64,000 bases of DNA, taken from the NCBI RefSeq assembly GCF_963506605.1, contig NC_083288.1, positions 33,790,001 to 33,854,000 of the forward strand, in the 5' to 3' direction. This document shows, piece after piece, positions 1 through 64,000 of this stretch; positions within the stretch are counted from its first letter, which is position 1; the number at the start of each line of letters is the position of its first letter. The stretch comes from Zootoca vivipara (taxonomy: Eukaryota). Under the pieces are notes generated by a model, which was not told where the DNA came from, made no database searches, and saw only the letters and a program-made list of their open reading frames with translations. Position numbers and translations under genes: made by a program.

Positions 1-313
1 GCATCTGCCTATCTTTTGGTGAGATTCAACTGTGTGTTTTCATTTTGTATTTTTATATTGTGAATTTTGGCTTAAAATTTGTGTGTGTGTGTAAATGAAC
101 ATAGTTATTACAAAGCATCAATAAGTCACTCTGGTGACCTCTTTCCAAAGGAAATCAAACCCCCAGAACTTCTCACTGCTCAGAGAACTGGAGTGAGTGT
201 AACTCTTTGTTACAGAGGATTCTGGGTATTTTCTAGGGAGCACGCACAATTCCTGACTGGTACTGGCCTGGCTAATGTATCTCACTGTTGCCTTAGGTGA
301 ACAATGTACACTA

Positions 314-549
314 CAGTGGTACCTCCGGTTACGAACTTAATTCGTTCCAGAGGTCCGTTTGTAACCGGAACCCATTATTAACATGAGGCACACTTTCGCT
401 AATAGCGCCGCCCGCTGCTGCTGTGCCGACAGAGTGTGACTTCCATCCTGGGGCAAAGTTCGCAACCAGGAGCATCTACTTTCGGGTTAGCGGAGCTCAT
501 AACCCGAAGCATTCGTAAGGAGGACAGTACGTAACACGAAGTTCCACTG
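314..549. mobile_element. Tc1/mariner (Tigger/pogo-like) MITE
   Basis: TA|CAGTGGTACCTC...GTTCCACTG|TA: TIRs with a TA TSD. Confidence 0.8.
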
Positions 550-1899
550 TACCAAAATCTCCAGTAGCTGCACGTTGTAGTGGAAGACTGGCAGCAGTAA
601 GCAAGTTGTTTTAGCTCGCCTGCCCATAAGCTCCTTGTGTAACAGTATGGCAACCACTGATATGAATTTATTGATTCATTTGAAAGATTTCTTGTCCACC
701 TCTCAATGGAAGCTTTTGAAACAGGACAAAAGACAGTGCAATTAAACCATTTTTAATACCAACATTTTGACATTTTAAACCAGACAGAAACTGCACACCT
801 GATGGTGAAAAACAGCAACTAAAAACAAAAGTAAAAATAACAATTAAACGTGAATAAATGAACTACATTAACTAATTTTAGTTCAATGAACTAAAGCTAT
901 CGTTAAAAAGCCGGAAAGAAAAACATCCTCTTCGCTTAGTTACGAAAAAATATTTTAAAAGTTGGGAGGACACAACCACTGAAAAGGCTCTCTCACATTT
1001 GAAAGTGGTGGTACGCTTGATAGAGCTTCTGATGTAGATATTGTTACAGGGGCAGCCAGTGATGTCCACTGCATGCTACTGGATAACAAATGTGATCTGA
1101 CGCAGCCAGCATAGCAAGTGGTCAAGGGGGATGGGATCTGTTATCCATTGACATCTGGAGGGCACCATGTTGGCTATCCCTGCCTTAACAGACTGAGCAG
1201 GAAGGAGTTTTTAGGGAGGAAAGAGCTATATTAAGTACTACGTGAAGTGTTAATTCCACTTTCAGATGATTGTGGAAAAGCAGTGGTTCCGCAGCACTAC
1301 AAGGCTCTAATGCGGAAGGAGCCATTGATATGAATGCCAACCAGTGCCATGCTGAAGACATTGGCCCCATTTTCTAGTCCTGCTCCCCCAACACATGCAC
1401 CCCAAGCCTTAGCTGATCACAGGGGTGCGTTCAGACATGGGAATTTTGTGGTGGTTTTCCTGATTATAACACTAGCACTCCTGCCCTGTTTTCTAACGTT
1501 GCTTTCACACTGCTGAACCTATTGTAGCTTTTCAATTAATACTCTGGCATGCTGCACTAATTCTTTTTCATACTGGTGGGTGCAGTGTGATACAACCACA
1601 AATGTCATTGGACGTGTGGCTACTTCCCCACCCTTTCCGCACATGCGCACTTCCGTTCCCCCATGATTCATGCATGAAAATGGCACCAGAGAGCTGTATG
1701 CCGGTAGAGTACCCCAAATTTCACCGCTCATCTTCCACAATTTTCTGCGTTAACAGGGTTGCAAATGTATACAGTATCTCCCCTCCCCTGAAAGCAATTA
1801 ACATGGAAATGAGTGCTAAACTGCCCCTAGATTTCCAGAGGTGGCATTTACGTCCTGTGAAAGCTCAAATATACGGCAATGCAGAAATCAGCCCTTGGG

Positions 1900-4191
1900 T
1901 CACTGAGGCTTGCGCAGGCGCGTCTGAAGTTCAGCCATCATGTTGGGGTGCAGAGGCCCAAACCTGGGGAGGCAAAGAGAATGAATGGGCAAAGCGAGGC
2001 AAAACTCCAAGGTCAACTCCTGGGATGGTGGTGATAGGATATTCATATTTACCCAGAATGCCTTGGGTTCTGCCTGTGCGGTGTTTGTGGTTGAGCTGGA
2101 ACCTCCTCAGCTACACTTATCGTCTCTGGCTGCGTCGTCTCCACTGGCTGTCTCTTTGTGCTAGGCGCCCGCCGGATAGAGCTCTTGCGGCGAAGCAGCA
2201 CCCGCTCCATTTGGTGACTTGTGTTCAGTGGCTTGACCTGCATGGAAGCAGTGGATTGGTTAACTCCAGAGTCCTGACTCCCATCATGCTCCATTTTTAT
2301 ATTAGTTTTGCTTACCTTAACTGGGAACGTCCCAGTGATGGAGGCAGTGCAAACCATGGGTTCTTGCTGCTGGCGGCTGTCCGTCTCTTCTGTTTGCTTT
2401 GTCTGGACTCCAGCTGCTTCCAGCTCCTCTTTGTCAAGAAGACCACTAGCTTCTGCCGGCCTCTCTGATTCGCTCTCCTGGTCACTCTCCTCTAGCCATT
2501 CTTCTCCTGTAACTTCCACTTGTTCTTCTGCTGCCTCCTTTCTCACGGGTTCCTCTACCTCCCTCTGCTGGACCCCTTCTGTCTCTTCTACACCTGCCAC
2601 TTCTTCCCACTGACCACCCCTGTTCTCTGCTATTCCCTTTGGCTCCCCATCCTGCTCTCTCTCAGTTTCTGCCGCGTCCGGCATTGCTTGCTGAATTTCT
2701 TCTTCTTCGGCTATATCTAACTCCTCCTGCAGGTTCTCTTCCACCTCTGGTTCTTCTTCTTGTTCCTGCTTGACCTCCAGCTCTTGACCATTTGCCATCT
2801 TGACCTCCTCTTCCTCCTTCTCTAGCCCCCTGTGGTGAAACCCCACAGCCCATGTCTTCCCCTCCTGCCCTTCTGCCTCTGGATCTTCTGTGTGTTCCTG
2901 CTCGACCTCCAGTTGCTCATCTTCTGCCATCTTGGTTGCCTCCTCCAGCCCTCGGTGTTGTACCTCCACAAACTGTGACCAATCTGGTACCCTTTCCTGA
3001 ATCCCCTCGTACCATAAAGTTTCTCCCAGTTCCTTTTCCTGACCACAATCAGTCTCTCTTGTGCCTTTTACTTCCTCCTCGGGCTCCCACAGGTGGCTTC
3101 TCCCAGCTCCGAGCATCTCCTCCTGGTCTCCTTCAGTCTCTGCCATATTTATTTCCTCCAGCAGGTCCTTTTCCATCTCTGTTTCATTTTCCTGTTGTCT
3201 CTCAGCCTCTAGCTGCTGTCCCTCCACCATCTTGACCCCCTCCTCCACCACCCCACTGAGCTGAAACCCCACAGCCCTCACCATCCCATCCAGCCCTCTC
3301 TGCTCTTCTCCCACAAATGGTGTCAAATCTGGTGCAATTTGCTGGGTCCTGTCATACCACAAGGTTCCCACTTGTTTTTCCTCCCTCTCCTCTGAAGTTT
3401 CTTCTTCCTGCCCTTGTTTCTCCAACTGTTTGCCTTTGGGCCCCTCTGCTTCCCCATGCTGATGCTGTTCTGTATCTGCCACTTCCTCTAGCGCCCCCTG
3501 CTGCTGACCTCCTCCTATCCAGCTGGTTCCTTCTAGCTCCCACTGATGGAGTCCCCCAGTAGCAGTTGGCCCCTCCACATCTTTATGTTTGATGCTGCTG
3601 ATCGCAGCTGCTGTGGGGCTTGGCTCTGGAGCATCAGCTGGGAACTGAGAGGACTCTGTGGGGGAGAAATTAGGAGGGTCACGTTTACAATATTTATGTA
3701 CAATATTTGGATTATGCATTTGAATTATATAGCTCCCTCCGCACAAGCCACAGGGCAGCTTACAACAAAGCAAATAGTTAAAAACGCATACAATTGATGA
3801 ACCAGGATCTTTCAAAAGCACGTAGCAGTTATCACCGAATAACAATTGCTAATAGCATTCAGGTCTCTCCTCCTCTAAACACCCACCAGAAAAGAGGAGT
3901 CTTAACTAACTGCCTGAAACACAGCTCAGTTATGAGGGAGTTGCAAATACTAGGAGTTCCTACTGAAGGGGCTCTTTCCTGGGTCCCACACTATGAATCT
4001 CATACTGTGGCAACACAGATCTTGGTCTCTTCGCCTCTGCATTTGAGCACCCCAGAACCTAAAGATATTGGTTTCTCCTCACAAATATATACATTCCTAT
4101 ATTATTATTCCACCCTGAAACTAAGGATGTTTTCTTATTGTAAAATATTTTTATTATCGTAATTTCTTTTAAACTGCAACAAGGCTAACAA

Positions 4192-4241
<50 letters not shown>

Positions 4242-5396
4242 GCAAGATGTCAGAATAAAACATCATCCCCAGTAACAAAGCACCAAAAACCCTGAAATTA
4301 TACAGGATCATTAAACATTCAGGATCACAATCAATAAAAACAATAGCAGAGAAACATCAGTGCATGCAGAATGCCCAATATAAATATATTGATTTCTCTT
4401 TCCAGGATGAGCCATGCGCCAGTAGTCCCAGTTCTGGAATCTTATTCAAATGGCATATATTAGCACAGGAACTTGTCAGTGACAAAGATGGAGGTTTCTC
4501 TGCTCATATGCAGAGGGTCTTATCCTCAAGACTTAGTAACCACAACCGCTTCCCACACATTTATGTTTAGGATGGAGACTCCAAGCTAAAACAAACCAGG
4601 TAGCAACCCAATCCTCCTAGAAACCCCCATCGGGCCCTCCACAGTGTGACTTTGGCACGTTCTAGAATTTTCCATCACCTGAGAGCTTTTCCTCAGCCTT
4701 TTCCTGTCCCTCAGATCTGATGGGCAATTTGGAAAGTTTGTGAACAGACTCTGTTGCCTGAGCATCGTTGTCTGCTGCTTCTGACGCTGCCTGGATTTCT
4801 TGGTTGGCTGGGGTTATCTGAAAAAGGAAGGACCATGGTGAAGGAGAGGCGGAGCTTAGATGACTCTTGCCCCGCCTCCTCTTTTCCAGCACCTACCTCT
4901 GTGGTGAGGCAACCTTCGAAGACCTCCAGATGTCTCGTTGGAGGGATGTCCCTGCAGGGAAGAGGGGGAATGGGTGAATCTAGCTGCTGTGCCGGAGACC
5001 CTTCCACTCAAGAGGCAGAAAGCTCCAAGCATAAATAGCTCCCCCACTCCCATCTCAACCAGCGGCTTCATTACCCAGAGTGTGCCGTCTCCACTTCCCC
5101 ATCATGGCTGCTGCAACGGCTGCTCCTATTCCTTCTCTGTCCTGGCTCTTCTGCTCCCGGATAAGTTTCATCTCCAAGCAGGTAAGTGGTGAAGGACGAA
5201 ACATAATCCTGAAGATGGGGTGGAGCAAGGGAGACACTGAATGCAGATGGTCTGTTGAGCAAGCCAGCAGACGCACCCACCTCCCTCTACGTAAGTCATG
5301 GGCCCTGGAGCCCACCCCAGCTTGGCTGACGACCAAAGGGGGTTTCTTTACCAGAGCCCGTTGAAGGGTCCCCAGCAGGCGTTGAAGGTGCTCCAT
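1900..5396 (-). CDS. APOBR: Apolipoprotein B receptor (APOBR), 7 coding exons, 653 aa
   Basis: Exons (minus): 5352-5396, 5075-5208, 4897-4951, 4679-4817, 2316-3655, 2053-2237, 1900-1963. All introns are GT-AG, phases agree and the total is 1962 nt. N-term MEHLQRLLGTLQRAL|DYVSSFTTYLLGDE resembles recalled human MDFLRLYLPGLHQALRGALDSLGTFVSYLLGDA. C-term GFGPLHPNMMAELQTRLRKPQ* resembles human GFGLAHPGMMQELQARLGRPKPQ*. The middle is Glu-rich, and the gene is head-to-head with CLN3 as in mammals. Confidence 0.88.
4192..4241. repeat. (ATT)n microsatellite
   Basis: Read directly from the sequence. Confidence 0.95.
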
Positions 5397-6039
5397 CGGA
5401 CATCTGGGTCAGGTGGAGAGGAGGTACAGCAGCTTCTCCTTTCTCCCCAGGGAGGGAAGTAACGCCGCCGTCAAAGCTTCTGACCACATCCTCCTCCTCC
5501 CCTTTGCAACTCATTGCCACAGTCCGTTCTGGCTTTGCACAACTGTTAAAGCAGCACACCACAAACCCGATGGAAACAAGAAGCGTTGAGAGACAGTCAG
5601 TGTCAAATGCCGACTAAATCAGCCTCCAACTCAGGCTGTTGGAGTTGGAAAATTCTGTTAATCTTGTTCATTAACCCTCCCTTTTTTACTTTCATCCAAA
5701 TATCAACCCTTCTATAAAAAAATAATAATAAAAAGATTCTCTCTCTCTCTTGAAAATTTAGTGGCAACTTGACCTGAACCCTGTGCCAACCAGCGATTAA
5801 CTTTGACCAAAACACACCCAGGTTCTTTCCCAACTTGTGGAACAACCCACAACAAGTTGGGGTTCTGATTAGTTTCAAAATAGAGCAGAGCTTAGCATAC
5901 CATTAACGTGATTACAAGTAAGGCTGCTATTTATTCATTCATCTGTTTATTAGACCATTATGATCATGCCTTCCCATCCCAGAAAAGAGACCCTTAAGGT
6001 AGCTAGCCATTGTTACAATCATAAAAATTCAGGAGGTTC

Positions 6040-6041
<2 letters not shown>

Positions 6042-6095
<54 letters not shown>
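6042..6095. repeat. (GA)n microsatellite
   Basis: Read directly from the sequence. Confidence 0.95.
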
Positions 6096-6097
<2 letters not shown>

Positions 6098-6261
6098 AAG
6101 AACAAACGAAGGAGCATTAACAAATCAGTTCCCAAATGCCAAATGATGACAGAATGATCCAAGGCCATAGCAGCCTAATTCAGTAGGCCTGCGTACATTT
6201 AAAGCTGTACCTTTATCCTCGCAGAGCTAGTCCTCAGCAAACTACATTTCCCAGGAGACAT

Positions 6262-6298
<37 letters not shown>

Positions 6299-6731
6299 GT
6301 GCGCGCGTGCTTTAAATGTATGGTGTGTGTGCAGCCCCAGGTGAGGCATCTACATTTCTAGGTGGGGCTTGAAAGAAATGAATGGGAAATCAGGCAGCTT
6401 CCAGACTGTTGCTGTTTTGCAGGTGGGATTTAATCCCATACTGGCAAATTCAGGTTGCACGATTAAAGTTGATCTAGCGCTCTTTCTCAAGAAGCTCATC
6501 TGCTCCGCCAATCAAATAGGAGGGTGATGGGGAAATGCACTTGAAAGTGTGGGATTAAAACTTGCTTGATGCAACACTGTATAATCTCCCTCTAAAGGAA
6601 TCAGAGCAAATGCTCAATCTTTGTGCAAACAGATTGGGATGAATGCTCCATAAATAGCTCACCTGGAAGTGACCTTTGGTTATTTCCTCAGAAACATGGC
6701 TCCAACATAGGATTAGACAAATAAATAGAAA

Positions 6732-7077
6732 AGAGGAGACTGAGAGGAGATATGATAGCCATCTTCAAATAGCTTAAGGGATGTCACATGGAAGACGGAG
6801 CAAGCTTCTTTTCTCCTGCTCTGGAGGGTAGGACTCGAACCAATGACTTCAAGTTACAAGAAAGGAGATTCTAACTAAACATGGGGGAAAACTTTCTGAC
6901 AGTAAGAGCTGTTCGACAGTGGAACAGTCTCCCCTCGGGAGGTGGTATACTCTCCTTCCTTGGAGGTTTTTAAGCAGAGGTTGGAGGGCCATCTGTCATG
7001 GATGCTTTAGCTGTATTGCAGGGGGTTGGACTAGATGACCCTTGGGTCCCTTCCAGTTCTATGATTCCAAGATTCTA
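6732..7077 (+). mobile_element. CR1 LINE 3' fragment
   Basis: ORF2 C-terminal remnant (RRLRGDMIAIFK...) followed by the CR1 3' UTR ending GGTCCCTTCCAGTTCTATGATTC. Confidence 0.85.
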
Positions 7078-7156
7078 AATGCAGGATAAGGCTATCAAAG
7101 GCTACTAGCCACAATGGCTATGCTCTGCCTCTACAGTTGGACATTGTGTGAAGCTT

Positions 7157-7330
7157 GGGTTGCATACACACACCACACTTGTAATGCACGCAGCTTTCTC
7201 TAAAGAATCCAGGGAATTGTAGTTTGCTAAGGGTGCTTGGAATTGTAGCTTGGTGAGGGGTAAACTACAGTTCCAAGAATTCTTGGGGAGGGGAGTCATG
7301 TGCTTTAAATGTACGGTGGGTATGCAGCCT
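7157..7330. mobile_element. Palindromic MITE (GGCTGCATACACACC-type ends); related copies near 6186-6336, 44470-44625, 47483-47663, 58095-58240 and 61993-62140
   Basis: Shared TIR-like ends and an internal AAGAATCCTGGGAATTGTAGT inverted pair. Superfamily uncertain, possibly PIF/Harbinger. Confidence 0.65.
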
Positions 7331-8619
7331 AGAATGCCTAAAGAGTACTAATAGTTACAGCTCCAAATCTCTCACATATGTCTTCTGCAGGGTTGTGTTT
7401 CCTCAGAGGAACCAGTTAAGAATAACATCTATTTCCTCTGGCCTAGGTGGAGAGAGAGAGAGGTCACAGATCAAGGAAGCTCGGTAAACGGCGTCCTTAA
7501 AATCAAACTCATTGTTGGTTTGTACAATATAAAGATCCTTCGAGAGAAGACTTCTTCAATCCAGAATCGTTAAACAACTTGCAAAGGGTCATTTTCTTTA
7601 GGAGTGCAGGAAGGATTCTAGTATCTAAACCAAAAAGTGGGACTTCCTTTGCAGTTGGTCTGGAATCATATGGGTGGTACAGAGATCCACAGAGCTGCAG
7701 CCTGGGGATGCCGGGCCATTCCTCAGAGAGCAACAGGTGTAGCCCAGAAACCCCAATTCTGAACATAGTGGGGGAGAAGTAGCTTCCTACAAGGCTTGAT
7801 TCCACCACAGCCCCTGCCGCCTATTATTTTTTCTCTCTTTCAGAAATTCACCATGTGGAGCAAAGCTCATCCCCTCATCAGAATATGCCCCCCTATTTAT
7901 TTATTTGCCCTGGCCTGCATGAATTGCATGTGCATGAAAGGTCACGTATTTAAGCTCTGGGTCGCAAAGCACAGACAGATTTATAAATTCATGTGTATGT
8001 GACAAATTCCAGAGAGGCCATCAGGCTTGGCTGCAATATATTGTAATGGATTGTTCTGAAGTCATTTCAGCACCAGATTAAAAACAAAATTGCCCCAGCT
8101 CCCCCTGCCTGCCCGCCCCGCCCGCCATCCTGTCCTGTATTTTGTCAGAACAAAGTTGGCAACCCTACTTGGGATGACTGCCCCCTCCCCCACGCTTTTA
8201 CTTACTTTTTAAAACGTTTCTGTTCTGGAAGGTACTAAGGAGTCTGTTTTGTTTACGGTTTACTTTGTGATTTTTCTCTGGGATTTCTGCTATAATTTTA
8301 AAAATAAACATTTTACTTTATTTCGAGTGTTTTGAATGGTCAGGATAGAGGGATGCAAATATTTCAAAATAAAATACATGGCAAAACTCTGCAATCGGTC
8401 ACTCCATTAAATACATGCAGGCCTCGTGTAGAATGCCTAATTTAAAGTGATAACGAAACAATACCGAACCTGTTCATACCCATCTGAAGCTACCCGATGA
8501 ATAGCGTTATTGCAATAACTTTCCGACAATCACGCTCTGCCGGGAGAGGAGACTGTTGTTGTAAAGCAGCCATGTCAATTGAGGGCACATCTAGCTTCAT
8601 TACAGCGACTTGTTGGTCA

Positions 8620-8850
8620 GCTTGTGCCTACGTCAATGTATGGCTTTATCGGCAGGGCACGCAAGTGAGGGCACTGGGAGCAGGAAATGGCATCAAACCC
8701 GGAAGCAAGGTCAGGCGGCAACTTCAGCTTCACATGACAGCTGCTTAGGAGGAAGCTTATTGGATCTGTTACGCCTAGCAGAGAGGAGCGATGATATGGC
8801 CTAAAGCTACGCGGTCATGGTCTAAGGCTCCGATTTCTTAAAGGTACAGA
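8620..8850 (+). promoter_or_regulatory. Probable CLN3 promoter / 5' UTR exon
   Basis: CRE-like TACGTCA at 8629-8635, ETS CCGGAAG at 8699-8705 and M-box/CLEAR-like TCACATGAC at 8730-8738, about 260 bp upstream of the ATG. A candidate donor AAG|GTACAG lies near 8843. Confidence 0.5.
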
Positions 8851-8994
8851 AAGAGAGACTGGTGTGTGCAAGAGGGAGAGGATATCTCAGTGTAGTTATG
8901 AAGTTTCTAGGGCAGCTATGGTTTCTGTTTTTATCTATGCCCCCCCTTTTGTTATAGATAGTCGCCCCCACTACCCCATTCTGCCCTGCCTGCC

Positions 8995-11900
8995 ATGGGA
9001 CCTCCTGGGAGTCTGTGGCATCACATCCCGAGTGATTCTGAAGGTGAGTCTTCTTTGCTCCCATCTCTCATCCCCCCCATTCAACAACCCCCCCCCGTTT
9101 TCTTCCCTGACTCTGCTCCTCTTCCACCCCCTCAAGAAACAGGGGAAGATGAAGATGCCTCACCCTCTGCCGAGCCTGAGACCACCCTGGATGCCTGTAG
9201 CCAGTGGAGGAACAATGTGGGCTTCTGGTGAGGTCCCCTTTGCTTTATTTCCACAGTTTTTCTAGGCTATGGAGCATGAACAAAAGCAGAACCTCATTTC
9301 TTATTTTATATAATGCAGCTTCTCTGTGGCATTATTTCTTGCACAATGACAGCTCGATTAAACTCAGGTTTCTCTTTCTATGCGTTGGTGCATTTTGCTG
9401 TATGCTCTGTTCACAGTAAACTGATCAGATTTCCTTTCCTTTTGATCTCCTCCCTTGTTGCATCCTCCACATCTGAGCATATTGCAACATACTGGAGGGC
9501 TGTGTGGGGCTTGCTGTAGCCGGATTTGTACGAACTCTCTCACACACTCGTTGCCTGGGGAACAGAGGGTGTGGGGATGCCATTCTGGGATTTCAAAAGG
9601 GACTAGTCTAAAGGCACGATGTAGCAACCTTGCTAAAGCTAGGCAGAACTGAATCTGGATGGGAGGCTGCTTGGGAGCAGGGAACCTTATATATGCCCCC
9701 TTGAACTCTGGCCTGGAAAAAAGGCAGAATAGAGATGAAAGAAATGATATGATAACACTGACTCTCCTGTCTTGCGCTTCTGGGTGCTCTGACTTGCCTG
9801 CTTTCCCCTCCACAGGTTGCTGGGACTCTGCAACAACTTTGCCTATGTAGTAATGCTGAGTGCGGCCCATGATATTCTCAGCCATCAGAAGGTGCCAGCA
9901 GGCAATGGGACTGAACCAGTGAGAATTCAAACAAGAGGAGTTCTTGAGTGTTTGTGTACAAAACAGAGCAAGAAACAGATTGTACTGGGTGCAGGAGAAA
10001 GCAAGAGAAAGTATCTGAGCCTGGATGAGAGAGATGAATAGAAAAACAGGGATAGAAAAACATCTGTGTGCCAGATGTGGTACATTAGAGCCTACAGATG
10101 CGAAGGACTGTGGGCTGTGGCAGAGGGTGCATCACCTGTGTGTACGAAAGATGAAAAAGGATTATTTGGATGTTGGCACTGCACTAAGGCTGACTCTAGC
10201 ACTTGGTTAGCAAGGCCTTTGGATATTTGAAAGGCCTCTTAAGATCAAACTACTCTAAGCAGAGGGGAAATTTCAGGCAAACGTGAAGGCAAACATCTCA
10301 GAGCATTGGATCTGACCACAAACAGATTTGCTCTGTAAATTTGTGGACAAGTACTGTAAGTGGGGAAAACGAGCCATTCAGATATTGTACACAGCAAAGA
10401 AGGAATTGGGATGCCCTTACACTGCTAGTGAGCACATGCACTAATCGAGAAGATTGTGACATTGCCCAGTGCTAACTAAGATGGCAGCAGTAATGTCACT
10501 CTCCTCCTGGGCCCTGCAACATGACCAGGGAGCCGTATACAAACCAGCCATGCTGGTTGCTGACAGTGGTCATGAGTATGAACAGAATGTTTGACAATGC
10601 GATTTGGTGGTGCTAATATTGTACTGTTGAGTGTTTAGAATAGGACCAGGGAGATCTGGGTTCAAATTCCCACAAAGCCATGAAGCTCACTGGGTAATCT
10701 GGAGTTTGTCAGCCTAACCTACCTCCCAGAGTTGCTGTGGAGATAAATGGGGGAGGGTAAAACCATGTTACACTGTCCCTAAACTAACCATTGATGGAAG
10801 GTTGGACTAAAAGTATAATAAAAAGTGTCTGAAAATCTGCAAAGGTCAAACTTCTAACTGCATTTTTTGAAACCTTCAGACTTCAGACTGGTCATTTCTT
10901 TGCAAAAAGTAGTTCCAGGGCCCCTCTAATCTTCCCCCTCTCTTCCTGTTCCAACCTCCCCACTACCACCACCAAAGCTGATATTTGCCCCTATTCTAAA
11001 AATCAAGAAAATGGCAGGCAAAAGAAGGGTTAAAGCTGGGTTGAGGAACCGGTGACCCTCCATGGTGTCTGGGGCTGCTGGGAGTTGGAGTCCAACAGCA
11101 CCTGGAGGGCCACAGGATTAATCCATGGATTAAACCAGGCACCCCCAAACTTCGGCCCTCCAGATGTTTTAGACTACAATTCCCATCATCCCTGACTGAA
11201 TGCCTGACTGAATAAGTTATACTTCCATACTGGAATGAGGAAAATCTTGGAAAACAGATGGTGAAATGATGGCTGAAAAAATTATTCTCTCCTACATTTA
11301 ACCTCTTGTGCCCAATTGCTCCCTCAGACTCCCCCCAGCGTTCCTGCAAATGCTTCTCGTTACGACTGCAATGCCATCTCCACGGGGGTAAGTGTCGGAT
11401 GCGGGGAGATGACAGGGGCAGGTTTGAGAGTGTGGCACCAGCTACTGGCTCACTCCCATCTCTTTGTTGCCCCCTACAGGCCGTGCTGTTGGCTGACATT
11501 CTGCCCACCCTTCTAATCAAATTCAGCGCACCTTTTTGTATCCACTTGCTCCCATATGGGTGAGTTGGCTCAGATCGCTGGAAATGTCGTCTGGGTAGAA
11601 ACCAAATTCCCCTGTAATGCAAAATGGAAATGGGAACTTATTTGCATGTGTATTTGGAACAAAATTGTATAATCCGTAGAAAGGAGAAGATGTTAAATTG
11701 CATTATGTACTTGTGGCCTTTCTGTTAACATATATGAAAAAATATCTTGATTCATTATTGTGAAGTAATATCCAAGCCAAGGCTTGCTGGGAATTGTAAC
11801 TCTCTGAGTGCCAAACCACAGAGCCCAGAATTCTTTGAAGGAAGAATGAGCTACGAGCCCTGGTAGTCACGAGGGGTTGTCTTTGTATGTGACATATGGG

Positions 11901-14494
11901 CAAGAGGCTTTATGGTTAGTTCAGGCCTCGTCCATTTTCCATCTTATAGCCAGCCCTGTCTTGAGCATATGCGCCACCGAGGGGGGAAAATCCGCCCAGC
12001 ACCACCAAATTTAGATTAGCCCCCAAATTAACTTTTATTATGCTTATGTCAGACACCACGCTTACGCCTTATCTCTTGTTATGAATGACAAGCACCGCCG
12101 TTGTGAATGACAAGCGTGGTGCGTCTTTGATAAATGAGCGCACAAAGTCGAAAGTCCTTTAGTGAAACAGTAGGTATACATTTTGGTAATACCTAGGTAT
12201 ATATGTACAGTGGTACCTCGACTTACGAAGACGATCCGTTCTGTGGCCGTCTTCGTAAGTCGAGGTTTTCGGATGTCAAAGCGCCACTACAGCGCATGCG
12301 CAAAGCGCGATTTTGCGCTTCTGTGCATGCGCCGACCGCACACGCCGCTCTGCGCAGGCGCAGAACGTGCACGCCGAAAGGACTTCCGGGGGTTGTCGAC
12401 TTTGGAAGTCGAAACCTTTGGAAGTCGAAGCGTTCGGATGTCGAGGTATGACTGTATTTTGTTTTTATAGCTTGATCAAAATTATTTATTATTTCATAAT
12501 AGGTAGATAGTTAAGAGGTTAGGCAGCTTCAACGGTGGGCGCCTGGTGCCCCCCAGAATCGGGCGCCCAGGTGCCCTGCACCCCTTGCGCCCCCAGGTAA
12601 AGACGGCCCTGCTTATATCTCCCCCCCCCTTTCCTCACTCCACCCCTCACAGCTTGCGTGTCGTCATCTGCGCCATCACGGCCTGGGGTAGTTTCCTGTT
12701 GGTAGCCTTCTCCACAGGCACAGTCCAAAGCCTTGCAGGTAAGAACCATCTTCACAGGAGATGGGGTTGGCAGGGGGCAGGCAGGCAGTCCTCAAATTAT
12801 GGAGGGCAAACCCGGGGAGCTTGGCCCCCTTCTTATTTATTGTTACAGCCTCTTGGCGGCTGTTTCTTCGCATGCTTCGAAGGCACGATTTGACTAAAAC
12901 TGGGGGGGGGGGGCAAGAGCATGAGGCTTACGGGTTTTATATTGCACCACCCGTATCTTTCCAGCTGTGATTTGAGCATATGTGATCTCTTGCTTTAGAA
13001 TCGCTGCCTCTTAATTGTGAGCTCTGGCGGTGAGGGCCAAGAGAAAACAAGAGGGAAGCACCAGCATGTTTTGTATTGACTGGGTCTTTCTCCGCCTTCT
13101 AATTGTTGTAGGTGTCGTGCTGGCCAGTATTTCATCTGGCCTGGGTGAAATAACATTCCTTGCGCTCACGTCTTTCTTCGACAGGTAACTAAAGGCACAC
13201 AGTGGCTGCAGGGTGGAGATTTGGCAGTGGGGTCAGATGCCTTACTTGCTCAATGGGTGCAGCCTGTTTCTTTAGATTAGGGATGGGGAACCTGTGGCCC
13301 TCCAGATGTTAATGGACTACAGTTCTCATCATCCCTGACCATTGGCCATGCTGCCTGAGTTGATGGGAGTCCGAGCCCAACAACATATAGAAAAGCCACA
13401 GGTCCCCCAACCCACAAGGCCTTCCTTCCAACCATGGGGAACAGCTTTGAAAGAGGAAGGCAAATATAACGTTTTTATACAGCCACAGGTCCTGTTTCGA
13501 AGCATCCTTGTTTTGCCTTTCGATCTGAAGAAACAGGCTCCAAAATCTTCCAGCTTAGTTGCTTTGCACCACCCACCACCACCACCCCCAGCAACTTTTA
13601 AAAAAGATATTTTGTTGGCCTGTTTTTTTTGTTTTTGTNNNNNNNNNNNNNNNNNNNNNNNNNNNNNNNNNNNNNNNNNNNNNNNNNNNNNNNNNNNNNN
13701 NNNNNNNNNNNNNNNNNNNNNNNNNNNNNNNNNNNNNNNNNNNNNNNNNNNNNNNNNNNNNNNNNNNNTATCTGATAATGATAATAAAAATCAGAAAGGC
13801 CTGATGTGTGAGGGGAGGGACAAGATTGACAGCTGGGCCAGTGTTTGGTTTGAAGCGTGAGTAGAATAAATTTGTGCAGGATTTGTCAATTAGGTAATGA
13901 CGCTAGGTCTGGGGGTGCTTTCTGGTACCCAGAAATCACTCCCATTATGACTCATGTCCTTTCTGCTTCTCTTCCCACGCCCCCACCCCTCCCAGTGCCG
14001 TGGTGTCTGCCTGGTCTTCTGGAACAGGTGGGGCCGGCCTGCTAGGGGCACTTTCATACCTTGGACTGACAGAGTCAGGCTTGAGCCCCCAGCACACCCT
14101 CCTCCTCATGACCATTGTTCCGGTCATTATGCAGGTCAGGTGAGGACTAACTTTCTCATATTAGGTATCTGCTTATAGCAGTAGAAGTTTTAAAATGATC
14201 ATTCGAGGCCCCATGGCTCCTTGACCACCTTCTTCCTCCTCTCCACTTTCTCTATAGTTATTCTTTTGTGCTGGCTCCACCCCCCGGAGCTCCCCGCTGT
14301 GGCTGGGGCAATCGTCCGCAGAAGTCTCTGCGTTCTCCTTCCTCAACTCAGCAGCCGCTCCTTGAGATTAAAGCTACAGTCCAAAACAGTAAGCAAGCCC
14401 TTTACTGGCCCTTCCTGTGGTGCCACCTGTTGTATCATAAGGGACAGGTTAAGTATTTATACCCACAATGCACATTGTTTATCTTAAGGCTTTG

Positions 14495-14542
<48 letters not shown>

Positions 14543-17463
14543 AATGACTTTCAGTTTTAAACATTTCAATAATTTTACAATCCTTTTAGCATTTCAAAAC
14601 TCGACTTTCTTCCCCCTCTTTCTGCGGTTCCTTAAATTTATTTTAAATATTTTCTGCCTATCAAAATGAACTTAATTTACTCCTTTATTCATCTACCTTA
14701 AATAAATACTCTTATAAACCTGCAAGTTATTACAATAATCCTTCCAATGTTCTTCTCTGTTTACAGTTTATTTGTAAATATTCAATAAACCATTTCCATT
14801 CTTTTATTTAAAAAAAGTCTATCTTAAGACTTTATCCCTGGGAATAAATGCTGTCACGGCTTCTTTACCCATGATGCACTGTGCTCACGCCAAGCACAAG
14901 GAAGAGTCGCTCACAGATATTGCTGTAACTCCTCATGTAATATCCTTAGCATTTGGCAATGTACAGAATTTTTCAAAATTCTTTCAATAACGTTGTTTTT
15001 ATCCTGTCTCATTTCAACTGTCATTTTCTTCCTTCAGAGGCACAAAGCCCTCAGCTCAGCCTGCAAGAAAAGGGGCAGGTGGTCAAGGTAAGAATCAGGC
15101 TTAGTATGTGGTGTTTTGTTTTTAATATGAGTGTGTAGGATTTTTCGGAGCACATGTTTAAAGGTGTCCATATCGCAGAAAATATCAGTATACATTTGCG
15201 TGTAAATATGTCCCTATTCTAGAGGGTATCAGGGTGAATAATGCATAAAGTGGATGCGGGGAGAATGCTACCGTATTAAATTGCTAAACAAAGGCCAAGT
15301 CTCGGTTCTTACTGGAATTTATGCCACATTATCTGGAAGCCCTTCTCACCGATCCCAGATGTAAAAGACCTCATTGTGAGTTTACCCCTCACCTTCCCAG
15401 CACCCTTAAAAAACCACAGTTCCCAGGATTCTTTGGGGGAAGCCTTGTTCTTTAAATGTATGGTGCAAATGTGATCCCAGTAGTAAAGGGTGCTGTTTGT
15501 GAAGCCTGCATTACTCAAGGTGACCATATACCTCTGATTGACTCATGGTTTCATGGCCTTCCCATGATGCACTAACATGGACCTTCTCTGTTACTAGGGT
15601 CTCTTAAAATACCTCATCCCTTTGGCTGTTGTCTATTTTGCTGAATACTTCATCAACCAGGGCCTGGTGAGTAGTGTGAAAGTTGGGGATGGGTGAAGAC
15701 TTCTTTACCAGGGAGGTGGAGCTAAATATTCTGATCCATCCCCATTAATGCCCCCCCTTTTGTCTTCTCCTTCCTCAGTTTGAACTGCTGTACTTCCATG
15801 AAGCGCCGTTTAATCACCCGCAACAATATCGTTGGTGAGTGAAAGGCGGGGAGGTGAGACGAGATGGGATTTTGGAACCTCAGTCTGGCTTGGGTTGGTA
15901 GGTTAGAAAAGTGCTGGGAGCTAAAACTCCTGATCTCTCCCCCCCCCCCGCCTCCTATAGGTACCAGATGCTCTACCAGGCTGGGGTCTTTGTCTCTCGT
16001 TCCTCTGCCAGCTGCATACGGATTCGGCACATATGGCTCCTTGCAGTGTTACAGGTAAAACATCCCCCTCGCCAACAGACACCTGCATGAATGATTCCTT
16101 TTTGCTCTTCCGAGACATGTTCATCCCCCCATTTCTGTTGTAATGTTGACGTTGCAATCCAAGTATTGTGATCTTTCTCTGCCAGTGAACACATGCGGTA
16201 GTCTTATCATTGGGTCTATCTAGCCCAGTTTTGTAGAGTCTCCAGGAAGCAGACTGAGCTCCTTTCAGCCAGGGACTGAACTTGGGCCTTTGTGTTTTGC
16301 TTCTGAGGTGGAGGAATGGGGTCACTCCTCCCACCTGCTTTGTAGGTAAAGGTAAAGGGACCCCTAACCATTAGGTCCAGTCGTGACCGACTCTGGGGTA
16401 GCGGCGCTCATGTTGCTTTATTGGCCGAGGGAGCCGGCGTACAGCTTCCAGGTCATGTGGCCAGCATGACAAAAGCTGCTTCTGGCGAACCAGAGCAGCA
16501 CACGTAAACACCGTTTACCTTCCCACTGGAGCGGTACCTATTTATCTACTTGCACTTTGACGTGCTTTTGAACTGCTAGGTTGGCAGGAGCTGGGACTGA
16601 GCAACGGGAGCTCACCCCGTTGCGGGGATTTGAACCGCCTTCTGATCTTCTGATCGGCAAGCCCTGGGCTCTGTGGTTTAACCCACAGCGCCACCCTCTT
16701 TGTAGGTGGGGCTATGCAAATGACTTGGTGTTTGGTCTGCTTCAGTGGGAGGAGACTCCACCAGTTTGTCCCACCTGCTTTAGAAGCAAGAGAAGCTAGG
16801 CTTCTGTGAACCTTTTGGAGGATGATCACACATTTATTGCACTGCAAATTGTCCTTCTGGATAGGCAGGCCTAGTCTCCCATTGTGCCTTTCAGAACTGC
16901 CTGAGCAGCAGGAAGGAGCAGGCAGTGTTGCCTGCTAATGTCGGCAGAGCAGCAGTCTCTTACTTTGGTCTGTTTGAAGTTTCCTACCCTTGCAATGTTT
17001 TCCTGTTCTGCTTATTCCCCATCACTGCCACCTTTCGCTCCTTTTCCCACAGCAGAACAGCCATATTGTTTTCTCCTCCAGTTGTCAAGGTCTTGACATG
17101 CTATCTCTTGCTTCCCCTCTCCAACTAGTGCCTGAACATGGTGTTCCTCTCGGTTGCTGTGTCCAAAATGTTTCTACCCAGCATCTATATAGTTTTTGCT
17201 CTGGTACTCTACGAGGGATTGCTGGGAGGAGCTGGCTACGTGAACACTTTCCACTGCATTAGTGAAAAGGTGAGCTTGGCGGGGGTGGGAGGTACCCAAT
17301 AGGGAAGAATGTTTATGGAGCACCCAGGAGGGTGAGACTTCAGTCACATGACTGAGGGTAGAGAAAGGCATATCACTCAGAGTTTGAGAGAGATGAGCAT
17401 GAGGCCAGTTCCATTATTTGGAGGGAGCAAGGAACAAGCAAGTAGACCTTTTAACCAGTTGGG

Positions 17464-17497
<34 letters not shown>

Positions 17498-17831
17498 GCA
17501 CCTCTCTCCTCTTTCCCCTTCCCCTGCTCCAGCAAAGTCTTTTTGTGCTGCAAAAGACACTTGGGGGAGGGAAGCAGGAAGCAGGTGCCTGGGAAGCTCA
17601 AAAGAAAGGTGATAGTGACTAGGAGTAGTACCTCCCATTTTCAGAAGTCATAGCAGAGGATCATTGTCTAATATATATATTCTCTCTCCTCCTCCCTCCC
17701 TCTAAATGCAGAGCAAGCCGGAGCACCGTGAATTTGCTATGGGAGTTGCTTGTATAGCTGACACGTTGGGCATCTCCCTTTCAGGTGCTGTTGCTATCCC
17801 TATCCACAATTATTTCTGTCGCCTCCCTTGA
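8995..17831 (+). CDS. CLN3: CLN3 battenin, lysosomal/endosomal transmembrane protein, 15 coding exons, ~448 aa
   Basis: Exons: 8995-9043, 9137(or 9143)-9227, 9816-9918, 11328-11387, 11480-11559, 12653-12738, 13112-13184, 13996-14139, 14258-14388, 15038-15087, 15598-15666, 15779-15834, 15961-16054, 17129-17269, 17712-17831. Diagnostic peptides: [91 protein letters not shown]. Confidence 0.97.
10620..10815 (+). mobile_element. MIR-like tRNA SINE (old); related pieces near 18880-19050, 20970-21080 and 52970-53130
   Basis: GGGTTCAAATTCCC B-box and CCTAACCTACCTC-CAG-GTTGCTGTG core. Confidence 0.6.
12208..12454. mobile_element. Tc1/mariner MITE (CpG-rich, young)
   Basis: TA|CAGTGGTACCTCGAC...GTCGAGGTATGACTG|TA. 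Confidence 0.8.
13639..13768. other. Assembly gap (130 N)
   Basis: N run in CLN3 intron 7; no exon appears to be missing. Confidence 0.99.
14496..14542. repeat. (ATT)n microsatellite
   Basis: Read directly from the sequence. Confidence 0.95.
16348..16697 (-). mobile_element. Sauria-type SINE
   Basis: (ACCTTT)n-type tail on minus, the GGTCATGTGGCCAGCATGAC core and flanking direct repeat CTTTGTAGGT. Confidence 0.85.
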
Positions 17832-18417
17832 GGCCCACTTCCCAGGGGGACCAACGGATGCCTTGACTTACCACATGCTTGTTTCTGAACAGTACATTTC
17901 CCAGAATGGAGGAGGGAAAGACACTGGGATGTGCATGCCAGTCAAAAGAGGAGAAAGGAGGCACACGGAGTTGAGGGGTCGGCTTTTGGCATTAATTTCC
18001 TCGTCTGTTTTGATTTTGGAGAGCATTTTACTTTAACCAAGCCTGAATGGGAATCTACTTTTGTCCCATGTTGCACAGCAGTGGGAGGGCTTAATCAGAG
18101 CACACAATCACAGATGGATGGAAAATCATGTTCTGCAGTTCATAGGGGGGAAACATGTGAACGTTGCATAAAATAGGTCACACAGCACATCCTTGTGTTG
18201 GGCAGGGGGAGCAGAGGGAAGAATATTTAGTATGACACTCCTAAGTAACTAGAAGATACTGCAGAAATGGGATGTGCAGATGCATAAGTGCATTAATAAC
18301 CATAGACAAATATGGAAGGAGGGAACGAAGATTGTTAGGGTGAGATGCACGCTCAATTCAGAAAGAGGCAAGGATAATAATTTTGCACAGTGATGAATTT
18401 CTGTCTCAAGCTCAATC

Positions 18418-18423
18418 AATAAA
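18418..18423 (+). terminator. Candidate CLN3 polyadenylation signal
   Basis: First AATAAA I found after the CLN3 stop, followed by a GU/U-rich tract (tgctctgttgttgctctttt). Confidence 0.55.
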
Positions 18424-19086
18424 CCAGCCATATTTCAATTATTGCTCTGTTGTTGCTCTTTTTCAACGATATACCAATTATGGTACGGGCTGATATGTTT
18501 GGGGGATTTGTTGAGACAGCGGCTAGAAGTAGTGAGTGGAAATAGCAAGAGTGCAGATTTTGGCTCTGAACATTATCAGAAAACTTCCTATTGGGAAGAG
18601 CTTTTTGGCAGTGGGAAATGCTGCCTGAGGAGGTAGTGGTGTCTTTCATTGGAAATATTTAAGTACATGGTAGACACCCATCTGTCAGGAATGCTGAAGT
18701 TGTAAGATTCCTGCACTGAGCACAGCTGGACTAGAGGACATCCAGAGACTCCTCTAGCTCTAAAATCTCCTCTTCCCTAGCATATGCATATTTGTACAGA
18801 ATGAAACATATTTTAAGTAAGGTTTTTAATCTTTGTCGTCGGGGTAGGTAACAAACAATAAAGCCACAATAATGTAGGAGTTAAGGGAGATGTGAGTTCA
18901 AATTCCTGCTCACCTGCAAAGCTTACTGGTGACACTGTGCAAGTCACTCTTTCTCTGCCTAACCAAACAAGTAGTGTGGTGGGGATACACAGAGAGGGCA
19001 TGTGTTATTTATGTAATTAAAAGTATTTATAAAGTGCTTTAAATTTCTTTGCCTCCTTTCATCCGAGCACAGGGCGGTTTACAATA

Positions 19087-19306
19087 CAGTCGTACCTTGG
19101 AAATCGAACGGAACCTGTTCTAGAAGTCCATTCGACTTCCAAAACATTTGGAAACCAAAGCGCGGCTTCTGACTGGCTGCAGGAAGCCTGTCGGATATTC
19201 AGCTTCCAAAAATAGTTTGCAAACCGGAACAGTCGCTTCTGGGTTTGCAGCATTCGGGAGCCAAAACATTCAGGAACTAAGCTGTTCCAAAACCAAGGTA
19301 CAACTG
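19087..19306. mobile_element. Tc1/mariner MITE
   Basis: TA|CAGTCGTACCTTGG...CCAAGGTACAACTG|TA. Confidence 0.8.
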
Positions 19307-20269
19307 TATTAAAACTGTATTAAAAATACCGTATATATATATACTGTAGCAAGCAAAAAAATAGCCCACAGTTTAAAAGGCCGTAGATTGTTTAATTACC
19401 CAAAGGCCTGGGAGAAGAGGAATGTTTTTGACTGGTGCCTAATTTTTTTTACATTTCTAAGCAGAGTGCACACAATATACAAACCAACCTAATAACATGT
19501 TCTTGGTACCAGTCTGTCTCGGGAGACAATGAAGAAGTGTGCCTTTTGGGGGTGAAGACACATTGTTAGAAGTTTATGGTGCCTGCTGCAGCTGTAGAGA
19601 CCTACAGGAGAGAGAGAGAGACATGCTTTGTTGCAGCTTGGGCAGATAGCAGGAAAACAAATAATCATAAAAATAGAAATCTAGTAGTGACACAAGTTCC
19701 AGTCTTCTAGAACAAGGAATGCTTGTACATGACCCTATGTCTTTGTAGGATATCCAAAGCAAATTATGCTTCGACGATGTTCCAGAGTACAAGGGCAGCA
19801 GCTGAAAATGCTCATTTGTGCATCATCGCCTTTCTGATATTATACAGGGTGCATTGCCACAAGTAAAATTTCTCCAGATGATGCAGGTGATCTTAACAGA
19901 TCTACACAAGGGCAATCTTTCATATGAGCCTGGTCCAGAGTTCTTAAGGCTTTCTCCGTTGGTAAAAATACCCTGAATATGGCCCGGGAGCAAATGCAGC
20001 TCCCTTGGCACAGTTGTTGAGCCCAGAGGTTATACAGTTTAGGAAATTCCTAATTTAAGTCGTTGTGCTTTTAACTGGGGTAAGTAGAGTAAAGGTTCGC
20101 CTGCGTCACCGTCGATGACTAAAGCAGTGAAATGGTTATTTTCCAGAAAATACAGTACAGAATCATTGCTCTGAAGTCTGAAGCACCGCCACGGCGAATA
20201 AAACGACAGATTACCGTTGCAGTTAAGGGCACTATCGTCTGCGCGCGCAGCTTAAAACACCCAGCATCT

Positions 20270-20720
20270 CCATTTGGACTACAACTCCCATCATCCCTTT
20301 CTCCAGGTCACTTTACCGCAAAGTTTAAGACCATAGAAATTACGGTAAAATGTAGAATCTCTGTAATAATGGAAAGCCACCTATAGTCGTGATTTCCGCC
20401 CCGCCCCCACCTTCGGAATGGATGAGTGGTGCCACTCTACAATTTAGCATCTCTATTATCTTAGCATTTCCCTCTTGGGAAGGAAGTAGTCATCATGGCC
20501 GCGCCGGGGTGTTGATGAGCCTGCAGAAGGCTTTGCGCATGTGCGTTGGCTGCGGGAAGCGACGCGCCTTCATTTTACCAGGCCCGGGCCGGGTAAGCGC
20601 GTGCGAGAGGCGCGGTTCTTGGGCTACCGGCGGAGGAAGGAGGTAAATCCCGAAGGTTAGGGGAGGGAGGAGTAGGAGGCGTCCGAGGGGGGCCCCACCG
20701 GCTTCCTGGGTGGCCTTCGC
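20270..20720 (+). promoter_or_regulatory. EIF3C CpG-island promoter and non-coding exon 1
   Basis: CpG-dense stretch with a ZNF143/THAP11-type ACTACAACTCCCA at 20278, GC boxes at 20396-20407 and NRF1-like TGCGCATGTGCG at 20534-20545. Donor GAG|GTAAAT at 20642/20643; the matching acceptor is at 22312, upstream of the ATG. Confidence 0.75.
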
Positions 20721-21237
20721 TCTAGGAGGAGGGTTTTTTTGTCCCCATTGGGGAGATGCGTGTTTGTCTGTTTGGGCTGTCGGTGTTTTAAACTCAGCTG
20801 AGTGTTTAGAACATTTATACTGATGAGGTTATATATGTAGTTTTATGTAATATATGCATTGACATCATGCCTGGTGCGCTGGTCCTTCCTCGAGCCAAAA
20901 TTTCTCCACTCCTAGCAAAGGGGAAGCATCGCGGCAGGATTGGGGAAGGCCCGAGGCTTGCTGAAATACAGTAGTTCAGTTTCCCACTCAGTGTTGAACC
21001 TCACTAGATGAGCTTGGGTCAGTCACTGTCTGTCAACCTTATCTACCTCTCAAGATGCTTGTGAGGATAGAAAGAGTTGGGTGAGATCAGAAGGATGTAA
21101 CCCTGAGGCCCTCATGATGCTGGACAACAACTCCCATCATCCCTGACCATTGGTTTTGCTGGCTGGGACTGATGGGAGTTGGAGTTCAACATCTGCAGGG
21201 CCAGATGGGTGAAAGGTGTGATAAAAATAATATAAAC

Positions 21238-21373
21238 CAGGCACCCCCAAACTGTGGCCCTCCAGATGTTTTGGCCTACAACTCCCATGATCCCTAGTTA
21301 ACAGGACCAGTGGTCAGGGATGATGGGAATCGTAGTCCAAAACATCTGGAGGGCCAAAGTTTGGGAATGCCTG
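21238..21373. mobile_element. 136-bp hAT MITE, copy 1
   Basis: CAGGCACCCCCAAACT...AGTTTGGGAATGCCTG with 8-bp TSD ATATAAAC. Confidence 0.9.
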
Positions 21374-21409
21374 ATATAAACCAACATGAGTGTGCTTGAT
21401 GTTTTATGA

Positions 21410-21718
21410 CAGGGGTGGCCAACTCCCAAGAGACTGCGATCTACTCACAGAGTTAAAAACTGGCAGTGATCTACCCCCTTTTGGGGGGTTCAGGTCAAAG
21501 ATGTTGAGGTTTTTTTAGGAAGGAGGAAGGTCCATTTTGGGGAGGTTTGGGTCAAAGTTGTTGAGTTTTTTCAAGGAGGCGGTAAAATGTTGAGCTTTTT
21601 TTTTAGGGGAGCCACAGTTGTTCAGCTTCTTTGAGCGGAGCCAATGATCTACCAGAGATCTACTGCAGACATCCAGTGATCTACCGGTAGATCACGATCT
21701 ACCTGTTGGACATGCCTG
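21410..21718. mobile_element. hAT MITE
   Basis: CAGGGGTGGCCAAC...GTTGGACATGCCTG, with 8-bp TSD TTTTATGA and repeated subterminal GATCTAC. Confidence 0.85.
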
Positions 21719-22356
21719 TTTTATGAGAAACAAATGACAGTCTGTGCCCTGAGATGCTTATAGCCTGCAGTTTGGTCTGCAGGGAGGCATAGAACAGCTG
21801 TCTCTTGCCCGAGGCCCTCCAAATGTTGCTGTACTCTGTTCCCATCAGCCATGGCAAATATAGGGAGTTATCGGCTGAAACATCTGGAAGGTGCCAGGCT
21901 GGAGAAGGAATTATAAACATGGGAAGAATATGCATTTAGCTCAGTTACATGTGCTTAGGCTTAGTTTCCATTTAGGCTAGTGACAAAGAAGTTTGCCAAG
22001 GTTTATATCAAAGCACACACAATAATTCATGTTGGTACAGGCAGCGACCATTTTGCATGGGGATTCTGCTCCTGGCCTCCACGTGCGTTGGTGGAGTGTG
22101 CACAAGCTCGATCCGCCATGTTCTGCCTCCATTCTTCCCTTTTCTAGATCCAAAAGGACCCACACGTCAGTGGTCTTGCATCAGTTGGACACACCTAAAA
22201 TGGTCGCTGCCTACATACCAGGTGTTGACATTATAAATGGAAGCAAATGAACTCAACCTTGGTATGACCATTGCACTCACTGGGCCTTTGGCTTCTTATC
22301 TTTCCCATTCAGAATTGGGAGCAGTGGGTTGCTGACAACCCAGAGCCGCTGCCGCC

Positions 22357-25300
22357 ATGTCGCGTTTCTTTACCACTGGCTCGGACAGTGAGTCGGAATC
22401 GTCACTTTCTGGGGACGAGCTTGTAGCGAAGCCTGTTGGGGGCAATTTTGGAAAACAGTAAGTATGGGGGAGGGAGGGCAGGGAGAACTTGAGTGAGAGG
22501 GTGGGAACAGAGGTTCCATGGGAGTGATGAATTGGAAGAAACAGACAGATGTCAACGAGAATAAGGGGGAGCATTTCTGATTTAAATGTCAGAAACAGGT
22601 AGTGAGGACCTGAATCCAATACACTCACATGGTACCTGTCTTGGGATTCCAGACCAAGTATCTCCTACTTATGGGTTGTGCACTGCCTTTCCCTCCCCCT
22701 GCCCTGCACACCTCTCACCACCTCCTTCTCCTGATCATTGATAGCAGGGATCCATTGTCTGTTCCTTTCCCTTTCTTGTAGGCCTCTGCTGTTGAGTGAA
22801 GATGAGGAAGATACAAAAAGGATTGTGCGCAGTGCAAAGGACAAGAGGTAACGTGCGGTTGGCTTGGTGGGAGAAGTGGCCCCTCTGGTTTCTGGAGGGC
22901 TGCGCCAATGCCATATTTTTGGGTAGCTGGGTAGTGGCTGCTTTACATTAGGGGTTGTGGCACTGTGTTCTCTGAGGGCATATCAATGCCCCAGGCTTAA
23001 CCATTCCTTCTTTGATCTTCCCTTACTGCAGGTTTGAGGAGCTTACGAACTTGATCAAAACAATCCGGAATGCCATGAAGATCCGGGACGTCACCAAATG
23101 CCTAGAGGAGTTTGAGCTGCTGGGCAAGGCCTATGGCAAGGCCAAGAGCATTGTTGACAAGGAGGGAGTGCCCCGCTTCTACATCCGCATCCTCGCAGAC
23201 CTTGAGGACTACCTCAATGAGGTACTGGGACCAGCAGGGAGGTTTTTGGTCCACAAAGTCCCTGTGCCTGGCTCAAGAGGGTTTCGTGACAATTTCAGAA
23301 GTCTCGTAGAGTCTGACACCTAGGGCTAAGGGAAAAAGGAGGGATTCTGTTCTCCTCCCCCCCCCCCGATAAAGAATTATGAGCTTCATTGCAAAAGGGA
23401 AATGAACGTAGAGCTCCCAGGATCAACTTTGATGCCTTTTTGGCGTCTCCTTTTACTGCCTGTTTGTTCCTGCATGAATGGAGTTGGATTCAAGGTATGG
23501 GTGCTAATTGGGGAGAGAAGTACTCTGAATCAGTTGAGCAGTGGAGTCAATGCTCATATCTGAAGGGCCACCTTCTCACATGTGGATCTGCCTATTTCTT
23601 AAGATCTGAACACACACCCCACTTTGGTGATAAGCCAGGTGATGACCGAGTACATGGTCTTTTGATAGTGGTGTCTGTTGGCCTCCCCAGAAATAGCCAC
23701 CTAGCACCTGCCTATTTACTGTTTAAATGTGTGTTGTGTTTTTCATGTTGCTCCTAGTTTAGTGTATCATCTTGGCGTGGATGTTGCTTTTCAAAACACA
23801 TAGCTTTTGTTGTAAAGCTGTTATGTTCTGTAAGCTGCCTTGAAGGGTTTGCAGAGTGGAACTCAAAATTTAAATGTCTGAAATATATAGAGAGCAAGAA
23901 GGCATATAGGGAAAGTCAGAGCAAGATGCCACCCACCTGCCTCTAATTCAAGGTACTAGGGCAGCCTATATGGTCTCTCCCCAACCCCATTTTATCCTCA
24001 TGACAGCCCTGCAAGGTAGGTTCAGATGAGAAAAGGTGACTAAGCCTAAGACACTTCACAGCTTTGTGGGAATTTGAGCACAGATCTCTCTGGTCCTAGC
24101 TCTGATACCCACTGTTGCACCATTCTGAGTCTTCATGCAGCACTGGGATGGGGAGCGGTGAACAAGCCAATCCCACAGACACAAGACTCCAGGATCCTCA
24201 AGGGAATAGCTAGAGAGCAAAATGGCTGTCCTCTTGCACATAGCTTTGGTTTGCATGTTTAGAGAAAAAGGGAGAGAGGCTGGTGTGTGGACCAAATGGC
24301 TATGGCCTGTCTGTAATTTCATCTCCCCTCTGGCTTTCGTAGCTCTGGGAGGACAAGGAAGGCAAGAAGAAGATGAACAAGAACAACGCCAAAGCCCTAA
24401 GCACGCTCCGCCAGAAGATCCGGAAGTACAACCGAGATTATGAGGCCCAGATCACGAGTTACCGCCAGGTACTGGCACATGGTTGGGTGGAGGGCATTCC
24501 AGGGAGGCGGCCGAGACATTGGGAATTATGTATAGCGCAGTCAGTGCAGCATGAGACTCTTAATTTCAGGGTTGTGGGTTCGAGCCTCATGTTGGGCAAA
24601 ATATTCCTGCATCGCTGGGGGTTGAACTACATGACCCTCATGGTCCCTTCCAATTCTATGAATCCCTTAGGACCTCTGACCTTCAAGATGTTGCTGGACT
24701 CGCAACTCCCATCTGCCCCAGCCAGCATGGCCAAGGGTCAGGGAAGCTGGGAGTTGTAAGTCAGCAAGATCTGGAGGTCCACAGTCACTGTCCTTGCTTT
24801 AGGCAATAGGGTTGATTACTGGCTTTGCCAGTTGTGTTAAGCATGGGTAGGCAAACTAAGGCCCATGGACCGGATCCGGCCCAATCGCCTTCTCAATCCG
24901 GCCCGCAGACGGTCCGGGAATCAGTGTGCTTTTACATGAGTAGAATGTGCCCTTTTATTTAAAATGCATCTCTGGGTTATTTGTGGGGCCTGCCTCGTGT
25001 TTTTACAGGAGTAGAATGTGTGCTTTTATTTAAAATGCATCTCTGGGTTATTTGTGGGGCATAGGAATTCATTCACACACACCCCAAAAAATATAGTCCA
25101 GCCCTCCACAAGGTCTGAGAGACAGTGCACTGGCCCCCTGCTCAAAAAGTTTGCTGACCCCTGGTGTTAAGGCTCAGGTGAAAAAACGGGTGAAAGCGGA
25201 AGGGAGGGTTTGGAGGAGTCAGGCTGTGCTGGAAGAGCAATTCTGTATGGTTCAAATTAAAGAAGAGTACCCTACATTCATCTTGACCACAGCATGTCTG

Positions 25301-37461: not shown

Positions 37462-39691
37462 GAGTTTGTTCGGAGCGTGACTGGCCTGTGGTGTCTTTGG
37501 GAGCACAAGAAGCAGCGTGGGAGATGAGAACCAGAGTCAGGAAAAGCATTGCTGTCCTTCCTACGTCCCACGTGGTCACTGGGGGCGTCACCCAACCTTT
37601 GCCCTTTGGCTTCAGGCAGTGGGGCCAAATGTGTCTTGGCCTCCCTTTGTGGATTGTGGCCCTCTTCCCAGGCCATAACCCATATCTGCAGGCTGTGCCC
37701 CTTGGTGAACCTGCTCTGTGGTCTCTCCAAGTGTTTTTGCCTGCCCTGAATATGCCTCTTGCATACCTGGATGGAGAGATGTGCACTGACTGGGACTGGG
37801 AGCCAGGTGGCGCCCAGATTGTTGTCCTTGAGTTGAAAAAGTTTCCCACCCTGGCAGAGCCCTGAGAATGAGTGATTGTAGCTGCCAGGAGTCCCACTGC
37901 TAGGAGAAGCGAACGATAGACAGTTTCAAGGCCCAGTCCATCACACCAGCACCTGTCCCTATCGGGTATTTGTCCACAACTGCACCTTTTTTAATTAAAG
38001 AGGAAAAAAAAGCAGATGAGACTGCTTCACACCGGGTGTTGAGGGGAAGCACAAGGAAGGGAAGATGAATTTCTCTGTGAGGTCATTAAGTGTATTGTCA
38101 AAGGACTTTGTCCTCAAAACCAAACTCCTCAGTTGAATGGGGTCTCGAGGAGAGAGACAGAGATGCTTCTTACTGAAGCGGAGCTGATTTATTAACTCCA
38201 TGCGGTGGTTAGCAAAGCCCACTCCTGCCAAGGGTGTTGGTAATTCTTTGCCAGTCCATATGGGACTGCCTGGCACTGCAATTTTGCTCAAGGTAAGAAA
38301 AATGATCACAGACCATGTCTTGTTTTTTAAAAAGGGGGAAATGACAACAGGGAGTTGTAATCCAGCGGCAGTGGGACAGGCCACAGGCTGGCTTTTGGCT
38401 ACAGTCTGGAGCGACATGCTATCAAAAGTGGGCAAGATTCCTGTGCTAACAGGGCCTAAGAGACAAAAGCAGGCAAGATTCCTGTGCTAGCCAAGCCTAG
38501 AGACAATCCGTTGCAGATTTCAGCAGTTATAATGTCTCTAATTTCTTGTGATGGGGTTTTTTTTTTAGTTCCATGTAAGCCTGGCTGGATGTCTGTATTA
38601 AGCCCTTGGCTCAGCTTCCGAAGCTAAAGCATTTATTTCTCCTTATCTTGTCGGGCCTCAGCTAAATCACCTTCAGTACTTAAGGACAGAAGCTGCAAAG
38701 TGTTGCGTTGCCTCCACTCTGGGTGGACTGAATTCCCTCACTGTGGCTTGTATCTTTTGCCCTCTGCCCATTTGTAGGGCCCCCTTTGGCAGGTGACCCA
38801 GTCTTTTTTAATTAAAGTTAATAAATTCCTCAGGGAGACCTCCTAAGACCTCTCAGTCCTGAGGGGAATGCCCAGGTCAGCCATTTTTGGACCATGTCCC
38901 AGCTAACCTTGTGCTTGTGTGTTAAACTAAATAAAAACATTCTTCCCATCTGACATGCTGAGTTTCCAGGCAGAAACGCAGAATGGTGCCACCCCACCCC
39001 ACGGGGGAATTGTAGGTGGGAGTTAATGTGGTTTGTCAGCGGCTGGATTCTGTAGGAGCAGAACTTCTCAGGCCTCTTAAGGCTCAACCTTTTGCAGAAA
39101 CAAGACGCTGGAAACGCTTGAATTTCACCCTAAACCATTGGCCATCCCAGCCTTCCCTGACCTGGTGTCCTCCAGATGCTTTGAACTACAAATCCCATCA
39201 TCGGGAGCTCCAAAGTAGAGGTGCTGCCACACAGAAAGATGATGGAATTGCAGAACAGTAGAGTTGGAAGGAACCAAAAGTGCCATCTAGTCCAACCCCC
39301 TGCAATGGAGGAATCGCAGCTAAGGACCGATGGATTGCTAGTGTGGAATAAACATGTGGTAGCAGTAAAACGGCCAGTTCCACAAACTGAAGTGGTCAAG
39401 TGGTTGATCCTTCAAATAATGGGTACCCTCCAAATGAAACTGCCTCTGATGGGATAAAGCAGTTGACTGCCTTGGAGTGCTGAAGTTTAATAAGTGACTT
39501 CTCAGCGGTTTTTCTACCCTACTAAGCTGCTCCCCCTCCGCCTGCCCCCACTAACCTGCTGAGGCAGCACCTTGTCAGCTGGGTCTTGCACTTTTTCACT
39601 ACTTCACCCCTCCCGCCAGGGTTTCCTGCTGGCCCCAAAGGCTGTGGGATAGGCAACAGGTGTTACACTGCCCTCGGACAGAGCTGGCGGC

Positions 39692-42600
39692 ATGCGGACC
39701 TGCGGGCCTCGCTTGCTGCACCGTAGGCTGGCTGCCCTCTGGACTCCCCAAGCGGCTTCTCCGAAATCTACATCTCCCCAGCCAGCCCCCCAAGCTGCTG
39801 CAAAGGACCCCATGCCTGCCCATCTTTCCCTGGACTTGGACGATGGGAAGGTATTCCACCTGAAGAGCAACTGGGAGATCACTCGGGGGCTGCTGGTGTT
39901 CCGGCTCTGCTCCTCCCCATGGCTGGTTCGGAAAGCACCCACGGTGAGACCGGGGGGGGGGGGGGGGCTTGGATCTTGAACCGCTGCAGGCCACCCACCT
40001 GCTCAACAAATTCATTTCCAATCACCACCTGTAGCTTAAGGGGTGCCCCACAGTGCTCTGTTGTGGCTGGGGAGAGTGGGGTAGCTTAAGGGTCTTTGGG
40101 TGAAGCCATGCAATGGGTCTGAACTATATTCAAAAAGGAGTCTTGTTTCACCTTGTCTGCGACAAATTGTTGCAGCGGGAAGCGCTGCTGTTCCAGAGTC
40201 CAGTCACTCAATTCCCTTCCCATTTCTGCTGGTTCTTGCCCATCCCCACTCCTCCAGGAACAGTCAACATTTCAATAGGTGCTGAAGATTCGTAGCCCTC
40301 ATTTGTGAGTATCTGCCCCTTCCCATAGGATCCCCTTCCCCAAAATATTTGTTGAACTTCTGCAAGCCTTGCGGGACTCCCCGGCCTGATGATACCGCCC
40401 TCTTGTGTGTTGATGGGGCATTTTGGCTCCAGAAGCACCAACACACACAAAACCAACATCGAAAAATTATAGGGAACAAGCAGAAACGGCAACAAATTGG
40501 TGCAGCATGCAGCAATCCTCAAGATTCCCAGCTGCTCCATTCCACCACCTCCCCAGCATTCCAGTTTTGACTGAGCACCCTCAACCTCAGAGAGATGCTT
40601 TTGGTGGGGTGTCATTCCCATTTCAGTTTCCTCCCCCCTAAAGTTTCTTGAGGTACAGGTACTTCTGCAAACTGTGATTCCCCCAAGGCTACTGATACAT
40701 CTCTCCTGTGCAAGGCTGCTGCTGTTTTGGCTATGTGAGCAACGGCGCTCAGAATCTGAACATTGGAAACGGAGGGAATGATTGTGCCATAAAGTTTCGA
40801 TTCCACTTAACACCCCAAATGGATCCTTAATTGGCAGGTGCACCCATTCCTTGAATGCCTCTGCCGTGCAGTATTTGTTAGCCTTTCGGACTCGACGTCG
40901 ATGTCTATGTAGAAGTTGTTCCATAAACCTTTTATTTCCCTCCACCAGGTCCTTTCCGTCTCCCGGCGCGTTCTGGGCCACCGACTCTGGACCTCTGTGC
41001 TCCGTCTTACGCTGTATGGACAGTTTGTTGCTGGCGAAACCCACACAGAGGTCAAGGAAACACTGCGACGGCTCCAGAACTTGGGGATCCGTCCTCTCCT
41101 TGCCGTCCCCATAGAGGAAGATGTGGGGCAGGCAAAGGAAGGGTGAGTGATGGATGAGAAAAGTGGGGAGGTCAGGATTTGGACAGCCAAAGAGAAGGGT
41201 GTGCCTTGATACTATGAGAAGAAGCATGGGCAGGCCTAGCAAACAAGTCCTCTGACAGGGATTTAAAGGCAAGGCACGTGATTTAGCTAAAACTGGTGAG
41301 AGGCAGAGGACGGGGCTGGTGGATTTAATTCAGCTTCCCACTTAGTCCTCTGTACTCCACTCACATATGATTCAAGCTTAGCTCCGGACGGATTCATATC
41401 AGCACTGGATTTAAGGTGGTTCGGGCGGCTCCCTCTCACGGGGCCCCAAGCCGAGGGGGTGCAACATTGAGAAGATCCATAATCGAGAGGATCCATTTGG
41501 GGTGCCAAATTTTGGCCTTCTGTGGGTTAAACCACAGAGCCTAGGGCTTGCTGATCAGAAGGTCGGCAGTTCGAATCCCCCGCAACAGGTTGCTCAGTCC
41601 CAGCTCCTGCCAACCTAGCAGTTCGAAAGCACGCCAAAGTGCAAGTAGATAAATAGGTACTGCTACAATGGGAAGGTAAATGACAGCTTTGTTATGCTGG
41701 CCACATGACCTGGAAGCTGTACGCCGGCTCCCTCGGCCAATAAAGCGAGATGAGCGCTGTAACCCCAGAATTGGTCACGACTGGACCTAATGGTCAGGGG
41801 TCCCTTTATCTTTACCTTACAAAAGATTACCAAAGTCTGCCCTTGCTTTGTCTTTTACCTCTGTGAGCGTGTCACACTTTCTTGGCGGATAAATGAGCTA
41901 GCTAGCACTCTGCAGGGTAAGGGATAACAATAATTTAATAATTTTATTGGATACTCCTAAAAGATACGGAAATTTTGAGTCTAGAGGGTTGGGACAAAAT
42001 ATTCAGGTGGCATGGCTACCTGATATATGGGAAAGTCTGAGAAATGATAAAAATGCAGTAAAACATCCAACATAAAAAAACCCCTCCCTATACCAAGGCT
42101 GCCTTCTAAGTCAGATACAGTATTTGTTTATTTCCTTGAAACGTTCCACAGGGCGGGTGCCGCTACCAAGAAGGCCCTGTACCTGGTTCCTTGTAACCTC
42201 ATAGTGAAGGAACTGCCAGAAGGTGCTTGGGGCTGGATCCACTCACACCATAGCCCTATGGGGAGAGGTGCTCAAGCGCTCAAATGTCAAGTGAGGAAGC
42301 AACGATTCACACATCCTTATCTGCTGCACGAAGCTGTCTTCATAACCTGATTTCTTCCCTCTGGTTTATGCTCAGGAAGTGGTTATCCAGAGTTAGGTGC
42401 TAAGGGTAGCGATGCGTACTTTCACACACAGCACATTGCAGCCGCTGCCAATGCAAGATATAAATCATTCACCCTTTCATCTAACACTTGTGAAATCACC
42501 TCTTGCTGAAAATGGCAAGAAACCCCAAAACAGCCCACTTTGAAATGCAATCTCAGAGTTTAAGAAAAGCACTGCTGGATGAGGGCCGTGCAGCCCAGAT

Positions 42601-44676
42601 TCCTGCTTCTCACAGTAGCCAGCGCAATGCTGTCAGGCATAAAGCCTTCTCTGGCAATTCTCTGTGATATACTGCCCCTGAGTCTGGAGGTTCTATTTAG
42701 CTGACATGATTAAGAGCCGCTCATAGACTTATCCTCCGCGAATGTGTCTGCTTTGTAAGAGCGCTTCCAGATGGAGGATTAATTTACAAATGGCTTGTTG
42801 GCAACAGCTTCTAAAAAAACTTATTGCGGAAAGAGTAAATCCAGATTAAATGGCGGGGGTGGGGAGTGCAGGCTGGCCTTTTGGTCCTAACAGTGTTGTG
42901 TGGACACTGGGGAAAAACAAAAACCAAAACCAAAAGACCTTTCATGTGTGGAGAAGCTGCCCACAATAAACACTCCCATCTGGTCACAGTCTTCCTCATT
43001 ATGGTGAGATGCATTGTGTTCTTAATTTAATTATAGGAACCATTTCTAAAGGTGCATCACTTATACCTATAAATTAGCCTATGCAAATTATGCATATCTG
43101 TGTCCTCTTTTGGTGTGATTCGTAAGTGGCTTCCCTGACTGGAAGAACTGCCATGGAAGGAAAATCTTACCTCTGCTGCTTTGATATTAATATTTGCATT
43201 ATTTGCATATTGATTTTGTTACACTGCCTCTTTTGTTGTTGTTGTTGTGGCTTTAATATGCCTTGTAAACTAGGGTTGCCCTTTTTCAAAAAGTGAAAAT
43301 CCCAGGTGTATGTCTGCCCTATGTCAACCAACCTGGGACCAATATTATGAATAGACTGCCTTAAAATAAATATGGAGGGTTGTAGCCAACTTAGCTTCAC
43401 TCAGAGTAGACGCACTGAAATGAATGGGTGTGATGGCTCCATTAAGTTCAAAGGGATTACTCTGAGTAAAAGGTAGGCTATAATAATACATTCTTAAATT
43501 AAATAGTTCATCGTGCCAGCCTCAATGTTGAAAGGAAGAGTAGATAATAACCTGGGCAGCAGGGGGCTATGAGATGAGAGGGCTAACAACAGCAGCTATA
43601 TTTATACAGGTACCTACTGAGAAGATCCATTTAAAGAGCAGCAGTACCAAAAGGAATTATTGTGAATATAATAAATATTTGTCCTTGCTCAGGGCGCCAT
43701 ATTACTAAAGTCCTCCCCCGACCTGAAACTCTCTCCCTTCACATCTCTCACCTGTCAAAACTGCTGGTTGTGGAGATTACATCACTTAGGCATAGGGTTT
43801 CCAGACTCAATAGAGGACAGGACTTCTGTGCCTTTAATTGCCCTGCTCTCTTTTGAGTCTGGAAACCTTAAAGAGAAACCAGCAGACCCTTTGCTTGGAA
43901 ATTAAACAAAGGGTCTGCTAGTTTCTCTTTAAGGTTTCCAGACTCAAAAGAGAGCAGGGCAATTAAAGGCACAGAAGTCCTGTCCTCTATTGAGTCTTGG
44001 CAACCCTACTTAGGCACCTAAAGATATCAGGGCTGCCATACGTCCAGATTTTACTGGGCATTACTGGGATTTCAAAGCCAGAGTTGACATCCATTGGGGG
44101 GGGGATTCCGAAAGGTGGCACTTTGTCCTGGATCTTAGGCAAGTCAATTGAAAAACCACGTTCAACATTTTTGGATGTTTCCTTAAAAAACAACAACTGA
44201 ACAATTTTGGTGGTTCCCTGCTTTTTACTTTTTGAAATATGGTGACTCTAGATACACATTTAGGAAAAAAATCCTTAGCGGAAGAACCAACGGCTGATCC
44301 CCCTTTGTGACAATATCAAACGAGGTCACTATCCAGATCTACTTCAGGCTTGAAGTGAAACATGCTTGACTGGGAAAGAAAGCAGGTGCAAAGAGAGACA
44401 TGGCCACCTTTGAACTAGCCAAACAACAGATTAATTTTGTGTGATATACTAGAGTACGTTGAAGCCAAGGCTGTGTACATACCAAACACTTAAAGCACCT
44501 TTAAAGCACATTCCTCCACCTGCACTCGCATTGGCGAGAACTATAGTTTTTTTTTAAAGGGAGGCAGGGATTGTAGTTCTATGGGAGGTAGACTACATCT
44601 TTAAATGCATGGCATGTGTTCAGTCCCCCTGCTGAGTTAGGCTGGCCTTGAAACAGTCTCTATAATGATTTGCGGG

Positions 44677-44720
<44 letters not shown>

Positions 44721-47700
44721 AGATTTAATGTTTTTCATTGTTACAACACATCAACACACACATGATATAATGACAATTAAGAAACAAACGAAAAAGAAAA
44801 CACAAAACATTTAACACAAAACGTATAACCATAAATCCGTTTTGCACACAGACTTACGTTACCCTACTTTATATTTCCCATTCTTATTCTTTTCTAGTAG
44901 ACTTCCTACCTCCTCAAAGCGGGTCTATTTTCCTGTTTGTTAAACGGTTTCTTTCTCATTTCATCATTTGAATATTTTGAAACAGCAAAACTGACGGATA
45001 CAATTAGGGGACTGTCTAACCAAAGGTTCCAAAAAGAGTGGGGAGTGTATAGAGATTACTTTAAAAAAACAGCATCCTCAAATCAAAATCTGGACTTGCT
45101 TTGAGTAATTTTCGCAAACCATAATATGGTCTATAAGTACAGTAGATGGAGAAGGGTAGAAATGATTGTTAGCCACCTTAAAGTACGTGACTTCTCCCAA
45201 AGAATCCTGGGAATTGTGGGTTTGTTAAGAGCTGTGGGTTGGGAACGGTAGCTCTGCAGCTTGACCTGGAGATGTCAGAATTTGAACCTGGGACCTTCTG
45301 CAAGCAAGGCTCTGCCGCTAAGCTAGAGTCCCTTATGGTGTGAGAAAAGGGGGCTATAACCTTTGGCCCCCACCATGCTGCTGCTGATCAGCAACAACTA
45401 TTTCTTTAACACAAATCATCTACCCAACATTGAAGAATTTATCAAATGGACACATCTCATTTGGCCCTTTACTTCTCTTTGGGGAAACTGGCGACAAAAG
45501 CTTCAAAGGGATGACCGAACACCAGGACAGAGTGAAAGTGAAAGGTGGGGGGGGGCAGATTGCAAGGGAAACTAGGAGTTTGAAAGTGTTGCTCTTGACG
45601 GATGTTGCCTGCTGAGTGTTTTCAAGCGAAGTGGTAGTACAAGAAGGAGATTCCACACTGACTTTGGGATAGCTCAGTCAGTAGAGCATGAGACTCTTAA
45701 TCTCAGAGTTGTGGGTTCGATTCCCACGTTGGGCAAAAGATTCCTGCATTGCAGGGGTTGGACTAGATGACTCTCATGGCCCTTTCCAACTCTACAATCC
45801 TATGATTCTATCTGCTTTGCCCCAACCAGGGAAGACTGGTATGACAAGAATGCCCAATCTATGCTTACCTGCCTGGATCTGTCTGCGGTTGGTGCCGTCA
45901 ATCCCATGATGCAACTGAAGGTGACAGCGCTGATGGCAGCTGCGCTCTGCGTGAGTATTGTGGGATGGCAGAGGGATTGTCGGGGCTTCGGGGGCAGCAA
46001 ACTCTGAGCGGATGTTTAAGTTACATTTATGTACCACTTTATACTGAAACTTTATACTAGTTTAAGTTACATTTATGTACCACTTTATACTGAAAAGAAA
46101 AATCTGAATAGGTATACGCCATAGAATTATAAAACATAGCAGGCAAAGTAATTGGGCAGTGTGGGGAGTGTCGTGCAATTACCCTCTTGGGCATGATGTC
46201 TTAAAACTATTTGCTTGCTTTTCTTCCCAGCCCCCTCTCCTCCAGGATTCTACCATCTCAGTAATCCACCCCTTATTTTTGATGCATAGGACCTCATTCT
46301 GGCCCAATTCTTGTGAAGGGAAGGGAGCTATCCTGCTTTTATTTTGGATTACTTTCCCCTGCTCCCTTTGCAGAAGACCATCGCCCTGCGTTTGCAAGAG
46401 CAGGAGACGAAGTCGGACCTGAGCATCGAGAGAGTGGTGACTGCCATGAAAGGGGAGGTGAGGAGCCTTTTTGCCACTGCCTTCCAGGTGGATTACGTTT
46501 GCTCCAAAGAGAGCTAAAAGTTTATTTGACCTGTGCATTCTCTCCCACTATTCTCCTGCCCGCACAGGAGCTGAACTTTGGCTGCCTGACCCAGGAAGAG
46601 AACCACCATTTCAAGAAATCGTTGAGGCGGCTCAATTCCGTAGCGCAGGTACTCTAAGGGGAGGACGTAAGTAGGGGAGCCCAGCCCTTGCTATGGTGAG
46701 CAAACCTGTACATTTTGTTCTGGTTCTCATCTTCTCAACCTCTTTCCCTCTCCGTCTGCAGTATGCTGTGGGAAAAGGAGTCCGTGTCCTGGTGGATGCA
46801 GAATACACCTACATTAACCCCGCCCTGACGCTTGTCACCATGGCAATGATGGCTGTCTGGAACACCCAAAATCCATGGATCTGGAACACATACCAGGCAT
46901 ACCTCAAGGTGAGTTCCTCCCCCAGAAACAATCCTCCTTCTGTCCACCTTACTTCCTGGAAGTAAGGGAGGTCTGCTCTCACCTTGACAACTCAGTGGTC
47001 TTGAATGACTCCTTTGTGCTTTCCTGTTCTGCTATGGTCTTTGGCCAACTTGTCTCCCTCCAGGACACCTTGGAGCGGTTGAAACAGGATGTCGCCCTCA
47101 CCGAGCGCTTGGGTGTCTGTTTCGGGATGAAGTTGGTCCGGGGGGCTTACCTGGAGAAGGAGCGGAAACTGGCAAAGGAAAAAGGATACCCTGATCCTGT
47201 GCAGCCCAGTTGGGAGGCTACCAACGAAAGGTGAGGAAGACTCTACCCTGTTCCACTACTCTCCGGGTCATTACTATGAGGCATGGGAAGAGAAGCTTCC
47301 TATGGTGTCTTCCTTCCATCGTGTGACCTAGGACGGTCCTTTGTGTGGCAGAACCGTCTGTTTGAAGGGCTGCCTGGTCCAAATCTGGTTTAAAGATAAA
47401 GAACCATAAGAAGGGAGCTCAGCAGTGGCCTTGAAATTGCCTATCACTAATTACCACATGTGGATAGCAATCTGAGGTCACTGGGCTGCATGCCCACCAT
47501 CTATTGAAAGGATATTTGAAGCACAGGGCTTGCCCCAAAGAATCCTGGGAACTGTGCGTTGTTAAAGTTCCTGGGAATTGTAGTTCTGCAAGGAGGTAAA
47601 TCTACAATTCCCAGGATTCTTTGTGGGGAGATGTGTGTTTTAAATGTGTGGTGTGTATGCAGCTGTTATTCTCACTTGGGTTAGACGCATTGCATTTTTC

Positions 47701-49469
47701 TGTTATCAGTTATAGTGGTTTTTCAATGCCTATCTTACCTTCCAAGTCCCGGACTGCAGAATCCGGGACCGGCAGCCGTGTGACACCGTAAGTTGCGTCG
47801 ACGTAACTTCCGGTGTCGCTTTGCCCTTCTATGGGCACCAAAAATGGCCACCGCCGGCTTCAAAAGTAGCTTCTACGCATGACCGGAAGTGCGTCAACGC
47901 AACTTCCGGTGTCGGCCTGCCCATCTATGGGCACAAAAAATAGCCGCCGCCGACACCGGAAGTCACGGCTACGCACTTCCGGTCATGCGTAGATGCGACT
48001 TTTGAAGCCGGTGGCGGCCATTTTTGGTGCCCATAGAAGGGCAAATCAGAAAAAAAATGGCCGCCGGCAGGAGAAAATAACAGAGAAAAACGGGAGACGA
48101 AGTGATACGGGGGACCACCGGGAACAGGTAAGTAAAAACGGGGGTTTCCCGGGGAAAACGGTGTACTTGGCAGCTATGATGCCTATCCATCCATATAAAC
48201 CAACCTATACAAATTTGATGCACGGTGGCACCTCTCTCATTTTTTGCCCCCTCTGCTTCATTCTGTTGCCCTCTTCCTTTCTCCTGTGATCCAGTTACCA
48301 GCGCTGTTTGGATTTTGGTTTGGATCAAGTGTCCCGAGCCAGGGGAAGGTTTGAGATGATCGTGGCCACACACAACGAGGCGTCCGTGATGCACACTGTT
48401 CAAAGGTAGGGGGACCACCACAGAGGGGAAGTTAGTGGGGTTGTCTTTCTACGTAACAAGCACCAGCTGGCATGTCCACCAGTTCTGATGGTTTGGAGAT
48501 ATGGGTACTCTCTGAAAGTGGGAGCCACGGGTGGGGGGGGAATAGCCTTGGGAAACTGGCCACCTTTTATCTGGAAAGGAGCCTCTCCACACCACAACAC
48601 AACACACATACACAATGGTATGTGTAAGCACTGTTCTCTCCATGCTTCAGGGTGGAATTGTGCTGGCTTTGTGACATCAGCAACCAATACTCCAATCCCT
48701 ATCCACCTCTCAGATCTATTTGCATGAAAGCAAGCTATAAGGAAAGTGGCATACTACTATCATGACATGCCTGGGAGCAAAATATTGGTTTGTCGGCATA
48801 TAGAGGTAAAGAAAAATCAGCACACATCGTCTGGGCAGACAGCTGGCAGCACATGCATCCCTTCGAAAGGATTATCCAGGACATTGGAAACCTGAGACAA
48901 TAGCAGCAAAAGAAGCCCCATTCACATTATGCAAAACAAGTACACGACACACACAGCCACAATTGGTTAATGTAGAAATAATACCTCCATTGTTTCTTAC
49001 AGTAACCCCATAAAGCTGATCCCCATACCTACATAAGGGACCACCTCTCCTGGTATGCCCCGCGGAGGCCTTAAGGTCCACAGACAACAATATCCTGGAG
49101 ATCCTGAGCCATAAGGTGGCTAGATTGGCCTCAACTAGAGCCAGGGCCTTTTCAGTATTGGCCCCAAGTTGGTGGAACGCTCTTTCACAGGAGACCAGGG
49201 CCCTGCGGGATTTGTCATCTTTCCGCAGGGCCTGCAAGACAGAGCTGTTCCGCCTGGCCTTTGGGTTGGATTCAATCTGACCCCTGTGTTTTCCTCCCTC
49301 ATGGTTTGGATTTATGGACTACTTAAAATGAGGCTGCATTTTAAATTTTAATATTGTATTTTAATCTGTATTTTAATTGTTTTCTTTTCTTTTATGTCTT
49401 ATTGTAATTTTATTGGTGTTATCCGCCCTGAGCCCGGTTTTGACTGGGGAGGGCGGGGTATAAATAAAA

Positions 49470-49516
<47 letters not shown>

Positions 49517-50062
49517 CCCCATATTGCAGATGAGGGATTGAAGGTGAGGTTTAGCGGCAAGCGGCTCGCCTAAAAAACCAGCCAGCGTCTTTGTAGCTTT
49601 ATAGCTTATGCTGTTCACTGCTATGATACTCTCATAACTTCTCCCCAACCTGTCACTGAAATGTGCTTGTTTTATTTCTTTTAAGGATGGCAGAGATGGG
49701 CATTGACAAGGGTGCTGGACCGGTCAGCTTTGGGCAGCTGCTGGGCATGTGTGATCAGGTTTCCTTGGCGCTAGGTGAGTGTGGACCCGCCCCCCCCATG
49801 GATGCTCCCCAAACCCCCAGCCACTTCCCTTCCTCCTGCGTATCGTTACCTCCTTTCTCTCTCTCTTTTTTAAATCTCATGCCCAAATCTAGGCCAGGCC
49901 GGTTATGCCATCTACAAATCTATCCCTTTTGGCTCTGTGGAAGAAGTGATCCCCTACTTGATCCGCCGAGCTCATGAGAACCAAAGCGTCTTACTTGGGA
50001 TCCGGAAGGAGCGAGATCTGCTGCAATTGGAGCTTCGGAAACGGGTTCTGAGGCGGCCTTGA
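39692..50062 (+). CDS. PRODH2: Hydroxyproline dehydrogenase (proline dehydrogenase 2), 10 exons, 471 aa
   Basis: Exons: 39692-39943, 40949-41142, 45830-45950, 46374-46457, 46568-46648, 46762-46908, 47064-47230, 48295-48405, 49686-49774, 49893-50062 (1416 nt). Motifs: [75 protein letters not shown]. The Ser in YKSIP marks PRODH2; PRODH has Tyr there (YKYVP). The N-terminus is Arg-rich like a mitochondrial presequence. Confidence 0.95.
41519..41819 (+). mobile_element. Sauria-type SINE
   Basis: Reverse-complement homologue of the 16348 copy; B-box GTTCGAATCC; tail CCTTTATCTTTACCTT. Confidence 0.85.
43793..44008. mobile_element. Fully palindromic hAT MITE (216 bp)
   Basis: TAGGGTTTCCAGACTC...GAGTCTTGGCAACCCTA; the two ~100-bp arms are near-perfect reverse complements; 8-bp TSD CTTAGGCA. 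Confidence 0.9.
44677..44718. repeat. (TG)n microsatellite (others at about 6263-6300 and 17465-17494)
   Basis: Read directly from the sequence. Confidence 0.95.
45664..45810 (+). mobile_element. tRNA-Lys(CTT)-derived SINE with CR1-type 3' tail
   Basis: The head TAGCTCAGTCAGTAGAGCATGAGACTCTTAATCTCAG...GGTTCGA...CCCACGTTGGGC is tRNA-Lys-like. The tail GGGTTGGACTAGATGAC...TTCCAACTCTAC...TATGATTCTA matches the CR1 3' end seen at about 7020-7076. Confidence 0.85.
47734..48178. mobile_element. CpG-rich hAT MITE in PRODH2 intron 7
   Basis: Imperfect TIRs CTTACCTTCCAAGT / ACTTGGCAGCTATG, 8-bp TSD ATGCCTAT, and internal repeated and inverted units. Confidence 0.85.
49028..49514 (+). mobile_element. 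L2-type LINE 3' fragment with (TTA)n tail
   Basis: Encodes ...[22 protein letters not shown]...[14 protein letters not shown], typical of the L2 ORF2 end. Has a (TTA)n tail and TSD ATCCCCATA. Confidence 0.8.
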
Positions 50063-50172
50063 GGAAATCTAAATATCCCAAAGAACTACCCCACCTCCCA
50101 ATGCTTATTCATGGAACCAGGGCCCTGCATTGCAATGTCTCCAGCTCACTTCCCTCACGATCTTCATGAGGG

Positions 50173-50178
50173 AATAAA
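50173..50178 (+). terminator. PRODH2 polyadenylation signal
   Basis: AATAAA about 110 nt after the stop codon. Confidence 0.7.
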
Positions 50179-50311
50179 CCGCCCTCTTGAGTTACCTGGT
50201 TTCCAGCATCCCAAAGCCCTAGCTAGACTCATGGGTTGGGGCTTAGTGATGTGACAGGCTTTAATGTTGTCAACCTTGTGATATCATGGAGCCGCTAACT
50301 CTAGAAAGACA

Positions 50312-50405
50312 CAGTGTACTGTATCTGAAGAAGTGTGCATGCACACGAAAGCTCATACCAAAATAAAAACTTAGTTGGTCTTTAAGGTGCTACTGAAGGA
50401 ATTTT
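50312..50405 (+). mobile_element. Penelope-like retroelement terminal fragment
   Basis: Flanked by the 12-bp direct repeat TCTAGAAAGACA (50300-50311 / 50406-50417). Contains the hammerhead core, AATAAA and an end sequence (gttggtctttaaggtgctac) typical of vertebrate Penelope elements. Confidence 0.7.
50321..50358 (+). ncRNA. Minimal type I hammerhead ribozyme motif (Penelope-type)
   Basis: GTAT-CTGAAGA-A-GTGTGC-AT-GCACAC-GAAA-GC-TC-ATAC. Stem I is GTAT/ATAC, the core is CUGAnGA, stem II is GTGTG/CACAC, followed by GAAA and a palindromic AGCT in place of stem III. The UH cleavage site falls after C50354. Confidence 0.75.
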
Positions 50406-52529
50406 TCTAGAAAGACAAAAACTGACCCCTGCCAAATATATGAGACAGGGGAAAGAGCTAGAAATGTGAGGCCTGGGAAGGGGGTAGAATCAGGGGGGGA
50501 AATGTTGAAGTTTTTATTTTGAAGATCTCAGTGGTGTGTGTGTGTGTGTGAAAGTTTAGGAAAACACACTGACAAACAAAACTCTTATGCAATGCTTTCT
50601 CTTTCAGAATAATGGGTGGTTTAATTTTTTATAACCAATTACACAATTGCAAAGCTCCTGGATTCAAGATTGGTAATTTGAGCATGGCTGGTGGCCTTGA
50701 GATCTAACCTTGCTGCCCTCAGACCTTCAGCACGGATCCCAAAATCCGAGGGTGTCTTCAGCTCCCACTTACTGTGTTGTTTGCTGCATTGTCAGAGCGG
50801 GGTTTTTAATCCATTTTCCCATGATGTTATCCCAAATGCATAAGTATCCCGTCCTTTGTTACAAAGCACTACTGCTTGAAATGTTGTTTCTCAAACCAGC
50901 TTTACACCAACTGGAGTCCTTTAGCCATTCAGATTCGCTTCTGTTCATGTACACACCAGGGGGTGTTGATGGGACAGGGAACATAAGAAAAGCCCTTCTG
51001 GCCAATGGCCTATCACCCTGCACCCAGGATCCTGTTCTCAAAGTGGCCAACCATAGATGCCTGTGGGAAGAACCCAATCTGGATATGAGCACAAGCCTTT
51101 TTGCTATGCAAAGGCGTTCATACCCCAAACCACCTGCCCACCCCAAAATGTGCTAAAGAAATTCCACACAAGCAATAACTGGGATATTTTTACTAATCAG
51201 ATTATCTGTGTTAATGGGGAATCCCGATTAGATGTTTTAAATAAATAAAAAGAGAACAGGCTGGCGTTTTGAAAACTGTGATTATGTGTGCATGCTGCGA
51301 AAAGTATGTGCGCTGTTGCAGCAGCTCCAATCCCAGCATAGTTTGGTGCTGAGCCACGCTAGGCCAAACTGCAAGCCAGCTGGGTTTTTTTTGGGGGGGG
51401 GGAGCACAGATGGAGAAGGGTTTTATATAATAGGCTTCACCAAATTTGTATTTTAGCAAGTTGGACTCTCGTAGGAGAAGGTAGGTTAGTTGATGTTGAC
51501 TCCTGCCATTGCATGGGGGTTGGACTGGGTCCTTTCCAGCTCTACAATTTCGTGATTCTCTGTGGGCAGGAATAACTGGATGACAGGTCCACATTGCCCA
51601 AAGGTGCTAGACAGGGCAGATAAAAAGGGATTTTTGCAGTAGTGCCCTCCAGAGTGCGGCGATGGTAGGCAGGCTGTCTTTTTTCTCTCCGTGAAGAGAA
51701 CTGGGCATCCACAATGATTGGGGGCCTGCCTGTGTTTCTGGATGGTTGGAAGTGGCATGGGAGGGGTTTTTTGACTTGGCTTAACCTAAATTGGGAGGGG
51801 TTGGGATGGGCCTTGTAAGTTTTATTAAGAGAGCTCCCCCACCTCGCTTCCCCGTAACCACAGCACCGTCCCAGAGTGGTCTTGAGGCTGGGCTAAAAGG
51901 GGAAGCAGCCCTGAGGACCAAGAGGCAGGGACAGAGCTAAATCTGTTTGACCGGGAGTGACCTTGGCACATCCTTGAGGGTTTGCCCGCTGCTCTGCTTC
52001 CTCCTCTGCCACCCTCCCTGCCACTGTGATTAGGGGAATGGAGAGGTGGAAGTGCAGCAGCTGTTTCAAGCCCCATGACTTTTAATCTGCAAAGGCTCAT
52101 TAGGAGGAAACAAACAGTCCTGGAGCTGCAATATTTGAAGGGGCTTGGATAGCCAAAGAGCCAGGAGTCCGAGCTCTTCTGCTCCCTCATCCTGTGCCAA
52201 GCTAGGCCCTCGTTGCTCCCCGCCCACACACTGATGATGGTGATCAAACCAAAGTGTCCCGCTTCGCCAAAGTCCCGCTTCTGAAAACCTCTGGCCTTCC
52301 CACGCAGGAGGGTCCCTGCTTCCTCTTTAATCTGTTTATTCCTGCCCCATATGCTGCCCTTCTGAGCAGCGATTAAAGCGGATAAGCCGCTTTTGGCAGG
52401 GCCAGACGTAGAGCTGCCAGGGTGTTATTCTGACCTCTGCGGATGCCGGCAGCAGCGGGCGGCTCCAGTCGATGTGCCACAAAAAAAGCCACCCCACGCG
52501 GATCCTGAGCGATCCTATACAAGGAAGTC

Positions 52530-52535
52530 TTTATT
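52530..52535 (-). terminator. CABP5 polyadenylation signal
   Basis: TTTATT on plus (AATAAA on minus), about 365 nt downstream of the CABP5 stop. Confidence 0.65.
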
Positions 52536-52899
52536 GTACATGATTGCTGGAGGGGAGGGAAGAGGTAAGGCAGGGTGTTGTGCTGGGAAGTGATCTTCCG
52601 GGGTGTGTTTGAGAGGGATCAACTGAGCTGGATGGACCAGTTGTGGGATAGATTTGATGAATGCAGCTGCCCGTTAAGAAGCGATTCCTGCAGGGTTTGG
52701 ACTTTGCCAAGTGAGATGCTTGCCCTCCTCTTAGGAAGACGATCCAATAACGCCCCCCCCGCCAACCCACTCCTTGCCCTGCTCAGTCTCTTGTGCAAAC
52801 GGAGGTTTGACCCCTCCCCTCCCAGTTCATACTGGGATTTGACGTTGAACTCCATACATTCACATATTCGTTGGAACCAGAGAGGGGTGGCCGACTCCA

Positions 52900-55800
52900 T
52901 CAGCGTGACATCATCCTCACAAACTCTGCAAGGCAAACGTCAAGAAACACATCAGTGTGGCAGGGGAGCAAGGCCAGAGAGACCTGGCTTCAAATCTATG
53001 AAGACTGCTGAGTGCTCCCTCGTCCTGACCTACCTCACAGGGCTGTTGTGCTTATCCAAAGGGAGATAAATGGCTGTGAATGCCACCGCCTGCTCCTTGG
53101 AGATAAATGTGTAATTCACATGTAAAATAATGGTGCCCTGGTTCCCTATTTGCTACTGGGCCAGGTTCAGGTCTTTTGTGTTAATTCACAAAGTCCTGAA
53201 CAACTTGAAGGACACCCAGATTCCATACTCTCCACTTTGATCACTGAGACCTTCGGATGGGGAACTCTCGGTGGTCCTCCATGCCCCCAGGATCTCGCCA
53301 ACCTTTACCAGGGTTTAGTGCAGCAGGGCCTGCCCTGTGGGACTACTTGCTAATGGAAGGTCAGCTAGAGTCATTCCTGCTTTCTTGTCTTTCAAAATGT
53401 GTATTATTCAGACATGCCTTTGAAATTTTTACCAGTGAGTTTTTATTCACATACTAGCTTGCCCTGCCACGCGTTGCTGTGGGCCCCAGTTTCGTTCCCT
53501 GCAAACCTGAGCTATCCTGTCCCCATCCTGCCCCCATCCTGCCCCCAGCCACAACGCAGGCGAGTCCCTACCTCCGTTCCCTGCAAACCTGAGCTATCCT
53601 GTCCCCATCCTGCCCCCACCTGCAACGCAGGTGAGTCCCCAGCTCCGTTCCCTGCAAACCTGAGCTGACGTGTTTTGCGACGTAGGTGGCTAGGGGCAGG
53701 ATCCCGGCGTGGCCCTTTGTGGAGGAATATTGGTTGCTGAGACGCAGGTTCGACCTTCTATTTCCCAGGATGCACTCTGTCCCGCCCTTGGAGACACAGC
53801 TTCTGGGTTCTATTTCCCAGCATGCCTGGCAGTGTCTGCTGTCTGAGTTTTGAGATCCACAAAATGGGGTTTTACCTTGCACTGGGGTGTCATCTGTGTA
53901 CACAAATGGTATGTGGACACTCGCTTATTCGCATGTGACGTGTCCAAATTTCATTGGCATTGGTCAAGCGGTTTTGGTTCGGTTTTACTGCTGCTATTTG
54001 TAGTTATTTCCATTTAGTAAGAAGATAAACCTGCACTGGACATGCACATGATGTTATTCAACTATTTTGGGTGTATCGTTATTTGTTTAATGTTCTGTTT
54101 TGTCTAGTGCTGAATTTAATTATCTTTTGAATATTCTCACAACATCTATTTTTAACTACCTTCTATGCATAATTCAAATCCTTGGATTAGATGACTTGGA
54201 CTTTGGGGTCCCCTTCCAGCTCTACAATTCTATGATTCTACGAAATGTTGCTGTGTTTTGTAAACAGCTTAGAGGTTCCGTTAACATGGAGTTGTACACA
54301 AATTTTGTTAAATAAATGAAATGAAGAAGGATGAGGGAGCACGAGATGGGGGCAGCCCTGGCCTGAGACCCTGCCGATTGTTTGCCTGCTGGACTACTAG
54401 GCAATATCGGCCTGGATGGACAAATAGTTTGGTTTGGGTATAAGGCATGCTCCTACACTTCCTGAAGGCTGGCTATTGTGCCCTTTTCGGCTGGTGGTAG
54501 GCGGTGTTAAACAAATGAGTTACCAATGTAATCCAAACTGAACCAAGATAAGTAAATTCTGTCCCCTGGGGAAATAATGGGCATTCTGCTCTTACATTTG
54601 CTGCTTCACCTGCGTCATTTTGTTTACTTGTGCTGGAAGTTGGTTGTAGTAGCCTGAAATATCCCCAGAATCTGTATTCTGAAATGACCTATGTCCTGTT
54701 ACCTAAGGATGTAAGGAGAGGCTGCTAGATCAAGCCAGTGGTTCACTTAGTCCAGCATCCTCTTCTCAGGGGTCAACCTATGGGTAGGCTCAACAGCACT
54801 CTCCTAGAATGGAATCCAGAAGCATTAAAAGGTAAAAGGACCCCTGGACGGTTAAGTCCAGTCAAAGGCAACTATAGAGTTGCGGTGCTCATCTCGCTTT
54901 CAGGCCGAGGGAGCCGACGTTTGTCCACAGGCAGCTTTCCGGGTCATGTGGCCAGCATGACTAAACCACTTTTGGCGTAACAGAACACCATGATGGAAAC
55001 CAGAGCGTATGGAAACACCGTTTTCCTTCCCGCCACATCAGTACCTATTCATCTACTCGCGCTGGCATGCTTTCGAACAGCTAGGTTGGCAGGAGCTGGG
55101 ACAGAGCAACGGGAGCTCACCCCATCGCGGGGATTCGAACCACCAACCTTCTGATCAGCAAGCCCCAAAGGCTCAGTGGTTTAGACCACAGCACCACCTG
55201 CGTCCCTCCAGAAGCATTACTGCCTCTGACAGTGGAGGTAGAACATAGCATTCAGGGTCATTAAGTCTTACCTAGTGGGACAACTCCCACAGTGTGCTAT
55301 CTAATGCCTGCTTATTAAATTGGTACCACAACCACCCCACCAATGGGGCTGCAAACAGGGCAGGTGGAGCAGGGAGGCTGGGTGGTCCAGCTCCTGGTTC
55401 CCCACCACTAGCAGCCCGTTTTGACAGGTGGGCTGTGTGCTACCATCTCCATGCAACTGGAGCAATCCAATAACACTCTAACCCTATTATCCAAGCCCAT
55501 TTAAGCCTATATCTTTTCAGCCTGTGCTCCCAAATCCCATCTCCCCAGACCTTTAAAGCTTTTAACCTCTCACCTTGTATCCCGATAAGCCTATAATCTC
55601 TTTCCATCAATCCTATATTCCCCGATTGCATCTCACCCTCAAAATCCACCGTCCCGTCTCCATTGACGTCGGCTTCCTTCACCACATCAGCAATCTCCCG
55701 GGACGTCAGGCGCTCGCCCATCAGCCTCTGCATGGCCTGGTACAACTCATCCAGAGTGATCTCGCCATCCCCGTTGGTGTCAAACTGGAAACAGGGAGAG

Positions 55801-58620
55801 GCATGGCAGTTAGTTGGGGTGTGAGAATTGGCATCCCTAATCTGAGTAGGAGCAAGAGGGCGAAGCTTAATGGCAGAAGATGCAGGACAGATGAGAGGAA
55901 GTACCTCTTCATGCAGTGGTTCGTTAGCATATAGAACTCATTGCCAGTTAATCTGATCCCACTTTAAAGGGGAATAGATCTATCAATGGCTATTTATCAG
56001 GATTAATGATAGGAGAGAAACCCAATTCAGTTTGCATTTAAAAGGTGAACTGGCCTCATTCACACATTCCAAAACAATAAGGAAACCAAAACGCAACTAT
56101 CCTTTACAAAAATTGCATTACTCCAGATATTGCAATGCCAGGCTCCAGCCAATAAATGTGTGCCAAAATGCACATTTTAGGGTAAAGTGTGCATAGAGAA
56201 GCATATATTAATGAAAAATAATGGAGAAAAATGCATTAAGGAAATACAGTGGTACCTCGACTTACGAACGACTCGACAACCGAATTTTTCGACTTACGAA
56301 TGGGGGTAATGGCTTCACGCTTATGAATGTCTTGACATCCGAAAGGAAACCGCAGCGGTTTTAGATAGGGATTTTTCAACTTACAAATTTTTAGATAGGG
56401 TTGCTTCGACTTGCGAATTTTTCCGTTTCCAATGCATTCCTATGGGAAATCGCGTTTCCAATGGCGTTTTTCGACTTACGAATTTTTCAACCTATGAAGG
56501 TGCCTTCAGAATGGATTAAATCCGTAAGTCGAGGCACCACTGTATAAATATTAATGAACGTCTGCTTTCCAAAAAAAGAAGTGTCCAAAAGGATTTGCAC
56601 CAAAAGGTTGATGGATTTTCATGAGAACTTTTTTTTGTTTTTAAATGGAACTTCCAGGTCCAGATGCAGTATACCTCTGAAAACCACAAGATGAGGAGCA
56701 GCAGTGTAGACTTTTGCCTTGCTGCCCTGCTTGTGGTCACCCAGTGGGCCACTATAGTAAATAGAATGCTGAATTAGATGAGGGTGGCCACTTATGTACC
56801 ACCAAAAAAAGCTGACACAGCTGTGAGCAAAATTCCGGTGTGGTAACTTATTATTTATAAATTTGCTTTTATACATATCACTATTTAAATACAAATACAG
56901 TACAGCTCACAATGTATGCGACCAGGTAACGTGTGCCTGTCTGTCTGCTTCCAGATGCTAACTGTTGATGGGCAAATTAAAGGATCTTTCTCTTCCTTAA
57001 ATCAGACACGGACCAGACAGTTCTTCAAATAAATGACCCTTTAAATAGAGGGTTGTTCCCTTGACAGCAGAGGACTTCTGTAAAGTAGGAGAGATTGTCT
57101 AGACCAGGCACCCCCAAACTGCGGCCCTCCAGATGTTTTGGCCTACAACTCCCATGATCCCTAGCTAACAGGACCAGTGGTCAGGGAAGATGGGAATTGT
57201 AGTCCAAAACATCTGGAGGGCCAAAGTTTGGGGATGCCTGGTCTAGACCTTTGGTCTGATCCAGGAAGTTTCTTTCTCTTTCTTCTCTTATTTTTTCATG
57301 GAACTAGCAAGGTTGGCAGAGAAGGGATAGTCATGTGGAGTGCTACGTCCCATCCCCAGCTTTTTTGGTGGGGGCGGATCGATGTTGGGGAATGAGAAGT
57401 TGGGGAAGGAGAGGTGGGAGGGAAAGGGGACATATCACAAGCTGGGATAAGTGAATCTGTACATTTCAGTGTCTCTCAGTTTCTCATTTTTCTAGTCTTA
57501 ACCACTTCTCCACATTTCCATATCAGATTGTGGAGCTGGGAATTAAGTCGTGAAAATTCACCAGCATTTTAGTAAGAATTTCTTCTAATGTGCATATTTA
57601 CCTATGTAATTTTGCCCAATATACACATTTTTGCAAATCCATTTTCCCAAACAGAATGCACTTTCATATTTCATTTCCACTAACAAATGCATTTTTAATG
57701 CTCACTAATTTGGGGAAGTGCGGGTTCTGAAGGGATGGGTGTTTGTGCATTGCTGCGGAAACCGTGGTAGATTTGTTAGATTTGCCTTTGAATGAGAACG
57801 GAATCAGATTTCTGCCCCACCCCTGAGAAGAAGAAACTAGGCTGAGAGATAGAATTCCAAAGTCCTGTCCAATCCCAGTCCATCTTACCTCCTTGAAGGC
57901 ATCCCTCATTTCCTGAAGTCCGATCATGCCCGCCGTCTCTGCCAGCAGCTTTGGAGTCATCATCTCCACAAAGTCCTCAAAATCCACACGCCCTCCAACT
58001 GCAGTGACCACAGTCAGGTTAATTTCTTAGAAGGTTCAGATACCTTGGTTTCCCCTTCAAGTTTCCTTACATATCCCTGATCAGCAGCCAGTTTTTGGCT
58101 GCATATACAGCATACGTTTAAAGTGGATGATTTCCCCCTAAGAATCCTGGGAATGTAGTTTGTTAATGATGCTGGGGATTGTAGCTATGTGAGGGGTAGA
58201 CTACTGTTCCCAGAATTCTTTGGGGGAAGTCATATACTTTACAACCTAATATACCAAAAAAATCNNNNNNNNNNNNNNNNNNNNNNNNNNNNNNNNNNNN
58301 NNNNNNNNNNNNNNNNNNNNNNNNNNNNNNNNNNNNNNNNNNNNNNNNNNNNNNNNNNNNNNNNNNNNNNNNNNNNNNNNNNNNNNNNNNNNNNTATAAG
58401 ACACGTCTTATATTTATTTTTTCCTCAAAAAAACACACTATGGCTTATTTTCAAGGGATGTCTTATTTTTTTCCTCCTCCTCCTCCTCCTGCCACGGCCG
58501 GCATTGCTGCTGCGCCTATCACTATGTTTTATTTTTGGGGTATGGCTTATATTCCTTGAATGCTTAAAAATCCTGCTATGGCTTATTTTATGGGTATGTC
58601 TTAAAATATGAGAAACAGGG

Positions 58621-58666
<46 letters not shown>

Positions 58667-61061
58667 TCTCAAATGGGGAAAACTAAAGAGAAAAAAAGTA
58701 AGGTACATTAATAATAATCCTCATACGATCATCATATCATCCTCATAAAACACAAAATTATAAATATCACCCTCAGTCAACATTTTACCTTAAGCTTCAC
58801 ATACAGGTGAAACTCGGAAAATTAGAATATTGTCGAAAAATGCATTTATTTCAGTAATGCAACATTATTTTTTATTTTACTTGTAATTTTTACAAATGCT
58901 TTCTTTTGGAAATTCCACAGTAATAAAACAAATAGTTACAATAATACAAAAATAAACATCACTGTTACGTTTCACTAATTACATTCCATTTATAATTGAC
59001 CCACCTAATGACAAATAATTACAATTACAACAAATAAAGACTTGACATATCTCGCTTTGCATGTCATGCATCTATCTCATATATTGGTTTCACCTTTTAA
59101 CTTGCTTTACTGAAAGAAATGCAATAAATTTTCGACGATATTCTAGTTTTCCGAGTTTCACCTATATACGGAGAGTTGAATCCTCCCTCCAGGGAAAGCT
59201 TCTCCTTCCTCATTCTCTCATCCTGAGAAAAGCCACTTTGACCTGCCTCTCATACAGGTCAGCTCCTTGTATGTATCTTCATTTGTTACACACACACACA
59301 TATATACTTAGATGTTAAGACATTGATCTCGCTAATGCTACTAGAGAGCCACCAGAAATCAAACACCACACAAGAAACCCAATTAAAAAAGAGAGAGAAA
59401 ATAATTGGGGGAGGGGGCACAAGAAAGCAGAGAAAGTTAAATATGAGATACAATTGTGTATATAACCATTGTTCAGAGTATTTAACATATATACTCCAGA
59501 ATCTTTCTAGCTATGAATAACATCTAGTTACTGTGTTGTTGTTGTTGTTTTCCATCCTGCGGGATTGTCTTTTCCCAAAGTTGGTCGGAGGCCTGGGAGG
59601 GAACTTTTGGGCCTGTGCTTTCTAGGCACAAGACAAGCAGAAGCATGGATGAGCCTTATGTCCAGCCACTGCATCACACAGGAAGCTGGCTCGCTGCTGC
59701 CTACCATCAGCTCCACACAAACCTCTTTCCCCTCTGAAATGGCAGACAAGTCAAGGGCTGGTTGAATCCCAGGCAAGCTGACAGTGGCCATCCTTTATGT
59801 TTGACCCCGTTGGAGACCCAGGACGTGATCCCAGGACTCCTGAGCCCATCGTCAGCCTTCCCCAACCTGATGTCCTCAATATGCTTTGGGCTACAATTCC
59901 CAGCAGACCTTGCTTAGTATTGTTCATGGTAAGAGATTATGGGAGTTGCAGTCCAAGACTTTTGGAGGGCCGCCAGCTGAGGAAGGCTGCCTTGTATCTT
60001 CAGTCCAGCACCATTCTTTACTGAAATATTCAACCCAGTCCTCGGAGATCAGGCACTTACGGTTCATGTTGATCTGCTGTGACAGTTCGATAAGCTCCAT
60101 TTCGGTCGGCATGTACCCCATTGTCCTCATGAGGTTGCCCAAATCTTTGCAGCTGATATAGCCATCCTTGTCCTTGTCAAACTCATCGAAGGCCTCACGG
60201 AGCTCTGTTTTTGCAAAACAGGAGCAGCAAAAGTAGCAGCAAGGGTAGCAATAATAACCGAGTAGAGAAAACCGCTGTGTCAATGGTTTTCCAAGTTTTT
60301 ACCTCAGGGAACACTTTCTCTGTCAGTCGGCCTGCTGAAGGACCCTCTAGCACCTGCTGTGGAGTTCCAACATGTTCTAGAAGATTCTGGGTATGTTTTA
60401 AGGCAAGGGTATAGAAGCCGTGTCCCTCTACATATTGCTGCACTACAGCTCCCATTGTCCCTGACTATTAGTCATGCTGATGAGAGCTGTTTTCCAGTAA
60501 TAAGATGGAGGGCCACAAGTTCCTCATCCCTTCCTTAAGGCCTCACCATCATTCCTCATGAACTGGGTTTGCAATCAATATCCCCTATGGCTAGGGATGG
60601 GCGAATCTGTCCATTTCACTTTCCCCCAGTTTTTTTTTAAATTTTTCCACACAGTTCTCCACCTTTTCTCATCAGTTTGCCATTTTGTGCTTTTAAAAGG
60701 TCCTCGGGAAAATTCACCAGCATTTTAGTGTGAAATTCAAGTAATTTCAAGTGCGAATTTCACGAAAGATATCCAGTTTTAATGCAATGTGGATCAACCT
60801 AGACATTTCTGCAATTTCCCATGATATATGTCATATTCACCAAAAATGCACTTTTATGCATTCTTTACCCTAAAATATTTTTGCAAACATTATTTAGCTG
60901 GGGAACTACACTGCAAAATTCAGAGAAGTGTGACTTATAAAGGAAGGCTGTGATTCGGTTTGCTTGTTGTTGCAGAAAGTGCAAACTATGTAGATTTGCC
61001 ATTTTCTGTTGGAAGCCACCCAGAGAGGCTGGGGAAACCCAGCCAGCTGGACGGGGTATAA

Positions 61062-61115
<54 letters not shown>

Positions 61116-63081
61116 ATGCAAACTGGATTGAATTTCTCCCTAAACCATGCCCATATTACACACCAGAGGAAGGTCAGTCATGGTGGGGAAACTCTCTTTA
61201 TGGGAAGCTCAAAGGTTACTGATCTTCCCATCAAAGAATCTCTCATAATCTTCCAAAGAACCTCAGAATTTCCCAGAACAATTAAAAAAACAACAACCCC
61301 AAAGCTGCTGCTCAAAAGTATCACAAATGCCTATCCTACTTACCTTCGATTTCATCTGCTCCCAGTTCCCGCTCCTGTAAGACAGATGTAAAGTCATTCA
61401 TAGTGATGCAGGCACATAGGAAGGAAGGAAATGAAGAAGTCTTCGTTCACAGTCCTCAACCTCACAAGAAACTACTCCTTCCTCCAGAGCTGTAGAAAAC
61501 AAGACCCACAAAGCCCTACTGCCAAACCGCTCTCTCCACCCAACCCTTCCCGGCACCCAAACAAAGGCTCCTCTTCCCTAAGGCCAATCGAAATAATTGC
61601 ATCGCACTGTCAAAAAACACAGCAATGCTCCCGTTGAGTTGACAGCTCAATATTTACAGGCACACAGAAGGACAAAGTGGATCCAGCAATGAACTGGAAC
61701 GCTGCCCAGAGTGACAGAGCCAGTGATCACAGTGAGATGGAGGAACGGAGAAGCGGGGCGAGGGGGGGGGAGGAAGAGACCCTACACAATCCTAAAACTC
61801 AGTGACAAAACCCAGGAGGTGCAGAGCCCATGGAGGAACAACCATGTAGCTGCAGATGTTTAGAGGGAGAGAGGCTGAGACCATCTCACTGTGCTTTCTG
61901 TTTTACAGAGACCCTTCCTTGAAACTTCAAGCAAATACAACTGAGGTGAGTCCATGAGCTGGCGGCAGTTGAGTGCCTAAAGGATAACTAGGGGTGCGTA
62001 CACACCATATAGTTAAAGTACATTTCCCTCCCCATAAGGAATCCTGGGAGCGGTCGTTTATTAAGGGTGCTGGGCTCTGTCAGAGGTAAACTACAGTTCT
62101 CAGGTTCGGGGGAAGGTACGCTTTAAATCCATGCTAGGGCTGTAGCACACCAAGATATCATAATCTGCTCCATTACTGAGCCTGGGGTGGGACGGGACAG
62201 ATAATTCATACTAAGGGGGAAGGAATTATGAGATGTTTCACAGGACCCAGTCCCAGATATTTTGCCTTAGACTCCCCGCCCCCAATCTCCTGCCCCTTCC
62301 CTATTTTAAACTCAACAAGAGCCTCAGACACCCCCAACCATTTTAATTTGCCCAATAGTTAATTTGTGCCCCCGTGGCCCTGTAACCAAATGTTTTAGTT
62401 CCTACCCAACGCCCCTGAGGCCAACTTACGTAGCCCCCAACTGCCTTTCCCTTGCATACCGTACTTTCCCAGCATTCAGAGACCCAGCCAGGTTATCTAT
62501 TTGGCTGTGGTGGGTGGCAGAGAATAGGTTGTGAGAGGGGTACCCCCACAGGACACGCATACATTTCCCACCATGTCATTTTGTCCAAAAAGTTGGGGCA
62601 TGTTTTGGAAACCATCTAATAAAAAGACAAAAATAAGAAAACTGTGCCTGCCAGAGGCAAAAGGGGAACGAGAGTTTGCAGCATACAAGACGTGATGCCT
62701 CTTTCAAACCATTATTCTAGAAGTTAAATCGAGCCCATAGAATTCCATCTCCCTCTTGCTTCTCCAACGCACTAGGCTTCTCCTCCCAGGACCTGGATCC
62801 CCCAGAACACCATAAACGTCCACCTGCCTTCCTGGAGCTGAGTCAGGAATCCTGGCAGCTCCTCATCCCACTGGGTCCCACTTTTGTTTAATTTCCCTTG
62901 CGGAGGTAAATGGAAAGTCGGCCCTTGCTTTGGCTGACCGTTCCAAACTGTTTGCCCTGCCCACCTGGGCTGCTGCGCCCTCTTGCCCAGTCTCTCCCCC
63001 CTCCAACAACTGCCATACCCCCTGTTTCTCAGCAATCCCCTTGCGCAGGAAGATGCAGGCTGGTCCCAGGGTGTTCTGCAT
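52900..63081 (-). CDS. CABP5: Calcium-binding protein 5 (calmodulin-like EF-hand, retinal), 6 exons, 173 aa
   Basis: Exons (minus): 63019-63081, 61344-61374, 60061-60204, 57889-57998, 55637-55784, 52900-52925 (522 nt). Protein [21 protein letters not shown]|[51 protein letters not shown]...[11 protein letters not shown]...[21 protein letters not shown]. It matches recalled CABP5 in length and in its [16 protein letters not shown]-terminus. Confidence 0.93.
53454..54025 (-). mobile_element. Non-autonomous Helitron
   Basis: On minus it starts TC (54025-54024), ends CTAG (53457-53454) and sits between A and T with no TSD. A short GC-rich hairpin (CCAC/GTGG, 53467-53482) lies about 10 nt from the 3' end. 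Contains an internal minisatellite. Confidence 0.75.
54828..55206 (-). mobile_element. Sauria-type SINE, full length
   Basis: Same family; 13-bp TSD TCCAGAAGCATTA. Confidence 0.88.
56247..56542. mobile_element. Tc1/mariner MITE
   Basis: TA|CAGTGGTACCTCGACTTACG...CGTAAGTCGAGGCACCACTG|TA, with internal TTCGACTTACGAA-like repeats. Confidence 0.85.
57105..57240. mobile_element. 136-bp hAT MITE, copy 2
   Basis: Same family as copy 1; 8-bp TSD GTCTAGAC. Confidence 0.9.
58265..58394. other. Assembly gap (130 N)
   Basis: N run in CABP5 intron 3; no exon appears to be missing. Confidence 0.99.
58621..58665. repeat. (TAGA)n microsatellite
   Basis: Read directly from the sequence. Confidence 0.95.
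58804..59164. mobile_element. Tc1-like MITE
   Basis: Long TIRs CAGGTGAAACTCGGAAAATTAGAATATTGTCGAAAA / TTTTCGACGATATTCTAGTTTTCCGAGTTTCACCTA, flanked by TA. Confidence 0.8.
61063..61112. repeat. (TTA)n microsatellite
   Basis: Read directly from the sequence. Confidence 0.95.
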
Positions 63082-63179
63082 GGCGCTGAGTGCTGCGTGT
63101 CCTGGTCACCCTCGGTACGGTCCTTCTGACGCCTTGTCCCCTTTAGCAGAAGAAGAGATGGCTCTTGTGGATGAGGATG

Positions 63180-63740
63180 TTTTATAGAGGGGAAAGGGGA
63201 TTATCTCTCCCCCCTCACTTCTGATCCTCACCCCTGCTGTCCAGGCCTTTTTGTTCTCTTCCTGGCAGTGGTATCTGTAAAATAAATCCCTCCTCCCCTC
63301 CCCAGATTAACATCTGCCGCAGGGTAAGAGCTGTCAGCCAGGACTCCTCAGGCTGGGCAGAGGAAACAGAAGGGTCCAGAGATTCATGGGATGGGGTGCA
63401 GGGTTCTGCTGTGGCTGTCTGGGAAAGAGGGAGTGGGATTTAGTGGCAGATTTGATCCAGAACTCTTGCTGTGTCCTTTTGGGACACCTGAGTCTCCTCC
63501 TGATGATCGATTTGTTTATTTGTTCTGGTTTGCTTGCTGGGTGGTTATATGGCAACGACCGTTCATCTTACATTCACCCTGATTTGCTCACAGAGTGTTT
63601 ATATGTCTTCCCATTAATCAGTCATTTGTCTTAGACTTTGGAGTTCATTTTCCTGTCACTTTCCTAACTGCAAAAGTCTGATTATTATTTTTTAATTTAA
63701 AGATTTGTTGCTCTAAGGCAACAGAGCGCTTTAATCCACT
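63180..63740 (-). promoter_or_regulatory. CABP5 promoter: TATA box and K50-homeodomain (CRX/OTX2-type) sites
   Basis: TATAAAA on minus at 63180-63186. TAATCC/TAATCT/TAATCA cores at 63198-63203, 63304-63309, 63615-63620, 63679-63684 and 63732-63737. Confidence 0.65.
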
Positions 63741-63814
63741 TCAATTGCACAAACCTAAATTCTCCAGTACTGTAACCGCTTGAATCCCTCCCACAGAAAA
63801 CTGATAGTCTGGAG

Positions 63815-63950
63815 CAGGCATCCCCAAACTGCGGCCCTCCAGATGTTTTGGCCTACAACTCCCATGATCCCTAGCTAACAGGACCAGTGGTCAGGGATGA
63901 TGGGAATTGTAGTCCAAAACATCTGGAGGGCCGAAGTTTGGGGATGCCTG
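63815..63950. mobile_element. 136-bp hAT MITE, copy 3
   Basis: Same family as copy 1; 8-bp TSD GTCTGGAG. Confidence 0.9.
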
Positions 63951-64000
63951 GTCTGGAGGCACCCCGAGGGCCAATGAGTTAGGCTGCCAGCCTTGAAGCA

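Follow-up and report, generated by a model that had tools for sequence, protein, structure and literature searches.

Among the described systems closest to the motif reported here is the minimal hammerhead (min-HHR) found in the pLTRs of metazoan Penelope-like elements (PLEs), for which a single motif gives no detectable cleavage and dimers cleave at a low level (PMC4209133). In the Neptune and Nematis clades of PLEs, a CX2-5CxxC linker is described between the reverse transcriptase (RT) and the endonuclease (PMC8557442). A lizard example is the Poseidon element PAc of Anolis carolinensis, whose hammerhead is described as cleaving only with the element protein, with no RNA-seq ends at the site, and whose two classes of 3' end are explained as two internal starts of reverse transcription (PMC11167929). 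In Xenopus, PLE-derived non-LTR retrozymes are reported to have their exonic copies mostly in 3'-untranslated regions (3' UTRs) while being depleted from genes overall (10.64898/2026.07.22.740005). Lastly, the rodent Clec2 3' UTR hammerhead belongs to a motif conserved across mammals, which lowers reporter output by 80% (PMC2950038).

The locus described here, in the lizard Zootoca vivipara, shares features with each of these systems and departs from each of them. Its anatomy matches that given for the min-HHR, including an extra base before G10.1-C11.1 and a short palindromic variant. It is however the variant with a two-base insertion (AGCU) and not the one lacking loop 3, its stem II reads, together with the loop, as a perfect palindrome, and the copies of its family are highly uniform, as expected of a young burst, which the relevant passages of PMC4209133 report only for D. 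virilis. With the Neptune and Nematis elements of PMC8557442 the family shares a single ORF encoding RT and then GIY-YIG, a DKG motif and a cysteine linker of the form CX4CxxC, as well as pLTR tandems, inverted 5'-truncated copies and an optional tail of 30-40 bp, but the copy under study is solo, without inversion or tail, and has no microsatellite target, and the likeness is one of motifs and not of a tree. PAc is likewise a lizard PLE with a pLTR hammerhead and two 3' end classes bounding a tail (PMC11167929); its ORF starts within stem II, whereas the frame of the present family starts downstream of the hammerhead and has the cysteine linker. The Xenopus retrozymes also carry PLE-derived type I hammerheads, but the copy studied here is a single truncated unit and not a tandem array, so that the tandem units of a retrozyme are missing from it. 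As in Clec2, a hammerhead stands in sense in a vertebrate 3' UTR; unlike that one, it is restricted to one species among those compared, minimal in form, and of putative activity only. A narrow search of the literature on Penelope hammerheads of lizards and on reptile polyadenylation found no report of this locus.

The insertion and its hammerhead motif

The whole stretch of DNA analysed, referred to as the window, is 64 kb long. In it an insertion of 94 bp (50312-50405) stands between identical 12-mers at 50300-50311 and 50406-50417, which the window sequence and the empty site of the relatives mark as the left and right target-site duplications, with no strand, the first T of the right one being also readable as part of the element. 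On the plus strand, the insertion is a 5'-truncated fragment of a Penelope-like pLTR, which starts nine bases before stem I and ends at the T-rich class of 3' end, without the AC-rich tail of 30-45 bp. A generic pattern scan and folding place a minimal type I hammerhead at 50321-50358, on the same strand, consisting of stem I (50321-50324 with 50355-50358), the core box (50325-50331), an extra A between core and stem II (50332), stem II (50333-50337 with 50342-50346), the GAA box (50347-50349), a palindromic AGCU (50350-50353) and a predicted cleavage site after C50354, equivalent to C17; an element-borne AATAAA follows at 50362-50367. The features of the minimal type I form found here are the core boxes, helices I and II, the extra base before G10.1-C11.1 and a palindromic remnant of helix III. 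In addition, stem II and its loop form a perfect palindrome of 14 nt (50333-50346, no strand), which is predicted to be the main dimerisation handle.

A preliminary description of this DNA had named the insertion with its 12-bp duplication, the parts of the hammerhead with the cut after 50354, and the AATAAA, and the sequence agrees with it on all of these, the relatives holding one copy of the 12-mer; the extra A and the 14-nt palindrome of stem II had been left out. Its identification of the motif as a minimal, dimer-type hammerhead, expected to cleave poorly as a lone copy, also holds. The hammerhead scan it proposed gave a divided answer. With the generic pattern, both strands of the 64-kb window yield one match only, which is the motif at 50321-50358, but a scan of 49500-51500 with Rfam finds no hammerhead family at E<=10. 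Because the Rfam models expect stem III, this miss is probably compatible with a minimal form. No second copy of the insertion is found in the window, two 130-base stretches of N excepted.

Searching the genome for the hammerhead core with a different stem II, by a pattern that bars the second stem II pair of the window's family, gave 18 matches (control 1). Most of these belong to an older family, which shares the hammerhead core but differs in stem II; many of them are degraded, pairing having been judged by eye. The perfect palindrome of stem II and loop belongs to the window's family and not to the older one, and many inverted copies switch at or near 50333-50346.

Parent element and copy number

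The exact 38-nt hammerhead occurs in 13,219 copies in the genome (6,547 forward and 6,672 reverse; reversed-pattern control 0), a density of one per 109 kb that gives 0.59 expected per 64-kb window. The window copy is thus an ordinary one, its motif being of a described kind and present more than thirteen thousand times. When the insertion was compared with the species' own genome at the DNA level, 54 scored matches came back, and 8 of these, the window copy included, are identical over all 94 bases.

In seven stretches picked from the list of hammerheads, the motif lies in repeats flanking Penelope-like ORFs. One parent has an uninterrupted frame of 925 codons with matches to RVT_1 (E=6.5e-12) and to GIY-YIG (E=6.2e-5, above the cut-off), and reading it by eye shows a DKG motif and, between RT and endonuclease, a CX4CxxC linker. 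The same hammerhead and downstream sequence as in the window copy flank this frame, as terminal repeats of an ORF with RT and then a C-terminal GIY-YIG, which is the arrangement of a pLTR, and the assignment of the insertion to a Penelope-like element by the preliminary description is borne out. The CX4CxxC linker, matching the account in PMC8557442, points to a parent of the Neptune/Nematis type. Copies occur in tandem and in inverted arrangements, and their 3' ends fall into two classes, either T-rich or 35-45 bases further on after the AC-rich tail. Among 80 sampled copy ends, which were picked by search and not at random, with inverted pairs appearing twice and a few internal repeats among them, 41 hold the tail motif and 56 have candidate duplications of 10-20 bp by script, most of them 11-16 bp. 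By its sequences this is a young and very high-copy family, and it looks recently active.

A frequency of this order bears on how the position of the insertion should be read. Under uniform insertion, and assuming 18,000-22,000 genes, chance would place 83-151 sense copies within 3' UTRs, and 17-20 within 200 nt after a poly(A) signal; tens of sense 3' UTR copies are thus to be expected from the 13,219 exact copies alone.

The AATAAA after the hammerhead is present in 6,478 of the 13,219 exact copies, while other subfamilies differ there. Since only about half of the copies have it, the hexamer is a subfamily variant and not a conserved part of a module. The parent element has it ahead of the next ORF, and the loose end seen most often at its position in the relatives is without AATAAA.

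Two further arrangements of the family were seen in the same stretches. At L035:2075-4849 (minus strand), the 925-codon frame stands beside a 1.8-kb inverted partial copy of 100% identity, and a 3.0-kb tandem in L031 contains a frameshift.

Occupancy in relatives and age of the insertion

The site is empty in all three other species compared (X14, X15 and X19), each having one 12-mer. The joint of the empty site runs 50299>50406, with 106 letters skipped and 12 letters fitting either side, and the contigs of these species are 3.0-5.1% divergent from the window. In two other individuals of the same species the insertion is present, by its left junction in X6 and by both junctions in X7; the empty-site joint is not among the matches listed for them, in contigs which drop rare variants. 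Conservation at the orthologous site, a trait of the domesticated 3' UTR ribozyme of the Clec2 type, is therefore not seen, the insertion being absent from 3 of 3 other species compared. Motif and AATAAA are intact, and zero changes in 106 bp would have a probability of 0.07-0.59 under neutrality, so that selection may also be keeping the insertion intact.

Host gene and position of the insertion

On the plus strand, a proline dehydrogenase gene has its last coding exon at 49893-50062, with the stop at 50060-50062 (Pfam Pro_dh, E=3.8e-8; splice boundary matched by the contigs of relatives), and the insertion and its hammerhead are oriented in sense to it. From the minus strand a CaBP-type EF-hand gene converges, with a stop read by eye at 52900-52902 and its first AATAAA thereafter at 52530-52535. 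The sense orientation and the convergence had both been described before and are confirmed at the level of gene families (Pro_dh and EF-hand), PRODH2 and CABP5 being the paralogue names used in the preliminary description. A repeat-like stretch also lies in an intron of the Pro_dh gene, at 49000-49516 on the sense strand, and ends in AATAAA and a (TAT)n tail.

Two candidate signals for the Pro_dh gene stand on the plus strand. The proximal AATAAA (50173-50178), 134 nt upstream of the insertion, has weak downstream GU content, whereas two overlapping AATAAA at 51240-51249 are GU-rich downstream and are the candidate main poly(A) signal; the GT/TG steps downstream number 12-13 for 51240-51249 against 3 each for 50173 and 50362. 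In the relatives, whose runs are only guessed to be RNA, a contig of X15 and one of X19 each start to match at a splice acceptor, pass the AATAAA at 50173 and the empty site, and reach 50495 in X15 and 50468 in X19. Since these matches begin at a splice acceptor with unmatched letters upstream (106 in X15, about 1,330 in X19), we infer that the contigs are spliced transcripts. A second X19 contig covers 50494-50860 and 619 letters beyond, and may reach further; the depths of the X19 contigs, a poor measure, are similar (20.1 and 19.6). A 3' UTR can be proposed on these contigs of X15 and X19 for 50063-50860 on the plus strand as the minimum extent examined, and it is likely longer.

These contigs change the reading of the locus in two points. 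The AATAAA at 50173-50178 had been taken as the poly(A) signal of the gene, with the insertion behind the poly(A) site. In two relatives, transcript contigs go on beyond this hexamer and cross the site, and so the element likely sits inside the Pro_dh 3' UTR and not behind the poly(A) site. Transcription through the site is supported to this extent, by way of the relatives, while the Zootoca runs gave no reads on this gene.

Folding, reads and genomic footprints

In nearest-neighbour energies, which omit the tertiary contacts of the core and Mg2+, the fold of 50300-50417 is not beyond that of shuffled sequences (z=-1.34). Stem I and stem II with an open core form with a probability of 0.14 in the bare 49-mer, and the same active fold falls to 1.4e-4 to 6.6e-4 (<0.1%) in four longer contexts. 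For a double hammerhead through AGCU, -12.7 kcal/mol is predicted, which is less favourable than the -16.1 of two monomers. The best dimer (-32.2 kcal/mol) swaps the stem II palindromes and leaves stem III unformed, with a predicted binding of -16.5 kcal/mol for the bare 49-mer.

Three RNA runs of the same species label (X21-X23) hold 3,535, 1,546 and 920 family reads, or 122-470 reads per million records. In none of them is there a place where a fifth of the molecules begin or end, and the depth ratio is 1.04, 0.89 and 0.85 across the cut site and 1.13, 0.72 and 0.80 across the AATAAA. Such reads are survivors from many loci and from both strands, many of them maybe from antisense or mutated copies, and surviving uncleaved reads are compatible with cleavage followed by decay. 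About 6% of each run was read, and no reads on the Pro_dh exon or UTR were found there, which is uninformative on this locus. The family reads at 50320-50406 are strand-skewed, with the first mate on the plus strand at about 4:1, 3:1 and 1.1:1 in X21-X23, uncalibrated. Should these be stranded libraries of the usual type, the skew would mean that the family RNA is mainly antisense to the ribozyme, as might be seen if sense copies were selected against.

As for genomic footprints, the matches that start exactly at the cut site total 83, or about 1% of the subfamily, whereas control positions gave 38 and 41 (raw p=8e-6). The counts become about 38, 30 and 26 (approximate; p=0.30) after filtering by eye, in which only G/T junction letters were kept and copies with point mutations or an internal duplication or deletion were discarded along with palindromic pairs counted twice. 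No clear genomic cleavage hotspot is thus seen at the cut site, as the raw excess mostly goes with the filtering.

Self-cleavage of the window motif is unlikely on these models, because there is no second copy in the window, the active fold stays below 0.1% in context and the favoured dimer lacks stem III, and also because published lone motifs do not cleave and the family reads have no end pile-up.

Discussion

Drawing on the insertion, the duplication, the parent element, the copy number and the empty site in relatives, all of them observed, we consider it probable that the window copy is a 94-bp fragment of an abundant young element which inserted by chance into a probable 3' UTR and stays there as a catalytically silent passenger. 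The element's endonuclease would have made a staggered cut, giving rise to the 12-bp duplication; reverse transcription would have set out from the internal T-rich site and broken off when nine bases 5' of the hammerhead had been copied; and the hammerhead would have come along because it lies in the 3' end that is copied most often. Cleavage is predicted to be rare, since a two-base loop takes the place of stem III, no partner copy exists in cis and the tail for the element's protein is missing, and the host mRNA is predicted to end mostly at the distal signal.

It is unlikely that the ribozyme idles while the AATAAA brought in by the element serves as a newly gained alternative poly(A) signal and gives this species a shorter 3' UTR. 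Poly(A) sites derived from transposons are known, and this hexamer is intact, in sense, likely within transcribed UTR and followed by a short GU/U-rich stretch. However, there is no sharp family-wide drop of depth after it, no poly(A) loose end is among the matches listed, the downstream GU content is low compared with 51240-51249, about half of the copies have no hexamer, and the parent's hexamer precedes the next ORF.

Distinctly unlikely is a cleavage of the host mRNA in trans, in which the motif would pair with abundant transcripts from elsewhere in the family or be helped by the element's protein, and would reduce expression of the gene in the manner of Clec2. The abundance of family RNA, an intact core, the strong dimer predicted from the 14-nt palindrome and the cleavage of the anole PLE hammerhead with its protein, as described in PMC11167929, all speak for this; but the predicted dimer is without stem III, stem I is sequestered in context, the copy has neither the tail nor the ORF start that probably correspond to the region needed in the anole element, the family reads show no end pile-up, and copies starting at the cut site make up no more than about 1% of those in the genome. 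Slightly less probable still is the same idea at the scale of the family, namely that the burst put intact sense hammerheads into about a hundred 3' UTRs, whose transcripts assemble in trans or with protein and cut host mRNAs. The stem II palindrome and the abundant family RNA would then yield active ribozymes across loci and couple mRNA stability to transposon expression. Cleavage in trans or with the protein's help, if true, would mean that the decay of mRNA in a vertebrate lineage had been rewired by a transposon burst.

A position of the insertion behind the poly(A) site in use, from which it would cut read-through RNA and so help termination between the convergent genes, is hardly credible: the genes do converge, and the canonical AATAAA upstream is unchanged among the relatives' matches listed, but the relatives' spliced contigs run through that AATAAA, with the distal X19 contig at similar depth, the transcript is made in relatives that lack the insertion, about 2.1 kb separate the site from the candidate signal of the neighbour, and co-transcriptional cleavage would need a fast monomeric ribozyme. 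The mobile 3'-end module aiding termination that had been proposed for this insertion finds no support for these reasons, and further because its placement is expected by chance from the copy number, its AATAAA is a subfamily variant and family reads do not pile up at the cut site or after the hexamer.

With the silent passenger as the preferred reading, the locus is a clean test case for an action of solo Penelope hammerheads on host mRNA, combining a dated insertion, empty sites in close relatives, a likely 3' UTR and a solo Penelope hammerhead. A different arrangement of the family is seen at L032:1820-4242 (G000:C1:2777319-2779741), where a 598-bp unit, consisting of the 3' end of the ORF plus the pLTR, occurs four times in direct orientation with its hammerhead intact every time, a retrozyme-like array which could in principle form dimers in cis.
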